In this document: positions 1 through 64,000 of the stretch, piece by piece
How positions within the stretch are numbered: the first letter of the stretch is position 1
How the letters are laid out: each line of letters opens with the position of its first letter
Virus record (IMG/VR): IMGVR_UViG_3300024505_000864
Strand: one strand, 5' to 3'
DNA: 64,000 nucleotides
From: an uncultured virus (IMG/VR IMGVR_UViG_3300024505_000864)
Taxonomy: Duplodnaviria > Heunggongvirae > Uroviricota > Caudoviricetes
The notes under the pieces: generated by a model
What the model saw: the letters and a program-made list of their open reading frames with translations, nothing else
Databases searched by the model: none
Told to the model about the DNA's origin: nothing
Made by a program: the position numbers and the translations under genes

Positions 1-22
1 CTTTTTAAGTATTTAGTATAAT

Positions 23-1912
23 TTATAAAACCCCGAAATCAAATGAGGGTAAAAATCCTGCAGGATCTGTTAAACAATCAAAGACACTAATGATAGAAAT
101 TCCAAAAGCATCATAATTAGAAGATAAATTACCATAATCACCTAATGGTAATGATGAAGTATGAATTCCAGAAACTTTATTTGCTCTCACTGTATTTTGG
201 TTGCCATCAATAATTACACTTGACTGACCTACTGTTAAAATTCCAGTAACTCTAGCATTACCATTAACCATTAATGTGGTTCCAGATGCACCTACTGCAC
301 CAACTTCCAAAGCAAATCTTGCATTTGTAGTTCCTATACCAACTCCAGAACTGTTAATTCTTACATACTCTTGAGTTTCTGATTTATCGGTAAAAATAAT
401 ATCTTCAGATCCAATAGTAATATTAGAACCTGTTGAGATTCCATTATAATCTGTGACAATTTTTAAATCACCATTTGAAGTAAAGATTCTTGCTACTCCT
501 CCAGTACCAGGAATTCCCCCAAAATTATCATAAATGAAACCAAGATGATCTTCACCACTTCCATCAATATTTTGACCTAAAGTAAAAGTAGCAGGTAAAC
601 CAGAAGCAGAAGATGTAATAGAAATAGTAGGAAGAGTGAACGTCTGTGGGAACAGAGAATTTAATGAAATTACACCAGAATTCAGTATAAATGTGTCAAC
701 ATCAGTTTGAAAATATCCTCCAGGAGTATTGATTGCAATATTAGGAGCATAAACACTTAAAAGAGGTGTAGAAATATCTACAATTGATGTGCCAATTCCA
801 ACTGAGGTAAATGTATTGCCGTCATTACAATCAAAATTTACTGTTCCTAAAACATCTAATTGTGATATTGGGTCTGTGGTTCCAATACCAATGTTTCCAC
901 TAAAAATAGAAACATCAGAAACACTTAAAGTTTCAAGAGAAGTATCACCTTTTACTGTAAGAGCACTTGTTGGATTTGTGGTTCCAACACCAACATTAGA
1001 TAATGTGTGGATTCCTGATGCTGTTGTGACCCACTGAGAAGAAATAGGTAACTGCGAATTACCCCAAATACCAGTAGAAGAATCATAAATTAAAACGTCA
1101 TTATCTGATAATGTTGTAGTATCAATCCCAACATCATGAAGATCATTTAAAAAGAATCCAAATGTAGGTCTAACTAAAATAATCCCAGCATTCTGATGAG
1201 ATCTAAGAACTGCTGCAATTTGAATAGAGTGATTTGGTGCAGATGGCTGCACATTTGTCATAACACCTACATTATTTGGATCAGCATAAAGAATATCACC
1301 TACATTCCATTCTTCAGTATTAAGATCTCCGACTTTACCAAAACTAGTAACATATCCAAAATCATTAGTTGCAAAATCTTGAGTTGCAACACCCATAATG
1401 TAAGTATCTCTGAATCCCACTGATTGTAAATCTGATGGGGTTATGAGTGCATGATCCCCCTGGACTCCCGCAAACATTATAAGTTGACCATTAGTTATTG
1501 GTGCTACAGCTTTAGCATAAAAATATTGCTCTTGCCCCACTTGAAGTGTGACATCATTCAATAATCCAATATCTAAAGTTCCTTCAGAACTATTCCAAGA
1601 AAGATCTCCCGCACTTATAGTTGCTACAGTATCTGTTTTAAATCCAATGGAAGTAAATTCCGATATCACTGTAGATAAACCTACAGTTGAAATACCAGAA
1701 TTATAAGATATTGAAAAATTATTATCAAAATTAAATGTAGTAGTAGCACCCACTACAGCATTATTACTTTCTAATGCAACAGAAGATGCATTATAATTTA
1801 CAGTCAACGATGTTGAATATCCCACCCACTGTTTCCCATTCCAAATAAAAGAATTTTCACCACTAGTAAAAATTTGATATAGTGTTGGTGAACCTGGGAA
1901 ATTTATTGCCAT
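23..1912 (-). CDS. Tail fibre-like structural protein
   Basis: 629-aa G/S/T-rich ORF; MAINFPGSP...WNGKQW N-terminus and repeated NVGIGTTNP motifs typical of cyanophage fibres. Confidence 0.7.
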   Translation of the reverse strand: MAINFPGSPTLYQIFTSGENSFIWNGKQWVGYSTSLTVNYNASSVALESNNAVVGATTTFNFDNNFSISYNSGISTVGLSTVISEFTSIGFKTDTVATISAGDLSWNSSEGTLDIGLLNDVTLQVGQEQYFYAKAVAPITNGQLIMFAGVQGDHALITPSDLQSVGFRDTYIMGVATQDFATNDFGYVTSFGKVGDLNTEEWNVGDILYADPNNVGVMTNVQPSAPNHSIQIAAVLRSHQNAGIILVRPTFGFFLNDLHDVGIDTTTLSDNDVLIYDSSTGIWGNSQLPISSQWVTTASGIHTLSNVGVGTTNPTSALTVKGDTSLETLSVSDVSIFSGNIGIGTTDPISQLDVLGTVNFDCNDGNTFTSVGIGTSIVDISTPLLSVYAPNIAINTPGGYFQTDVDTFILNSGVISLNSLFPQTFTLPTISITSSASGLPATFTLGQNIDGSGEDHLGFIYDNFGGIPGTGGVARIFTSNGDLKIVTDYNGISTGSNITIGSEDIIFTDKSETQEYVRINSSGVGIGTTNARFALEVGAVGASGTTLMVNGNARVTGILTVGQSSVIIDGNQNTVRANKVSGIHTSSLPLGDYGNLSSNYDAFGISIISVFDCLTDPAGFLPSFDFGVL

Positions 1913-1927
1913 TTTTACCCTTTCTAA

Positions 1928-2854
1928 TTATTTATTATAAACTCCACGAGGGAATACTTGACCTTGTGAAGGTCTTCTTCCTGTCAAGTATCCAGGTCTA
2001 GTATCTGTTAAGACATTAAAATTAGATCCACTTATATTTCCCAAAGAAACAGATCCATTTGTTACTTCAATAAAACCTGTTCTACTATTTACAAGAATTT
2101 CATTGGAACTTAAAGTTTTATTTTTATATGCACGAATTAGTGCTATCCTTCCATTAAATGTATCATTATACTGTAGTTTATCTCCATTAAATGCAGCGAT
2201 TCCAATATTTTTACTCGTAGAATAAATTGTAGGAACAGAATAACTAACATCCAAATTACCATTAATATAAAATGAAAGTATAGAACTACCATAAGTTACT
2301 ACAACATGATTCCAAACATCTTGAGTGATTGATGTACTTGAGGATTTACCGACAGCAGTTGCTCTTGTAGATCCTGTTTGATATATAAAATCCAACTTAT
2401 TAGTAGATTCATTAACTCTAAACTGCCAATTTAATGGATCAGTATCTCCAGTATCTGCAGTAAATATTTGTGAATTAGCTCCATCTCCAGAATCACTATC
2501 GTAGTAAATCCAAGCCTCAATTGAAAATTGAGAACTATTAGTTAAATTCAAACTATCAGATTCAGGTATTGTTCCCTTAGAAGTAGATGATCCATTGAAA
2601 ACAAGGGAAGAAAAATTAACAGTTGCAGTGTTAAATGATATATTTGTTAAAAATGCATTGTTATTTTGTCCACTTATATCAGTCCAAGTATTTCCATTTC
2701 CAGGATAAGATGTTATTTTGTTGGTATTTAAATTTAAAACCAAACCGTCAGTAATTTCAGGTGGTTGAAAAAAAATATTTGAATAATTAAAATGTACTGA
2801 AGTATTTAATCCAGAAACAGCAGTTGTTAAAGTTGGAAAACTATAATCTGCCAT
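1928..2854 (-). CDS. LamG/concanavalin A-like domain structural protein
   Basis: DGLVLNL...SYPGNGNTWTDISG, FSIEAWI, WNHVVVTY, FYING, FNGRIALIRAY motifs. Confidence 0.75.
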   Translation of the reverse strand: MADYSFPTLTTAVSGLNTSVHFNYSNIFFQPPEITDGLVLNLNTNKITSYPGNGNTWTDISGQNNNAFLTNISFNTATVNFSSLVFNGSSTSKGTIPESDSLNLTNSSQFSIEAWIYYDSDSGDGANSQIFTADTGDTDPLNWQFRVNESTNKLDFIYQTGSTRATAVGKSSSTSITQDVWNHVVVTYGSSILSFYINGNLDVSYSVPTIYSTSKNIGIAAFNGDKLQYNDTFNGRIALIRAYKNKTLSSNEILVNSRTGFIEVTNGSVSLGNISGSNFNVLTDTRPGYLTGRRPSQGQVFPRGVYNK

Positions 2855-4323
2855 TAGACTGTCCTCGCACAGAAGAGAATACCACGAGTTCTTGTAGTTT
2901 GATTGTAAGAACCAGTAATTACAGTATAAACTTCAGATCCACTAATTGTGATTGTATCACCCTGTTGGATATTTGCAGATGGAGTTGCATAATCAAAATC
3001 AATTAATACAAAATCATCAGGAATGTAATAAGGAACGGGAACTAACAAAGCATTAATTGGAATACCTTTAATTACAGCATTAAAGTTTGATGCTGATGGT
3101 AAGGTTTCACTGAAATTGTCTCCACCGGATCCACGACTTGTAATATTTCTTACATAAATGTTAGAATCAGTAGCTGTATATGATTGTGAATGAGATGTTG
3201 AACGATAAGTATTAGATTTATATGGTTGTGAATGTAAATTAGCACTATCAAATTGAGTATATCCAAATTCAGCAGCACGTTTTGATGGAACTGTTGAACT
3301 GTATGCAGAGTATTCCCCTGCAGTATATGTTCTAAATTCTAAACCTGGATAATAATCATTTGAAATAGGTATAATCATTGTCATTCCACCCAGGAAAACA
3401 TAATCATAATCCCATAAAGTGGATGTATGATTATGAAGTATGAATGTAAGGTATGTATTATCTCTCAATTTAGTAGAAGATAGTGTTGGATGCCTATAGG
3501 ATAAAACAGAAAATTTTGGATCTATTCCAGATTTGAAAATATTCAAATCTAATTGATAAGAAGTAGAATTTGCAATTGTTTCTCCACCATTATTTGCTGC
3601 AGTATAATATCCAAACTGATCAGATGCCCTATCAAAATATGCACCACTTATAACTGGGGTATAAGGCATATCAAAATATGAGTTCCCAGCAAAACGATTT
3701 GGATATCCTTTCCCTCTATTTACATATACATTTGAAATATCTGAAGGATGAAATCCAGATCCAACGTGAAATTCTAAAGAAGTATCACTCATCATTTGGA
3801 ATCCTCTGTAGGTATCTCCAAATTTCTTATTTGATTGAATTGTATGTCTCAATACTCCCCAAGGATATGTCCCCCCTGCGGTTACATCCTTATCGTAAAA
3901 AGCATTTGTTGCTCCATAACTAACGGGAGTTACACCACCATCAACTAAAACAGTAATACCAATCGCAACAGCTCCATTTGCAGCACCACCAATATCCGCT
4001 GGTGATAATGTTACATACTCGCCATTCGTATATCCAACACCAGGACGATTGACATAAATGTTTTGAACCGTTCCACCAGATCTATCAACATAAAAACTTG
4101 CTCCAGTTCCAATTCCAGTTGTAGTTGCAGTAAATACATCATAGTGATCTGTACTTGATGATCCTACAGTTCCACCACCACTATAAGCACTAATACCAGT
4201 TACAATTCCAGTTTGAGTTGCCCCGTGCCAACCTAACCAAGTAAATGCACTTTCTAATTGCTCTATAACATTAGTTCTTGCCCAACCAGGATTAATTGAA
4301 ATTGTTGTCGTTGTAATTGCCAT
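2854..4323 (-). CDS. Putative virion structural protein
   Basis: 489-aa ORF translationally coupled within the fibre cluster; NRPGVGYT-type turns. Confidence 0.5.
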   Translation of the reverse strand: MAITTTTISINPGWARTNVIEQLESAFTWLGWHGATQTGIVTGISAYSGGGTVGSSSTDHYDVFTATTTGIGTGASFYVDRSGGTVQNIYVNRPGVGYTNGEYVTLSPADIGGAANGAVAIGITVLVDGGVTPVSYGATNAFYDKDVTAGGTYPWGVLRHTIQSNKKFGDTYRGFQMMSDTSLEFHVGSGFHPSDISNVYVNRGKGYPNRFAGNSYFDMPYTPVISGAYFDRASDQFGYYTAANNGGETIANSTSYQLDLNIFKSGIDPKFSVLSYRHPTLSSTKLRDNTYLTFILHNHTSTLWDYDYVFLGGMTMIIPISNDYYPGLEFRTYTAGEYSAYSSTVPSKRAAEFGYTQFDSANLHSQPYKSNTYRSTSHSQSYTATDSNIYVRNITSRGSGGDNFSETLPSASNFNAVIKGIPINALLVPVPYYIPDDFVLIDFDYATPSANIQQGDTITISGSEVYTVITGSYNQTTRTRGILFCARTV

Positions 4324-4329
4324 TAGTCT

Positions 4330-7095
4330 TTATGCCTCCAGTTGAAGAATGGTTAGATTTGCTGTAATTGCTTGTGTAGAACCAGAAAGGTTTGTGATTG
4401 CTGCATATATTGTAGTGTCAGTGGGATTATCAAGATTACCACCCATCACAAAAGGAGAAATAATTTGAGTAGTTGAAATGCCAGTAGTAATCACTTCAGC
4501 AATCACTCCACTTCCAGGTGTTGGATCAATTCCAACACTTCTAGAAGCATCAGCAGCACGAGATGCACTATCTGTATATAGTCTTAACCAACCTGCAGTG
4601 GAAAGACCGACTCTCATTAAAGCATAAGACTTAAATCCTGTAATATTTGTATTACCAATTCCATTATTTGCAATTGATGTTGTTACACCAGTTACAGTAG
4701 TTCTTGATTGTAGTGAACCACCAGATGCTGTAATTGTTGCAATACCAGAAGTAGAATAATCAACATCAAGTCCAGTTCCAAAGTTAATTGTTCGTGCAGA
4801 ACCAACATTTACATTATCGTCTAAAACAACAATACCAGATCCAGTTGCATTAACATTGAGAAGTGCAGAACCATCAATCGCAGGTAGTGATCCAGTTAAT
4901 TGACCTGCAGGGAGACTGGTTATGTTTGCACCAGAACCATAGAAAGAAGTAGCAGTAATTACACCAGTTGCATTTATATGCCCAGAATTTGATAATGTAA
5001 TTGCAGATCCAACTTTAACATTTCCAATAAAAGTGTTATCCGAATTTCCATTAGATGTTAATGATCCATCTATTGAAAGATTTCCAGTATCAGAGTATAA
5101 AGTTGCTATCTCAGATTTGTTTAAGAAAGATTCCTTTCTGTAGAATACAATATTTCCTCTATCACCATTTGTAAATCCATTTGCAGCAATTTGCAGTTCC
5201 TTACTGCTAGCATTAATATTTCCAGAAACACTACCTGCTGGATCCCTACCAATAATTATGGCATTATTAAGGTCTGAGTAACTACCTGCTCTTAAATAAT
5301 CAACAGTGGTAATACCTGCGTAAATATTTGGAGTTCCTGCAAGACTATAAGCAGTTGTTGCTTCTGATACTGAACTTGCACCAGAGACAGTGGCAATACC
5401 AGACCCAAATGAAACATTTAAGTTTGTTCCAAAATCAATTGTCCCTGCAGTTCCCACTGGTGTTCCATCTTCTCTAATTTCAACTCCAGCACCTGTAGCA
5501 ACAACTCCAGTCAATGCAGAACCGTCAATGGCAGGAAGTGCTCCTGTAAGTTGCCCAGCATTGAGTGTTCCATAGAAACTTGTAGCAGATACAACACCAG
5601 AAACTGTGAGTGCTTCTGTAGCTACTGTAGTCTTAATACCAACATTACCACTTGAGTTAATATATTGTCTGATGTTTCCTTCACCATCAGCAATGACTAC
5701 ATTATTTGATGATGTGCGAATATCTAATCCAGTCTGTCCATCATAACCACCAAGAATTACGTTATAAGAACCAGTTGTAATTTTTTGCCCTGCTCTTACA
5801 CCAACACCAATATTGTATTGTCCAGTGGTTGTGTCATAATAAGACAGTTCACCGATACCAATGTTTCTACCCTGACCACCGTTTAAAGTAACAAGAACCT
5901 GATCACCAATCGCAATATTTCTACCACTTCCAGATCCAGAAGGCAAATTACCAAATCTTAAGTTTGATGATGCATCTGCTTGAATTCTTCCCTGAGAAAT
6001 TGTTGTTACACCAGATACATTCAGTTGCGAAGCATTTGCATAACCACCTGTTAAGTTTGTTGCATCAGTTATAGAACCAACAAGATTTCCATAGAAAGTT
6101 GTAGCACTAATAATTCCAGTAGAGGAATACATTGTGATGCCACTACCCACAAAAGTATTACCACTAAAAGTAGAAATACCGGAAGCATTTAATTGCCCTG
6201 TAACGGTTGTTCCTGTGATTGTTACACCAGTATTAGTGGTTGCTAACTTTTTAGATCCATTATAATAAAGATCTACAGATCCATCTGCAGTACAATCAAG
6301 CATGAACTCAGCATCTGCTTTATTTTTTAATATAATTCTATCAGATGTTATCCTAAAAGTTGTGTTGCTGTATATTCTAGATCCAGTAACACCATTATAT
6401 TGAAGATAATATTGATTAGAATCTCCAAGATTGATATTAGAATTAGTAGAAAGATTTATATTATTTTTAAAAGTAGAAACACCAGTCACATAAAGTTGAG
6501 ATGTTGATGTTCCACTACCAACAACGGTAAGAGCACTTGTTGGATTTGTGGTTCCTATACCAACATTCGAAAGTGTATGAATTCCTACTAATGAAGATAA
6601 CCAGTAAGACTCTCCAGAACCCCCTGTTGTATTAAGTCCTGCAGATGCTGGAGAAAAATCTACCCATTGTGAAGAACTTCCATCATTATAATATATAAAT
6701 CCTCTTCCTAAAGTACTATCATACCATAAATTTCCACTAATAGGAGAGACAGGTTCAGTATCAGAAATGGTTACACTTGCACCACCACCTCCAGAGAATG
6801 CAATACCATTCTGATATAAAGTTCCCGTAAGATTAATATCCCCAATTACTTCTAATTTATATTGGGAATTTGTTGTACCTATACCAATATTTCCATCATT
6901 ATAGTATGCACTGCCATTCGGGTTCTCAGTCCATACATTTAAAAGTGTGACGGTAGATCCTACTCCAACATTCTCTTTTCTTGCAAAGAGTCTACCATCA
7001 TTAAAATTATACCCTAACTCTCCAAGTTCTAAATCTGAAACTTGTGGTCTTTTTCCGGATACGGATGATCTTTTAAGTTTAAACGGAGTTGCCAT
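4330..7095 (-). CDS. Tail fibre protein
   Basis: KLKRSSVSGKRP...LGELGYN fibre N-terminus; GNLWYDS, NIGIGTT and LTGALPAIDGSAL repeats. Confidence 0.75.
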   Translation of the reverse strand: MATPFKLKRSSVSGKRPQVSDLELGELGYNFNDGRLFARKENVGVGSTVTLLNVWTENPNGSAYYNDGNIGIGTTNSQYKLEVIGDINLTGTLYQNGIAFSGGGGASVTISDTEPVSPISGNLWYDSTLGRGFIYYNDGSSSQWVDFSPASAGLNTTGGSGESYWLSSLVGIHTLSNVGIGTTNPTSALTVVGSGTSTSQLYVTGVSTFKNNINLSTNSNINLGDSNQYYLQYNGVTGSRIYSNTTFRITSDRIILKNKADAEFMLDCTADGSVDLYYNGSKKLATTNTGVTITGTTVTGQLNASGISTFSGNTFVGSGITMYSSTGIISATTFYGNLVGSITDATNLTGGYANASQLNVSGVTTISQGRIQADASSNLRFGNLPSGSGSGRNIAIGDQVLVTLNGGQGRNIGIGELSYYDTTTGQYNIGVGVRAGQKITTGSYNVILGGYDGQTGLDIRTSSNNVVIADGEGNIRQYINSSGNVGIKTTVATEALTVSGVVSATSFYGTLNAGQLTGALPAIDGSALTGVVATGAGVEIREDGTPVGTAGTIDFGTNLNVSFGSGIATVSGASSVSEATTAYSLAGTPNIYAGITTVDYLRAGSYSDLNNAIIIGRDPAGSVSGNINASSKELQIAANGFTNGDRGNIVFYRKESFLNKSEIATLYSDTGNLSIDGSLTSNGNSDNTFIGNVKVGSAITLSNSGHINATGVITATSFYGSGANITSLPAGQLTGSLPAIDGSALLNVNATGSGIVVLDDNVNVGSARTINFGTGLDVDYSTSGIATITASGGSLQSRTTVTGVTTSIANNGIGNTNITGFKSYALMRVGLSTAGWLRLYTDSASRAADASRSVGIDPTPGSGVIAEVITTGISTTQIISPFVMGGNLDNPTDTTIYAAITNLSGSTQAITANLTILQLEA

Positions 7096-7112
7096 ATTGG
7101 TATATACCTAAT

Positions 7113-7139
7113 AAAAAAGGAGACTTATCTAAGTCTCCT
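7113..7139 (-). terminator. Rho-independent terminator
   Basis: AGGAGACTTA-GA-TAAGTCTCCT stem followed by a T-run on the minus strand. Confidence 0.6.
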
Positions 7140-7144
7140 AATAT

Positions 7145-7300
7145 TTATTCAGTTTCCAATTCTTCTAATGCTTCTAATGCACCTTGAAGTTTCAAGAATT
7201 CTTCTTTCTTTTTATTGAATTCTTGTTCCATAGCAAGAAGTTCATCTCTAATTTTAGTTGCCTTTTCAGTCAGAATGGTTTTCATTTCATCTTGTTTCAT
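7145..7300 (-). CDS. Small coiled-coil hypothetical protein (51 aa)
   Basis: Read by hand: MKQDEMKTILTEKATKIRDELLAMEQEFNKKKEEFLKLQGALEALEELETE. Confidence 0.65.
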   Translation of the reverse strand: MKQDEMKTILTEKATKIRDELLAMEQEFNKKKEEFLKLQGALEALEELETE

Positions 7301-7306
7301 AATAGA

Positions 7307-7903
7307 TTATTTTAACTCTTCGTTATTTATACATTTATCAAAACCAAATCCAAGATACGTCCTACCATTATAAATTAATTTTTTATTTGAACCATTTCCA
7401 TCAACAAAATGTAAAAAACATTGAAGATTCCATTTACTTTTAGAAATTGGTCCAGAATTTGATAAGTATCTACTGTCAAAGATACATAGGTCACCCGGAT
7501 TTAAATTAATTTCAATAGAATCAAATTGTTTATTAACTCTATTAAGGTGGATTGGATCTACATCATTTTCTTTTGAAAATCCTAAAGATAAAATTGCCGT
7601 AATTTCACCAGAATTTTTATTTACATCGTACTGTAATTGATCACCTTTCATATACATTCTAACAAAACTATATGTTGGAAGTATATTAATTCCTAAAATC
7701 TCACCTAAAGGTTCACATGAATTTTGTAATATAACTTCAGACAGAGAATCATAACAAAAATCATAAGTATTTTGATAAAGATTAATATCACTTGAATTAA
7801 TTTTCAATGTAAAATAATCTTGGATAAATTCAACAAAATCTTCTTCTAAAAAATTTCTAATTATTTTATAATGATCACTTTTAAAATTTTGAGGTTCTAT
7901 CAT
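7307..7903 (-). CDS. 2OG-Fe(II) oxygenase-like protein, apparently lacking metal ligands
   Basis: LPTYSFVRMY..GD, LNPGDLCIF, QCFLHFVD match a phage 2OG oxygenase fold, but the HxD and distal His are not seen. Confidence 0.6.
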   Translation of the reverse strand: MIEPQNFKSDHYKIIRNFLEEDFVEFIQDYFTLKINSSDINLYQNTYDFCYDSLSEVILQNSCEPLGEILGINILPTYSFVRMYMKGDQLQYDVNKNSGEITAILSLGFSKENDVDPIHLNRVNKQFDSIEINLNPGDLCIFDSRYLSNSGPISKSKWNLQCFLHFVDGNGSNKKLIYNGRTYLGFGFDKCINNEELK

Positions 7904-7908
7904 AATTT

Positions 7909-8577
7909 TTATTTAAATCTTGGACCAATTACCCAACCAACAAGAACATATCTAGTTCCTTTTGTAATAGGAGTACATTCATGAAGAACATTAGATGGAA
8001 AAAATGTAATTAATCCTTTTTTCTTTTCTATAATTTGAGGAGTTTTACTTAAATGCAATCTCAATTCACCACCTTCATATTCAGACGGATCTGAAAGTTG
8101 TAATACAAAAGAAAGTTTCCTATCGTGTGGAACATTATTGTATATTGTATCCAAATGTGGTTTGTAAAAACTCTTAGTATTTCCATAATATTTTGTAAAC
8201 TGAAGCATTTCAATTTTTTCTAAATCAAATTTAAAATACTCAGAATTAACATAATTTATACAATCAGTTAATCTTTGATAAATCCATTCTGTTACATTAT
8301 TAACAGGAACCCAAGATAATTTAGAAATTCTAGTTTGAATTTCTAAATCATTATTAGTTGAAACTAATGCATCAACTTCAGGAATACGATTGCAAATGGA
8401 AATTATTTTATTCAATTCATTATCTTTAAATAAATCACTATAATAATAAAATAAACCATTATTATTATAATTTTTTAAATAATATTCTTTTGCATTAACT
8501 ACACTAAGTTCATCTTCATCTATCAATGGTCTGACCATGTTAATGATATTTTTACTTTTTAAAAATTTAGATATCAT
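7909..8577 (-). CDS. 2OG-Fe(II) oxygenase (PKHD/prolyl hydroxylase-like)
   Basis: YKPHLD, RKLSFVLQLSDPSEYEGGEL, FFPSNVLHECTPITKGTRYVLVGW. Confidence 0.9.
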   Translation of the reverse strand: MISKFLKSKNIINMVRPLIDEDELSVVNAKEYYLKNYNNNGLFYYYSDLFKDNELNKIISICNRIPEVDALVSTNNDLEIQTRISKLSWVPVNNVTEWIYQRLTDCINYVNSEYFKFDLEKIEMLQFTKYYGNTKSFYKPHLDTIYNNVPHDRKLSFVLQLSDPSEYEGGELRLHLSKTPQIIEKKKGLITFFPSNVLHECTPITKGTRYVLVGWVIGPRFK

Positions 8578-9218
8578 ATTTTTATCATATTAGAGGGCCA
8601 AGAAATATCATTTGAAATCAATGAAAAAATATCTAAAATATCATTACATTTATCAATCTGATTATTAAGATCAAATTCTAAGTCAAATAGTTTTTGAAAA
8701 AATTTTTGAATTTCATTTACCATTTTAATAAATTCACTTGAAGTAAAATCAATAAATCCACTTTTTGATTTCCATTTGAATTTTAAATCATTATTAGAAT
8801 TACATTCCAAATATTTTAATAGCAATAATGTTTTAGATCTATCGTCGGTAGATATTTCATATCTATTATCGATATTAATCCCTGAACATTCTATTTCATA
8901 TCTTAATGAACTTATTTGATCTTTGAATTGAGACTTTATAATTTCAAATAGTATACTATCACATTCAAATTCTTTCAACTTTTTTTCATTTTCTTTTGAA
9001 AATTTTAAGAACCCATGATTTGGATATCCTGCCCAAGAAAGATCATAAAGTTCATCTTTATTAAGATATACAATTCCTGAAATATTTTTCCAATTTATTT
9101 CTAATTTTTCTGGAGGACTTAAAATTTTTTTTTCTTTTGGATTTATTTCAAAATATAAATCAACTAAAATGTTCTTCATAATCTTTCCAAGCTTGGTCGG
9201 GATCTGCACCATTTTCAA
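8574..9218 (-). CDS. DUF4376-like fibre-associated protein
   Basis: NWKNISG, LSWAG, RYEIECSGI...STDDRSK...KWK pattern. Confidence 0.5.
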   Translation of the reverse strand: MKMVQIPTKLGKIMKNILVDLYFEINPKEKKILSPPEKLEINWKNISGIVYLNKDELYDLSWAGYPNHGFLKFSKENEKKLKEFECDSILFEIIKSQFKDQISSLRYEIECSGINIDNRYEISTDDRSKTLLLLKYLECNSNNDLKFKWKSKSGFIDFTSSEFIKMVNEIQKFFQKLFDLEFDLNNQIDKCNDILDIFSLISNDISWPSNMIKI

Positions 9219-9828
9219 TTGATTGTATAACTCTACGTTTAGCTATTTCTTTTTCACTCTTTTTCCTATCTTTTTTAACATTTTCTCTTAATTTTTCAAG
9301 ATTTTTTAATGGTTCTTTTCCCAAATTATCAGAAATTTCTTCTTGAATTTTTAACTCTTCAAATACTTTTTTAGATTGTTCTTCAATATCAAAAGATTTA
9401 TTTTTTTTCTTTGATTTTGTTTTTGTGGGAAGTGCCTTTTTCTCTTCAGTATTTCCTTCTAAAGATTTTTTATGTGTTTCCATTACCTGTTGCATTTGCC
9501 AAGGTGCAGCACCTGCCCAATATCTATCGTCAGCATCTAAATTCCACCCCCTCCAGGAAGCAAAATCTTGTCTAGGTCTCATAGCAATTTGAAGTCCTAC
9601 TCCTGAGGCTAATTGTTCTATAAGTTCAATAACTTCTACAGGTTGAAGAACAGACCAAAGATTATAATAGTCTCCCCTCATTGATATTTCGACTACACCA
9701 CCAAATGCAGTTCCCACTGTTACTGATCTAGCTCTACTTTTACTTGCTTTCAATCCTGCTAATTCATTTTCTTCATAAATTTGATTTATTTTTTCACGTA
9801 TTTCATTAGTTTTCTTTTTTGAAGCCAT
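9160..9828 (-). CDS. Hypothetical protein
   Basis: RARSVTVGTAFGGVVEISMR core with a charged C-terminal tail; in operon. Confidence 0.6.
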   Translation of the reverse strand: MASKKKTNEIREKINQIYEENELAGLKASKSRARSVTVGTAFGGVVEISMRGDYYNLWSVLQPVEVIELIEQLASGVGLQIAMRPRQDFASWRGWNLDADDRYWAGAAPWQMQQVMETHKKSLEGNTEEKKALPTKTKSKKKNKSFDIEEQSKKVFEELKIQEEISDNLGKEPLKNLEKLRENVKKDRKKSEKEIAKRRVIQSIENGADPDQAWKDYEEHFS

Positions 9829-9851
9829 GTTAATTGCATCTCCTTATTATG

Positions 9852-11519
9852 TTATTGTGCATACCATCTCACAGTTATAAATCCTCCATCTGGGACTACA
9901 ACATCATATAATTGAAATGGATTGATTGAAATATCATTATATTTAGTTAAATTTGCAACAGATCCAGGAAGACCTTTGTTTGCATTACCTGGACTGCCAG
10001 CAGCACCAAGTTTACCATAACTAGCAGTATTTAAATTCCCAGCAGTTCCAGCTCGACCTGGAGTTCCATAACTACCAGGATTCATATTACCAGGTCTTCC
10101 ATAAATTCCTGGATTTCCATACCCATCTCTCCCCCCAGAACCATTAGTACCTGACTGAGCAGAACCTCCAATCCCATGACCTCCTCCACCTCCTCCACCT
10201 CCTCCACCAACAGGGTTCCCTAGTTTATTACCAATTGAAGGACTTCCACTACCTTTACCTCCTCCACCTCCTCCACCACCATCAGTTCCATCACCCCCAG
10301 GATTTCCCCTACCATTCGATTCTCTACCTCCTGCAAATCCCCCAGCACCACCATTTCCAGAATTTCCACCACTTCCACCATTATCACCATTAGCCCATCC
10401 CCCAGCAGAACCATTACCCGGACTTCCCCCCGGACCACCTGCTAAAACTTTACCATGACGACCGGCACCACCACCTCCACCACCAGAACCTCCAGGACCA
10501 CCCCTCCAATTAGAAGGAGTTCCATCTTCACCTCGATTTCCATTTCCAGCACTCCCAGGTTCACCTATATTTCCAGCATCTCCACCAAAACCTGCACTCC
10601 CTGGACCTCCTGCATTTCCTGCAATTCCACGTTCACCTACAGTTCCAGGTGTTCCAAAATTTCCAGTTCCAGCTAATCCTCCAGCACCACCTACAAAACT
10701 ATATCCCAACATTCTAGAAGAAGAACCAATATTTCCAGGTAAACCACTAGATCCAGATTTACCTGGACTGTTTGCATTTAAATTTCCAGGAAAACCATCA
10801 GTACCTGGAAATGAAGTAGCATTAGTATTTAAATTTCCAGGACTACCTATACTTCCGTTTCTACCAGGCCCACCACCAAACCCAGAAGATCCATTACCTC
10901 CAGGCTGTCCAATATTATTAGCTTGATTGCCAGGTTCACCATTTGCACCATTCCCCCCATTTCCACCATCTCCACCAGTACCATATGCTGATATTAATTC
11001 ATAACCCATAGTACCACTAGCTCCACCTGCACCACCTGGACGATTTCCAGTACATCCACCATTTCTACCATTTGCACCATTCCCACCTGCACCAGATCTA
11101 CCATTTTGATTTCCTGCCCCTACAGATTTTTTAGGTCCCCAGGCACCTCCACCTCCTCCACCTCCACCCCCAGAGGCACCAGTACAACCAGCATTTGCAA
11201 ACCCAAATCCACCAGCACCTCCACGACCCCCAGTTCCAGGATTTCCAGGGTCTCCACCTGCCCCAACATTTCCATCACTCCCTTTATTTCCAGCAGGTCC
11301 TGCAGGACCTGCTGTACCATCACTTCCTCGATTTCCAGCATCACCAGGTAATCCAGCAGTTCCATCAGTTCCAGAAGAACCTTTGGCACCTATACCTTCC
11401 AAATTTACACGAGTAATTCTAGTTGAAGGTGCCTGCCAAGTAGCAGGTGCGTAAAAAGTAATTGACCCAGGAGGGGTCATTGTTGCTTTTGTTGCTCTTC
11501 TAGTGATTCCAAATGCCAT
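9852..11519 (-). CDS. Glycine-rich collagen-like (Gly-X-Y / polyglycine) protein
   Basis: Long Gly-X-Y runs (GSSGTDGTAGLPGDAGNRGSDGTAGPAGPAG) and poly-Gly tracts between short globular ends. Confidence 0.8.
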   Translation of the reverse strand: MAFGITRRATKATMTPPGSITFYAPATWQAPSTRITRVNLEGIGAKGSSGTDGTAGLPGDAGNRGSDGTAGPAGPAGNKGSDGNVGAGGDPGNPGTGGRGGAGGFGFANAGCTGASGGGGGGGGGAWGPKKSVGAGNQNGRSGAGGNGANGRNGGCTGNRPGGAGGASGTMGYELISAYGTGGDGGNGGNGANGEPGNQANNIGQPGGNGSSGFGGGPGRNGSIGSPGNLNTNATSFPGTDGFPGNLNANSPGKSGSSGLPGNIGSSSRMLGYSFVGGAGGLAGTGNFGTPGTVGERGIAGNAGGPGSAGFGGDAGNIGEPGSAGNGNRGEDGTPSNWRGGPGGSGGGGGGAGRHGKVLAGGPGGSPGNGSAGGWANGDNGGSGGNSGNGGAGGFAGGRESNGRGNPGGDGTDGGGGGGGGKGSGSPSIGNKLGNPVGGGGGGGGGGHGIGGSAQSGTNGSGGRDGYGNPGIYGRPGNMNPGSYGTPGRAGTAGNLNTASYGKLGAAGSPGNANKGLPGSVANLTKYNDISINPFQLYDVVVPDGGFITVRWYAQ

Positions 11520-11526
11520 TTGCTTT

Positions 11527-12129
11527 TTACTCTAGATAAAACCAACCTGTTACTATATATTTGGATTTATTGCCATGAACTACATTTCCCCTATGTGTAT
11601 GTGTATATGCAGCAGGGAAAATAACAAGAGAATTTTCTTGTGGGGGTATTCTCATTCTTTGATATAAAAGTTCAGTCTCCCCTGCACCATCTTCATCAAT
11701 ATCATTAAGATATAAAATATAAGTTAATGCTCTAGCAGAAGAATCACCATTTCCCTGTTCACAATGCCATACATGATATCCACCACCGGGAAGAGTTTTT
11801 TGTACTTTAACACTTGTACATTTCATATTTAAATCATTAAGAACATCATATTCTCTCACATAAGAGTCATAACATCTCTGAAGTCCATCAAAAAAAATAT
11901 CAGTGGCAGAAAATCCATTAAAAGAAGAAAAAGAATGATTCTTAAGATTTAAAAAGAAAAATTCATCCTGCTTTTTTGTTTTTGTAGTATTTTCACTATC
12001 CTGCCTATTTCCACAATATCCACCTTCACGGAATCTTTCGAATTCACAAATCATGTGATTGCAAAATCCATCAGGATAAACATCCTTATACATTCCTACA
12101 AAATCTTTATAAGTTTCATTCATATTCAT
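11527..12129 (-). CDS. 2OG-Fe(II) oxygenase (prolyl 4-hydroxylase-like)
   Basis: GYHVWHCE, ILYLND..GETE, IFPAAYTHTHRG, KYIVTGW. Confidence 0.9.
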   Translation of the reverse strand: MNMNETYKDFVGMYKDVYPDGFCNHMICEFERFREGGYCGNRQDSENTTKTKKQDEFFFLNLKNHSFSSFNGFSATDIFFDGLQRCYDSYVREYDVLNDLNMKCTSVKVQKTLPGGGYHVWHCEQGNGDSSARALTYILYLNDIDEDGAGETELLYQRMRIPPQENSLVIFPAAYTHTHRGNVVHGNKSKYIVTGWFYLE

Positions 12130-12151
12130 GAAAAAATTAATTTAAAATTAT

Positions 12152-15100
12152 TTATGAGAAATTATAGAGTGCTATATTACCATACCAAGTTGTACCTTGA
12201 TTTGGAGTAATGAAAATCCAAATATCAGTTTTTCCTGCATCTTGAGTTCTAATTGGACTCAAGTTATTTGGGAATTTAACATTACTTGAAGGATTCCAAG
12301 AAACAGAATATGGACCACCAGTTCCATTTGTTAAAATTAAAGTGAAACTGCTGCCAACATTAGGAAGATTAATTGGATTTGTGATTGTAAATGTAGAATT
12401 AGCAGTTAAAGTTCCAATGAATACATTTCCATCATTTAGATTAATATTTCGATTTCCTGCAATATCTCCCATGTTATAAACAGTTTCACCATATTTTTGT
12501 AATACAACATCAGTAAGATTTTTACCATTAAATGTAGAATTTGCATTTACATTTATTGAAGTAAATTGTGCTGAAGCACGAACAGCCGCACCAATAACTG
12601 TACCATCAATATTTCCACCATTGATGTCAACAGTAGCAAGTTGTGCAGTGCCATCAACAATCAGATTTTGATTAACCGTTACAATTCCACTGATTCTTGC
12701 ATTGCCAGCAACATTTAAATTCTTAGCAATACCCACACCACCAGAAACAACAAGTGCTCCAGTATTTGCATTATTCGATTCAGTAGTTCCAAGAATATTA
12801 ACTCTAGAAGTAATAGAATTAGAAGCAATATTTACATTATTAGCATTACCAAAAGCATTAATTGTAGTAACGTTTGTATTGAGTAAATTGAATATTCCAG
12901 TTGAAGTAGATATAAAATTAGATCCACCTAAAGTCAGATCTCCTGAGATTAGAGTATTTCCATTTGGATCCACTCTTAATTTAGCATCTACATCAAAATT
13001 CTCATTACCATATGGAACTGTTACTAGAGGATTTGCTAACTTCCAGCTATATCCATCACTTGTATCAATACCTGCATACCAACGAATATTTGAGTTATTA
13101 TGAGTGATGTCCCAAGACATTGCAACATCACCAGTTCCACCCTGATTAATCTTAAAGTGAGCACCTCTAAGATTCTGACCAGAATTATTTTGATATGATG
13201 TTATTGTTCCTGAAGATCCAACTCTAAATTTCTCACTATTGTTGGTAAAAATACTTACATCAGCAGAATCTACAGTAATTAATCTAAGTGCAGCAGTTCC
13301 ACGATGTAAAATATCAGAAGTTACATTTCCAATTCCAGCAGATCTTCCAATGCGAAGTCCATAATCAGGGAATACTCTAACATCATTATTGAATTCTGCA
13401 TAAGATGTTTGATTTGTATTACCTACACCAAGTCTCAATACAGATGCTTCATTAATATATGCAGTTACGACTCCTAAATTAGGTACACTAATATTTCTTG
13501 TCGTAGAGATTGAAACATTTCCATCCGCAACTTTGAAATTAGAGTTTACAATTACATCACCAGATTTAGATTTGAGAACCAATTCTCTAGTTTTGGTGTC
13601 AATAATATGAGATGCTGCAATTCCTACTCTAATTTCATCAAGTTCAATTGAATCTACAAAAAGATTATTATTAATATAAACATTTCCTGAGAATGTAGAT
13701 ACACCAACTACTTCTAAATGATTGAGTCTAGATATACCTCTCTCATGAATCTGAGTATAAGATGTTCCAAGTCCTGTGATTGGATCAATTCCAGTTCCAG
13801 TAAATCTTGCAGTTCTATTAACAACAATATCTTCAAATTCAACATCACCCAAACTTTGAGTTTGATCAAAAACTACTTGTCCAGTTACACGAAGGTTTTG
13901 AATTAAAGTATCACCGTTAACACTAAAATTATAATTACCTACGGCAATAGTCCCTATTCCAAGTTTATCAAATTTAAAGTCTAAAATATCAGGAGTTCTA
14001 CTAATAGGTCCCCAAGGTCTCCATTCATTTTCCAAATAAATGTGTCCAATATAACCATTGGTTGGGTTTGAAATATAAGAAATATCACCAAGAGTTGGAT
14101 TTGGAATGATTGCAGAAGTTGGAGTAGATAATCCAACAGTAAATAGTTTTTCTTGAGATGCTGTTCCACGAATATAAAAATTCTTGGTTAAGATTCCATC
14201 TTCAGAAAGATTAGTGATCTTTTGAGTAAAGTTTACTGGTCCATAGAATTGAGAACTTTGATTATTATTTTCTCCACCTTCTACAGTAATTCTTTCACGA
14301 ACAAGAATTTCATCAAATACACCACTCAATCTATTGCTATTTTCACCCTCTGCATCATCACCAGTGTAAGTAAGAATTGGTGCTTCAATTACTTTTTCTT
14401 CTCCAGTTGCAGAAATAAGTTTCTTACTTCCTGAGAAAAATTCTCCACTGTCATTCATACCAGTATAAACTACTGTTCCACCTCTTTGCTCTCTTGCCTG
14501 AGATGTTAAAATATCATCCTCATCAAGAATTCTATTTTGTTTTTGTGGTAAACCAGTAGAATAGTTACCTGGACCATATCCAAGATATTCAAATGTATGT
14601 CCAGATGCCCTCATGAATGAAGGTCTACGTAATTCCATAGGAAGAACTTTAATCTTCTTAATTAAAGATCCTACAGGTGCAGTAGTTTTAACAGTTCCGA
14701 ATTGTCCACGGAGAATATCAAATTCATTACCATTTGCAGTACTTGCAAGTCTAACAATTTCAGAGTTTATAGCAATATAATCTCCTCTATAAAATCCATT
14801 AGAACTTTGTAGTTGAATAATTGTACTATTTTCTGTTATGCCTTGAGAAATAGTTGTGGTTACACCTGCATAGATTGTAGAAGCACGAGATCCTAAATTC
14901 TCTTCACCTCTACCAAGATTTTTAGCATTAGCAGATATACCATGCTTAAATACAAATCCAGTAGTTGAAGATTTAGTTTCTGTAACGATTCCTACATTAA
15001 AGGTAAATGTATTGATTCCAATGTTATCACGGACTACAAATGTACTATTGTACATCGTATGACCACTGCCAACTATAGAAATTTTATTTCCAGGAAGTAA

Positions 15101-18100
15101 TCCGTGAGGTTGACTTGTAGTTACAGTAACAATTCCCGAAGATACATTAGTAAAACTAAATGAAGTTATTCCTACTCCTTTAGATGCCAAATATCCAATA
15201 GGAACATCATTATTGCTATTTTCTACATAGGAAGAAATTCCAGTTGGATGATAAATTTTAATAGTTTTACTATCAAGAACATCGATAATTTTAAAAGTTC
15301 CATTCAATGGAATTGTAGAATAGAATCCAGAAAGATCTAATGCATCATTTACATTATTATTAATATCCTGAACCGTAACTACAGCATTATTTCCAGCAGA
15401 TCCTCCTTGAATTTCAAGTCTCTGTCCTACAGTATGAGCAGATCCAACATCAACCAATCTCAAAGTTGAAGGATTGATTGCACCAGTTACAGTAGTATTA
15501 AATCTACAGGTAGCATCTTCTTCTAAAAGGAATTGATCTATTAGATTTGCACTATAGATGCTAGAACTAATTGGATATCCTGCACCAGGAGAAACTACAG
15601 ATAGTGACTTAATTGAATTTAACTTATGTTCTATATCAGTATAAAGGGTAATTGTAGTATTACCAGTTCCAGAAATAGAAAGTCCAGTAATACCAAATCC
15701 AACTCTACTATTTCTAAGTAATTGATTTAATGCTTCACGAGTTGTAGATTTCTTCTTATCATCTGTTACAACTCTTCCTAAGATATTTAAATCTGCGTAA
15801 CTGATCGATGGTAATGGATCTGGTGCATAATTATCTCTATCTGTCTGTGGATAAAGATTTCTAACATCTTGATTGAAAGTTTTTTCCGATACACCATAAC
15901 CAACAATTTCTTCAGGTCTTACACTCGAAGACAACATAATAATGTGGTAAATACCATCTTGACCATCTTCACCTGGAATGTGTCTCTTGACAGTGTTTAC
16001 ACGATAAGCAAAATAATTATCAAGATATGATTCTCTAGATACTAAAGGAAGATCATCTCTTTGTTGTCTTGTTGTACGAGAATTTATTGCATTTAAGAAG
16101 TTTCCTGGATTAGTAGATACCCCAGAAATTCTATATTTAAATGATTTAGAATCTAATACATCAACAACAGGATAAGATCCATTGAAAGTAGAAACAATTC
16201 CTGTTCCTGAAGTATTATTAGTACTCTTAATCTTTTGAACTTTTACAATATCTCCAGGGATAAAGTTATGAGGAACTTCAGTAGTAATGGTAACTACTTG
16301 TGAATTATCGACAATACTATCTGCTATTGCATCGATAATAACTTTTTCATTTCTCAAATCTACTGGACTCTGAAGGTTAGTGCCTTCATCAATAGTCAAA
16401 CTAGAAATTCCAACATTCTTAGATTCTTGAAGAACAAATCCTGCCTGAGGTGGTCTTGCAAAAGTATATTCTTTTGGAATTACATAACGAAGTTTATAAA
16501 TCTTATCTTCAATTGCTCTATTATCTAATTTTCTCTTAAAATAAGTTGAAGGACTTTCCAATCCTAATATTTCAGTTCCAAGTCCAACTACTGCACCATA
16601 AATTTTATTTTGAGCAGTGAATTGAGAACTTGTAAGATACCAAGATCCCACATTTTCATCCCATTGGACTGGATGACCTAGATCTCCAGGGAACTTATCA
16701 CTTACTGTACTTAAAACAGTAATTCTTCCGCCATTATTTCCAATACCTTGAATTGGAGTTCTAGATATTGCATCATTTAATGAAAATGCAAGTTGTATTT
16801 GATTATCAGATAAGAATCCACCAGTAATTGCATAATAAACTTTATCAATTTGAATACCATCAGGTGCTTGACCTGTATCACTAAAAATTCTTACTCGTTC
16901 ACCATTAAACAACTGATGGTTTTGAGTTAGAGTTAAAATATTTGAAGATATATTATTGAAACCACCAGTTCTTGCAATTGTATATTCTTTTTTCGATGTT
17001 ACACCTTCTCCACCACCAGGGACTGGCATGTATATTGGAGATTCAAAAGTTTGAAGATCTGTTCCTTGAGTAACAGTTAAATATAATTTATCTTGTAATT
17101 TAGCACCAATTCGATATCCATCAGTCTGAGAAGGTGGTGCAACATCTTTAGTACTATAACTAGAAATATATAATCTCTTTAAAGTATTTGATGGATTTAT
17201 AGTTTTATAAGTATCAATTGATAACCAAGTTACTTGGTTTTCATTAGTAGTAATTTCTTTTGGTGGAATAATATGAGTGATGTATCCAACATCATCCCTA
17301 TCAAAAGATTCTCTTCTATATCCAACACTTTCTAATGAAATTGCACCAAAGTTTGAGTTAGAGTTAGTGATGGACATGTCACCACCACTTTCAGTTACAA
17401 AGTGCTTTGCAAAACCGATGGCAAAGATAGAGACAGATTGGATAAATCCATCATTAGAGGTTTTAATATGGAAATTTTCGTATTCTGGTTTATAAATTGC
17501 TCTAGAATTAGTATGTAACGGTCTCTCTGTGCTGTTATTAGGAAGAGTTAAATTATCATAATAAACACCATCCTCATAAATCAAAAATGCATTATCATCT
17601 TTCTGAAGGGAGACTCCCGTGTATTGAGCAACAACCATGGATTTAAATCCATCTGCTTTACTACCATCTCCATGCATACCACACATACCATAAACTGAAC
17701 GCAATGAACAGTTAAAGATATATGGAGATGCGGAAGATACTGTATCACTTTCTACAACAACAGTAGCAGTGTCAAAAGCAGCAGGATCTGGCAATAAATT
17801 AGTAGGAGTAGATACTGCACTAAAAGTAAAAGTAGTTAAACCTACAACTTCTCTTACAACAAATGACCCATTATATGATGCAGGTTCTTCAGTTATGCCA
17901 GAGATAAGAACTGGGGTATCAATAAACAATCCATGTGGTTTAGGAGTTCCTGTTTGAAGATCTGCTGTAGTTACAGTAATAATACTATTATCACCTGTAC
18001 CGTCACCATTTCCTGCACGAATACTTGAAATGCCTAAGGGATTTGATTGAAGAGATCCAACAATTCTGTATTCATCTATACTTGGTTCAAAATCATTATT

Positions 18101-18892
18101 AAGTGGATAATCACCCAAACCTCTTCCAGAGATGTCACCATATGCTCTGGCAACTTTATAATAATACATTTGCAGATCTGTAAGATCTGTTTGTTCATAT
18201 CCAAGACGTGCTTTATTTACTCCATCAGCATATGTAAAAGCTGTAAGTTTATGGTGAGAAAAATTAGGAACAGAACGATTGTCTGTGTAATCTTTAAATA
18301 CTGTCTTTGTAGTATCTGCGTCAAAGAATGTAAATGTACTGAAGTAACAAGTACCAGTTACATTAAAAATACTAGAAAGATCGACATCATCATCATAAGG
18401 ATTGGGTATATAAAGTGGTCTAATCTTGGTTTTTCTAAGGTCTACACCAATAATAGATGTACCACGAGGAAGAATTACTCCACCACTAATAGAATTAAAT
18501 TTATAAAGATCATTATTGGTATCGAAAATATCAAAATTTGAAGAAAAAGATAATGGATCTAAAGTAGTAGTCTGCCAAGTATCTTTACCTACTCTTTTTT
18601 TATATACTGCACTACCATTAACATCTTGGATTGAATATCCTGGTCTATTATCAATATAATGAGTTGATGGATATACCATAATGGTAGTCCTATCATTTAA
18701 ATCATTATTCTTACCTTGTTGGTATGAAAATCTTGCTGCTTCAATTAATGCTCTTTGAATTGAAACAAATGGTCTTACAAGACTATCTCCACGATTCTCT
18801 ATGCTGTCTGTAGCATCAAAATTGTTAGGATCGACATATAGTATATTCCCTTCAGGATTACGAAGGAAGTTGTCTAAACGAGATAAAGGCAT
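12152..18892 (-). CDS. Very large virion structural/fibre protein (2246 aa)
   Basis: MPLSRLDNFL...ILYVDP...RPFVSIQRALIEAARFSY N-terminus of cyanomyovirus giant structural proteins; beta-helix-like and PHGL/PHNF repeats. Confidence 0.8.
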   Translation of the reverse strand: MPLSRLDNFLRNPEGNILYVDPNNFDATDSIENRGDSLVRPFVSIQRALIEAARFSYQQGKNNDLNDRTTIMVYPSTHYIDNRPGYSIQDVNGSAVYKKRVGKDTWQTTTLDPLSFSSNFDIFDTNNDLYKFNSISGGVILPRGTSIIGVDLRKTKIRPLYIPNPYDDDVDLSSIFNVTGTCYFSTFTFFDADTTKTVFKDYTDNRSVPNFSHHKLTAFTYADGVNKARLGYEQTDLTDLQMYYYKVARAYGDISGRGLGDYPLNNDFEPSIDEYRIVGSLQSNPLGISSIRAGNGDGTGDNSIITVTTADLQTGTPKPHGLFIDTPVLISGITEEPASYNGSFVVREVVGLTTFTFSAVSTPTNLLPDPAAFDTATVVVESDTVSSASPYIFNCSLRSVYGMCGMHGDGSKADGFKSMVVAQYTGVSLQKDDNAFLIYEDGVYYDNLTLPNNSTERPLHTNSRAIYKPEYENFHIKTSNDGFIQSVSIFAIGFAKHFVTESGGDMSITNSNSNFGAISLESVGYRRESFDRDDVGYITHIIPPKEITTNENQVTWLSIDTYKTINPSNTLKRLYISSYSTKDVAPPSQTDGYRIGAKLQDKLYLTVTQGTDLQTFESPIYMPVPGGGEGVTSKKEYTIARTGGFNNISSNILTLTQNHQLFNGERVRIFSDTGQAPDGIQIDKVYYAITGGFLSDNQIQLAFSLNDAISRTPIQGIGNNGGRITVLSTVSDKFPGDLGHPVQWDENVGSWYLTSSQFTAQNKIYGAVVGLGTEILGLESPSTYFKRKLDNRAIEDKIYKLRYVIPKEYTFARPPQAGFVLQESKNVGISSLTIDEGTNLQSPVDLRNEKVIIDAIADSIVDNSQVVTITTEVPHNFIPGDIVKVQKIKSTNNTSGTGIVSTFNGSYPVVDVLDSKSFKYRISGVSTNPGNFLNAINSRTTRQQRDDLPLVSRESYLDNYFAYRVNTVKRHIPGEDGQDGIYHIIMLSSSVRPEEIVGYGVSEKTFNQDVRNLYPQTDRDNYAPDPLPSISYADLNILGRVVTDDKKKSTTREALNQLLRNSRVGFGITGLSISGTGNTTITLYTDIEHKLNSIKSLSVVSPGAGYPISSSIYSANLIDQFLLEEDATCRFNTTVTGAINPSTLRLVDVGSAHTVGQRLEIQGGSAGNNAVVTVQDINNNVNDALDLSGFYSTIPLNGTFKIIDVLDSKTIKIYHPTGISSYVENSNNDVPIGYLASKGVGITSFSFTNVSSGIVTVTTSQPHGLLPGNKISIVGSGHTMYNSTFVVRDNIGINTFTFNVGIVTETKSSTTGFVFKHGISANAKNLGRGEENLGSRASTIYAGVTTTISQGITENSTIIQLQSSNGFYRGDYIAINSEIVRLASTANGNEFDILRGQFGTVKTTAPVGSLIKKIKVLPMELRRPSFMRASGHTFEYLGYGPGNYSTGLPQKQNRILDEDDILTSQAREQRGGTVVYTGMNDSGEFFSGSKKLISATGEEKVIEAPILTYTGDDAEGENSNRLSGVFDEILVRERITVEGGENNNQSSQFYGPVNFTQKITNLSEDGILTKNFYIRGTASQEKLFTVGLSTPTSAIIPNPTLGDISYISNPTNGYIGHIYLENEWRPWGPISRTPDILDFKFDKLGIGTIAVGNYNFSVNGDTLIQNLRVTGQVVFDQTQSLGDVEFEDIVVNRTARFTGTGIDPITGLGTSYTQIHERGISRLNHLEVVGVSTFSGNVYINNNLFVDSIELDEIRVGIAASHIIDTKTRELVLKSKSGDVIVNSNFKVADGNVSISTTRNISVPNLGVVTAYINEASVLRLGVGNTNQTSYAEFNNDVRVFPDYGLRIGRSAGIGNVTSDILHRGTAALRLITVDSADVSIFTNNSEKFRVGSSGTITSYQNNSGQNLRGAHFKINQGGTGDVAMSWDITHNNSNIRWYAGIDTSDGYSWKLANPLVTVPYGNENFDVDAKLRVDPNGNTLISGDLTLGGSNFISTSTGIFNLLNTNVTTINAFGNANNVNIASNSITSRVNILGTTESNNANTGALVVSGGVGIAKNLNVAGNARISGIVTVNQNLIVDGTAQLATVDINGGNIDGTVIGAAVRASAQFTSINVNANSTFNGKNLTDVVLQKYGETVYNMGDIAGNRNINLNDGNVFIGTLTANSTFTITNPINLPNVGSSFTLILTNGTGGPYSVSWNPSSNVKFPNNLSPIRTQDAGKTDIWIFITPNQGTTWYGNIALYNFS

Positions 18893-18942
18893 TTTATCAG
18901 AACTACTTACATTTCCTATGTTCTATTTAGGAGTTCTATATA

Positions 18943-19010
18943 CAACAAAACCTCCAATAAGGAGGTTCTGAAGTCACACTTTTCGGGTCACTGTAGGAAT
19001 TCCTCCCACC
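18943..19010 (-). ncRNA. Candidate small RNA (hairpin-linker-terminator)
   Basis: ORF-less ~68 nt lying between a near-consensus sigma70 promoter and the AACCTCC-TTATT-GGAGGTT-TTGTTG terminator. Confidence 0.45.
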
Positions 19011-19016
19011 GAATAA

Positions 19017-19045
19017 ATTGTAAATTAAAATGTATTAACTGTCAA
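19017..19045 (-). promoter_or_regulatory. Sigma70-type promoter
   Basis: TTGACA-N17-TACAAT. Confidence 0.7.
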
Positions 19046-19202
19046 GTTCTCCTCGCAGTTCAGCAAGTTTTGCTGTAGCAAGACATTCAACACATGTCCA
19101 ATAGGTTTCACCACTAATAGGAAAATTATTATCCGTAAAGTGTGCTGCAATATCTTCCTGAAGCTCTCTAAGGTCTTGAAGTGTGTCTCGCTCAATGTAC
19201 AT
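19035..19202 (-). CDS. Small hypothetical protein (55 aa)
   Basis: Read by hand: MYIERDTLQDLRELQEDIAAHFTDNNFPISGETYWTCVECLATAKLAELRGELDS; has its own promoter. Confidence 0.7.
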   Translation of the reverse strand: MYIERDTLQDLRELQEDIAAHFTDNNFPISGETYWTCVECLATAKLAELRGELDS

Positions 19203-19229
19203 AATTAAGTTTTTTCATCCTACAGATTC

Positions 19230-19258
19230 ATTGTAGCAATATTCGAGTATCCTGTCAA
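19230..19258 (-). promoter_or_regulatory. Sigma70-type promoter
   Basis: TTGACA-N17-TACAAT upstream of the 55-aa ORF. Confidence 0.7.
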
Positions 19259-22200
19259 GTGTCACCAAAAACCTTTGAATTCAACTTTCGAAGTTGTTCT
19301 TTTAGTTCTAAATTTTCTTCTTTTAAAGTTTTTACACTTTCAATAAGAAGACCAATTAAACCATTATAATTAACTGTCTTAGTTTCTCCATCAGTAACTA
19401 ATTCAGGAATAACTGCTTCAACATCTTGAGCAATAACACCAGCAGATTGCTTTTTGTTTTCCTTCCAGTTAAAAGTTACACCGTTTATTTGAGAAACAAT
19501 TTCTAGTGAATTTTCAATCTTATTAATATTTTCTTTTAATCTTCTGTCTGAAGTTGTATTATAATCAAATGCAGTTACAATACCAGGGAAATTTGCATTT
19601 CTTCCAAAATTAACATCGAGATCGGAGATACTAATAGTTGAATTTAAATTACTACTACTTCTGATTTCAGATGCAATAATCTTTCCTTGGAATGAAACAT
19701 CACCCGATGTGCTATACATATAGAATGAATTTGTTCCATCGGGTGCTTTAATAAATCCACTGGAAGAAATAAATGAATTTGCTGTTACAATTCCAGTAAA
19801 ATTACCAGTAGTCGCAGTAATTGATCCAACTACAATATTTGGAGTTCCAGTAAGTCCCTGAGCAACAGTTGCAATTCCTGCTGAAGTTGCATAAGTTGCA
19901 ATTCCAGAAGAAGTTGAATATGTAGATATTCCTGCAATACTTGCATAAGTTGCAATGCCTGCATAATTTACATACTGTTGATCAGTAAAGGTAATTGTTG
20001 CACCAACACCAATCGAATCAATACTTAAATTATTACCAACAAAATTTATTAAACTAATACTAGAAGCAGATCCAACTAAAACACCATTATCTAATAAAGT
20101 AATACCTTCAATTGCACCAGAAGCAGCAGCAGGTCTCCATTCAGGTTTTCCTGAGGAAACTGAAAGTACATATGATTCTGGACCAATTGAAAGGAAACTG
20201 GTAATACCTACATTTTCCTGATAAGGTATTGCATATGAGGTTCCACCACTTAAATTGATCGAACTAGTTGCAGTTCCACTTAAATTTCCATAGAAATAAT
20301 TGGCAGATACTGAATCATCTGATACTGTTACTGCAGAACCTACTGCAAGTCTAACTCCATTTTTAACTTGAGTGGATCCAATACCAACCCCATAATTAAA
20401 TAACCAAGCATCAGTAGTTCCTGTTCCAAGAGTTCCACCCTTTACCCAAGTTATCTGCTTATAAGTTGAAGAAATATCACCATTTGATAGATTTACTAAT
20501 GGTGAACCCTCAGTACTCGCAATCGAAATTCCACCATAATTAGCAGAAGTATCAGTTTCGTTATGAGATGTAGAGTATCCTAGAACAATATTCTTATCTT
20601 CTATAAGTTGTTCTACAACATTTAATATAACTTGTGTTCCATTAACAGTTAAATTGCCATCAATAACAACGTTATTATTAACTGTAAGATCATTTTGAAT
20701 GGTTACATTATTTGGAAGTCCAACTACTGGGGAAGACCCCTCACCAGTAGAAGATGTAACCTCAACTTCATTTACTGTTCCACTGATAGTCTTAACATAA
20801 TCTCCGAAAGTATCAGTCCCCAGACCGACAGAATTTGGTTGAATAGTTGCAGCAATAGAAACATTTCCTGTTCCATCAAAAGTAACTCCAGAACCTACAA
20901 TGTCACCAGTGATTGAAAATGTTCTTGGAGTTTGAAGTTTAGTTGATTGTGTAGATATTCCTGCAGTAGATGCATATGTTGCAATTCCAGAAGATTGTGA
21001 ATATGCAGGTGTAGAAAATGTAATTACTGCTGTTGTTCCTACACCAGTAGCAGTAACATAATCACCAACAAAATCAATTGTTGCAAAACTGGAAGCAGAT
21101 CCTACAATATTTCCTTCATCTTTAATTGTAATCCCTTCAAGTTTAGATAGAATAAGATCCGTAAGATTCCCACCAGATCCATAAAATGCTGTAGCAGTTA
21201 CAACTCCAGAAACATAAACCTGATTTGCGGTTACAATTCCTAAAGTAGAAATTCCACTGACATTTAAATTAGTAACTGATGCAATTCCACCAATTACGTT
21301 TGTAGATACTCCAGCAGTGGTTGCATAAGTAGCAATTCCAGCAATAGGAGAATAAACTGCTGTTACATTAGTTAATCCTGAACCATCTCCAACATGACTT
21401 CCACTAAAAATACCTGCAGAAAGTCTTCCTGAGAAAGGATTATAAATTAAACCGTTAGTTCTTACGGAAGTATATCCACTTTGACTAGTGAAAAATCCTA
21501 CATAATGATTTTGATTGCCTGAATAAGTACCTATTAAAACCTTATCGGAATTTGTAGCAATGCCTGCTGAAGTTGCATAAGTCGAAGTTGATGCATTTCC
21601 ATCTAAAGTTCCAACAAAAGTTGTTGCAGTAACAACACCACTAAAATTTCCATTACCTGTAACATTTAGATCTGATACTATTTGTCCTCCGATAGACAAA
21701 TTAGTACTAATAGAAACTAAATTTGCATTTAAATATAGATCATTTGGACTCGTTATATTTGGAGTCCCAGCATTAGTAGAAACAAATGAATTTGCAGTTA
21801 CAACACCAGTAAAATTACCATCCCCACTTACATTTAAATTAGTAACTGATGCAATTCCACCTATTACGTTTGTAGAGACTCCTGCAAAATCTGCATAAGT
21901 TGCTATGCCAGAAGAGGTTGCATAGGTTGATATGCCAGAAGAGGTTGCATAGGTTGATATGTCAGAAGAGGTTGCATAGGTTGATATGCCAGAAGAGGTT
22001 GCATAGGTTGCTATGCCTGCAGTAATTGCATAGGTAGCAATACCAGCATAAGAAGCATATTCAGTGTCAGTTTCTGAAAGAGGATACCAGAATCTACCAC
22101 CCTCAGAAGTAGCAGTTGCAACTAAAATAAATACCTCTCCAGGAGGAAGAGGATTTGCCCCTATAGATGAGGGACCAACTAAAGGATCCCCAAGGTTAGG

Positions 22201-22299
22201 TTCAGCTTGCTCTAATCCTAAAAATTGATACCTATCAGGTGTGATATCAACTTGAGGAGTTCTTTTTACTCTCTTACTTAGGAACCCTTGATTTGCCAT
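19255..22299 (-). CDS. Tail fibre with C-terminal intramolecular chaperone (peptidase S74) domain
   Basis: TSDRRLKENI...GVTFNWK...GVIAQDVE...VNYNGLIGLLIESVK; GIATYA repeats. Confidence 0.85.
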   Translation of the reverse strand: MANQGFLSKRVKRTPQVDITPDRYQFLGLEQAEPNLGDPLVGPSSIGANPLPPGEVFILVATATSEGGRFWYPLSETDTEYASYAGIATYAITAGIATYATSSGISTYATSSDISTYATSSGISTYATSSGIATYADFAGVSTNVIGGIASVTNLNVSGDGNFTGVVTANSFVSTNAGTPNITSPNDLYLNANLVSISTNLSIGGQIVSDLNVTGNGNFSGVVTATTFVGTLDGNASTSTYATSAGIATNSDKVLIGTYSGNQNHYVGFFTSQSGYTSVRTNGLIYNPFSGRLSAGIFSGSHVGDGSGLTNVTAVYSPIAGIATYATTAGVSTNVIGGIASVTNLNVSGISTLGIVTANQVYVSGVVTATAFYGSGGNLTDLILSKLEGITIKDEGNIVGSASSFATIDFVGDYVTATGVGTTAVITFSTPAYSQSSGIATYASTAGISTQSTKLQTPRTFSITGDIVGSGVTFDGTGNVSIAATIQPNSVGLGTDTFGDYVKTISGTVNEVEVTSSTGEGSSPVVGLPNNVTIQNDLTVNNNVVIDGNLTVNGTQVILNVVEQLIEDKNIVLGYSTSHNETDTSANYGGISIASTEGSPLVNLSNGDISSTYKQITWVKGGTLGTGTTDAWLFNYGVGIGSTQVKNGVRLAVGSAVTVSDDSVSANYFYGNLSGTATSSINLSGGTSYAIPYQENVGITSFLSIGPESYVLSVSSGKPEWRPAAASGAIEGITLLDNGVLVGSASSISLINFVGNNLSIDSIGVGATITFTDQQYVNYAGIATYASIAGISTYSTSSGIATYATSAGIATVAQGLTGTPNIVVGSITATTGNFTGIVTANSFISSSGFIKAPDGTNSFYMYSTSGDVSFQGKIIASEIRSSSNLNSTISISDLDVNFGRNANFPGIVTAFDYNTTSDRRLKENINKIENSLEIVSQINGVTFNWKENKKQSAGVIAQDVEAVIPELVTDGETKTVNYNGLIGLLIESVKTLKEENLELKEQLRKLNSKVFGDT
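21904..22011. repeat. 27-nt coding tandem repeat x4
   Basis: TATGCCAGAAGAGGTTGCATAGGTTGA units encoding (S/A)TYATSSGI. Confidence 0.9.
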
Positions 22300-22309
22300 T
22301 TCTTATATA

Positions 22310-22666
22310 TTATTGATTAGAAGTTTCAAGAATACTGATAATAAACTTTAAATCAGTTGAACTACTACTACTTATAGTAATATAATCCCCTTGCTCAAGA
22401 ACTAATTTTCCAGGCAATAAGTTTGCAGTATCATTACTAGGAATGTGAAAATTTTTAACAATTTCCGTAGAAACTGTTCCTACACCAGACACTACACGAT
22501 TGTGATACCAACTTAATGTTTGAGTTTCGTTACCAATATTTGAACATTGTGCAAGCAAAAACACTCCAACGAATCCAACGGGTGCTTCATATATATTTTC
22601 TGTCGATAATCCAACAACTTTAGTAATTGTACGGAAATTATTTACTGCTGCTGCTGCAACTGCCAT
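22310..22666 (-). CDS. Small structural protein
   Basis: 118 aa; IYEAP...LLAQCSN...GKLVLEQGD...SILET pattern. Confidence 0.6.
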   Translation of the reverse strand: MAVAAAAVNNFRTITKVVGLSTENIYEAPVGFVGVFLLAQCSNIGNETQTLSWYHNRVVSGVGTVSTEIVKNFHIPSNDTANLLPGKLVLEQGDYITISSSSSTDLKFIISILETSNQ

Positions 22667-22681
22667 TTTTAACGTTCCTCC

Positions 22682-25600
22682 TTAGTCTGATAGTGCAAGA
22701 ATAAAAGGGGTTAAAGTTGTAAACAAACTCTTGGAGTAAATTCTACCAGAAATTGTTCCTGATGCTTGATTTATAACAACTCCATCACCAATTCGGAAAT
22801 TTCCTGCTTGGTCGGTACTGGTATAAACTACAATTCCTCCATTTTCTTGAACAACTTCATTATCTTGAATAGCAACACCACCGAGAGCAGGTTTGGCACG
22901 ATTAATATCATTTCCAGAACCAACCCATTCAAATGAATGAGATGATGTAATTTGTAAACTTACTCGTGTAAAGTATACTGTAGTTCCTGCACTAACTGTA
23001 TTATTTAGGTTCTGTAATAAAGTGATTGTAGAAATTCCGGCACTTGGTAAAGTAGCAGAATCAACTTTATAAAATATTGGTTGCATTCTAGACACTGATG
23101 CTTGTGCTTGAACTCCAACTCCAGTTGGAGGAGCAATCGTGACAGTGGGGGGATTTAAATATTGAGTTCCCGAGTTTATAATATTGATAGAAACCACTCT
23201 TCCATTTTCAATTGTAGATGTAGCTTGAGCAGTAATTCCATTTTCACCCTCAGGTGCAGAGAAAAACACTCTAGGTGCAGATTCATATCCGAATCCACCA
23301 TCAGTAACTTCTACGGTATCGACAAAATTATATAAATCTCCAAAATAACAAACCTGTCCATCATAAGGTCTATATGATCCTAATCCTCCAACCTGTACAT
23401 CATTATTTTTTGCTGGAGAATCTGTGGTAACTGTTCCAGTATAACGATAAATTGATTTAGTATTTTCATCTCCATCTCCATCGGCATAAAGTCCTAGTCT
23501 ACCAAATGATGAGTTAGAGTTTGTAATATCACATTGACCTCCAGATCCAGTAAATACTGAAATATCATTACAAATAGTAAAGATAGAAACTAACTGTGCA
23601 TATGCACCATTTGTAATAGAAACTCCAATTCCACCTTGATTATACTGAGTGTATGAGTCAACACTCATTGTACCAGTAACACCTATATCATTTAAATCAC
23701 CAGGTTCAGCATCAAATCCTTCCACTTTCATGCCTATACTGTTACCAATAAAATTGGTACAGTTTCTTACATATGGTCCCTGTGTAATAGGTCCTACACC
23801 TTTAGAATATGGAGGTAAAACTAATCCTCCAGAAGAATAAGTATGCGGAATAGTAGAAGTTCCAACTACGATTGTAAATGATCCTGGAGATGGTACATCT
23901 ATTACTCTGAACTGATACCCCTCACTTCCTGTTGGATATATTGTAGTGGTCCCTGCACCACTCATACATGTAAATTCTAAATCACGAATTCCAACTAAAT
24001 CACCTACATTAATGATTGCGTTTGGTGAAGAAATTGTAGTAATTCCTGTAGTATGATCATAATCTGCATCTATTACAGGAATAGAACGATCCACTACAAA
24101 TCCACCTGAAACATAAGTATGAGGTAGCGTAGATACTCCAACGTAAATATCAAAAGAACCATCTTCATTAACTTGCTCAACTAAAAATTGATTTCCATAT
24201 TTTCCAGATGGGAACTTTTGAGTAGATGTAGTTATACCAGAAGAACACTCAAATACTAAGTCATATATTTCTACGGTGTCATTTTCTTTTACTGAAAAAT
24301 TAGGAATTGTAAGTGTGGTTCTTCCACTTACTTCATCATAAACTGCATTGGTAACTTCTTTTACTGTTGTAAATCCAATTCCTGCATTTCCTGGATATGT
24401 AACATTAAATACATTGCCCAAAACAGTTGGACCTTGATCAATAATTGTAGTTACAACACCAACACATGAATAGATTGCAGATACTACATTTGCACAAGAA
24501 TTTATATCAATATTTGATCCTGTAGCACTGTCTGCTTGCATTCCAAGATCTCTAATTTGAGTAAATTCGGATTGATAATTACCATCCCAGGAGACATTAT
24601 TAATACAAGATTTTGCAATTCCTGCAGCATAACGAATAGTATCTATAGTTTCAGTCTTAACACCAACAATATGTTGAAGAGTTTCATCACTATAATATGA
24701 AAGTCCTGCTCCTACACACTTAGAATTACCACCCCTAGTAATATCAAAGCAAATTGCTTTAAAAATATCCTTAATGTCATCTTTACATGAAGTATAGTCA
24801 TTACTAGACAAAGTAAATGCTGGATATTGGTAATCTGTACTGGTTAAATATCCAACTGCTTCAGATGCAATAAAATCAAGATTCATACGAATCAGTCTTG
24901 CAGCATCAAAAAATCTATCTTCAGATACACCTAAAAGTGGTTGAAATGCTACAACTGCTGCACCTGAAGTAACATTAGGTCCAACAAAACTCATATCAGT
25001 TATATGGCATCCATTATTTACATGGAATAGATCTCTATCCAAATATTTTGGAGTGACTATACAGTTTCTCAGTTCAGTTCCTTCTACTGATACTGTTCTA
25101 GAAAGAACAATTGGATTTTCTTCAACATAAGCTCCAGGGAATACTTTTATAGTATCTCCAGACAATGCAACTGCGGATGCTGATTTAATTGTTCTTTTTG
25201 GATGATTTTCTGACAATCCTGTATTATTATCATCACCATTTTGGGAAACATAAATTGTTTTACCAACTGGTCTATATGAAGATATTTCAACTACACCCTT
25301 TCCAGCAGTTTGACTGCTGTTAATATCAATACCAATTCCTGCAACAAGTTGTGTTACTATCCCAACCAGTCCTACACCATCACCAAGATATTCATTAGCA
25401 ATAACAGTATTAAGAGTAGATACTCCAGATACAGATAATTGCGTTACCGAAGCAATTCCACCAACAACGTCAGTAGATACACCAGATGCTAAAGTGTATG
25501 CAGAAACTTCTGTTTGGAAAGACGTTCCTGTGATATTAATATCATATGTTCCAGACAGTCTTTCTTTAGGAATAACACCATCAAGAATATTTGCACCATC

Positions 25601-25966
25601 TGTTAAAAAATTTGCAGTATTTGCAGATCCAGTAACATTAATATCATAAGTTCCCTGAAGAACTGATGTGGAAACTATTCCACTCTTAATATTGCCTGCG
25701 TCTTCAAGAAAGTCTGCACTATCTACTGAAACTGGATAATAACCAGATAATCTTTCAGAACTAATTGTTCCTGAAATAATATTTGAACCATTCAGTAAAG
25801 CATTAGCAAAGTCTGCAGTTCCTGAAAAAATACCAACAAATTTGTTTGCAGTAATAGTAGATGCACCTACTATACTATTCCCATCAAGATTTAGATTATC
25901 CCCGTAGGACAGTTCCTCAATCTTACCTGTATCGGGATTAACTATAAGTGGATATCTATCGGCCAT
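22682..25966 (-). CDS. Virion structural/fibre protein with beta-helix-like region
   Basis: IYVSQNGDDNNTG...PKRTIKSA, GPYVRNCT, GGIVVYTSTDQAGNFRIGD. Confidence 0.7.
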   Translation of the reverse strand: MADRYPLIVNPDTGKIEELSYGDNLNLDGNSIVGASTITANKFVGIFSGTADFANALLNGSNIISGTISSERLSGYYPVSVDSADFLEDAGNIKSGIVSTSVLQGTYDINVTGSANTANFLTDGANILDGVIPKERLSGTYDINITGTSFQTEVSAYTLASGVSTDVVGGIASVTQLSVSGVSTLNTVIANEYLGDGVGLVGIVTQLVAGIGIDINSSQTAGKGVVEISSYRPVGKTIYVSQNGDDNNTGLSENHPKRTIKSASAVALSGDTIKVFPGAYVEENPIVLSRTVSVEGTELRNCIVTPKYLDRDLFHVNNGCHITDMSFVGPNVTSGAAVVAFQPLLGVSEDRFFDAARLIRMNLDFIASEAVGYLTSTDYQYPAFTLSSNDYTSCKDDIKDIFKAICFDITRGGNSKCVGAGLSYYSDETLQHIVGVKTETIDTIRYAAGIAKSCINNVSWDGNYQSEFTQIRDLGMQADSATGSNIDINSCANVVSAIYSCVGVVTTIIDQGPTVLGNVFNVTYPGNAGIGFTTVKEVTNAVYDEVSGRTTLTIPNFSVKENDTVEIYDLVFECSSGITTSTQKFPSGKYGNQFLVEQVNEDGSFDIYVGVSTLPHTYVSGGFVVDRSIPVIDADYDHTTGITTISSPNAIINVGDLVGIRDLEFTCMSGAGTTTIYPTGSEGYQFRVIDVPSPGSFTIVVGTSTIPHTYSSGGLVLPPYSKGVGPITQGPYVRNCTNFIGNSIGMKVEGFDAEPGDLNDIGVTGTMSVDSYTQYNQGGIGVSITNGAYAQLVSIFTICNDISVFTGSGGQCDITNSNSSFGRLGLYADGDGDENTKSIYRYTGTVTTDSPAKNNDVQVGGLGSYRPYDGQVCYFGDLYNFVDTVEVTDGGFGYESAPRVFFSAPEGENGITAQATSTIENGRVVSINIINSGTQYLNPPTVTIAPPTGVGVQAQASVSRMQPIFYKVDSATLPSAGISTITLLQNLNNTVSAGTTVYFTRVSLQITSSHSFEWVGSGNDINRAKPALGGVAIQDNEVVQENGGIVVYTSTDQAGNFRIGDGVVINQASGTISGRIYSKSLFTTLTPFILALSD

Positions 25967-26009
25967 TAACTTATGTTTAGATGCTTTTAGTTCTTATAAT
26001 ATATAGGTT

Positions 26010-27692
26010 CTACTCATAAGGCCTAAAATCAAAATTAGATATATCTGAAATAACTGCTTCCAATTCTGTTATTTCTTCATCTAATTTAGATGCAGATTGA
26101 AGAATAGACCATGCATATCTTTGAAGTTTTTCCCTTTGCTTTCTTAACGTATTAGATATAGATGCAGTTTGTTTAATTGCAGGAACATTTTTATTTCTAG
26201 TTTGAGTATAAGAATTTAAAGAATTATTAATTGTATTATCAAAAGAAGAACAGTTTGGAGGAAAAACTCCGAGAGGTGGAGGTCCTGCAGCATATCCAAT
26301 TACATCAGTTGCTGTAGCTGCTACTGTAACTCTAGTTCCTTCGGGTGCATACTTTATAGTATAAATTGGAGGATCACCACCATTAGAAGTTTTTATTGTT
26401 GGCCACTGAGTTGTTCCAATATTATAACCACCTCTTCCTGCTCCTACCTCAGGCTCTGCATTCCTAATACATTCTCTCGTATCTTTATTCCATGTTGTAT
26501 TTGATCTTAAAGTCCCATCACTTTTATATAAACAATCATTTTTATTTTTTTTAGTGCTGTCAACATAAGTTTTTCCGGGTTTATACTTATCAAACTCATT
26601 TTCTATTCCAGATTCGTCAAAATAAACACTACCCCCAGTACCTACAGTTGAAGATCCAATTATACCTATTTTAATAGGAGAATTTGGACTTTTAGTATAA
26701 TCAAATCCTTTATAAATTTGAGAATCAACCCTTAGTGCAATAAGATCTGTAGTCAATCCGGACCTTGATGCTTCAGTTGATAAAAATACTGCAGAATAAT
26801 TAGTAAGTATTCCAACAAAAAATTCACCCTCTTCAATATAATCAGTTGCATTTGCACTCAATATTAAAGTATTGACTGTCAATAAAGATGTTTCTAAAAC
26901 ACCATCTTCACCATAATATTCAATAGGTTGACTGGCACTACCAAAACCAGTAATAGTTGTTAGATATGGAATGACTGGAGGATTAGTACCTACACCCAAA
27001 TGAACAAGAGTCATGCCAGTTTTGATACCAACAAAACTACCTGCACCAAAGTTATTAAAAACATTAGAACCAGTAGAAATACCCCCTATTAGAGATGTTA
27101 TTACACCAACTGAAATAGTTTCACCAAATCCAACTATCTCAGGTAAATTTCCAGGAGAATATATTGAAGGGTTATCAATATCGTCTGAAATTGTATCATT
27201 TATTTTTAATTCAGGTGGTCTAGATGTCGGATTTCCATCTTCATCCGTAATTGCAATAATTGTAGATCCAGAAGAAACATTAGCATAAAACTCTGCAACT
27301 AAAGTTGATCCATAATCACGATCTAAAGGTTTTTTATAATATTTCAAACCAACTTTTGGTTTATAATCATAAGTGTCTGGATTTTTTTGTACTTCCCAAA
27401 CTTTATATTGTCCTATATTAAAAGGTGTAGGAGATTCTATTTCTACCCATTTTAAATCTGTTCTACATCCTGAAGCAATTCTTGCATCATATGCTGCTTT
27501 TACAGCATCTACAGAAGCATTTACTTCACCGGATAAAGGTAAAGTACTTTCATCTATTGGATCAATTAGTCCATCATACTTATCAAGTTTAATATCTATT
27601 AATGATAACTGATCCAATAAATTATTTAATTGATTTTTTTTTCTTATTATCTCTAACTTATATTCTTCAATAATGTCACTAGAATTACTCAT
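26010..27692 (-). CDS. Hypothetical (probably structural) protein with terminal coiled coils
   Basis: 560-aa ORF in the structural operon. Confidence 0.5.
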   Translation of the reverse strand: MSNSSDIIEEYKLEIIRKKNQLNNLLDQLSLIDIKLDKYDGLIDPIDESTLPLSGEVNASVDAVKAAYDARIASGCRTDLKWVEIESPTPFNIGQYKVWEVQKNPDTYDYKPKVGLKYYKKPLDRDYGSTLVAEFYANVSSGSTIIAITDEDGNPTSRPPELKINDTISDDIDNPSIYSPGNLPEIVGFGETISVGVITSLIGGISTGSNVFNNFGAGSFVGIKTGMTLVHLGVGTNPPVIPYLTTITGFGSASQPIEYYGEDGVLETSLLTVNTLILSANATDYIEEGEFFVGILTNYSAVFLSTEASRSGLTTDLIALRVDSQIYKGFDYTKSPNSPIKIGIIGSSTVGTGGSVYFDESGIENEFDKYKPGKTYVDSTKKNKNDCLYKSDGTLRSNTTWNKDTRECIRNAEPEVGAGRGGYNIGTTQWPTIKTSNGGDPPIYTIKYAPEGTRVTVAATATDVIGYAAGPPPLGVFPPNCSSFDNTINNSLNSYTQTRNKNVPAIKQTASISNTLRKQREKLQRYAWSILQSASKLDEEITELEAVISDISNFDFRPYE

Positions 27693-27714
27693 ATACTTTT
27701 CCTCATCAATTTAA

Positions 27715-28602
27715 TTAAGAATTAATTCCTGGTCTATAATCATAATGATATCCAACTATAGATCTTTGATCTTTTCCCGGATAATCTTCTATTTTACCTT
27801 CATATTCTACAACAATTTTATCTACATCTTTTCTTTCACCATAAACAATATAACTACAGTGAACTGCACTCCCTGCATTATTTAGAACTTTAATTTTAGA
27901 CCCCCAATCTGATATTTCATAATAAAGTTCTTGATATGTTCCAATAGGAGTCAGGTAAACTGTAATTGTTTCCGAATCTACTAAACCTTTCCAATATTCT
28001 GGTAATTCTATAATATTAGAATCTTTTAAAATTCCTCTATGATAGACTGCCGCTTCAGGACCTTCTAAACAAATATGAGTCAATCTCCACCCTTTTTTAG
28101 TAGGGTGATGCATATCAAATCCTTTTGGAGGTGATGCTGCTGCAGTAGCTAATTGAGCATCAAGCCATTCACAACTAATAACTCCATCAACTCTCAATGC
28201 TCCATTTACAACTTCTGTAAGATTTGCTATACAAACATCATTACCAATTGCTAAGGCATTGCTGAGACTCGTTCCTTGTTTAATGTCTGCAGATTGTTTA
28301 ATTTCTATTCCTTCACAAACAACTGCACCTGCAAATAAACTAGAACCTTCTACATTAAAAGATCCAATAATATTTGTTATACCATCGACAACAAGAGATG
28401 CAGGAAAAGAAGCAGATACTGGTGGTCCAATTGTGCAAGTAGCTCTTGCTGCAGGAGCAGCAAGAGCAGCACCCATCAAAACAGGTCCATTCAATACTGC
28501 AGTTCCGGGTAAAACTTTACTAGTAGCACTAATAAATGAAGTATCAAGTTGTCCTACAATAAGTTTATCACCTACTTGTGATATAGAAGTGGTATGTGAC
28601 AT
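27715..28602 (-). CDS. gp5-associated baseplate protein
   Basis: FDMHHPTKKGWRLTHICLEGPE...IELPEYWKGLVD domain; downstream of gp5. Confidence 0.55.
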   Translation of the reverse strand: MSHTTSISQVGDKLIVGQLDTSFISATSKVLPGTAVLNGPVLMGAALAAPAARATCTIGPPVSASFPASLVVDGITNIIGSFNVEGSSLFAGAVVCEGIEIKQSADIKQGTSLSNALAIGNDVCIANLTEVVNGALRVDGVISCEWLDAQLATAAASPPKGFDMHHPTKKGWRLTHICLEGPEAAVYHRGILKDSNIIELPEYWKGLVDSETITVYLTPIGTYQELYYEISDWGSKIKVLNNAGSAVHCSYIVYGERKDVDKIVVEYEGKIEDYPGKDQRSIVGYHYDYRPGINS

Positions 28603-28603
28603 A

Positions 28604-29155
28604 TCAAATCATTTTCAAGAATTTTTTAAGATTACTTAAAGCACTTAGTATCGATCCAACAAATGATCCTTGTGTTACATCTGAGAATGACGCACTAGAT
28701 ACTTGAACATTTGCTGCCATATCTACAGTTTGCCCATACATACCAATTTCATTTGTAGCCGTAATATCGACATTTGTTCCTTTCGTTCTAACAATAGGAG
28801 CATTAAATTCTATGATTTTACCGGACCCCAGAGTAATCTCACCACTACCATCTGTAGCAACAATTCTTATATTTCTTGCACGAATTATAATATCTCCAGC
28901 AGGGGCATCTAAATAAATATCACCATTTTTTGCGTATATGACTTTCGCAGGTTCATCATCTACACATTTTGATCCAACAACTTCTATGGAAGTTTTAGGA
29001 TTTGCCTCCACCCTATTTCCGTCTTCTCTAAGTTGAATCGAACTTCCACTATCAGTAGTTACTGCCCATTCATATGTTGCTTCTTTGTTAGTAACATTAT
29101 CATAAATCTTATGTGCAATATTTGTATCTATATTTTGCCTTTCGCTTTTACTCAT
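28604..29155 (-). CDS. gp5 C-terminal-like beta-repeat protein
   Basis: AKNGDIYLDAPAGDIIIRARNIRI spike-like beta repeats. Confidence 0.5.
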   Translation of the reverse strand: MSKSERQNIDTNIAHKIYDNVTNKEATYEWAVTTDSGSSIQLREDGNRVEANPKTSIEVVGSKCVDDEPAKVIYAKNGDIYLDAPAGDIIIRARNIRIVATDGSGEITLGSGKIIEFNAPIVRTKGTNVDITATNEIGMYGQTVDMAANVQVSSASFSDVTQGSFVGSILSALSNLKKFLKMI

Positions 29156-31662
29156 ACGCAGTCAACAACCGTAAGTATTCCAACTTGATTAATAATAACT
29201 CTTGGGAGAATTGATAGTTGAGGCAGATATTCCAGAACTGGATATAAATCTGCACCTTCACCATTTTGACTATTTATAATCGCATTAGGAAGTGCATCAA
29301 AAATATTAGCACAAGTAATAGATTGAATTCCAACAATAGATCCATTAGGAGTAACAATAGGGGTAAATGTACAAAGACCTACTTGAATGACATCCCCTGT
29401 CGAATATCCAATTCCAGGATTTTCTACGACAATTGATGTTATAATTCCAACAATATCAGTTCCAACTCCAGGTCCAGGTGGTATGACATTATCAAATATT
29501 TCTTTTGGAAATGTTCCAACTCCAGTTGAAACTGGAGTTCCAGGTGGAGTTTGAATAGGATCGTCCGGAATTGGAGTAAGTATTGGAGATAGTCTATTTG
29601 ATATGTTTACTATGGTCCTTGCTACAATAACACCAGAGGTATCTTGTAAATCAAAGAACATCTGTTCTACAGATTCTTGTATACTATCTTGACGTATTTT
29701 AACTTTAACTTGTGCAGTATTTGATTTTATTGTCACACTTCCATTCATACTTCCTTCTATATCATTAGAAGTAATATCTCCACCCAACATATAAGATAAA
29801 GATGTATTATCTTTAACATTTTGAGTAAAAATAGTATAAGTTACAGTTTCACCTTCAAAAAAAGTATATCTATCTGCAGTAACCAAATATGAAGGAATAT
29901 CAAACTCTGAACTTAAATCTGGTGGACAATATCCTGTTCCAGATCGAGTTAGATATATTTGCGTAATTCTTCCTCTAGAAATAGATGCAGATGCTTTTGC
30001 ACCAGAACCGTGATTTGTTTTATCTACTATTGAAATTCTAGGTGGTTTACTGTATCCAAATCCAGAATTAATAATTTTTACAGAAATTATGCTTCCATCT
30101 TTTGAAACAATTGGAACTGCCTTTGCCCCAGATCCATCTCCAAATATTTCTATCTTAGGTGGAACACAATATGGATATACTTTTCCTGTATCAGTCAAAT
30201 CATCTTGACCCTTTGGAGTTTTTACTTTTTTGGTACAATCTCTAAATACAGAACCTTCATATCCATATAATGATAAAGAACCTAATGCATTATCAATATT
30301 ATCATTTACACCTTTGAGGACATTCATATTCCCCAAAACATTATTCCAATTATCAATCCCTGCTCGTTTAGGTCCAAACTTTAATGACCATTCAGATGGG
30401 GTTTTACATTTTAAACTATCACAACCAATAAAATTAAGAATTTGATTTGCAATTGAAGATACTTGAGATAAAATTCCTTTAATTTGAGATAATCCACCAA
30501 GTAACCAATCAAGTCCAGACATTACTGGTTCTAAAAGTTCTTCAATTTTATCCATTAATTTAGAAAGAATTGCTGAAGTAAATTGTTCAGCAGCACAAAG
30601 TGGTGCATTGATAGCTCTACCTACCAATCCCTTAAGCATATCTAAAAGAAAATCTAAAAGCAAATCTATAAGTTTCTCAAAGATACAAAATATAATATTC
30701 ATTATATTTTTAGTTGCTTCTGCAACTGGAGTATGTTGAGGTAAGGGTAAAACTAATGCAATAAATTTTCCAAACAAATCACCTACCAATTTCATTATGG
30801 TAGATCTAAAATTATTAATAATAAATTTAATTACTCCTGTAATTATTCTTGCAGTTCTTTTAATTTCATTAGTAATATCAATTATTGTATTTAAAACTGG
30901 ATCTACATAAGCATCAATATATCCTTCCAATCCATTAACTATTGTAATAAAATCTTGAATTGCCCTTGTAATCTTTCCAATTATATTATTATCACAACCA
31001 TTTTCTTTTGTAATGGTAATACTACCTACTTCTTTTTGAATTATATCAAGTTGTTTATCAACATAAAATATTTTATCCTTACCAGAGTTCCTATCCGAAC
31101 CTAGATCTACAGAAATTGGATTTTCAATTTTACCACCAATAATAGTGGGAGGAGATTCTTCTTCTTTAGCATCTCCCTGTTTAGGGTCAACAGTTGGTTG
31201 TATTTTTGTCTGGCCTTGTGCAACTGTTGATCCTAATGTGGTATCATTTCCTTCAAATGGTTGAAATGCTATATCAGATTCAGGAAATGATTTTACATTT
31301 TTATCTCTATGAATTACTCCAATTACTACTGGTTGTTGGGAATCATCACCATCTAGGAAAAATCCAAAAACAGTTTCTCCTCCAACTAATTTATGACTTT
31401 TACCTAATCCACCTTGAGCACTACCATCAGTAGCACCAAGCATTATTTGTGCCCAAGGTAGATCTTTATCTGGAAGTTCTTTTTTATTATAGGTATGATA
31501 TCCAATTATTCTAACCTTACATCGATATGCCCAAGATCCACCAGTAACTATATCAACCTTTTCTGGTATATCCCATACCTTTGCAGGAGCAACCTGACCT
31601 ATCCACCAAATAAAACCATCTTTTCCAAGATAGTTACTTTTTAATAAAGCATCATCAATCAT
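29152..31662 (-). CDS. gp5: Baseplate hub subunit / tail spike gp5-like
   Basis: GFIWWIGQV, RCKVRIIGYH, LPWAQ, VFGFFLDGDDSQQPVVIG OB-fold motifs. Confidence 0.85.
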   Translation of the reverse strand: MIDDALLKSNYLGKDGFIWWIGQVAPAKVWDIPEKVDIVTGGSWAYRCKVRIIGYHTYNKKELPDKDLPWAQIMLGATDGSAQGGLGKSHKLVGGETVFGFFLDGDDSQQPVVIGVIHRDKNVKSFPESDIAFQPFEGNDTTLGSTVAQGQTKIQPTVDPKQGDAKEEESPPTIIGGKIENPISVDLGSDRNSGKDKIFYVDKQLDIIQKEVGSITITKENGCDNNIIGKITRAIQDFITIVNGLEGYIDAYVDPVLNTIIDITNEIKRTARIITGVIKFIINNFRSTIMKLVGDLFGKFIALVLPLPQHTPVAEATKNIMNIIFCIFEKLIDLLLDFLLDMLKGLVGRAINAPLCAAEQFTSAILSKLMDKIEELLEPVMSGLDWLLGGLSQIKGILSQVSSIANQILNFIGCDSLKCKTPSEWSLKFGPKRAGIDNWNNVLGNMNVLKGVNDNIDNALGSLSLYGYEGSVFRDCTKKVKTPKGQDDLTDTGKVYPYCVPPKIEIFGDGSGAKAVPIVSKDGSIISVKIINSGFGYSKPPRISIVDKTNHGSGAKASASISRGRITQIYLTRSGTGYCPPDLSSEFDIPSYLVTADRYTFFEGETVTYTIFTQNVKDNTSLSYMLGGDITSNDIEGSMNGSVTIKSNTAQVKVKIRQDSIQESVEQMFFDLQDTSGVIVARTIVNISNRLSPILTPIPDDPIQTPPGTPVSTGVGTFPKEIFDNVIPPGPGVGTDIVGIITSIVVENPGIGYSTGDVIQVGLCTFTPIVTPNGSIVGIQSITCANIFDALPNAIINSQNGEGADLYPVLEYLPQLSILPRVIINQVGILTVVDCV

Positions 31663-31867
31663 CGTAAATTCTACATTCTAATGAATTTGGATTTTCGTCG
31701 CAGTATAATTCCAGTGGAGTTGGATCATGATCATCTTCTGGATGACGTTCACGATATCTTTCCAATGATTCCAATTCTTCTTCAGTATGACGACGTGACT
31801 GAGAAGAAATCATAGGATCATCAAGTATTTTTTTGTCGTTTTCAATGTGTTGATGGATGTTTTCCAT
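31655..31867 (-). CDS. cp12: CP12 Calvin cycle inhibitor
   Basis: C-terminal LELYCDENPNSLECRIYDD; start reassigned to MENIHQHIE (70 aa). Confidence 0.9.
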   Translation of the reverse strand: MENIHQHIENDKKILDDPMISSQSRRHTEEELESLERYRERHPEDDHDPTPLELYCDENPNSLECRIYDD

Positions 31868-31868
31868 T

Positions 31869-33215
31869 TTAGTACTGTACGTTAGTTGAACTATAGAGAC
31901 CATAACTGTCTCTTATTAATCTTAAACTAGTAATCATCTGTCCAGGTTCCATATGATGTCTCAATTCTTTAATTAAATAATTTCCACTTTGTTGAGGATC
32001 TGCCTCTTTTTTATCACTTCTATCAATCTTAGGAAATTCTGCATAAATGATATCACCAGCTTTCAAAGTCACATTACAAGGAACTACCATATTTAGTGCT
32101 TGAGTAAACAAAAGATTGTAACGAGAAAATGATTTTGCCATATCTGCTTCATCCCTCATATTTGTTTTATCATCAATCTTCGAATCCCCTTCTATAGTAT
32201 TATCCATAACTCCAATATCAGAGGTTCTTACCATTATTCTCGATACAGATTCTCCAAATTCTTCAGATACTGCTATTGATGCATCTCCACTGAGAACATT
32301 GGCATTTCTTATTTCATCCTTTAACGTATATTTGTAAATATTTAATTTATTTTTATAAAGATCATAAAAATATGTTTTACTAGAATACATACCTACTCTT
32401 AAATTTGTTAAAAGATTATTATTTTTTTCAAAACTATAATTTAATATTTTGTAATTATTTACTGGTTTGTTATGCTCAGTAACTTGAGTATAATAATATT
32501 TTTGAATATTTTCAGAATTAGAACTACCAGATTGAACTCTGGTATTTTTTACAAGACTGTCAATACTTCTAAAATTAAATCCATCTTTATTCTCATAAAA
32601 TAAAAATCCTGCTATACCTTTACCTTCACTTGCAACTCCACTACCAGATACTCCTGTCGTTTTAGATGTAGTTGGTATAGATTTAGGACCTAACCAAGTT
32701 AAGATATGAAATGGTTTTTTCTGATTTCCAATAAAAGCATAACTATTCAAAGTTTTTTCTATATTCTCTGCTTTATATTTTTTAGTTTTTAAAATATCTT
32801 TTAAAATTGAAGTGACCGATTGGTCAATTGTTCCTCCATATCTTTTTACACATCTTACTGTCTCATTGGTAAGTGCTTCCCGAGAAACTAGATTCAGAGT
32901 AAACATTTCACTGGTACTATCTGGACTTATTCCACTAACTTTATACACATACAGTGAATTTTCCCCATCAAATTCAAATTTTCCAAATCCAGTATCAACA
33001 CTTAAAAATACCTTTTCACCACCACGTATTGGAAGTAAATTTACAAGTGATGTACTATTCATCACTTGAATTGTCATAGTAATAGATGGTGATAAAATAT
33101 CTTCAAAATAATCTAAAAACATGATGGAAGATGATCCTGCAAGATCAACAGATTTAGATCCATCTAAAGATTGAATAACAAACCCATTCGGTTTTAGTGC
33201 GTTTACTGCTGACAT
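31869..33215 (-). CDS. Putative baseplate hub protein (gp27-like)
   Basis: YFEDILSP, GFLFYENKDGFNFRSIDSL, SGNYLIKELRH, LIRDSYG; position next to gp5. Confidence 0.5.
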   Translation of the reverse strand: MSAVNALKPNGFVIQSLDGSKSVDLAGSSSIMFLDYFEDILSPSITMTIQVMNSTSLVNLLPIRGGEKVFLSVDTGFGKFEFDGENSLYVYKVSGISPDSTSEMFTLNLVSREALTNETVRCVKRYGGTIDQSVTSILKDILKTKKYKAENIEKTLNSYAFIGNQKKPFHILTWLGPKSIPTTSKTTGVSGSGVASEGKGIAGFLFYENKDGFNFRSIDSLVKNTRVQSGSSNSENIQKYYYTQVTEHNKPVNNYKILNYSFEKNNNLLTNLRVGMYSSKTYFYDLYKNKLNIYKYTLKDEIRNANVLSGDASIAVSEEFGESVSRIMVRTSDIGVMDNTIEGDSKIDDKTNMRDEADMAKSFSRYNLLFTQALNMVVPCNVTLKAGDIIYAEFPKIDRSDKKEADPQQSGNYLIKELRHHMEPGQMITSLRLIRDSYGLYSSTNVQY

Positions 33216-34927
33216 TATGCGAAAGATAAATTGGTTAAAAGAATTGTCTTAACTAAACTATTTACCACAGCACCTTCAGATGGTCCAGTGACTACTACCT
33301 GATTGCCATTACCTCCACCACCTGAAGGAATAATAATTGGTTTTTGAGAACCACCACCCCCACCTCCAGATGCAATAATCATTGGTCTATCAATAATATA
33401 AGATTGCCCCTGAGAATAAGAAGGATAATATGCAACCATCTGAGGTTGAATATTTTGGGAAATTGAATCTGGTGCAAGTGAAACCATAGATTCATATGCA
33501 GAACTAGATTGCATAGATGGAGGTTGAATTTTTGGAGATGTTTCTGCAGATTTAATTGCAGATTCTTCATTTCCCGCAAAAGATGTTTTAACTTCACCAA
33601 GTTTCATTCCCACATCTGATGCTTTTCTTTCTGTAACTTTAACCGATCCACCAAATCTAAAATAAGAAGATGCAACACCTTTGGGATTTACTGGTTTAGT
33701 TCCAGGTCCCCCAGGTCTATACTCAAAATGAACATGAGGTCCAGTAGATCTTCCAGTGCTACCTTGATTACCAATGACAGTCCCTGGTGATATTCTTTGA
33801 CCTTTTTTTACATTTACTCTACTTAAATGTCCATAAAAAGTTTCAGAACCATTATCATGTTTTACTGCAACCCAATTTCCATATCCTGCTTCAGTACCAA
33901 CATCTACAACTCCTGCCTGTAGAATGGAAACTGGTGCAGTTGGATTTGGATGTGCAAAATCTGCACCATTATGCATTTTACCCCATCTCCACCCATACCC
34001 AGATGTAAAATGCTTTGATGGATCATCTCCACCTTCTGCAGTAGTTACTGCACCAACCTCTTCAGTTGAAGGTTGTTCATCAATATAAGAAGTATCTACC
34101 TCTCCAGTTGCATCTTCCATGGGAGGGGCACCATCTTCACCCATTAATGATGCACCAAATCCACTCACAAATTTTTCAAATTTTGACACAACACTATCAA
34201 ATCTCGAAACTACCTGATCAAATCCCGTAGTACTTTGAGCAGATAATTTTTGCTTTACTTCTTGTTCTTTTATTTTTTGCTCTGTTTTTTCTTTGAGAGA
34301 TGTACCAGAAGTAAAATCCATTGCTCGATCTGCAGCATATCCACCTAAAAATCCACCAGCCATACTGCCAAGAACAAAACCTAGACCTGGTACAGGTATC
34401 AGTGCCTGACCTATGGCACCACCAAGCATAGACCCCGCAAGAGATCCTCCTGCCCCTGCTGCAGCCTTCCCTATACCTTCACCCTGTTGAAGTCCAGTGG
34501 CAAAGTCCAACCCCGCAAAAACAGCATTAGCAATTCCCAATGCTCGAATTCCACCAAGTCTAATTCTACCACCTCTTATCGATGGTTTTCCACCTGGAGT
34601 TTTAGATTTAGGAGAACTTCCAACTTTCTCACCACGTCCAGGAAAAAATCCTCTTACTAACCCACCAAGATCTAAAGCACCACTTAATAATGATCCCAAA
34701 AGGCCACCTGCATTTCCAAATGTATTAACGATATTAATATTTGCTAGTTGCCTTATTTTTTTCTCATCTGGTAATTTTATTCTTTCAATTTCAAATTTTC
34801 TAACTTCTAAGAAGTTCATAAATTGATTAAATTCCCCTTGAGCCTTAGGAAGTGCTCGATTGGAACGATTTCCAATAGATACAATATTATTTGCTGCAGT
34901 TGCTAATGGTGATGATAGTACTGCCAT
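33215..34927 (-). CDS. Tail-associated protein with M23 peptidase domain
   Basis: HNGADFA, GYGNWV, YGHLS, GSTGRSTGPHVHFE; Gly-rich membrane-like segment. Confidence 0.8.
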   Translation of the reverse strand: MAVLSSPLATAANNIVSIGNRSNRALPKAQGEFNQFMNFLEVRKFEIERIKLPDEKKIRQLANINIVNTFGNAGGLLGSLLSGALDLGGLVRGFFPGRGEKVGSSPKSKTPGGKPSIRGGRIRLGGIRALGIANAVFAGLDFATGLQQGEGIGKAAAGAGGSLAGSMLGGAIGQALIPVPGLGFVLGSMAGGFLGGYAADRAMDFTSGTSLKEKTEQKIKEQEVKQKLSAQSTTGFDQVVSRFDSVVSKFEKFVSGFGASLMGEDGAPPMEDATGEVDTSYIDEQPSTEEVGAVTTAEGGDDPSKHFTSGYGWRWGKMHNGADFAHPNPTAPVSILQAGVVDVGTEAGYGNWVAVKHDNGSETFYGHLSRVNVKKGQRISPGTVIGNQGSTGRSTGPHVHFEYRPGGPGTKPVNPKGVASSYFRFGGSVKVTERKASDVGMKLGEVKTSFAGNEESAIKSAETSPKIQPPSMQSSSAYESMVSLAPDSISQNIQPQMVAYYPSYSQGQSYIIDRPMIIASGGGGGGSQKPIIIPSGGGGNGNQVVVTGPSEGAVVNSLVKTILLTNLSFA

Positions 34928-34928
34928 A

Positions 34929-36872
34929 TTATCCGTCCACTATATTGTATACCATTCTAGAATACATGACAAAGAAATTATCAGGATTAGATGTAGGTAA
35001 AAATGGAACTTCAGGACCTGCATGTTGCTGGGGTGGTGGGGCAATTACTTCACCCGTAGATTGGGGTTGCTGCTGTGCTCCCATATTCATAATTTGTGGT
35101 GGCAATTGTATCATCTGAGGTGCCTGTTGTGCAGGTTGTGATATATCTTGCGATCTTGTTTGTGTTGCTTGTGTTTGTGTAGGTGCTGCAGATACTTGAG
35201 ATTGTTGTGTTGGAGATGTAGCAACTGTTGGTGATTTTAATGATTTTGAATAAGATCTTTGAATATCACTCAAAGATTTTACAGATTGTCCATAATAACT
35301 TTTACCACTTAAAGTTGGAAATGAAGCCCATACTGGGGCCAACTTATTAACAACATTTGCAGATAATCCTTCTTTAGATAATAATTCTGGAGTAACTCCT
35401 TTTTCATAAGCTAACCATAAAGCAGCTTCATCTTGTTTTTGTGGAGTGAATGGTTCATTTGGTTTCAATACTCCTTTATTGACAAGATCTTGTAAAGTAT
35501 TAGGCATAAATTGATATCTTCCAGTAGCCCCACTCCATTTATGTTTACTTCCAGGTTTTCCAAAAGTATTTCCAAGATCAATAACATCTTTGACAGTCAA
35601 TTTACCTTGTTCTAAATCTTTATTTACTTCACCTCCAGATACTGTTCCATAACTTCCTTGAGTTCCTTCAGCAAAAGATATAGCATCTAACATAGCTTTT
35701 TGCTCTGGTGTTCCAGACATAGCTCCTGGACCACCAGAACCCGGTGGAGGTTCCCGACTAGGTGCTGCACCTCCTCCTCCACCACCAGATGTTGTAGAAC
35801 CCTTTTTTTCACTCTTACTGATTAAATTTTCTACTGCATTTGAAAATCTATCTATTATTGCAGATAAACTATCAATCATATTTGAAGGAAGCATTCCAGT
35901 AGAAGGAACTGCCTGAGCCTCTGAAAGTTTTCTTTCTTGGAATTCTTTTGCAGCAAACATTCCCGTAGCACCTAATCCAAGTCCACCTAAACCTATAGCA
36001 CCCATTCTTAAAAGAGATGATCCCCTTCCCCTACCCACATTTCTTACAGAAGGTCCTGCAGATTGCTTCAATCTTCCACCGGGAACTCCAACATCAATAT
36101 TCAATCCACCTGCATTAGGATTTGCTCTAGGTAAATTGGAAAGTTGATTTACAATTTTTATAATTGTTTGACGAAGTACTTTTGCAATATCAAAACTATT
36201 TTGAAATAACTTACGAAGTGCTTTTAAATTATCTTCTACTTTTTTTATATTTTTTACGTTACCAAAGAAATTAACAAACCCTATAGCATTTCTATAAAGA
36301 TCTAAAAACTTTCCTAAAATAGTAGAAGGTTTAGTATCATCTATGCCCTTTATTTTTTGTTGATAATCTTTTGAAAAATTACTTATAGTATTTGAAAGTA
36401 CTTGTTGAGATTGTGCCTGAATATTTTGAACTACTTGCTGTATTTGTGTAACAGGTGTTACTGATTGTACGGGAGTCTTCGAAACATTATCCTGTAAACT
36501 AGAAATAGTTTTTGACAAATCTTTTTTAAGATTGTCTATGGTAGATTGAGTGTTTGAGATATTTTTATATAATTCATCTCTTAGAGAATTTATTTTTTTA
36601 TCTACATCACTTAATATAAAATTTGTAGTATTTTTTATTGAATTATCTACATTATTAACAATATTATTGGAAATACTACTAACCAGATTATTAATATCAG
36701 GTCTGACAGGAGATACTGGTTCTCTAGAAAAACCTACAATCTTATTTGCAGCAGATCCTACCACAGAAGATCCCAGAGGAGCAGTTTCACCAGTAAAAAA
36801 TTTTTGAAATGCTTCTGGGTTTCTTTTCTGTTGCCCTATTATTTTTTGTGGACTTAGGACACTACTGACCAT
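34929..36872 (-). CDS. Tail-associated protein with lambda-type lysozyme/muramidase domain
   Basis: MLDAISFAEGT, GATGRYQFMPNT, FTPQKQDEAA, WASFP. Confidence 0.8.
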   Translation of the reverse strand: MVSSVLSPQKIIGQQKRNPEAFQKFFTGETAPLGSSVVGSAANKIVGFSREPVSPVRPDINNLVSSISNNIVNNVDNSIKNTTNFILSDVDKKINSLRDELYKNISNTQSTIDNLKKDLSKTISSLQDNVSKTPVQSVTPVTQIQQVVQNIQAQSQQVLSNTISNFSKDYQQKIKGIDDTKPSTILGKFLDLYRNAIGFVNFFGNVKNIKKVEDNLKALRKLFQNSFDIAKVLRQTIIKIVNQLSNLPRANPNAGGLNIDVGVPGGRLKQSAGPSVRNVGRGRGSSLLRMGAIGLGGLGLGATGMFAAKEFQERKLSEAQAVPSTGMLPSNMIDSLSAIIDRFSNAVENLISKSEKKGSTTSGGGGGGAAPSREPPPGSGGPGAMSGTPEQKAMLDAISFAEGTQGSYGTVSGGEVNKDLEQGKLTVKDVIDLGNTFGKPGSKHKWSGATGRYQFMPNTLQDLVNKGVLKPNEPFTPQKQDEAALWLAYEKGVTPELLSKEGLSANVVNKLAPVWASFPTLSGKSYYGQSVKSLSDIQRSYSKSLKSPTVATSPTQQSQVSAAPTQTQATQTRSQDISQPAQQAPQMIQLPPQIMNMGAQQQPQSTGEVIAPPPQQHAGPEVPFLPTSNPDNFFVMYSRMVYNIVDG

Positions 36873-37044
36873 TTTGCTGCTGTTTTAATTTTTCTTCTTC
36901 AATATGCTGCTGTAGTAATGCTAAATAGATTTCCCTCTCATATGGAATCATATTTTCCACCTCAGTCAAAGAGTATTTATGATACTGCATGAGTGCAAAA
37001 TTAATTCGATAATAACTCTCCAACTCCATATACGACATCATCAA
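36862..37044 (-). CDS. gp51: Baseplate hub assembly catalyst gp51
   Basis: YYRINFALMQYHKYSLTEVENMIPYEREIY. Confidence 0.9.
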   Translation of the reverse strand: MMMSYMELESYYRINFALMQYHKYSLTEVENMIPYEREIYLALLQQHIEEEKLKQQQNGQ

Positions 37045-37769
37045 CCGAAAAAACTTGTCAATCCCTCCAACTTAACAGTATTTTCAACTTTAGTTTTTGG
37101 ATTAATGACTGTTATAGTATGAGATAAAACAGGCATAGTTTCAAAGAATTTTTCAATTTCTTTGAATTGTTGAGTATTCATACTATCAATAAATTCAAAA
37201 AGTTCTTTTTTAGTGCAGTCTGATGCACTCCAAGAATCTTCTGAATTGAAAATAATATCAATACATGAAGCAATAATATCAAATGATTTTTCAATGTTTG
37301 AAGAACTTTGCTCTGAAGTAAAATCGAAATTGTTTTTAATGAATTGCTCTAAAGATGGATACTTCATTCTAAGAACTAGGTTATCATCTAGTTTAATATC
37401 TTTAGAATGTTCTGGAGATTTCTCCACCTTTATTTCATCAATGTATATTGTTACTGGAACTTGAGTTTCTCCATCATCACTACAAGTTATTATTAGATCT
37501 AAAGATTCACCTACAGATTTTCCTCTAACATTTAAGAAAATATATTCAATGTCAAAGGTAGGAAGTTCTTCTACTTTAATACCTTTAGTAATAATACATT
37601 CTTTTAAAATTTGTTTTATAGCATTAGTAATTTGTTTATTATCTCTACTTTCTAATGCAAGAAGTAATATTTTTTCTTCTTTAACTAAAAATGGTCTATA
37701 TTTAATTGTTTTTTCAGTTGATGGCAAAATCAACTCAAATATTGGAGTACTAATCTTAGGTAATGGCAT
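37041..37769 (-). CDS. gp26: Baseplate hub subunit gp26
   Basis: MPLPKI..P, YRPFLVKEEKILL, FDIEYIFLNVRGKSVGE, GLTSFF. Confidence 0.9.
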   Translation of the reverse strand: MPLPKISTPIFELILPSTEKTIKYRPFLVKEEKILLLALESRDNKQITNAIKQILKECIITKGIKVEELPTFDIEYIFLNVRGKSVGESLDLIITCSDDGETQVPVTIYIDEIKVEKSPEHSKDIKLDDNLVLRMKYPSLEQFIKNNFDFTSEQSSSNIEKSFDIIASCIDIIFNSEDSWSASDCTKKELFEFIDSMNTQQFKEIEKFFETMPVLSHTITVINPKTKVENTVKLEGLTSFFG

Positions 37770-37807
37770 ACTTTACAATAATAAGTAATGATATTTATTT
37801 CTTTTAT

Positions 37808-38578
37808 TCAAAGTAAATCGTCAGTTCCTTTATTGTATTCGATAACATATCTATTGTAATCGAAAGTAACTGTTGTTTTTGTGATTGTACTTCCTTCATA
37901 TGTAACTGGAATAGCAGTAATATTTGTAGGGAAAGCTTCAATCATTCTATAAGTTAATGATGGAACATTGCCAAGTTGATTAGAAACATTAGTAAGATTT
38001 CCTGGATTTTTTAAAAAGTTTCTTTCAAATTTTACTATAGATATAGTTCTTTTATATGTGTTTGGATATCTAAATCTGAAAAAATCTGTTCTATCTTTTG
38101 CATCACCTTGACCACTTCGAGTTCCAGGATAAACACCATTTTTACCATAAATTGGATTGATATAATTCATCCATTCTTCAAATAATCTCAACATTCTATA
38201 GTCTTTATCAACATAAAAAGTCATGGTAAATGGAGCATAAACTCTTCTATTTGGAAACCTTTCCAAAACTCCCTGACGACTTCCTATTTCTTCAATGGTA
38301 TCAAAAGTTGCACCAGGTAATGCAGCATCAGAACAATAAAAATTATAGTACTCATTTATTTCTGCATTATCAGTCAATCCAACTTGATTTAAATATTGAC
38401 TTAAAAAGTCTCCAGCATTTGTCAAGTGTAAAGCAACTTTAAATTGACTTGTTACCGATAATGCACCAAAAATTTCTAATGCACCTGGAAGATTAACACT
38501 ACCATCAGTTCTTCCAGTAGTTTGCTTTATGTATAATGGTCCTATATCTGGTTTACCTTTGCCTTGCTCCTGAGCCAT
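37808..38578 (-). CDS. gp54: Tail-tube-fold protein, probably baseplate-tail tube initiator
   Basis: CSDAALPG, TMTFYVD, FEEWMNYI, AFPTNI, TVTFDY. Confidence 0.6.
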   Translation of the reverse strand: MAQEQGKGKPDIGPLYIKQTTGRTDGSVNLPGALEIFGALSVTSQFKVALHLTNAGDFLSQYLNQVGLTDNAEINEYYNFYCSDAALPGATFDTIEEIGSRQGVLERFPNRRVYAPFTMTFYVDKDYRMLRLFEEWMNYINPIYGKNGVYPGTRSGQGDAKDRTDFFRFRYPNTYKRTISIVKFERNFLKNPGNLTNVSNQLGNVPSLTYRMIEAFPTNITAIPVTYEGSTITKTTVTFDYNRYVIEYNKGTDDLL

Positions 38579-38579
38579 C

Positions 38580-38657
38580 TATAAATACAATAAACCTTTT
38601 TAGTATTTATGGTGCATAAGGAAGATCGGTCATATTTTTAAAAAGTTAGATATAAAT
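38580..38657. promoter_or_regulatory. Divergent T4-type late promoters
   Basis: TATAAATA on + at ~38580 and ~38650; CATAAATA on - at ~38604-38611. Confidence 0.65.
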
Positions 38658-38681
38658 ATAAGGGAGATCCTACACAACAAT

Positions 38682-39341
38682 ATGTTTGTTTATCAAATAG
38701 TCAATAAAATCAATAATAAAAAATATATTGGCATAACATCTAGATCATTGAATAAAAGATTTAATGAACATAAAAAACAATTAAATTGTGGGATAGCATC
38801 AGCACTGGTAAAATACGGAGAAGAAAATTTTTATATAGAAAAACTAGAAGAATGTAAAAATTGGGAAGACTTGTTGGAAAAAGAAAAATTATGGATTAAT
38901 AAAATAAATCCAGAATATAATAAAACTTTAGGTGGAGAAGGATTATTAGGATTTAAACATTCAAAAGAAACTAAAGAAAAAATAAGTTTAAAAAATAAAG
39001 GAAAACCTACTCCAGATCCAAATGGTGAAAGATTAAAAGAATATAGAGAATTACATGGAAATTTTTGGGTTGGAAAAAAACATACGGAAGAATATAAAAA
39101 ATTAAAATCTATAGATAGATTAAATTACTATAAAACAGAAAAAGGAATAAAACAAAAAGAACAAATATCAAAAACTTTAAAAGAAAAAGGAATAAAACCT
39201 CCCAATAATACTTTAGGAATAACAAAAGGGACATCCTGGTGGAATAATGGAAAAATTAATAAAAGATCAGTCGAAAGTCCAGGAGATGATTTTATGCCAG
39301 GAAGAATAAAAGGTAAATGGAAATGGAATAAAAAGAAATGA
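38682..39341 (+). CDS. Free-standing GIY-YIG homing endonuclease with NUMOD3-like repeats (Seg-like)
   Basis: FVYQIVNKINNKKYIGIT, RFNEH, YNKTLGGEG, HSKETKEKIS, GKKHTEE. Confidence 0.9.
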   Translation: MFVYQIVNKINNKKYIGITSRSLNKRFNEHKKQLNCGIASALVKYGEENFYIEKLEECKNWEDLLEKEKLWINKINPEYNKTLGGEGLLGFKHSKETKEKISLKNKGKPTPDPNGERLKEYRELHGNFWVGKKHTEEYKKLKSIDRLNYYKTEKGIKQKEQISKTLKEKGIKPPNNTLGITKGTSWWNNGKINKRSVESPGDDFMPGRIKGKWKWNKKK

Positions 39342-39784
39342 AAAATTATATTCAAGGAAGATATTCACCAAAACTACCAGAAAAATATAATGGAAATCCA
39401 TGTGAAATATATTATAGAAGTTCATATGAACTCAAAATGTTTCAATATTGTGATTTAAATGAAAATATAATTTATTGGGAAAGTGAAGAAAAAATCATTC
39501 ATTATCTTGATCCAATTACTGGAAAATATAAAAGATACTTTCCAGATATATTCATCAAATATAAAGATAAAACTGGAAATATAAGAAAAGCACTTATTGA
39601 AATAAAACCAGCTAAAGATTTAATAGAACCTGAAAAAAATCCAAAAAGAAAAACCAAATCATGGGTATATAAAGTTCAAACGTGGGTGAGGAACAATGCA
39701 AAATGGGAAGCAGCTAAAAAAACATGTGAGCAAAATGGTTGGGAATTTCGTGTATTTACTGAAAAAGAATTAGGAATAAAATAA
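39338..39784 (+). CDS. gp4: Head completion nuclease gp4
   Basis: YRSSYE, WESEE, RYFPD, IEIKP, NNAKWEAA, TEKELG. Confidence 0.9.
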   Translation: MKNYIQGRYSPKLPEKYNGNPCEIYYRSSYELKMFQYCDLNENIIYWESEEKIIHYLDPITGKYKRYFPDIFIKYKDKTGNIRKALIEIKPAKDLIEPEKNPKRKTKSWVYKVQTWVRNNAKWEAAKKTCEQNGWEFRVFTEKELGIK

Positions 39785-40299
39785 TGATCTCAGAAGATAT
39801 AACAAAAAGAACTGGTGGAAAATATCAAAGTGGAAATTGGTGGACCAATGCACTTATGAATGAATTGAGTTCATATCAAAAAAAGAATATAAATGAGTTA
39901 GATACCTATTTTATATCACCGGGAGATCTAGTATTCTTCTTATATTCTGCACAATATCCACAAAAATATCAATTCTGGGATCAACATCCATTAGTCTATG
40001 TGATTGAAGTAAATCCAAGAAAAGGTTTATTTTTAGGATCAAATGTTCACTACTTAAGTCCAGCATACAGAGGTGCTGTCACTAAATCTTATCTAAATAA
40101 AAAAGGAACTGTAAATGCACCCAGAAAAACATTAAAGAATTACCTTTTTGGTAATGTAGTTACTGATTTCTATAAAGTTCCCGAAGAAGATTGGGAGGGT
40201 GTTTCATTATTACCAACTGAAAGTTTTGTTGATAAAAAAGGACAAAAAGTTCCCAAATATAAAGTTTGGGATTATCCAGATTCACTTTCTTCCCCATAA
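39784..40299 (+). CDS. gp2: DNA end protector gp2-like
   Basis: FLYSA, WDQHPLV, GSNVHYL, LLPTESF. Confidence 0.7.
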   Translation: MISEDITKRTGGKYQSGNWWTNALMNELSSYQKKNINELDTYFISPGDLVFFLYSAQYPQKYQFWDQHPLVYVIEVNPRKGLFLGSNVHYLSPAYRGAVTKSYLNKKGTVNAPRKTLKNYLFGNVVTDFYKVPEEDWEGVSLLPTESFVDKKGQKVPKYKVWDYPDSLSSP

Positions 40300-41771
40300 T
40301 GGCATATCAATATCTAAATGACAATCGATATAGATGTGAAACATGTGGTCCACTTGGACTTCAACTTGCATTGCAATATGACCCCAAAACTGGAGACTAT
40401 AGGTTAGTAGAAAAAAATCTATTGGGAACTGGGTCAGCAGTATTCTATCAGAATGGTGTATGGTACTCTGATGCAATAAGAGATCCAAAATTATTTGAGG
40501 ATGGGGATCCAAATAAACCAACAGCATTATCTAGACAACTAAGTGAAAATCTTAGAAAAGAAGTGTATTCTGCATATCAAGCTTATGGTGGACAAAATAA
40601 AGGAAATAAAGTAAACAACTCTGCATTACCACAAAATCAAAAAGCAGATCCTGGAGTAACAAATGCATATCCTGGAACTTCACCTACAGTCCCAGGTCCA
40701 CTTTCTGCTCCACCTGGACAAGGAAATTTATTAGATCCAGGATTGTCTATAGATGTTACAGAATATTTTGGTGGTGATAATTTAAAAACTATAGTAAAAG
40801 ATAAAGCAAATTTATTATATCCATTAGATATTTTAAAGACACAACAAGATACACTTCAAATCACACAATTTACATATAAAGCACCAAGGGGTGAAACATT
40901 TTTAACTAATAAACCAATAGATACTTTAACTCAAGGAGTTCAAAGGAATTCTGCGTTAAGAGATCTAATTGGTACTGTAGTATTACCAATACCAAATAAT
41001 GCTATGGATAGTAATAACGTGAGTTGGGGTTCTGATCATATGAACAATCTTACTGCTGCAGTTACTGCTTCATATATTCAAAATCCAGGTGCAGCTTTAA
41101 CTGGAACAATGGCAGCACAAATTCCACAACTTGCCGGATTACCAATTCCACCTGCAGCACTAGCACAAATAGGTGCCATTATGGGTGCAGGTGGACTTCA
41201 AGCATTAAATAATCCTCAAGCAAAAACTGCATTATTATCATTATTATTAAACCAAGCAAACTTCCAAGTTTCTCCAGAGAGTATTCTTGCAAGAGGATTT
41301 GGTGTTATTCCAAACTCAAATCTTGAATTATTATTCAATAGTCCAACTATAAGACAATTTTCGTTTGCTTATAGATTAAGTCCAAGAAGTGAAGAGGAAT
41401 CTAGGAATGTTAGAAAAATTATTAGATTTTTCAAGCAAGGAATGGCACCTAGAAAAATAACATCTCAAGCAGGAGGAAACTCCCTTTTACTAGGAACTCC
41501 AAATGTATTTAAATTACAATATAAAACTGTTGGAGATCAAGAAATTGAAGGTATGAATAAATTTAAAATATGTGCTTTAGTAGGATACTCAGTAAATTAT
41601 AGTCCAGATGGACAATGGGCAGCATATGATAAAGGACAACCAGTGTCTGTAACTATGAACATGCAGTTTGAAGAGTTGGAACCAATTTACAATACCGATT
41701 ATCAAGAAAGTGGACCACTGATCACCAGTGGAGATCAATCAAAAGTAGGTCCAAACGACGTAGGATACTGA
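40299..41771 (+). CDS. gp48: Baseplate tail tube cap gp48
   Basis: LPIPNN, NSNLELLFNSPTIRQFSFAYRLSPRS, IIRFFKQGMAP, FEELEPIY; start reassigned to MAYQY. Confidence 0.85.
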   Translation: MAYQYLNDNRYRCETCGPLGLQLALQYDPKTGDYRLVEKNLLGTGSAVFYQNGVWYSDAIRDPKLFEDGDPNKPTALSRQLSENLRKEVYSAYQAYGGQNKGNKVNNSALPQNQKADPGVTNAYPGTSPTVPGPLSAPPGQGNLLDPGLSIDVTEYFGGDNLKTIVKDKANLLYPLDILKTQQDTLQITQFTYKAPRGETFLTNKPIDTLTQGVQRNSALRDLIGTVVLPIPNNAMDSNNVSWGSDHMNNLTAAVTASYIQNPGAALTGTMAAQIPQLAGLPIPPAALAQIGAIMGAGGLQALNNPQAKTALLSLLLNQANFQVSPESILARGFGVIPNSNLELLFNSPTIRQFSFAYRLSPRSEEESRNVRKIIRFFKQGMAPRKITSQAGGNSLLLGTPNVFKLQYKTVGDQEIEGMNKFKICALVGYSVNYSPDGQWAAYDKGQPVSVTMNMQFEELEPIYNTDYQESGPLITSGDQSKVGPNDVGY

Positions 41772-41772
41772 T

Positions 41773-42609
41773 ATGGCATACTTTAACGAACTACCAAATT
41801 TACAATACGTTTCAAGATTTCCAAATCAATCTTCAAACGAAGATGTTACTCTGACAAAAAATCTTTTTAAAAGAGCAAAACTTCGTGAAGATATTGCCAA
41901 TGTAGCAACTGCTTTCGATTATTATCAAATAAAAGGAAATGAAAGAGCAGATCAAATAGCAGAAAGAGTTTATGGTGATTCCGAATTAGATTGGGTAATA
42001 TTAATTACAAACAATATCACAAATGTTCAAGATCAATGGCCTTTAGATGATGTAAGTTTCAGGAAACATCTTTTAGAAAAATATGGTTCTGAAGACAATT
42101 TATATAAAAGAAAGCATTATGAAACTATTGAAAGTCGTGATGAATATAATCGTGTAGTAGTTCCTGGAGGACTAGTCGTAGATGATGATATTAGTCAAGA
42201 ATTTAAAACTACGGAAGAAAAGACTACATATAATCTTACATCATTCCCAAACACTACTCAACCATTAACTGTAAGTATAAATTTAAATCAAAAGATAAAA
42301 GTTACAAGTAGAGGAAATAAAACTAGTGATGTAATTATTGATGATATTAACATCACAACTTCAGTAATTTATGTAAGAGGTAAAGATAGAATTAGTAAAA
42401 GATCTGTAGTATTCCCAAATACTTTAAATGAATGGCCTAGAAGTTGGGGTGGTTCATTATCAATTAAACAAAGAAATGGAAATCAAATAAAAATTGATGT
42501 AGATGATATGATTGGAACTAAGGACATAAATATAGATACTCGATTATATGAAATTGTAGGAGAAGAATCTCCTACAGGTGGCATCACACCAGCATTCAGA
42601 TTTAAATAA
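41773..42609 (+). CDS. gp53: Baseplate wedge gp53, N-terminal part
   Basis: YFNELPN, KNLFKR, ERADQIAERVYGDSELDWVILITNNI, QWPL, HYET. Confidence 0.85.
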   Translation: MAYFNELPNLQYVSRFPNQSSNEDVTLTKNLFKRAKLREDIANVATAFDYYQIKGNERADQIAERVYGDSELDWVILITNNITNVQDQWPLDDVSFRKHLLEKYGSEDNLYKRKHYETIESRDEYNRVVVPGGLVVDDDISQEFKTTEEKTTYNLTSFPNTTQPLTVSINLNQKIKVTSRGNKTSDVIIDDINITTSVIYVRGKDRISKRSVVFPNTLNEWPRSWGGSLSIKQRNGNQIKIDVDDMIGTKDINIDTRLYEIVGEESPTGGITPAFRFK

Positions 42610-42611
42610 AA

Positions 42612-42899
42612 ATGTCAACTCCATTACCAGGACTAACGATTAAAATTACATCTGAAACAGAATTAGAATATTTGAATACACAATATCAAATTATTCAAAT
42701 TAGAAATCAAATTAAAGAAGTTACTAATTATGAATATGAATTAAGAGAAAGAGAAAATAAAAGACAAATTTTAATTTTAAAACCTGAATATCTATCAGTA
42801 ATGCTAAGTGATATGAGAAACATTATGAAGTATGGTCCATCATCTCAATACATAGATGATAAAACTAAAAAAGTATATAATCCTAAATTAAAAAGTTAA
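42612..42899 (+). CDS. gp53: Baseplate wedge gp53, C-terminal part (separate ORF)
   Basis: VTNYEYE...NKRQILILKPEYL...MKY..SSQY is the usual gp53 C-terminus. Confidence 0.7.
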   Translation: MSTPLPGLTIKITSETELEYLNTQYQIIQIRNQIKEVTNYEYELRERENKRQILILKPEYLSVMLSDMRNIMKYGPSSQYIDDKTKKVYNPKLKS

Positions 42900-42900
42900 A

Positions 42901-42926
42901 AAAAGACCCCCAACTGGGGGTCTTTT
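42901..42926. terminator. Bidirectional terminator between convergent genes
   Basis: AAAAGACCCCC-AACT-GGGGGTCTTTT. Confidence 0.85.
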
Positions 42927-42933
42927 AATTTAA

Positions 42934-43863
42934 TCACATCTCAGCAAGTTTCGAGAAATAATCTAGTGCATTATCTTCATCCTCATCTTCATCATCTTCA
43001 ATGACAGTTGGTTTAGAAGATTTTGTTGGTGAAGATTTTTTCTCCATGAGTTTTTCATACTCATCTTCAACTTCATCTTCAACCTCAGGATCAATTTGCT
43101 TACGATTATTAGAACTCTTAAGTCCAAGAACCAGGTCTAGACGATTCTTCAAGTCATCATAAGATTTAAATTTCTCGGGATCAACAAAATCATTCAAGTT
43201 GTAGAGTGTATCATAAACTTTCTTAAGTTCATCATCATCTCCATCAAGAAACTCCGAGGGTGTAGAAAATTCAGATTTATCATAGTTCCAATAACCATCA
43301 ACCTTACAGATCTTCAGTTTAAAATCTGCACCTGACCAGAAATCAAATGGGTTGATTGCTTCTTCATCTTGAAACTTAGGACGAAGTGCGGCATCAATCT
43401 TTTCAAAGATTTTTTTACCGTACTTAAAGATTTTAACCTTACCTTCATTTTCAGGATTAGCAGGATCTTTAATGATATAAACGTTAGAGTAATAAGAAAG
43501 TTTCCTCTTACGATCCCTTACAATGTTCTGTTTTTCTTTGCTACCAGTATTCCAGTCTTCCCTATTATGATCACAGACTGGACATTTACGACTAAGTGTA
43601 GTTGGACAATTATCAATTAACCATTGTCCACTAGGACCCTGGAAAGCATGATTGAATACTTGCACATACTCATCATCCCAATCACCCCCAGCAGGCATAA
43701 AACGAATTACTGCATACCCTGTGCCACTCTTATCCATGGAAGGTTTCCAAAACCTTTCATCATCAGATCCCCCACCACCATCATTAAGCTTTTCAACTTG
43801 TTTAATGAGTTTCTCAGTAAGAGAACCCATTTTAGATTGCTTTTTAAGATTAGCAAAGCTCAT
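42934..43863 (-). CDS. gp32: Single-stranded DNA-binding protein gp32
   Basis: MSFANLKK, DERFWKP, GYAVIRF, HAFQGP, YGKKIF, NPFDFW, acidic tail; GAGG RBS before the reassigned start. Confidence 0.95.
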   Translation of the reverse strand: MSFANLKKQSKMGSLTEKLIKQVEKLNDGGGGSDDERFWKPSMDKSGTGYAVIRFMPAGGDWDDEYVQVFNHAFQGPSGQWLIDNCPTTLSRKCPVCDHNREDWNTGSKEKQNIVRDRKRKLSYYSNVYIIKDPANPENEGKVKIFKYGKKIFEKIDAALRPKFQDEEAINPFDFWSGADFKLKICKVDGYWNYDKSEFSTPSEFLDGDDDELKKVYDTLYNLNDFVDPEKFKSYDDLKNRLDLVLGLKSSNNRKQIDPEVEDEVEDEYEKLMEKKSSPTKSSKPTVIEDDEDEDEDNALDYFSKLAEM

Positions 43864-43939
43864 TGTTTTACCTCGTATTAAGTGTATTTGGCCTTTTTGA
43901 CTTAGCTTGGATGCGGATTGTCTAGCCGCAATCATCATA

Positions 43940-44272
43940 TCACAGTTCCAATCCTTCTTCAAGTTTATTGATGGTCCCCTGAAGAAGCTCGAAAAATTCG
44001 TCCATCCCCTGTCCCTCTAGTAAACCAAACATTCGTGCAGATTGCAAGATTTTATCTCGGGTCTCTTTAGCCTCGGGATCATCAGAAAGAGACATTCTAA
44101 AGAAAAGCAATTTTTGCTTCTCAAGAAAATCTTTCATCAATTGAAGATGTCCTCTCTTCTGTTCCTTTGCCATATAAGGAAGATATAAAACTTGCCGAAC
44201 CAATTCCTTTTGCATTTCAGCAAGTTCATTAAGTGTTTCTCTCACTATTTCTGAACTAAAAAAATCACTCAC
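43940..44272 (-). CDS. DUF1825-like conserved cyanophage protein
   Basis: FFSSEIVR...LEKQKLLFFRMSLSDDPEA. Confidence 0.7.
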   Translation of the reverse strand: MSDFFSSEIVRETLNELAEMQKELVRQVLYLPYMAKEQKRGHLQLMKDFLEKQKLLFFRMSLSDDPEAKETRDKILQSARMFGLLEGQGMDEFFELLQGTINKLEEGLEL

Positions 44273-44858
44273 AAATGGTCTCCTTCAAAATCTTTGAATA
44301 CTTCTTAATATCTATATTTAGAAATGGTTTATACTTTTTAATTTTCATTCCCAAAACATCCCAAACTGGATCGTCTAAAATCTTATCGTAGTTATCTACG
44401 TAATTTAAAATATAATCAAGTATTACTAAAGTTTCAATAGATAATGCACCTTGCAAGTGTTTTTTAATTAAATCTGAATGGACTCCATTTTTACAAAGAA
44501 AAAATTCATTAAAATTTTCTTTGTGAATAAAAACTGAAGATTCAGTTTGAAATGCGTAAGACATACTTTGCATTCTTTTTTTCCATTGCAAATATACTTC
44601 TTCTCCGTTTCTTATTATTTCAGAAATGTATACTTGCTGCGGATTGTCACAATTAACAAAATTGGATACAAAAAAATCTCTTATGTCTTGTTCTGATTTT
44701 TTTCTAGATAACCTTTCAAAAAAATACTTGTCTGTCCTTTTATTGAAAGATTCTACAGAAGCTCTAGACTTACCACAATACTTAAAGTAATCATATGTAT
44801 CTTTAGTAAAATGATTTTTTAATGCTAAAAATAATTTATAAACTTCAAAAGGTGTCAC
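44265..44858 (-). CDS. gp59: Helicase loader gp59
   Basis: YKLFLALKNHFT..YDYFKY, FFVSNF, SIETLVIL, KKYKPFL. Confidence 0.9.
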   Translation of the reverse strand: MTPFEVYKLFLALKNHFTKDTYDYFKYCGKSRASVESFNKRTDKYFFERLSRKKSEQDIRDFFVSNFVNCDNPQQVYISEIIRNGEEVYLQWKKRMQSMSYAFQTESSVFIHKENFNEFFLCKNGVHSDLIKKHLQGALSIETLVILDYILNYVDNYDKILDDPVWDVLGMKIKKYKPFLNIDIKKYSKILKETICE

Positions 44859-44859
44859 A

Positions 44860-45120
44860 TCAAATTACCATTTTAGTTTTTGTAGTTTTTTTCAAGAAAT
44901 TTAATTGAGTTGCATTGTGTCTAAGTTTTTCTTTTAATGGTTTAGAAATTAATTTAGGAATTGTTTCTATCTCAATATTGTTTTGCTCGCAATAATTTAT
45001 AATTCCTTCAATGTAATCGCAATTATTTTCATGGACATATTTTTCAATGTCCAGTGCAAACTTTTCAGGAGATAAAAATTTTGTTTTTATAATTTCATCT
45101 ACAGTAGTTGTATTGATCAT
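44860..45120 (-). CDS. gp33: Late transcription co-activator gp33
   Basis: YIEGIINYCEQNNIE..KLISKPLKEKL...LNFLK. Confidence 0.9.
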   Translation of the reverse strand: MINTTTVDEIIKTKFLSPEKFALDIEKYVHENNCDYIEGIINYCEQNNIEIETIPKLISKPLKEKLRHNATQLNFLKKTTKTKMVI

Positions 45121-45788
45121 TTTGTATTTTCTTTTACGAAATGTTTGATGTATCTTACCAGAAGTTTGATGTATTTTGCAAGGTCTCTCTCCTCATAAAC
45201 TACAAGTTCTCCATTTTCACAAGCCATAATTATAACTAATTTTTTTGCTTGAATGCCTGTGAGTTCATAAAGCATACATGCATATGCAGTTGCTTGTACA
45301 AAATAGTTTTCAATCCACTCACGAGGTTTTGGTTTTTTAGAAGACTTGTAATCTATAATAGAAATTTCACCGTCGAATTCTGCTATTGTATCAGCAGTTC
45401 CTGCAATACCAAGATATTTACTATAAAGACCTATTTCAATTCCATAGATCTTTCCAATTCTATCCAGAGCAGGTTTTATGATATTGAACAAATTAGTTGC
45501 AATTTCTGTGGTGTCTTTAGGCAAATCCTCATTTGAAATATAATGTTCAACTAAGGTGTGCATATCAGTTCCACGAGTAGTTGCTGCTTTTGTAATGCGA
45601 TCAGCTTCAGCATTTCCTACTCGTCTTCTCCAATTTTCAAAAATCAAACGATTATAGAAACTAGTAACAGATGTAATAGAAACTAAACGAAGAAGATCAT
45701 CTTCGTCTGGAACTTTATAATATCTAACTCCATCAATCATCTCCCTCTCTAATGGAAGGAGATCTAATTTAACATGTTCAAATTTCAC
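45117..45788 (-). CDS. PD-(D/E)XK exonuclease (Cas4-like phage exonuclease)
   Basis: SITSV, RGTDMH, AGTAD, IIDYKSS, YFVQATAY. Confidence 0.85.
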   Translation of the reverse strand: MKFEHVKLDLLPLEREMIDGVRYYKVPDEDDLLRLVSITSVTSFYNRLIFENWRRRVGNAEADRITKAATTRGTDMHTLVEHYISNEDLPKDTTEIATNLFNIIKPALDRIGKIYGIEIGLYSKYLGIAGTADTIAEFDGEISIIDYKSSKKPKPREWIENYFVQATAYACMLYELTGIQAKKLVIIMACENGELVVYEERDLAKYIKLLVRYIKHFVKENTK

Positions 45789-46546
45789 AATCCAAGTTCT
45801 CTTTTTGCTAAAATAAATTCTTTCACTAGACCGGAACGTACAATATCTTCTACTCCGAATTCAACAATATCCACTGATGGCATAATTTGCAAAACTCGAA
45901 TAAAATCGTGGATTCCGTTCTTTTCGTTTGTTTTAATTAAATCACTTTGCTCAGCATCACCACTAAACATAATCTTACAGTTTTCACCAACTCTAGTAAT
46001 TAGTGAAGACAATTCATGGAAATTACAGTTTTGCATCTCATCAATAATAAGAATGCAATTATCAAAAGTAGTTCCACGTAAGAATGATGTGCTCCAAAAA
46101 CTGATAGTCTCTTGTGCTTTCAAATTTCCATAAAGCATTTCAAAATCTGCTTCAGATGGAAGTTGGAACATGTATTTTACCATATTCTTATATGGTATTT
46201 CAAACAATTCGGATTTATCTTCATGCGATCCTGGAAGAAATCCGATTTCACGAGTTTGAACCAGAGATCTTATGATATAAATTTTATCATAAGATGAAAC
46301 TTCATTTAAAACTTCTCTTAGTGCTTTGTAAAGAAGAACAAATGTTTTTCCACTACCAGGAACACCATGTGCAACTATATGTTTACCCTCATCGTAAGAA
46401 GAAAATAATCTTTTTTGATTATCAGTCAATGGTTCAATATCTAAAAGCAAATCCAAATTAATTGGTTTTTTTCTTTTCATTTGCTTTGCAGTCATACCAG
46501 ATCCGATTCCAGTATAATCACCACTAGTTCTTTTTCTTCTTGCCAT
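45785..46546 (-). CDS. phoH: PhoH family ATPase
   Basis: GVPGSGKT, REIGFLPG, STSFLRGTT, IIDEMQN, GDAEQSDL, DIVRSGLV; start reassigned to MARRKR. Confidence 0.95.
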   Translation of the reverse strand: MARRKRTSGDYTGIGSGMTAKQMKRKKPINLDLLLDIEPLTDNQKRLFSSYDEGKHIVAHGVPGSGKTFVLLYKALREVLNEVSSYDKIYIIRSLVQTREIGFLPGSHEDKSELFEIPYKNMVKYMFQLPSEADFEMLYGNLKAQETISFWSTSFLRGTTFDNCILIIDEMQNCNFHELSSLITRVGENCKIMFSGDAEQSDLIKTNEKNGIHDFIRVLQIMPSVDIVEFGVEDIVRSGLVKEFILAKRELGL

Positions 46547-46553
46547 AAAATTT

Positions 46554-46805
46554 TTATCCAATTGGTTTTACTTTTGATCCAGGAACCTGAGAAACTTTAC
46601 TTAGAACATCATTCCATCCAGGTTTGGATTTAACTAATTTATCTTTCCATTCTCCAACTTCACCTGGAGTTGCACATCCTTCAGACCAATCCCTCTTCCA
46701 TTCAGGATTCTCTGAATACCATTGCATAATATCATTGACACTCATCTCAATGACTTTTTTTTCACCTGTTTCTTTATGAATTATTGGATAAATTGCCAAA
46801 TTCAT
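46554..46805 (-). CDS. Conserved hypothetical protein
   Basis: YPIIHKETGE...WYSENPEW...GWNDVLSKV..PGS. Confidence 0.7.
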   Translation of the reverse strand: MNLAIYPIIHKETGEKKVIEMSVNDIMQWYSENPEWKRDWSEGCATPGEVGEWKDKLVKSKPGWNDVLSKVSQVPGSKVKPIG

Positions 46806-46828
46806 TCCTCCATAGTACGTAAGGATAT

Positions 46829-46987
46829 TTATTCAATGCAAATGGATGGTGCATCATCACATTCAACACAATTTATGCACTCATCCATATCTGGATTTTC
46901 TTTAAGAAATCCTTGAAATTCTTCTTTGGTCATAAGAATTTTAAAAACATGACCAGTAAGAGTATCTTTAATACAATAAGATTTCAT
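46829..46987 (-). CDS. Small hypothetical protein (52 aa)
   Basis: Read by hand: MKSYCIKDTLTGHVFKILMTKEEFQGFLKENPDMDECINCVECDDAPSICIE. Confidence 0.55.
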   Translation of the reverse strand: MKSYCIKDTLTGHVFKILMTKEEFQGFLKENPDMDECINCVECDDAPSICIE

Positions 46988-47012
46988 ATGATTTAATTCA
47001 AATAAACTTTAT

Positions 47013-47765
47013 TTATGGAGAAAGTCTTGCTTTATGAAGTCTCTTTTCTTCATAATAATCCCATACATTAGGTGCCCATCTTTTAAGAATAGGTGCAATT
47101 TGTTCAGTAAGTGCTTGAATCTCAAGTTGAGCATCTAGTTTTGCTCTAAGATCCATTAGGTGAAGAGCAGATCTGAGATTAAATGATACTACAAAATTTT
47201 GTCGGATTGCTTGTGCAAGATAATCACGAATGTGCTCTTCGCACATACCCTTTTCATACTTTACAGCATACCTTTTACAACCCTCTAAAATCCAATTAAG
47301 TTCATCATGATAATCTTCTTCTGTCCAATCATATTTTTTACCATAACGATTTACATAAAACCCAGGAGGACGAACGTAAAAAACATCTTCAGTATTAAGT
47401 TCCCCACTTGCAACTTTTACAACTCTTTTTCCAGTATAACGTTGTGATTGAACATCAAAACTTACTCCCACTCTGTGAGTCCTTGCTTGCATCGCAACGT
47501 TATGGACATACCCAGAGACCGAAACGGTAATGCCAGGGTGCTCCAGAGGTCCCCAGTGACCCTTATCATTCGATAGGAGACGTTCTACAATCCATTTGCC
47601 ACACCCAGATGAATTTGGAATGTCTTGAGTATGAATAGGTGTCTCAGAGTAATCACACTTTGCTGCCTGATAAATGACTTGTTCTGGAATTGGATAGCAT
47701 TGTAGCATTACTACTTCCAAATTTTTATCAAGTTCAAGAAGATCTTTTGCTTTAATTGGTTTCAT
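47013..47765 (-). CDS. thyX: Flavin-dependent thymidylate synthase
   Basis: GHWGPLEH, QARTHRVGVSFDVQSQRY, NLRSALHLMDLR..DAQLEI. Confidence 0.9.
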   Translation of the reverse strand: MKPIKAKDLLELDKNLEVVMLQCYPIPEQVIYQAAKCDYSETPIHTQDIPNSSGCGKWIVERLLSNDKGHWGPLEHPGITVSVSGYVHNVAMQARTHRVGVSFDVQSQRYTGKRVVKVASGELNTEDVFYVRPPGFYVNRYGKKYDWTEEDYHDELNWILEGCKRYAVKYEKGMCEEHIRDYLAQAIRQNFVVSFNLRSALHLMDLRAKLDAQLEIQALTEQIAPILKRWAPNVWDYYEEKRLHKARLSP

Positions 47766-47923
47766 TTTGTTCCAAATCCTTTACTAGTTTTTTTCTTATT
47801 TTCTTTCAGAAGACTTTCAATATTAATCATTTCCTTTTTCATGTACGAAAGTTCTTCATCACTATAAAGATGATCTTGCTTCAATGCTTTTTTGATCATC
47901 TTCAATATTGCCTTTTCTCTCAT
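47762..47923 (-). CDS. Small hypothetical protein (53 aa)
   Basis: Read by hand: MREKAILKMIKKALKQDHLYSDEELSYMKK...SKGFGTK. Confidence 0.6.
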   Translation of the reverse strand: MREKAILKMIKKALKQDHLYSDEELSYMKKEMINIESLLKENKKKTSKGFGTK

Positions 47924-47929
47924 TTTTAA

Positions 47930-48082
47930 TTACTCATCGAAGATTTCATCATAGTCCATAATAGAAGAATCTACAACATAATTATCTTTTACAGTTGTTT
48001 TATCTTCAATCATTTCAAGTTTTAATTGGTTAAGTAACAACTCCATATTTTTTATAATGAGTTTTATACGTTCTTTATCCAT
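47930..48082 (-). CDS. Small hypothetical protein (50 aa)
   Basis: Read by hand: MDKERIKLIIKNMELLLNQLKLE...DYDEIFDE. Confidence 0.6.
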   Translation of the reverse strand: MDKERIKLIIKNMELLLNQLKLEMIEDKTTVKDNYVVDSSIMDYDEIFDE

Positions 48083-48099
48083 AAATAAATGTTTTTTTA

Positions 48100-48137
48100 A
48101 TTTTACATAAAAAAAGGGGGGAAGTCAAGTCCCCCTT
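48100..48137 (-). terminator. Terminator hairpin overlapping a sigma70 promoter
   Basis: GGGGGA-CTTGACT-TCCCCC plus T-run; TTGACT(48123-48128)-N17-TAAAAT(48100-48105). Confidence 0.7.
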
Positions 48138-48141
48138 CATA

Positions 48142-48243
48142 TTATTTTGCTGCTAACAAAGTAGCAAGAGATGCTTGATGACGACGTTCTTCTTTTTGTT
48201 TTTGTTCTTTAATCAATTGAAGTACATTAATAGTTTTAATCAT
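48142..48243 (-). CDS. 33-aa helical peptide, coupled (ATGA overlap) to the DUF4278 peptide
   Basis: MIKTINVLQLIKEQKQKEERRHQASLATLLAAK; GGAGG RBS upstream. Confidence 0.65.
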   Translation of the reverse strand: MIKTINVLQLIKEQKQKEERRHQASLATLLAAK

Positions 48244-48377
48244 TTATGTCCCTCCTTTACAAACTTAACCCCACGATAGGTCTCGTTGTATTGTTGAGGT
48301 TGTTGCATCATTTGTTGTTGATACTCAAGACGTTTTTGGGTATCATACTCGACACCACGATAAACTACTTTAGACAT
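48240..48377 (-). CDS. DUF4278/YRG-motif peptide (45 aa)
   Basis: MSKVVYRGVEYDTQKRLEYQQQMMQQPQQYNETYRGVKFVKEGHK; two YRG motifs; AAGGAG RBS. Confidence 0.85.
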   Translation of the reverse strand: MSKVVYRGVEYDTQKRLEYQQQMMQQPQQYNETYRGVKFVKEGHK

Positions 48378-48411
48378 TAGGGTTGCTCCTTTACTTTTTA
48401 AGGTTAGGTGG

Positions 48412-48453
48412 CGTTCCTTCCGTCGGCTTTTGCGTCCCTTAGTAGGATGAACG
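48412..48453 (-). ncRNA. Glutamine riboswitch-like aptamer 2 (glnA/Downstream-peptide family)
   Basis: CGUUCA-UCCU-ACUA-AGGGA-CGCAAAAGCCGACGGAAG-GAACG; P1 CGUUC/GAACG; upstream of the YRG peptide. Confidence 0.8.
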
Positions 48454-48497
48454 ACCTACTCTTTTTCCACAATAGGTATAGAAAAACATAGGCATTC

Positions 48498-48749
48498 CGT
48501 TCCGAGTCGGCGTACTTCCGTCCTATTTAATTTTAGCACTTTTGAATAAAATCCTTTCGGAGTTCTAATAGCAATCGGTCTTCTGTTCTTTGATTAACTA
48601 CATCGTCGTTTTTAACGATGTCCATTAGTTCCCACACAGTATCACAACTAAGTTTAACTGCATATTCAGTTGCAGTTAGTTGTGAAGTAGAAAAAGAAAG
48701 AAATGGAACCCATGCTAAAAGCAAAAGTGCTTTAGCCATAGGATGAACG
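48498..48749 (-). ncRNA. Glutamine riboswitch-like aptamer 1 with ~210-nt ORF-containing P2 loop
   Basis: CGUUCA-UCCUAU-[loop]-AUAGGA-CGGAAGUACGCCGACUCG-GAACG. Confidence 0.7.
48533..48739 (-). CDS. 68-aa protein with signal-peptide-like N-terminus, nested in aptamer 1
   Basis: MAKALLLLAWVPFLSFS...LSC...QKC; AUG overlaps the P2 stem. Confidence 0.6.
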   Translation of the reverse strand: MAKALLLLAWVPFLSFSTSQLTATEYAVKLSCDTVWELMDIVKNDDVVNQRTEDRLLLELRKDFIQKC

Positions 48750-48757
48750 ATAATTGC

Positions 48758-48786
48758 AGTATACTACCTACAATATATCTAGTCAA
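48758..48786 (-). promoter_or_regulatory. Sigma70-type promoter of the riboswitch locus
   Basis: TTGACT-N17-TATACT, placing +1 just before aptamer 1. Confidence 0.75.
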
Positions 48787-48802
48787 TTATTTTGTAACAA
48801 AT

Positions 48803-49057
48803 TTATTTTTTCTTTTTATTTTCTTTTACTTGATATCCGTATGTTTTAGGATTTACCGTACCAGAAGTCCAATCAATGCTTTTTACATTTCTATAATTAT
48901 CATAATAATAATCAAAAATTTCTACTCTAGATCCAGATTGCACAATATCATAAACAGGATGTTGAGCATCATCTAGATATGAAACTAAGTATGAATTTCT
49001 AGGTAACTCTTTATTTTTTGCGTAGGTTGGATCGCAATCTCTGTGAATAATGTTCAT
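48803..49057 (-). CDS. Conserved hypothetical protein
   Basis: CDP...LPRNSYLV, YDIV, IFDYYYD, GTVNPK. Confidence 0.7.
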   Translation of the reverse strand: MNIIHRDCDPTYAKNKELPRNSYLVSYLDDAQHPVYDIVQSGSRVEIFDYYYDNYRNVKSIDWTSGTVNPKTYGYQVKENKKKK

Positions 49058-49064
49058 TTAAATT

Positions 49065-49682
49065 TTATCTATTAACTTCCCATGTAATATCAGGATAGGC
49101 TTCAGATACAATTTCTTTTGTAATGTTATACTTAGATTGTAATTTTTTATCTTTAACTAGACACATGATCTCTGCATCCAATGGATGTAAACCTTCTAGC
49201 ATTTGAATAAACATACTTTCACGACGAAGTTTAGGAACTCCTGCATTTCCAGGAACACCATTCTTAGACATTACAAAATTAATTAGTTTTTCATATTCAG
49301 TTCTTAATGTTGTATGTCCTGTTCTAATTTTTTCAGTATAGCTTACAGAAGAACTTTTTTCTACTTCCATTTTTTCAACTTCTTTTCCAATCCTTTCTGA
49401 AATTGATCCAGTTTTTACTAGATCATCAGAAACTGTTCCATATGGAACTTCACCTTCAGGTAACATGGAAATTACATTATCATCAAAATTCCAAATAAAA
49501 ATAGCCTTCAATGAAGGATGTTCATGTTCTTTAAGAATTTGAACTTTTTTTGCATTCGTTCTTTGCTTACTTACCAATTGAAAAACTTCAAAAACAAAAG
49601 GATTATTTGGAAGTTTTTCAATTTTATCTACTGTTGCTTTTGTAGTAGTACTAGTTTTTTTTCTAGTTGTTGTAGAAGTCAT
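49065..49682 (-). CDS. Conserved hypothetical cyanophage protein
   Basis: WNFDD..SMLPEGEVPY, RRESMFIQMLEGLHP.DAE. Confidence 0.75.
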   Translation of the reverse strand: MTSTTTRKKTSTTTKATVDKIEKLPNNPFVFEVFQLVSKQRTNAKKVQILKEHEHPSLKAIFIWNFDDNVISMLPEGEVPYGTVSDDLVKTGSISERIGKEVEKMEVEKSSSVSYTEKIRTGHTTLRTEYEKLINFVMSKNGVPGNAGVPKLRRESMFIQMLEGLHPLDAEIMCLVKDKKLQSKYNITKEIVSEAYPDITWEVNR

Positions 49683-49717
49683 AATTGTTTCAATTCATTT
49701 GTACTATCTAGTCTAAC

Positions 49718-49951
49718 TCAATCGTCATCATCGTCATCATCTTCATTCTCAAAATATCCATTTTCAAATCTTACTGCAAGTATTTCATCTGGCATGACGT
49801 TTCCATTTTCATCAAACATCTCAGGGTGCATGAAAATTCTTTGAGGTTGCGTCTCGTAGGAGTGTGTCTTTGCTAACCAGCCAATTACCGACCCTACACA
49901 TAAAAACAAAATACTAATTAAACAAAAAATAGTGAGTTCTGCTGCTAACAT
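49718..49951 (-). CDS. Small membrane protein with acidic tail
   Basis: TM helix, then HPEMFDENGN..PDEILAVRFE. Confidence 0.7.
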   Translation of the reverse strand: MLAAELTIFCLISILFLCVGSVIGWLAKTHSYETQPQRIFMHPEMFDENGNVMPDEILAVRFENGYFENEDDDDDDD

Positions 49952-50151
49952 CTTTTTTCTCCTGAGATGTTGGTTTTTCTTTTAATAAAGAATTCTATTT
50001 GAAAATTAAATTCCCATCTTAAAATAGAAAATTTTTTTTTCAAACTAAATTTCTTACTTTTATTTTGTTCCCTTTTAGTTTTCTCCCTATGAAGCAGTAG
50101 TTCGACTCCACGATTTCTTTCGTGAATACTATTATTTAGATCTATCATCAA
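49945..50151 (-). CDS. Hypothetical protein
   Basis: NRGVELLL motif; coupled in operon. Confidence 0.5.
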   Translation of the reverse strand: MMIDLNNSIHERNRGVELLLHREKTKREQNKSKKFSLKKKFSILRWEFNFQIEFFIKRKTNISGEKRC

Positions 50152-50399
50152 AGAAGATTATTTTCTTGCAGATATTTAACCGTATCTACACATCCACCAA
50201 GATGCTCAGTATCGTTCATAATAATTTGTGGGAAAGTAGATCCTTGTCCAAATTCTGCATAAAACTCTTCTGCAGTAAAATCTGTACCCAATTCATAACA
50301 AATTACAGGAGTTCCTCTCTTAATACTTAAATCTCCAAGAACCATTTTAATTTTGTCACAGAATGGACATCCAAGTTTTGAATAAATTGTAAAATTCAT
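50148..50399 (-). CDS. nrdC: Glutaredoxin
   Basis: CPFC, STFPQI, GGC. Confidence 0.9.
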   Translation of the reverse strand: MNFTIYSKLGCPFCDKIKMVLGDLSIKRGTPVICYELGTDFTAEEFYAEFGQGSTFPQIIMNDTEHLGGCVDTVKYLQENNLL

Positions 50400-50406
50400 A
50401 GTAATT

Positions 50407-50781
50407 TTAAATTGCTGTATTGTTTTTACGTGGTCTATAAACTCTCAATTCTTGTTTAGAAAGTTGAGTCCTCCATTCTACTATATCACTGTATCTTTGC
50501 AATGTAAAGAACTCCTGTCTGCGAAACCAAGTTTCCCAATTTTCATGTGCTTTAGATCGATTACACTTTTCACATGCACATATAACATTCGTTAAATGAT
50601 CAGTTCCACCTTTAGATTGTGGAATTATATGATCCATTGTTAAATTTTCATCAGATTTACAATAAGCACATTTGTACTCCCATTTTTCTTTAATTGAATT
50701 TTTCCATAATCTTCTAGATTCAGATGTTGAAGAAGTTTCAAGATTATACAAATAATCTTCTGAAGAATTGTAGAGTTGCAT
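50407..50781 (-). CDS. HNH endonuclease-family protein
   Basis: CAYC, DHIIPQSKGG, N...CEKCNRSK. Confidence 0.85.
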   Translation of the reverse strand: MQLYNSSEDYLYNLETSSTSESRRLWKNSIKEKWEYKCAYCKSDENLTMDHIIPQSKGGTDHLTNVICACEKCNRSKAHENWETWFRRQEFFTLQRYSDIVEWRTQLSKQELRVYRPRKNNTAI

Positions 50782-50805
50782 TCTTTATTATAGAACTTGT
50801 AATAT

Positions 50806-51009
50806 CTAGTGAGATTTTTTAGTAGTATTTTTCCTTTTACATGCATCTCTTGCCCAAGCACGAGAAAGACTATTCACATACGAACAGGATGTATTATCTT
50901 TCCCACAATATGGACATTTAGAATCTGGTGGATCTGAAAGATATCCTTCAGGTGTATACATCCTTTTCTTCTTTTGATTCTCTGCTTGTTTTTTCTTTCT
51001 GTGATTCAT
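50806..51009 (-). CDS. Small Cys-containing hypothetical protein
   Basis: CPYCG...C...C. Confidence 0.55.
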   Translation of the reverse strand: MNHRKKKQAENQKKKRMYTPEGYLSDPPDSKCPYCGKDNTSCSYVNSLSRAWARDACKRKNTTKKSH

Positions 51010-51323
51010 ATAATCACAGGTTCCCCTTGACCTTCGGGAAGTTTGATCTGAGATAATTGCCTTCCAAATGCCATAGATTCTTCTATTTCCAGAGATCCAC
51101 CAAAACCACTAGTCTTGTTTACTACAATTTCTGTTGTTGGAAGTGCTTTTGGAATTTCAATATCAATAACATCACTCATCAACATTTTATTTACTCTATA
51201 CTCACGATTTTGTGGATCCATGGAGATCAACATCCTTGCATCTTCCCTAGTACCACAATCTGCAATTTTTTTTCCAGTTCTTTTGTGAAATACTGAAAAA
51301 TACTCTTCGTTATACTTTTTCAT
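51006..51323 (-). CDS. Hypothetical protein
   Basis: 105-aa ORF in operon. Confidence 0.55.
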   Translation of the reverse strand: MKKYNEEYFSVFHKRTGKKIADCGTREDARMLISMDPQNREYRVNKMLMSDVIDIEIPKALPTTEIVVNKTSGFGGSLEIEESMAFGRQLSQIKLPEGQGEPVII

Positions 51324-51432
51324 TTTTTAAAATCTTTTGATTACTATAGGTTTTTATGGGAATCCTGTAAAGTCCAGGCCAAGTATCACGGATAATTTCT
51401 GAAAGTTTATTCGGTGTAGTAGATGATATCAT
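51310..51432 (-). CDS. Small hypothetical protein (40 aa)
   Basis: Read by hand: MISSTTPNKLSEIIRDTWPGLYR...; overlaps both neighbours. Confidence 0.5.
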   Translation of the reverse strand: MISSTTPNKLSEIIRDTWPGLYRIPIKTYSNQKILKNEKV

Positions 51433-51983
51433 ACTAATATAAAATTAGACTTACGTTGTTGAGATAATAGCATTAGAATTTTAGGATCTTTTGCACTCTT
51501 TTTTACAGATTCATAATAATCATAATATCCATTATGGAGAATAATTGCATCTTTCAATGATCCAGTTTGGTTTTGCAAACGTCGAAGTTTACTTGACAAT
51601 AACCAAACTGTTACTTCATCGTCATCCAATAGTTCTTTTTTTGGAGGAAGTCCTTGTATTACCAATTCATTTATCCCCAATTGTGCAACTCCAAAAGTTT
51701 TTAAATCTACTGGTTTGCGGTGAATAATCTCTTCATAAAGAATTGCAGAAATTACATTTTCTGGAATATTAAATTGTTTACTAGAAACTTTAATGTATGG
51801 AATTAGAGTTTCTAGTTTCCTATAAGCAAATTCTCTAGTCACAGGGACATTTGATACAACCTTACTAATCACTGTTGGAGTGATTGTTCGGTCTTTTACT
51901 CCATAATTACTAAGAGTTTTATTTTGACTCTTAATTGGAATAAAAGAAAAAATTATAATACTCAATAAAAAAAGTCTTTTCAT
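51429..51983 (-). CDS. Secreted protein, possibly lytic transglycosylase-like
   Basis: Signal peptide; AILYEE, GVAQL, LHNG resemble SLT motifs. Confidence 0.45.
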   Translation of the reverse strand: MKRLFLLSIIIFSFIPIKSQNKTLSNYGVKDRTITPTVISKVVSNVPVTREFAYRKLETLIPYIKVSSKQFNIPENVISAILYEEIIHRKPVDLKTFGVAQLGINELVIQGLPPKKELLDDDEVTVWLLSSKLRRLQNQTGSLKDAIILHNGYYDYYESVKKSAKDPKILMLLSQQRKSNFILV

Positions 51984-52054
51984 AAATCTTGAAGTATGGA
52001 CAGTATGAACATAAAAATTCCGAAGAGTTGAAATAGGACTAAGATGAGTAACAT
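51980..52054 (-). CDS. 24-aa hydrophobic peptide
   Basis: MLLILVLFQLFGIFMFILSILQDL; ATGA overlap with next gene. Confidence 0.35.
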   Translation of the reverse strand: MLLILVLFQLFGIFMFILSILQDL

Positions 52055-52080
52055 TTTAATCTTTTACTAGTAATTTGAAT

Positions 52081-53115
52081 TTATCTAACGTGATGTCCAC
52101 CGAACATATATCTCATACCATTAAGGATTTTAGATCCGAATGAACCGAGATTTCGAGAGTTAAATCTTTCAAATAGTGCCGTGGTAATAACAGGAGCAGG
52201 AACTCCAAGATCGACAGCAGCAGAAACAGTCCAACGTCCCTCACCACTATCAGATACCCCACCAGAGAACTTTTTAAGATCACCATCCTTGCGTAGTACA
52301 TCCGCAGTAAGATCAAGTAACCAAGAACCAACTACACTACCACGACGCCATAATTCAGCAACCTCTGCAACATTGATATCATAACAGTAACTTTCAGGAT
52401 CTGCCATAGGTGCAACTTCAGCATCACCTTCTTTAATGTATTGAGATCCATTATTTGCATTCTTGAGAATATTGAATCCTTCGGCATATGCCTGCATCAT
52501 TCCATATTCAATACCATTATGCACCATCTTCACAAAATGACCTGCACCAGGTCCACCACAATGCAACCAACCATATTCTGCAGAAGTTAGATCAGATGTT
52601 GGATCTGTTCTATGGCAGGAGTGAATGTCTGGGGAGAGTGCAGAGAATATTTTTGAACAAGTGGAGACCGCAGTATTTCCACCACCAACCATAAGACAGT
52701 ATCCACGATCCAAACCGTAAACACCACCGCTAGTACCACAATCAATATATTGGATGCCCAGTTTTGCCAGACGTTCTGCTCTTTTCCGACTGTCTTTAAA
52801 ATTGCTATTGCCATGATCAATAATAATATCTCCTTCACTACAATATCGTAGTAACTCATTGATCGTCTCCTCTACAGTTTCAGCAGGCACAACCATCATA
52901 AAAATTCCTGGTTGAGTTTCACCCTTTTTATTTTGTTTAACTACTTTAACAAGGTTTTCAATATCATCTACAATTCCATTAACATATCCTTTTTCAAATG
53001 CTTCTTGTGCTTTTTCATAATTCCTACGATAACCCCAGACTTCGATATCTGCTTTCATCATACGACGGGACATTCCTTCCCCCATCCGACCAAGACCAAT
53101 TAATCCTACTTTCAT
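52081..53115 (-). CDS. gnd: 6-phosphogluconate dehydrogenase (short form)
   Basis: GLGRMG, DHGNS, DCGTSGG, GHFVKMVHNGIEY, SGEGRWT, FGGH. Confidence 0.95.
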   Translation of the reverse strand: MKVGLIGLGRMGEGMSRRMMKADIEVWGYRRNYEKAQEAFEKGYVNGIVDDIENLVKVVKQNKKGETQPGIFMMVVPAETVEETINELLRYCSEGDIIIDHGNSNFKDSRKRAERLAKLGIQYIDCGTSGGVYGLDRGYCLMVGGGNTAVSTCSKIFSALSPDIHSCHRTDPTSDLTSAEYGWLHCGGPGAGHFVKMVHNGIEYGMMQAYAEGFNILKNANNGSQYIKEGDAEVAPMADPESYCYDINVAEVAELWRRGSVVGSWLLDLTADVLRKDGDLKKFSGGVSDSGEGRWTVSAAVDLGVPAPVITTALFERFNSRNLGSFGSKILNGMRYMFGGHHVR

Positions 53116-53322
53116 TTAATCCTCCCAAGTTTCGTATTGTTCTTTAAAATAAGCATCAACTTTTTTTAAATCGTCTAAATGAATATTACAAACATAATCA
53201 TTCTCATCGCACCATTCTAATGCAAATGCATGTATTCTTTCATCACTTTTTGTTTTATTAACACCATAAATTCTAGAGAAAGATGACATTACAAAATGCC
53301 AACATTGATGTTTCTCTTTCAT
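53116..53322 (-). CDS. Hypothetical protein
   Basis: 68-aa ORF between talC and gnd. Confidence 0.6.
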   Translation of the reverse strand: MKEKHQCWHFVMSSFSRIYGVNKTKSDERIHAFALEWCDENDYVCNIHLDDLKKVDAYFKEQYETWED

Positions 53323-53331
53323 TTTTCCTTT

Positions 53332-53991
53332 TTACTTTTTACTTTTAAGAACTTTTTCCCAATCATTCTGGAAAAGTTCCAGACCCTTATCAGTCATAAT
53401 GTTCTTATACATTCCCCAGAATACAACTGGTGGAATAGTAACTACATCAGCACCAGAAAGAGCAGATTGTTCTACTTGCCTTACGTCACGAAGAGATGCA
53501 GCAAGGATTTGTGTTGATGTACCTGAATAATCAAATGCATTACGAATATTTTTAATCAACTCAATCCCATCAATTGAATTATCCATCCAACGACCTACGA
53601 AAGGTGAGATGAATGTTGCCCCTGCTTTAGACGCAAGAATTGCCTGAGCAACTGAGAATACTAATGTTACGTTAGTTTGAATTCCCTTATCAGAAAGGAA
53701 TTTACAAGCTTTAAGACCCTCTACTGTGCAAGGAACTTTAATTGTAACTGCAGGTGCAATTGTGTAATATTTTTGTGCCTCAGAAAGCATTTCTTCTGCA
53801 GTATCTGCGACAACTTCTGCGGAAATGCTCTGTAAGTTTGAAAAGTCTGTTGCAATCTCGTGGATGACCTGTAAAAGTTGTCTTCCACTTTTAAGAATTA
53901 ATGATGGATTTGTGGTAACACCATCTAATAATCCTGTTTCATATGCAGGTTTAATTAAGGAAACATCTGCAGTATCTAAAAATATCTTCAT
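53332..53991 (-). CDS. talC: Transaldolase (TalC/FSA type)
   Basis: FLDTA, GVTTNPSL, IKVP, NVTLVFS, SPFVGR, LAASLR. Confidence 0.95.
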   Translation of the reverse strand: MKIFLDTADVSLIKPAYETGLLDGVTTNPSLILKSGRQLLQVIHEIATDFSNLQSISAEVVADTAEEMLSEAQKYYTIAPAVTIKVPCTVEGLKACKFLSDKGIQTNVTLVFSVAQAILASKAGATFISPFVGRWMDNSIDGIELIKNIRNAFDYSGTSTQILAASLRDVRQVEQSALSGADVVTIPPVVFWGMYKNIMTDKGLELFQNDWEKVLKSKK

Positions 53992-54066
53992 AAAAAAAGA
54001 AAGAACTTATAACTAATTATAATAAATTTTATCTAGGTTTTTATGAATTGTTATGAATTAAATATA

Positions 54067-54627
54067 TTACAATCTTTTTAGATTTTCTACTAACAATTCC
54101 AGTTCTTGTAGAGATGCGTCGTTTTTAAGTGTGTTTGCTCTATTACTGATGACCCATACATTGCCTTTTATGTATCCCTTTTCTGGAATGATTTTATCCA
54201 ATGAAGGACTATTTGGATGATATCCTTTCTTTGGTTGTATCTCAATAGGAATACCAAGCAAAGGGCAAGTTTCTGGAATGACTATATCAGTAAGTTCAAG
54301 ATTAAATGGAATATTATTTTGTTTTGCCCTACTCTTTGCTCTTGTTAACATCCTATATTCAACTGACTTTGATACTGCGTTTGGGTCAAATCTTTTTTTA
54401 TTTGTCTCAACAGATCTTTCAGTTCTTAAACATCCACAAGATTGAGTTTTACCACTCAATAAACACTCCCTTCTTGTAGATTTGGTTTTACCACCACAAG
54501 AACAAGAACACTCACATAAAATATATTTTGGACCAGAACGATATTCATTTTCAACAGTCAATCTTCCAAAAGTTTTTCCAATTAAACCACCACACGGAAT
54601 TGATTTTTTATTTAAAGTCATACTCAT
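54067..54627 (-). CDS. Putative free-standing homing endonuclease (HNH-like)
   Basis: GKTFGRLTV...CSCSCG...SCGC DNA-binding N-terminus; CPLLG, SLDKIIP.KGY.KGNV..IS.RAN; own TATAAATA. Confidence 0.75.
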   Translation of the reverse strand: MSMTLNKKSIPCGGLIGKTFGRLTVENEYRSGPKYILCECSCSCGGKTKSTRRECLLSGKTQSCGCLRTERSVETNKKRFDPNAVSKSVEYRMLTRAKSRAKQNNIPFNLELTDIVIPETCPLLGIPIEIQPKKGYHPNSPSLDKIIPEKGYIKGNVWVISNRANTLKNDASLQELELLVENLKRL

Positions 54628-54679
54628 TAACTACTCTATTATTATTTATATAATACCATAGTTAGGGTCATAAGTCAAT

Positions 54680-54702
54680 AAAAAAGACCCCGAAGGGTCT
54701 TT
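54680..54702 (-). terminator. psbD terminator
   Basis: AAAGACCC-TTCG-GGGTCTTTTTT. Confidence 0.85.
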
Positions 54703-54729
54703 GCGTTTCCGCAGGGTATTATATTTTTA

Positions 54730-55791
54730 TCACAAGGCATTGCCTCGTGGTAATACCTCTTCGGGTAGCACAAAATTTTCATGTGGTTGGTCTACTGGAG
54801 CCATCCAGGCACGCAAGCCTTCGTTTAATAATATATTTTTTGTGTAAAATGTCTCAAATTCGGGATCTTCAGCAGCACGAATCTCCTGAGAGACAAAATC
54901 GTAAGCACGAAGGTTAAGGGCAAGACCAATAATACCGATACTGGAGGTCCAGAGACCCATAACAGGCACAAACAACATAAAGAAATGAAGCCAACGCTTG
55001 TTACTAAAAGCAATACCAAAAATCTGAGACCAGAATCTATTAGCAGTGACCATCGAGTAGGTCTCTTCTTCCTGTGTAGGTTCAAATGCTTTGAATGTAT
55101 TTGATTGATCACTGTCTTCATAAAGTGTATTTTCTACTGTTGCTCCATGAATTGCACAGAGCAGTGCTCCACCAAGAATACCAGCAACTCCCATCATATG
55201 GAAAGGGTTGAGGGTCCAGTTATGGAAACCTTGAAGGAACAAAAGGAACCTGAAGATTGCTGCCACCCCAAATGATGGAGCAAAGAACCAACTGGATTGA
55301 CCCAGTGGGTACATCAGAAACACAGAAACGAATACTGCAATAGGACCAGAGAATGCGATTGCATTATAAGGACGGATACCCACTAGACGGGAAATCTCAA
55401 ACTGACGAAGCATGAAACCGATCAGACTAAAGGCCCCGTGGAGTGCCACAAAAGTCCAGAGTCCCCCAAGTTGGAACCACCTGACGATATCCCCTTGAGC
55501 CTCAGGACCCCAAAGTAGAAGAAGAGAATGACCCATAGAATCTGCAGGCGTTGACACAGCTGCTGTTAGCACATTACAACCTTCTAAAAAACTTGAAGCA
55601 ATACCGTGTGTATACCACGATGTCGTAAATGTAATGCCAGTCAACCAACCACCAAGAGCAAGATAGGCACAAGGTATAAAAAGTAATCCAGACCATCCAA
55701 TAAACACAAACCTATCTCGTTTCAACCAATCATCAACTAGGTCAAATAAACCTCGTCGTTGATTTTGTAAAGAAATTGTAGATGAAACCAT
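54730..55791 (-). CDS. psbD: Photosystem II D2 protein
   Basis: [16 protein letters not shown]...[10 protein letters not shown]; start at MVSS after GGAGG (353 aa). Confidence 0.98.
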
Positions 55792-55819
55792 CAAACCTCC
55801 GTAATGATTTGTAATATTT

Positions 55820-55848
55820 ATTTTATCACTTCTTAACAAAAGGGGCAA
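55820..55848 (-). promoter_or_regulatory. psbD promoter (sigma70-like plus late-type AAATAAATA)
   Basis: TTGCCC-N17-TAAAAT. Confidence 0.5.
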
Positions 55849-55857
55849 TAGAGATTT

Positions 55858-56496
55858 CTACTTACTCTTCTTTTTCATAGGAGTATCTGGGTCAAGTCCT
55901 CTTTCTATTCTATATTGTCTCCATCTTTCCTTTGCTCTTTCACTACATTTATTTTTACCTTCTTCTGTTTTAGGTCCTTGGACTTCTGGTTTTTTTCTAT
56001 TTCCTTCATCCCAAGATTTCTTACAACCTTCACTTAATTTTTTCTTATGTTCTTCTGTTTTTGGAGCATAAGAAGCACCAGGAATAAATGTCCCTTCTTG
56101 GAACTTTCTTTTTAGAGTTTCACTTCTTTTCTTATTACTTTCTTCTGTTTGAGGAACACCAGTTTTTGTTTTCCTCATCTTTTCAACTGCTTCTGGTTTT
56201 TTAGGTTTTCCTAAATGAAGCAATCTTAATTTTTCCTTACTTTCTTCACTCATAGGTCCTCTATTTTCTCTTCCCCTTTCTTGTCCCAACTTCATAAGAA
56301 GAGAAATAACTTCTTCTTTACCTATCATACCAGATAGACCCATCCAAGCAATTCTATCCTCCTCCTTTCCATATTGTTCCCACAATTTTTTATGTGCCTC
56401 TGCGTGTTCCTCAATAGTCATTTCAACAAGATTAGAAGGGTCATCAGTTCCTCCCATATGTCTTGGAATAATATGATGCTTGTGAGTAAGGGTCAT
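55858..56496 (-). CDS. Free-standing HNH homing endonuclease with NUMOD3-like repeats
   Basis: HKHHIIPRHMGGTDDPSNLV...EHAEAH; MSEESKEKLR, QTEESNKKRS; TATAAATA upstream. Confidence 0.85.
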   Translation of the reverse strand: MTLTHKHHIIPRHMGGTDDPSNLVEMTIEEHAEAHKKLWEQYGKEEDRIAWMGLSGMIGKEEVISLLMKLGQERGRENRGPMSEESKEKLRLLHLGKPKKPEAVEKMRKTKTGVPQTEESNKKRSETLKRKFQEGTFIPGASYAPKTEEHKKKLSEGCKKSWDEGNRKKPEVQGPKTEEGKNKCSERAKERWRQYRIERGLDPDTPMKKKSK

Positions 56497-56571
56497 ATCA
56501 AGTATGTTTAACTAATACTATTTATACCAGTAGGTATACTAACAGGTATAAATGTTAAGAAATGCTGATAC

Positions 56572-56595
56572 AAAAAAGAGACCTTCACAGGTCTC
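56572..56595 (-). terminator. Terminator nearly identical to the psbA terminator
   Basis: GAGACCTG-TGA-AGGTCTCTTTTTT. Confidence 0.75.
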
Positions 56596-56603
56596 CTCTT
56601 TAC

Positions 56604-56810
56604 TCATTTTCTAAAAAGTCGTTCAAGTTTTTCTTTGTTCTTGAAGAGTTCATAAGATTTGATTTGCTCTCCATAATACTTGCTGATATGCCTACACAAA
56701 TCTTCTTCTTGTTTAGTAATATCCAGATTATGTTTGTCTTTCAAGATAAGGATAGTTTCAATATCTTTGAGAGTACTATATGGAATATTCAAAAATTCTT
56801 CGTAAGTCAT
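56604..56810 (-). CDS. Hypothetical protein
   Basis: 68-aa ORF in the early cassette. Confidence 0.55.
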   Translation of the reverse strand: MTYEEFLNIPYSTLKDIETILILKDKHNLDITKQEEDLCRHISKYYGEQIKSYELFKNKEKLERLFRK

Positions 56811-56953
56811 TTTCTAATCACAGCAATTACTTTACGGTTTGGATACTTCTCTACAATTATATCACGAGCACTCTCATAATCAATAGCATCCTTTACGGTT
56901 TCATAATACACAGTTTTATCTGCGTCATCCCAAGTTTGAACTTCGTAAGTCAT
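56807..56953 (-). CDS. Small hypothetical protein (48 aa)
   Basis: Read by hand: MTYEVQTWDDADKTVYYETVKDAIDYESARDIIVEKYPNRKVIAVIRK. Confidence 0.6.
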   Translation of the reverse strand: MTYEVQTWDDADKTVYYETVKDAIDYESARDIIVEKYPNRKVIAVIRK

Positions 56954-56956
56954 TCT

Positions 56957-57157
56957 TTATTCACCATCAAGAGTTCCTCTATCGTATCCAATATCTTCAC
57001 CAACATCATATCCGTCACTATAACCTTCTTCGTAAAGTGCTCGGGCAAACTTCACAAAGGCATCAAAGTTTCCAGAATACTCCCAACCATCATTCTCATC
57101 CCAATCTTCTTCAAAGTGTTCTTTTACAAGTTTGAGGATTTCTTCATCTAAAATCAT
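56957..57157 (-). CDS. Acidic hypothetical protein
   Basis: FARALYEEGYSDGY motif. Confidence 0.6.
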   Translation of the reverse strand: MILDEEILKLVKEHFEEDWDENDGWEYSGNFDAFVKFARALYEEGYSDGYDVGEDIGYDRGTLDGE

Positions 57158-57396
57158 TAGAGTGCCTCCAGTTCAGTAGCAATACTCAAAATTGCCTCAC
57201 GAATTTCGTCATTACGACCTTCCATTCCTGCGTCGTATTCTTTGTCCCCATAAAAACACCTATAATCGTCGGGGGCAACATTATCAGCAAGAACACGAAG
57301 GGCAGAGGCAAATCCATCACGAATTCTTCCTCCGTGAGAAAATACTTCATCAGCAGCATCTATGATTGCTTGTGCTTTGGGAGAAAGGTCAGTCAT
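57157..57396 (-). CDS. Hypothetical protein
   Basis: MTDLSPKAQAIIDA...ALRVLAD...IATELE. Confidence 0.6.
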   Translation of the reverse strand: MTDLSPKAQAIIDAADEVFSHGGRIRDGFASALRVLADNVAPDDYRCFYGDKEYDAGMEGRNDEIREAILSIATELEAL

Positions 57397-57605
57397 CAGG
57401 CATCCTCCAAACGAATGTACTTTTCAAATAATCCTCTCATATCATAAAAATACGATCGTGCCCTATCAAGAACAGCAGTATCATAATCTTCTTGTGTGGG
57501 TTCCTCTTCCATTTCCATATCCTTCCAAACTTCCAAGAAATCTTCAACAGACATATGGTATTCCAGAGGAATGTATGCGATTTTGGGAATGATTGAGTTA
57601 GTCAT
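57396..57605 (-). CDS. Acidic hypothetical protein
   Basis: First ORF behind the early promoter. Confidence 0.6.
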   Translation of the reverse strand: MTNSIIPKIAYIPLEYHMSVEDFLEVWKDMEMEEEPTQEDYDTAVLDRARSYFYDMRGLFEKYIRLEDA

Positions 57606-57627
57606 CGGTTTGGTTGCTTATGAGAGT

Positions 57628-57684
57628 ATTATACCACCAAAAAGGGCACCTGCGAAGTGCCCTTGTTCCAGTTTAGAAAGTGTC
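57628..57684 (-). promoter_or_regulatory. Early-type promoter with upstream hairpin
   Basis: AAGGGCAC-TTCGCAG-GTGCCCTT hairpin followed by extended -10 TGGTATAAT. Confidence 0.6.
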
Positions 57685-57783
57685 TTTTATATTTTTACCT
57701 ATTATCAGTTTGTTCTCTGTATCTCTGTAAATCTCTAAACAATCCATTCACACCAATAAAGATTAGATACAATCCCAAAAAGG

Positions 57784-57891
57784 TCATACAGAAGTCCTCA
57801 CGGAATCTAAGAGGTTTTGTTTAAGCCAGTCATCAAGGACATCGAACCAACCTCTCTGTGAAATGGGCGGTGAAAGAGTAGAAGAAGTCAT
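57784..57891 (-). pseudogene. psbD: Truncated psbD 5' relic
   Basis: MTSSTLSPPISQRGWFDVLDDWLK, then unrelated QNLLDSVRTSV*; GGAGG RBS and psbD-like promoter. Confidence 0.85.
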
Positions 57892-57917
57892 AGCCTCCTT
57901 TGTTATTTCTCATATTT

Positions 57918-57946
57918 ATCTTAACATTCCTTAACAAAGAAGTCAA
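57918..57946 (-). promoter_or_regulatory. Promoter of the psbD relic
   Basis: TTGACT-N17-TAAGAT, homologous to the region upstream of intact psbD. Confidence 0.6.
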
Positions 57947-58065
57947 CCCCAATAGATGACTCCAAGAGTGAAGAAAAGGAATATAAGAATAGTGAAACCC
58001 ATCATACCTACACCTGCCCAGATAATCCAGGGTTCCATAGGATGATGCTGATTATTATGAGACAT
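57943..58065 (-). CDS. 40-aa single-helix membrane peptide
   Basis: MSHNNQHHPMEPWIIWAGVGMMGFTILIFLFFTLGVIYWG. Confidence 0.6.
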   Translation of the reverse strand: MSHNNQHHPMEPWIIWAGVGMMGFTILIFLFFTLGVIYWG

Positions 58066-58762
58066 TTTCTATAAATGAAATTACTTCTTGAACTGGTAAA
58101 GTATCTATAAAATGTTCAGTCATTCCACGACCCATACTCATTTCAGTTAATGGTGCTTTATATTGAGAAAACTCTTTTAAAACTTTCTTTTCTAAGTTCC
58201 ATATGTCTATGGATTTTCCAGACCATTCTCCAATAAGTTCTGCCGTTTCTTTTTTGCGATACAACCAACCTTTATAAGACCTACCAACTTTATACTTACC
58301 ATTATGGAGTTTTATAAAATAAAGTTTATCTGGTCTTTCTGGTTCTTTACAAATCCATCCAACTGATTGTGGAAAAGGTTTTCCCTTTCTAGAACTTGGT
58401 TTTCCAATATTTGCCTTTTTAGTTGCTTCTATTGCTTTCTGAGAGCAAGACTTTCCATAATTTGGATTATTTTCACCAATATAACTTCTTCTTTTACTTA
58501 GAACTCTTTCGGCAAAATCTGGTGCTTGTGCTGGGTTCCCATAGTCATTACGAATACGAAGTTTTATATTATTTTCAGTTAGACATTTTCTTATCCACAC
58601 TAACCCACATCCAAGAATATTTTTAATCTCTTTCATAGTTTTACCTTCTTGATAAAGAGATATTATTTTTTCTGGCGGAAAATTTTCTATAAGTTTTTGA
58701 GTTCTTTCTTCATTCAATTTAGAAAGAGCATCCATACATTTTTTACTTGTTCCTCTTCCCAT
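58055..58762 (-). CDS. Putative free-standing homing endonuclease (HTH/NUMOD N-terminus, GIY-YIG-like C-terminus)
   Basis: GENNPNYGK NUMOD-like motif; LYFIKL..GKYKVGRS...LEKKV...GMTEHF; TATAAATA upstream. Confidence 0.65.
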   Translation of the reverse strand: MGRGTSKKCMDALSKLNEERTQKLIENFPPEKIISLYQEGKTMKEIKNILGCGLVWIRKCLTENNIKLRIRNDYGNPAQAPDFAERVLSKRRSYIGENNPNYGKSCSQKAIEATKKANIGKPSSRKGKPFPQSVGWICKEPERPDKLYFIKLHNGKYKVGRSYKGWLYRKKETAELIGEWSGKSIDIWNLEKKVLKEFSQYKAPLTEMSMGRGMTEHFIDTLPVQEVISFIENVS

Positions 58763-58800
58763 TTACAATAACCTCTATACCAAACTCATTACTATTTATA

Positions 58801-58824
58801 AAAAAAGAGACCTTTGCAGGTCTC
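58801..58824 (-). terminator. psbA terminator
   Basis: GAGACCT-GCAA-AGGTCTCTTTTTT. Confidence 0.8.
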
Positions 58825-58852
58825 TTAATTATACCACTATTTGGTTTTTATA

Positions 58853-58940
58853 TCAACCAATTGAAGGTGCTTTGAGTGCGACTTCAATAGATGAAGAAGC
58901 AGCAAGGTCAAGTGGGAAGTTGTGGGCATTCCTTTCATGC
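58853..58940 (-). CDS. psbA: Photosystem II D1 protein, exon 2
   Basis: (AT|)G CAT GAA AGG AAT... = [29 protein letters not shown]. Confidence 0.95.
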
Positions 58941-59194
58941 CGTTGTTGTTATCGTAAAGGCTCTTTATCCTTTACTTCTCTATGTCGCCATAGAGTCCAG
59001 ACTATCTCTTCATCCGTTCTGGATGCTGGGCATTCGTGGGTAGATTATTGTTGGGACTCACTACCTAGTCGTTAGACCTGCCGAAGAACTTAAACCCTCT
59101 TCGGATTGGTACGGGATTGTCTACTTGAGAGTTTCCCCGTTTAACCCAGTTTCGTCAAGGAATATTCCTATTCCAGGGTGACTACATTTAGGAA
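58941..59194 (-). mobile_element. Self-splicing group I intron (254 nt, no ORF) in psbA
   Basis: Exon ends in U and intron ends in G; P1 GUGAU/GUCAC with U-G pair; P10 AUGU/GCAU; P7 GACUA/UAGUC; S-like AAGAGAUAGUC; removal restores a 360-aa D1. Confidence 0.93.
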
Positions 59195-60189
59195 ATCACT
59201 TCCATTCCAAGTCCAGCACGGTTGAGGACATCAGCCCAAGTGTTAATCACTTTACCTTGACTATCAACGATTGACTGATTGAAATTAAAGCCATTCAAAT
59301 TGAAAGCCATAGTGCTTACACCCAGAGCGGTAAACCAGATGCCGACCACAGGCCAGCTGGCGAGGAAGAAGTGAAGTGAACGAGAGTTGTTGAACGAAGC
59401 ATATTGGAAGATAAGACGACCAAAGTAACCATGAGCAGCAACGATGTTATAAGTCTCTTCTTCTTGACCAAACTTGTAACCATAGTTCTGTGACTCGTTC
59501 TCAGTGGTTTCACGAACCAGTGAGGAAGTAACCAGAGAACCGTGCATAGCACTGAACAGAGAACCACCGAAGACACCAGCAACTCCAAGCATGTGGAAGG
59601 GGTGCATCAGGATGTTGTGCTCTGCTTGGAACACAAGCATGTAGTTGAAAGTACCAGAGATACCCAGAGGCATCGCATCAGAGAAAGAACCTTGACCGAA
59701 AGGATAGACCAGGAACACTGCAGAAGCAGCAGCAACAGGTGCAGAGTAAGCAACACAGATCCAAGGACGCATACCTAGACGGTAAGAAAGTTCCCATTCA
59801 CGACCCATGTAAGCATAGATACCGATGAGGAAGTGGAAGACAACGAGTTGGAAAGGACCACCGTTGTAAAGCCACTCATCTAGGGAAGCAGCTTCCCAGA
59901 TGGGGTAAAAGTGCAGTCCAATTGCGTTGGAAGATGGAATTACAGCACCTGAAATGATGTTGTTTCCGTACATGAGTGAACCAGCAACGGGTTCACGGAT
60001 TCCATCAATGTCCACTGGGGGAGCACCGATGAATGCGATGATGAAGCAAGTGGTTGCAGCAAGCAGGCAAGGAATCATGAGAACTCCAAACCAACCGACA
60101 TAAAGACGGTTATCGGTTGATGTAACCCAATTGCAGAATTGTTGCCAAATATTCGATTGTGATTGTTGACGTGAAATTGTAGCAGTCAT
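59195..60189 (-). CDS. psbA: Photosystem II D1 protein, exon 1 (Glu130 form)
   Basis: [14 protein letters not shown]...[11 protein letters not shown]...RAGLGMEV. Confidence 0.98.
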
Positions 60190-60204
60190 TGTTTTAAGAA
60201 AGTT

Positions 60205-60312
60205 AAGTAGTCCATCAGGGAAATGGTGGAGTTACTTATTTCTCTATCACCCTCAGATAGAGACATGAGAGACGTAATTTATACACCCATAGGTCTCGGT
60301 TAACGGGTGTTA
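60205..60312 (-). ncRNA. PhotoRC-II-like structured psbA leader
   Basis: ACACCC/GGGUGU stem, GAGAC/GUCUC pairing, UCUCUAUC/GAUAGAGA stem with GAGGG loop, CCAUUUCCCUGAUGG; directly 5' of phage psbA. Confidence 0.7.
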
Positions 60313-60355
60313 AAAAATGTTTCAAATTGTGAGGAATTCGAAACATTTGCTTACC

Positions 60356-60389
60356 TATTTATAGTAGCACTGGGTCCAGTCTCTGTCAA
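60356..60389 (-). promoter_or_regulatory. Overlapping sigma70 and T4 late promoters for psbA
   Basis: TTGACA-N17-TACTAT overlapping TATAAATA. Confidence 0.8.
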
Positions 60390-60426
60390 GAGGTCCAATT
60401 GCTCAGATAACCCAATGGCAATTAAA

Positions 60427-61230
60427 TTATATTGCCCACTTATTTGTTATGTATTGTTCTATGGATAAAACTTCTGATGTATTCAAAGCTCTTGTCCAAA
60501 TCAAACATTCGGCAATGTCACCAATAAAAAATCCAGTGCTTCCATCAATATCGCATCCACCATAAAATGTAGATGCCGAAGCACTAGTTGCAGCATTAAC
60601 AGTGCCAGTGAATGTTAGTGCAACATCAATACCATCTAAACGTGCTTTAAATCTATTTGCATTGCCAGTTTGACTACCATCAAATACAAAAGTTATATGA
60701 TGAAAATTAGTATCAACAGTTTGAGAATCTATAGTAAATGTAGCACCTGAATGTCCACCAACATACTGAGTTCCATTTTGTCCAAACTGGAAACCAGAAG
60801 TATTCGTTGTTGTAATAATTCTTCTACCAGCAGCAGTGCTTAGACTTCTATAAACCAAAACCAATGTAGTTGCAGACAAACTTTGCAAATATGCAATAGG
60901 GTTAATTGAAAGTATTTCGTTATTATCAGCATCTTCTCCTGTTGGAGTTGCACCAGTATTGTTAAAACGAACTACACCATAACCATTCTGTATATTATTG
61001 AACCATTCTGGTCTTCTACCTCCAGTTGAGTTCCAATCGTGTGAACCTAAACCTCCAGCATTATGCCAAGATGATACTTCAGTTCCAGATGCAATTATGC
61101 CAGAGTTAAAAGTTGATGCTAAAGACTGAGATGCATCATACCAAACTTCAAGGTTAGGTAATTGAGAAGCAGATGTAATAACAAGGGGTCTCATTCCAGA
61201 ACGAAAACTTTGAGATGCTAAACCAAACAT
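60427..61230 (-). CDS. LamG/concanavalin A-like domain protein
   Basis: LEVWYDAS, FHHITFVFDG, GDIAECLIWTRAL, YITNKW. Confidence 0.7.
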   Translation of the reverse strand: MFGLASQSFRSGMRPLVITSASQLPNLEVWYDASQSLASTFNSGIIASGTEVSSWHNAGGLGSHDWNSTGGRRPEWFNNIQNGYGVVRFNNTGATPTGEDADNNEILSINPIAYLQSLSATTLVLVYRSLSTAAGRRIITTTNTSGFQFGQNGTQYVGGHSGATFTIDSQTVDTNFHHITFVFDGSQTGNANRFKARLDGIDVALTFTGTVNAATSASASTFYGGCDIDGSTGFFIGDIAECLIWTRALNTSEVLSIEQYITNKWAI

Positions 61231-61234
61231 AGGA

Positions 61235-64000
61235 TTATCCGAAGGTGACTAACTGACCAAAGACATTATATACACTTCCTGTATAGAAAATAGTAAATGC
61301 AATTGCGTCTTTTTTAGATGCATTTCCTGTTGGAACTGAACCACCCTGCCAGTTGATTGTTTGTGCTGAACCACCAATTTGGAGTGCAGTTGGAACATAA
61401 GGAGTTACACCTTGAGTAATCATCAAAGTAACGTTAGTTAAACAGTTTGCACTTAAATTTAGATTTGTAAGATTTGCAGTCCAATTACCATTAACTGTTG
61501 AAGTGATGTAGAAAGTATTTCCAGTAGAACAATCGAGAGCAACTACTGCAGCAGAAGCAATAGTTGTACTGTAAGAATTATAAGTTTCTTCTACTTGCTG
61601 AACTTGTAATCCTGCAGTTGTGAATACATTTCCATTAAATGTTGTGATACCAGTAAATGAATTATTTGATCCAGAAGTTATTCCAGTTCCCGTAATTGTT
61701 ACATTACCAGTATTTTGACTAACTGAAATGCCAGAACCTGCTGTAATGAAGGTTACAATACCAGTTAAATTGGAACCAGAACCCCTGAAAGAAGATGCAG
61801 TAACGATTCCAGAAGAATTTACTGAAGAAACAGTAATGTTTGGAGATCCTGTAAGATTCTGTGCAACTGTTGCAATACCCGAAGTTGTTGCATATCCAGA
61901 AATTGTAGATACTCCTGCAGTATTGGAATAAGTTGCAATACCAGAAGTTGATGAGTAAGTAGATACTCCTGCAGTATTGGAATAAGTTGCAATACCAGAA
62001 GTTGATGAGTAAGTAGATACTCCTGCAGTATTGGAATAAGTTGCAATACCAGAAGTTGATGAGTAAGTACTTATTCCACTAAAATCAGAATAAGTAGCAA
62101 TACCTGAAGTTTCAACGTAAGTTTGAGGTACAACCGTAATAGTCGATGCGGTTCCAGATGCAGTTGCGGTTATGTTATTTCCAACAAAATTGAGAGAGAA
62201 TACACTCCCTGCAGTACCTACAGTTACACTTTCATCTTTTATTGTTAATCCTACAGAATTTCCACCACCTCCACCGAGAGCAGTGATTGTAACCTTTCCA
62301 GTATTTTGGTCTACAAGAATTCCAGATCCTGCTTCAATATAAGTAACAATACCAGTTAAGTTTGAACCAGAATCACCAGAAGTTATAAATCCTACTAAAG
62401 ATTCAGTAGTTGCATATCCAACTAAAGAATTAGTAACATATCCTTCAGTAGCATAACCACTTAAAGCACCAGAAGTTATAAATCCTACTAAAGATTCAGT
62501 AGTTGCATAACCAGTTAGATCTGGTGGAGTATAATTAAATACACCACTTGTATTATTATACGTAAGTGTGGAAATACCAGGAGAAGATATAGTTACTGAT
62601 AAATCAGTGAGAGCAATTCCTCCTCCACCTCCTCCACCAGTAGCAGTGATTGTTACATTACCTGTCGATTGGTCAATGGAAATTCCAGAACCAGCAGTGA
62701 TATAAGTCACAATACCAGTTAAATTAGAACCAGATGCACCTGAAGTAATAAATCCAACTAAAGAATTAGTGACATAACCTTCAGTTGCATAACCACTTAA
62801 AGCACCAGAAGTAATAAATCCAACACTATTAGTAAGATCTCCAGTATCAGAAGGAATAAATGGTTTATTAATTAGATCATTATAATCTCCAGAGAATGTG
62901 GATAGTCCAGAGATAGCATTAGTAACATAACCTTCAGTTGCATAACCACTTAAAGCACCAGAAGTAATAAATCCAACTAAAGAATTAGTAACATAACCTT
63001 CAGTTGCATAACCACTTAAAGCACCAGAAGTAATAAATCCAACACTATTAGTTAAATCACCTGTATCAGAGGGAATAAACGGTGTATTTGTTAAATCATT
63101 ATAATCTCCAGAGAATGTGGAGAATCCAGAGATAGCATTATTAACATAACCTTCAGTTGCATAACCAACTAAAGAATTAGTGACATAACCTTCAGTTGCA
63201 TAACCACTTAAAGCACTAGAAGTAATAAATCCAACACTATTAGTTAAGTCCCCTGTGTCTGAGGGAATAAATGGTTTATTAATTAGATCATTATAATCTC
63301 CAGAGAATGTAGATAGTCCAGATAAAGCACCTGAAGTAATAAATCCAACACTATTAGTAAGATCTCCAGTATCAGAAGGAATAGATGGAGTATTAGTTAA
63401 ATTATTATAATCTAAGTAATAAGATCCAGGTTGATTATCCAAATAATATGATGTAGTTGCAGTTCCAATAAGGTCCCCATTAAAATTAATGGCAGTAACT
63501 ACTCCTGTAAAATTAGATCCACTTAAATTTGCTTTTTGTGACAAAGCATTAGTTATTGTTGTAGCAAAATTAGCATCATCATTTAATGCTGCTGCCAATT
63601 CATTCAATGTATCCAATGATTCTGGAGCAGAATCTATTAAATTAGTAATTTGTTGGTTTACATAACCTTCAGTTGCATATCCTATTAAATTTGGAGGAGT
63701 GTAATTAAAAACTCCAGTTGAATTATCATAATTAAGTGTAGAAATTCCAGAAGGAGATACCGTTACCGATAAATCAGCAAGTGAGATTCCCCCACCACCA
63801 GAAACAGTTTCAAATACAAAATTACCTAAAGAGTGATCATACTTAAGAAACTTTCCATCATAAACACTTGGATTCGTTGCGATACCAACAATATCATCAA
63901 GATATTTTAAACGTGTTTCTCCTCCACCACCAATTGTAGCAATTTGTTGTTGAATACGATTTATGAATAATCTATAATGCTGTTGAAGTTGATCTAGTGT
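61235..64000 (-). CDS. Tail fibre protein (5' end lies outside the window)
   Basis: Frame stays open to the window end (TLDQLQQHY...GGGGETRLKYLDD...SAPESLDTLNELAAAL); internal repeats. Confidence 0.8.
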   Translation of the reverse strand, partial: TLDQLQQHYRLFINRIQQQIATIGGGGETRLKYLDDIVGIATNPSVYDGKFLKYDHSLGNFVFETVSGGGGISLADLSVTVSPSGISTLNYDNSTGVFNYTPPNLIGYATEGYVNQQITNLIDSAPESLDTLNELAAALNDDANFATTITNALSQKANLSGSNFTGVVTAINFNGDLIGTATTSYYLDNQPGSYYLDYNNLTNTPSIPSDTGDLTNSVGFITSGALSGLSTFSGDYNDLINKPFIPSDTGDLTNSVGFITSSALSGYATEGYVTNSLVGYATEGYVNNAISGFSTFSGDYNDLTNTPFIPSDTGDLTNSVGFITSGALSGYATEGYVTNSLVGFITSGALSGYATEGYVTNAISGLSTFSGDYNDLINKPFIPSDTGDLTNSVGFITSGALSGYATEGYVTNSLVGFITSGASGSNLTGIVTYITAGSGISIDQSTGNVTITATGGGGGGGIALTDLSVTISSPGISTLTYNNTSGVFNYTPPDLTGYATTESLVGFITSGALSGYATEGYVTNSLVGYATTESLVGFITSGDSGSNLTGIVTYIEAGSGILVDQNTGKVTITALGGGGGNSVGLTIKDESVTVGTAGSVFSLNFVGNNITATASGTASTITVVPQTYVETSGIATYSDFSGISTYSSTSGIATYSNTAGVSTYSSTSGIATYSNTAGVSTYSSTSGIATYSNTAGVSTISGYATTSGIATVAQNLTGSPNITVSSVNSSGIVTASSFRGSGSNLTGIVTFITAGSGISVSQNTGNVTITGTGITSGSNNSFTGITTFNGNVFTTAGLQVQQVEETYNSYSTTIASAAVVALDCSTGNTFYITSTVNGNWTANLTNLNLSANCLTNVTLMITQGVTPYVPTALQIGGSAQTINWQGGSVPTGNASKKDAIAFTIFYTGSVYNVFGQLVTFG
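61905..62069. repeat. 54-nt perfect coding tandem repeat x3
   Basis: GTAGATACTCCTGCAGTATTGGAATAAGTTGCAATACCAGAAGTTGATGAGTAA units. Confidence 0.95.
62340..63400. repeat. Dispersed coding repeat modules in the fibre gene
   Basis: Recurrent GYATEGYVTNSLVG, FITSGALS and FSGDYNDL.N.PFIPSDTGDLTNSVG blocks with near-identical DNA. Confidence 0.85.

What the first reader, a model, noticed from the sequence alone, without database searches (positions are those of the whole stretch)
48412..48786. Tandem glutamine-riboswitch-like aptamers, one with a complete protein-coding gene nested in its P2 loop
Seen: a TTGACT-N17-TATACT promoter starts a transcript right at CGUUCA-UCCUAU. The partner strand AUAGGA-CGGAAGUA...GAACG lies ~210 nt downstream, and the loop between them is almost exactly the 68-aa ORF 48533-48739. 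Its AUG overlaps the P2 stem, its stop is 6 nt before the closing strand, and it has no SD. After a spacer hairpin, a second compact aptamer with the same P1 (CGUUC/GAACG) and a short loop precedes a YRG peptide. Known: glnA and Downstream-peptide RNAs are glutamine riboswitches, often tandem and upstream of DUF4278 peptides. Inference: ligand binding would bury the nested start codon, while ribosome transit through the loop would melt aptamer 1. That would give a switch that reciprocally controls an internal secreted-type protein and the downstream peptides. I know of no description of such a gene-in-aptamer design.
Basis: partly seen in the sequence, partly recalled or inferred. Interest (0 to 1): 0.92.

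Follow-up and report, generated by a model that had tools for sequence, protein, structure and literature searches.

The report
Gene nested inside phage glutamine riboswitch
In this freshwater cyanophage, a real 68-codon gene sits inside one hairpin of a two-core glutamine-sensing RNA leader, so sensing nitrogen status and translating that gene should compete on the same RNA.

Summary
A promoter-like site is followed by CGUUCA-UCCUAU. The 68-codon ORF (48739-48533) starts inside that P2 strand. AUAGGA-CGGAAGUA follows 6 nt after its stop, then a hairpin spacer, a compact second core, and a DUF4278-like YRG peptide gene.

It is not chance. In a search by the ORF's protein alone, 76 of 78 evaluable viral contigs carry both aptamer halves. 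The ORF is under purifying selection (dN/dS 0.29). In relatives a second ORF family nests in the other core's P2, and all four presence/absence combinations occur.

The "tandem" reading needs correction. Covariation shows that the P3 strands pair between the two units, not within them. This makes one interlocked two-junction sensor. Its outer P1 joins 48749-48745 to 48416-48412. The spacer hairpin caps the inner P1.

Glutamine binding and the reciprocal control of ORF versus peptide are inferred, not shown. The Rfam hit is below threshold (27.8 vs 35 bits). I found no paper describing a gene inside a riboswitch aptamer. This scan has noted the same layout before on other phage DNA. I rate it a new variant of a known kind, of high interest.

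The parts
48758..48786 (-). Promoter-like site: TTGACT (48786-48781), 17-nt spacer, TATACT (48763-48758). The predicted start is about 48750-48752.
   Evidence: 10 of 12 matches, not above the shuffle rate on its own. A -10-like hexamer sits at the same place in 43 of 43 distinct relatives' upstream regions. The start site was not mapped.
48745..48749 (-). Outer P1, 5' strand (CGUUC).
   Evidence: It is invariant in 19 of 19 sequences. The partner was assigned by strand connectivity. In the nearest-neighbour ensemble, pairing with 48412-48416 has probability 0.65-0.78, against 0.14-0.15 for the cis partner.
48738..48743 (-). P2A 5' strand (UCCUAU). Its last two bases are the A and U of the ORF-A start codon.
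   Evidence: It is invariant in all relatives examined.
48533..48739 (-). ORF-A, the nested 68-codon gene. It has a hydrophobic N-terminus, two invariant cysteines (C32, C68) and a conserved WELMDIVKNDD core.
   Evidence: There are 214 relatives in viral contigs. Across 68 distinct sequences the median dN/dS is 0.29, and length changes are in whole codons. It has no Pfam or PHROG family.
48600..48621 (-). Conserved hairpin in the middle of ORF-A (8 pairs, 6-nt loop), with almost no synonymous change.
   Evidence: 100% paired in 19 sequences, with one compensated pair (CG to UA).
48521..48526 (-). P2A 3' strand (AUAGGA), starting 6 nt after the ORF-A stop.
   Evidence: It is invariant, while the spacer before it has 22 distinct forms, 0-8 nt long, among 41 distinct units.
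48513..48520 (-). Joining strand CGGAAGUA of the outer core. It matches the RF01739 consensus.
   Evidence: compared with the consensus printed.
48505..48512 (-). Shared P3-type helix, strand of unit 1 (CG-CCGA-CU).
   Evidence: It pairs with 48421-48428. The window's CG:CG pair replaces the usual AG:CU pair.
48498..48502 (-). Inner P1, first strand (GAACG).
48454..48497 (-). 44-nt insert that extends the inner P1 as a hairpin. Most relatives have a 3-4-nt loop here (a few have 5-21 nt).
   Evidence: -19.2 kcal/mol, z -3.87; a linker of 3-4 nt in nearly all relatives. Among the 283 fetched loci it is found only in L124-L127.
48449..48453 (-). Inner P1, second strand (CGUUC).
48435..48447 (-). 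P2B, a compact hairpin (UCCU-ACUAA-GGGA). In many relatives this loop holds ORF-B.
48429..48434 (-). Joining strand CGCAAA of the inner core. It departs from the consensus CGGAAGUA.
48421..48428 (-). Shared P3-type helix, strand of unit 2 (AG-CCGA-CG).
48412..48420 (-). GAAG joining strand plus the outer P1 3' strand (GAACG).
   Evidence: a unique match in the window.
48386..48391 (-). Shine-Dalgarno AAGGAG of the downstream peptide gene.
   Evidence: A local CCUU/AAGG hairpin is weak (-2.4 kcal/mol, z 0.76).
48240..48377 (-). 45-aa peptide with two YRG motifs, DUF4278-like (IF17-like).
   Evidence: Pfam DUF4278 at 19.1 bits (cut-off 25.3) and phrog_5049 at E 1e-10. Ten of 12 peptides tested (the window's own plus 11 relatives) hit DUF4278, all below the cut-off.
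48142..48243 (-). 33-aa ORF overlapping the peptide's stop (ATGA). It is the last gene of the unit.
   Evidence: A gene is annotated at the same place in S-SRM01. It has no family hit.
48117..48135 (-). Intrinsic-terminator-like hairpin followed by a T run.
   Evidence: 7 sites found against 0.5 expected in the region. One RNA-library contig ends at 48120, which is a weak hint.

Best explanation
The stretch 48751-48412 (minus strand) is the leader of a small cyanophage operon. The operon runs from a promoter, through a DUF4278/IF17-like peptide gene and a 33-aa ORF, to a terminator.

The leader is one glutamine-I-type sensor built from two three-way junctions that share a P3-type helix.
- The outer junction has the canonical order and consensus: CGUUC-A-P2-CGGAAGUA-P3-GAAG-GAACG. 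Its P2 hairpin closes around a complete, translated 68-codon gene (ORF-A).
- The inner junction sits where a single aptamer has its P3 loop. It is a circular permutation of the canonical order. Its P1 is a hairpin, here extended by a 44-nt insert, and its P2 is compact here but carries a second gene (ORF-B) in many relatives.

The ORF-A start codon is part of the P2 helix at the junction and has no Shine-Dalgarno. The stop lies 6 nt before the returning P2 strand. A folded sensor should therefore hide the start codon, and an initiating or terminating ribosome should unfold the sensor.

Most likely sequence of events (inferred):
1. The first ribosomes translate ORF-A while the 3' two-thirds of the sensor are still being made.
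2. Afterwards, folding competes with re-initiation.
3. Glutamine stabilises the fold. This lowers ORF-A translation and, as in the Synechocystis gifB leader, raises translation of the downstream IF17-like peptide.

Shown: the anatomy, its conservation, that ORF-A is protein-coding, and the inter-unit pairing. Inferred: ligand binding, the direction of control and its size.
For: Anatomy fits the RF01739 consensus strand by strand.

Unbiased recurrence: the ORF-A protein search found 214 relatives in viral contigs, and the best 80 were kept. Two were truncated, and 76 of the remaining 78 have both halves.

Constraint on the non-coding parts, among 41 distinct units:
- The 5' half shows 0.0 pairwise difference.
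- The 29-nt 3' half shows 0.036.
- Synonymous sites of the ORF show 0.29.
- The 0-8-nt spacer has 22 distinct forms.

Coding: median dN/dS is 0.29 and indels are in whole codons.

A single canonical aptamer with a local GGC/GCC P3 also hosts ORF-A in its P2 (L145).

A second family, ORF-B, nests in the other P2. By reading the 44 distinct rows, all 80 kept loci have the CGTTCATCTATG start, and 79 of 80 keep GAAGGAACG (one of these 79, L245, has an extra A before it). P2 around ORF-B varies from 3 to 14 pairs with different solutions, for example UCUAU/AUAGA, UCCC/GGGA (L128) and an 11-pair UCUCAUG... helix (L176).

Interlock:
- Over the 263 of 284 sources that hold both 3' halves, trans pairing is complete in 16 of 17 sequence classes. 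Cis pairing fails in 6 classes (26 loci), including the window and S-SRM01.
- On 19 distinct sequences, the shared helix is 100% paired with 2 compensated pairs (AU:16 GC:2 CG:1, and UA:10 GC:8), and 0 of 500 shuffles reach this. The cis pairs are unpaired in 9 of 18.
- The linker between the units is 3-4 nt in nearly all relatives. Longer linkers, as in the window, are hairpins flush with CGUUC.

Background: glutamine-I riboswitches precede DUF4278/IF17 genes and switch them on with glutamine (PMC6212724; passages read).
Against: - P1 and P2A never vary, so no covariation supports them.
- The only Rfam hit in the window is below the gathering score (27.8 vs 35 bits), and it is the cis reading of unit 2.
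- The nearest-neighbour energy of the full interlocked fold is 9.6 kcal/mol above the unconstrained minimum. The shared helix has about zero probability and P2A 0.17-0.2 in that model, which ignores tertiary contacts and ligand.
- The inner core lacks GUA and GAAG of the consensus and may not bind glutamine.
- ORF-A or ORF-B persist as ordinary genes where the sensor and the peptide gene are lost (L150, L169, L216). The genes therefore do not need the sensor.
- The window's anti-SD pairing is weak.
- The sequences are modestly diverged (pS 0.29), so some conservation reflects relatedness.
- There are no binding, start-site or translation data. The RNA-library contigs show presence only.
Confidence: 0.6

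Rival explanations
1. Passenger genes. The sensor is real and controls only the downstream peptide. The P2 loops are simply the places in a conserved, strongly transcribed leader where DNA can be inserted without harm. The small ORFs landed there and are shuffled by recombination between phages. Start-codon overlap with P2 reflects phage genome compaction, not selected coupling.
For: - All four combinations of ORF-A and ORF-B presence or absence occur among close relatives. Examples are L004 (none), L006 (B only), L018 (A only) and L011 (both).
- The ORFs survive without the sensor in L150, L169 and L216.
- The sensor halves are lost only together with the peptide gene in those three cases.
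- ORF-A has no known function.
Against: - Four different P2 solutions all place the AUG within the first 5-8 nt of the P2 strand, with no SD.
- The ORFs fill the loops to within 0-8 nt, or run into the core (ORF-B ends at the UGA inside GACUGAAGG).
- Physical exclusion between a ribosome on that AUG and the helix holds whether or not it was selected.
Confidence: 0.25
2. Two independent tandem aptamers. Unit 1 (48749 to 48498) closes on itself around the ORF, and unit 2 (48453 to 48412) is a separate compact aptamer.
For: - cmscan aligns unit 2 in cis, and relatives' compact unit 1 in cis, at 28.9-35.6 bits.
- All four P1 strands are identical, so cis pairing is possible.
- A review counts 157 glutamine doublets as separate units (PMC9481103; passages read).
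Against: - The cis P3 pairs are broken in 9 of 18 distinct sequences, while the trans pairs are always kept with compensation. Over the wider set, 6 classes or 26 loci show the same.
- Strand connectivity then assigns each P1 3' strand to the other unit's 5' strand.
- The inter-unit linker is only 3-4 nt in most relatives.
- The nearest-neighbour ensemble gives cis P1 a probability of 0.14-0.15 (unit 1) and 0.0 (unit 2), against 0.65-0.78 for the outer P1.
Confidence: 0.07
3. Dead relic. Insertion of the ORF destroyed unit 1, and its halves are decaying remnants. Only unit 2 works.
For: Standard scans see only unit 2. P2A shows no covariation.
Against: - Both halves are intact in 76 of 78 loci found by protein alone, and they change about eightfold less than synonymous sites.
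- Bases of unit 1 covary with bases of unit 2.
- Unit 2 alone lacks the consensus CGGAAGUA strand, which unit 1 supplies.
- A single-aptamer relative (L145) keeps ORF-A in P2.
Confidence: 0.03

Closest known systems
Type-1 glutamine riboswitch (glnA RNA, Rfam RF01739), e.g. the Synechocystis gifB (IF17) leader (PMC6212724)
   Same: It shares the conserved strands CGUUCA, CGGAAGUA and GAAGGAACG, the three-helix junction, its position in front of a DUF4278-type gene, and translational control expected to switch on with glutamine.
   Different: Here two junctions are interlocked through a shared P3-type helix. The inner junction is circularly permuted and departs from the consensus. P2 closes around a whole gene whose start codon lies in the helix. 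The Rfam model scores only 27.8 bits (cut-off 35).
Tandem glutamine riboswitches counted as doublets (PMC9481103: 157 doublets, 4 triplets; Weinberg 2010, PMC2864571)
   Same: Two glutamine-type units lie side by side in one leader.
   Different: In the passages I read, the literature treats them as separate, pseudo-cooperative units. Here covariation shows inter-unit pairing. Whether the published doublets include this architecture is unknown to me. I could not obtain Ames and Breaker 2011.
Tandem glycine riboswitch (recalled; listed as 'dual aptamer, one expression platform' in PMC9481103)
   Same: Two homologous aptamer cores work as one sensor with a single downstream platform.
   Different: As I recall, the glycine cores dock by tertiary contacts and are not strand-swapped. 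They contain no coding sequence.
Group I introns with homing-endonuclease ORFs in peripheral loops (recalled; only the search listing of PMC3984707 was seen)
   Same: A protein gene lies in a loop of a structured RNA that must close around it.
   Different: Those RNAs are ribozymes, not ligand sensors. As I recall, the ORF start is not normally part of a core helix.
Leader-peptide attenuation (trp-type) and translated uORF switches (recalled)
   Same: A ribosome on an ORF inside a leader decides which RNA fold forms.
   Different: The leader peptides there are signals, not conserved proteins, and no metabolite aptamer is involved.

Membership tests
Glutamine riboswitch type 1 (RF01739) | Covariance-model score at or above the gathering score (35 bits). 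| tested here: not met
   The window scores 27.8 bits for the compact unit 2 only, and nothing reached gathering in the whole-window scan. The outer core cannot be scored because of the 211-nt loop and the interlock. Relatives' compact unit 1 scores 35.6, 34.2 and 28.9 bits.
Glutamine riboswitch type 1 (RF01739) | P1 formed by CGUUC and GAACG flanking the core. | tested here: met
   Both strand pairs are present and invariant. The choice of partner rests on connectivity and on the ensemble, not on covariation.
Glutamine riboswitch type 1 (RF01739) | A P2 hairpin directly after CGUUCA and directly before CGGAAG. | tested here: met
   Six pairs (UCCUAU with AUAGGA) close a 211-nt loop. They are paired in 19 of 19 sequences but never vary. 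P2 around ORF-B in relatives varies and stays paired.
Glutamine riboswitch type 1 (RF01739) | The conserved joining strands CGGAAGUA and GAAG. | tested here: met
   The outer core has both (48520-48513 and 48420-48417). The inner core has CGCAAA and a single C instead.
Glutamine riboswitch type 1 (RF01739) | A P3 hairpin formed within one aptamer. | tested here: not met
   The cis pairs are unpaired in 9 of 18 sequences. The P3-type pairs form between the units.
Glutamine riboswitch type 1 (RF01739) | Selective binding of L-glutamine. | not testable with these tools
   This needs in-line probing, ITC or NMR.
Glutamine-II riboswitch (Downstream-peptide, RF01704) | Covariance-model score at or above the gathering score (33 bits). 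| tested here: not met
   15.2 bits, E 0.4.
DUF4278 / IF17-like peptides (PF14105) | Pfam score at or above the cut-off (25.3 bits). | tested here: not met
   19.1 bits, E 0.0017 for the window's peptide. Ten of 12 peptides tested (the window's own plus 11 relatives) hit at 14.3-23.0 bits, all below the cut-off. The resemblance is consistent across them, but formal membership is not met.
Independent tandem riboswitches | Each unit folds on its own. | tested here: not met
   (inter-unit covariation). The linker is 3-4 nt in most relatives.

The most novel reading that the evidence does not exclude
The phage leader is a two-way ribosome-riboswitch toggle. At low glutamine the sensor stays open and ribosomes make the nested microproteins (ORF-A here, ORF-B in relatives). 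At high glutamine the interlocked double sensor locks, buries their start codons and opens the IF17-like peptide gene. One RNA would thus produce opposite outputs for nitrogen-poor and nitrogen-rich host cells. Translation itself would reset the sensor.
Probability: 0.3. Interest if true: 0.9.

Novelty: new variant of a known kind. Interest (0 to 1): 0.8.

Why it matters
- Riboswitch aptamers are taken to be compact non-coding domains in front of genes. Here a complete, selected protein gene lies inside the aptamer, with its start codon in a core helix. The sensor itself is two strand-swapped cores.
- Standard covariance-model scans miss it, so phage riboswitches are probably under-counted. 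A 2017 survey found only two in cyanophages (PMC5473149; passage read).
- It offers a natural test of how translation and ligand sensing compete on one RNA.
- It points to cyanophage control of host nitrogen metabolism through IF17-like peptides.
- Cultured relatives with the ORF-B form exist (S-SRM01, DSL-LC02, DSL-LC03), so the idea is testable.

Tried and rejected
I built no joined sequence.
- ORF-A function:
  - No Pfam or PHROG family.
  - ESM Atlas returned only its own viral cluster.
  - The AlphaFold model has pLDDT 59.5 and pTM 0.26, too weak for a fold search.
  - tblastn found nothing in 50,697 phage records.
  - Among 185,579 species genomes there was one hit, a 3.8-kb contig of a lake MAG with the same layout, likely phage DNA.
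- ORF-A and ORF-B as paralogues: hhalign gave probability 5%, E 0.007. It aligned the two cysteines over 42 columns. This is suggestive only.
- A helix between the two ends of ORF-A (AGCACUU with AAGUGCU): 94% paired, but with only one-sided changes and no better than shuffles.
- Expression platform: the local SD hairpins are weak and not above shuffles.
- RNA evidence:
  - 20 RNA-library runs from 19 studies hold at least half of the sampled words.
  - The four runs I laid are contigs. They show presence, not transcription, starts or strand.
  - Contigs break at 48603-48632 and 48749, where related phages diverge.
- The window's own assembly is not held. The nearest record (G001, 93% of words shared) gives the same single 27.8-bit hit.
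- The first dN/dS run was ungapped and therefore wrong. It was replaced by a codon alignment.
- Ames and Breaker 2011 is not held, so I cannot say whether it mentions inter-unit pairing.
Full report
**What is in the sequence**

All genes around the finding run on the minus strand. Reading 5' to 3' on that strand, the features are:

- TTGACT (48786-48781), a 17-nt spacer, then TATACT (48763-48758).
- CGUUCA (48749-48744), then UCCUAU (48743-48738).
- A 68-codon ORF from the ATG at 48739 to the TAA at 48535-48533.
- Six bases of spacer, then AUAGGA (48526-48521) and CGGAAGUA (48520-48513).
- CG-CCGA-CU (48512-48505), a C, then G-GAACG (to 48498).
- A 44-nt spacer (48497-48454).
- CGUUCA (48453-48448), then UCCU-ACUAA-GGGA (48447-48435) and CGCAAA (48434-48429).
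- AG-CCGA-CG (48428-48421), then GAAG-GAACG (48420-48412).
- AAGGAG (48391-48386), then a 45-aa ORF with two YRG motifs (48377-48240).
- An overlapping 33-aa ORF (48243-48142) and a terminator-like hairpin (48135-48117).

The promoter match (10 of 12) is no better than shuffles on its own. However, a -10-like hexamer stands at the same distance in all 43 distinct relatives' upstream regions.

**Rfam**

At gathering thresholds the window has no glutamine-riboswitch hit. The only hit is PhotoRC-II at 60228-60322. A permissive scan of 751 nt finds RF01739 at 48455-48408 with 27.8 bits (gathering 35, E 9e-4), and RF01704 at 15.2 bits.

The unit around the ORF cannot be found by such a model because of its 211-nt loop. 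I did not make a loop-deleted sequence.

Natural relatives stand in for that test. In Synechococcus phages DSL-LC02, S-SRM01 and DSL-LC03, the first unit is compact and scores 35.6, 28.9 and 34.2 bits. It keeps the same CGUUCAUC start and the same strand after P2. In S-SRM01 it matches the window from GACGGAAGUA through GGAACG.

**Recurrence**

Of these, 29 have a 203-216-nt loop between CGTTCA-TCCTAT and ATAGGA. That loop is filled by a 66-69-codon homologue of the ORF.

Because that scan presupposed the 3' half, I repeated the search with the ORF's protein alone:

- There were 214 relatives, and the best 80 were kept.
- Two of the 80 are cut by contig ends.
- Of the remaining 78, 76 have both halves.
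- The exceptions are L150 and L169. There the 3' half and the downstream peptide gene are gone. In L169 the P1 strand also carries a change.

Among 41 distinct units, conservation is as follows:

| Region | Pairwise difference or variation |
|---|---|
| 5' half | 0.0 |
| 29-nt 3' half | 0.036 |
| Spacer between stop and AUAGGA | 22 distinct forms, 0-8 nt |
| Synonymous sites of the ORF | 0.29 |

The non-coding halves are therefore under constraint.

**The ORF is a gene**

Across 68 distinct sequences (from 132 copies), median pN is 0.106, pS is 0.286 and dN/dS is 0.29. Length differences are in whole codons. An earlier ungapped estimate was wrong and is discarded.

Invariant residues include two cysteines and the ELMDIVKN core. 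The N-terminus (M-T/A-K, then about 12 hydrophobic residues) looks like an export signal by eye, but I had no tool to test that.

The search for function found little:

- No Pfam or PHROG family.
- No lead from the ESM Atlas.
- A low-confidence fold with three helices, pLDDT 59.5.
- No homologue in 50,697 deposited phage genomes.
- One homologue among 185,579 species genomes, on a short lake-MAG contig with the same layout.

**A second nested gene**

In relatives, the second unit's P2 loop often holds a different 50-59-codon ORF, here called ORF-B. Its ATG lies in CGUUCA-UCU-AUG-G. It reads through the returning P2 strand and the core, and it stops at the UGA of GACUGAAGG.

Searching by ORF-B protein gave 187 relatives, and the best 80 were kept. 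Reading the 44 distinct rows:

- All 80 start with the CGTTCATCTATG motif.
- 79 of 80 keep GAAGGAACG (one of these 79, L245, has an extra A before it).
- The exception, L216, has also lost the peptide gene.

P2 around ORF-B ranges from 3 to 14 pairs. Divergent members use other sequences that still pair. L128 uses UCCC/GGGA, and L176 has an 11-pair helix starting UCUCAUG.

All four combinations of ORF-A and ORF-B presence or absence occur, for example in L004, L006, L018 and L011. A profile comparison of ORF-A with ORF-B aligns the cysteine pairs but is weak, at probability 5% and E 0.007.

**The two units are interlocked**

Notes from earlier agents of this scan on other genomes spoke of interlocked cores, and the minimum-energy fold paired the first CGUUC with the last GAACG. 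I therefore tested this directly.

Each unit has the segment xx-CCGA-yy where a single aptamer has its P3 hairpin. I tabulated these over the 263 of 284 sources that hold both segments:

- Pairing of unit 1's xx with unit 2's yy, and of unit 2's xx with unit 1's yy, is complete in 16 of 17 sequence classes. The one exception, L092, is equally imperfect in cis.
- Pairing within a unit fails in 6 classes (26 loci): AG..CG|CG..CU, CG..CU|AG..CG (the window and S-SRM01), GG..GG|CC..CC, GG..CG|CG..CC and two more.
- Loci are not independent events, but at least four different double changes are involved.

On an alignment of 19 distinct sequences of the window's own class, the formal count gives:

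| Structure tested | Result |
|---|---|
| Trans (shared) helix | 100% of cells paired; two compensated pairs (AU:16 GC:2 CG:1, and UA:10 GC:8); 11 compensated cells; 0 of 500 shuffles as high |
| Cis alternative | 9 of 18 unpaired at both variable pairs; no compensation |

Strand connectivity then assigns the parts as follows:

- The outer junction is the first CGUUC, P2A, CGGAAGUA, the shared helix, GAAG and the last GAACG. This is the canonical order and consensus.
- The inner junction is the middle GAACG-loop-CGUUC hairpin, P2B and CGCAAA. It is a circular permutation lying where a single aptamer has its P3 loop.

Three further observations fit this:

- L145 is a single aptamer with a local GGC/GCC P3 that hosts ORF-A.
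- The linker between the middle GAACG and CGUUC is 3-4 nt in nearly all relatives.
- In the window, that linker is replaced by a hairpin flush with CGUUC (-19.2 kcal/mol, z -3.87).

P1 and P2A never vary, so they carry no covariation evidence. In a nearest-neighbour ensemble:

- The outer P1 has probability 0.65-0.78.
- The inner P1 has 0.44.
- The cis P1s have 0.14-0.15 (unit 1) and 0.0 (unit 2).
- P2A has only 0.17-0.2.
- The shared helix has about 0.
- The fully constrained fold lies 9.6 kcal/mol above the minimum.

That model knows nothing of tertiary contacts or ligand.

**How it most likely works**

Background from the literature: glutamine-I riboswitches precede DUF4278/IF17 genes in cyanobacteria and raise their translation when glutamine binds, probably by freeing the ribosome-binding site (PMC6212724; passages read).

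The window's 45-aa peptide hits DUF4278 below the cut-off (19.1 vs 25.3 bits). Of 12 peptides tested (the window's own plus 11 relatives), 10 hit DUF4278 in the same way. In most relatives an anti-SD CUCUUUA abuts the last GAACG. In the window only a weak CCUU/AAGG pairing is seen.

The ORF-A start codon has no SD and forms part of P2 at the junction. The stop lies 6 nt (0-8 nt in relatives) before the returning strand, within a terminating ribosome's footprint. That footprint estimate rests on established knowledge and was not tested here.

Folding of the sensor and translation of ORF-A are therefore mutually exclusive on one molecule. The rest is inference:

1. Early ribosomes translate ORF-A before the 3' strands exist.
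2. Later, folding competes with re-initiation.
3. Glutamine tips the balance towards the folded state, lowering ORF-A translation and raising peptide translation.

The three decayed cases (L150, L169, L216) show that the ORFs can live without the sensor. They also show that the sensor is kept only together with the peptide gene. This favours the view that the peptide is the primary target, and it leaves the passenger reading open.

**Expression data**

Twenty RNA-library runs from 19 studies hold at least half of the sampled words. Four were laid. They are contigs and cover the unit. One 507-nt contig ends at 48120, beside the predicted terminator. They cannot show transcription, strand or start.

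**Literature**

I searched for:

- glutamine riboswitch with cyanophage
- glnA RNA with phage and ORF
- glnA RNA with Downstream-peptide and tandem
- riboswitch, ORF and 'within the aptamer'
- DUF4278 with phage
- glutamine riboswitch with tandem
- riboswitch, cyanophage and nested

I read passages of PMC9964418, PMC12379486, PMC6212724, PMC2864571, PMC9481103 and PMC5473149. None mentions a gene inside the aptamer or inter-unit pairing. The 2022 review lists 157 doublets as separate units. The 2017 survey found only two cyanophage examples. Ames and Breaker 2011 could not be read.

This scan has reported the same layout on other phage genomes. My tests here agree with those notes, except that the proposed paralogy of the two microproteins got only weak support.

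**Verdict**

The nested gene and the glutamine-riboswitch kinship hold. 'Tandem' should read 'interlocked'. The reciprocal control remains a reasoned hypothesis.
- Novelty: a new variant of a known kind.
- Interest: 0.8.

Noticed in passing
window 60228-60322 (-): PhotoRC-II RNA (RF01717) at 80.5 bits, well above its gathering score of 39. It is the only Rfam family at gathering level in the window.
   Followed up: no
window 48600-48621 (-): An 8-pair hairpin in the middle of ORF-A lies over the WELMDIVKNDD codons. These codons show almost no synonymous change in 68 sequences. One compensated pair (CG to UA) was seen. An RNA-level role inside the loop is possible.
   Followed up: partly
L010-L203, about 10-30 nt upstream of CGTTCA: In most relatives the -10 box is flanked by an inverted repeat (e.g. 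AGGGG-TATAATAAT-CCCCT). The window lacks it. It could be a protein-binding site or a 5' hairpin of the transcript.
   Followed up: no
L150, L169, L216: These are three natural decay states. The peptide gene and the sensor's 3' strands are lost together, while ORF-A and/or ORF-B remain as ordinary genes followed by a terminator.
   Followed up: partly
L145:690-960: A single, canonical-looking glutamine aptamer with a local GGC/GCC P3 carries ORF-A in its P2 and sits directly in front of the YRG peptide gene. It may be a simpler or ancestral form of the layout.
   Followed up: partly
ORF-B in L204-L283 and L001-L003: All ORF-B proteins end in DAKAD or a near variant. These residues are encoded by the conserved core strand GACGCAAAAGCCGAC-UGA, so the same letters serve as sensor and as codons. 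In DSL-LC03 this ORF is not annotated.
   Followed up: partly
window 47013-47765 (-), 49065-49682 (-), 50148-50399 (-), 50407-50781 (-): Neighbouring genes. The 250-aa ORF is syntenic with the annotated thymidylate synthase of S-SRM01. There is also a DUF6433 protein (121 bits), a small CPFC-motif protein and an HNH-motif protein. The last two were read by eye and were not tested.
   Followed up: no
L285 (genome contigs, 3.8-kb contig of a lake MAG labelled Acetobacteraceae): It carries the same phage layout: the end of ORF-A, the sensor strands, ORF-B and the YRG peptide. It is probably phage DNA binned into a bacterial MAG.
   Followed up: partly
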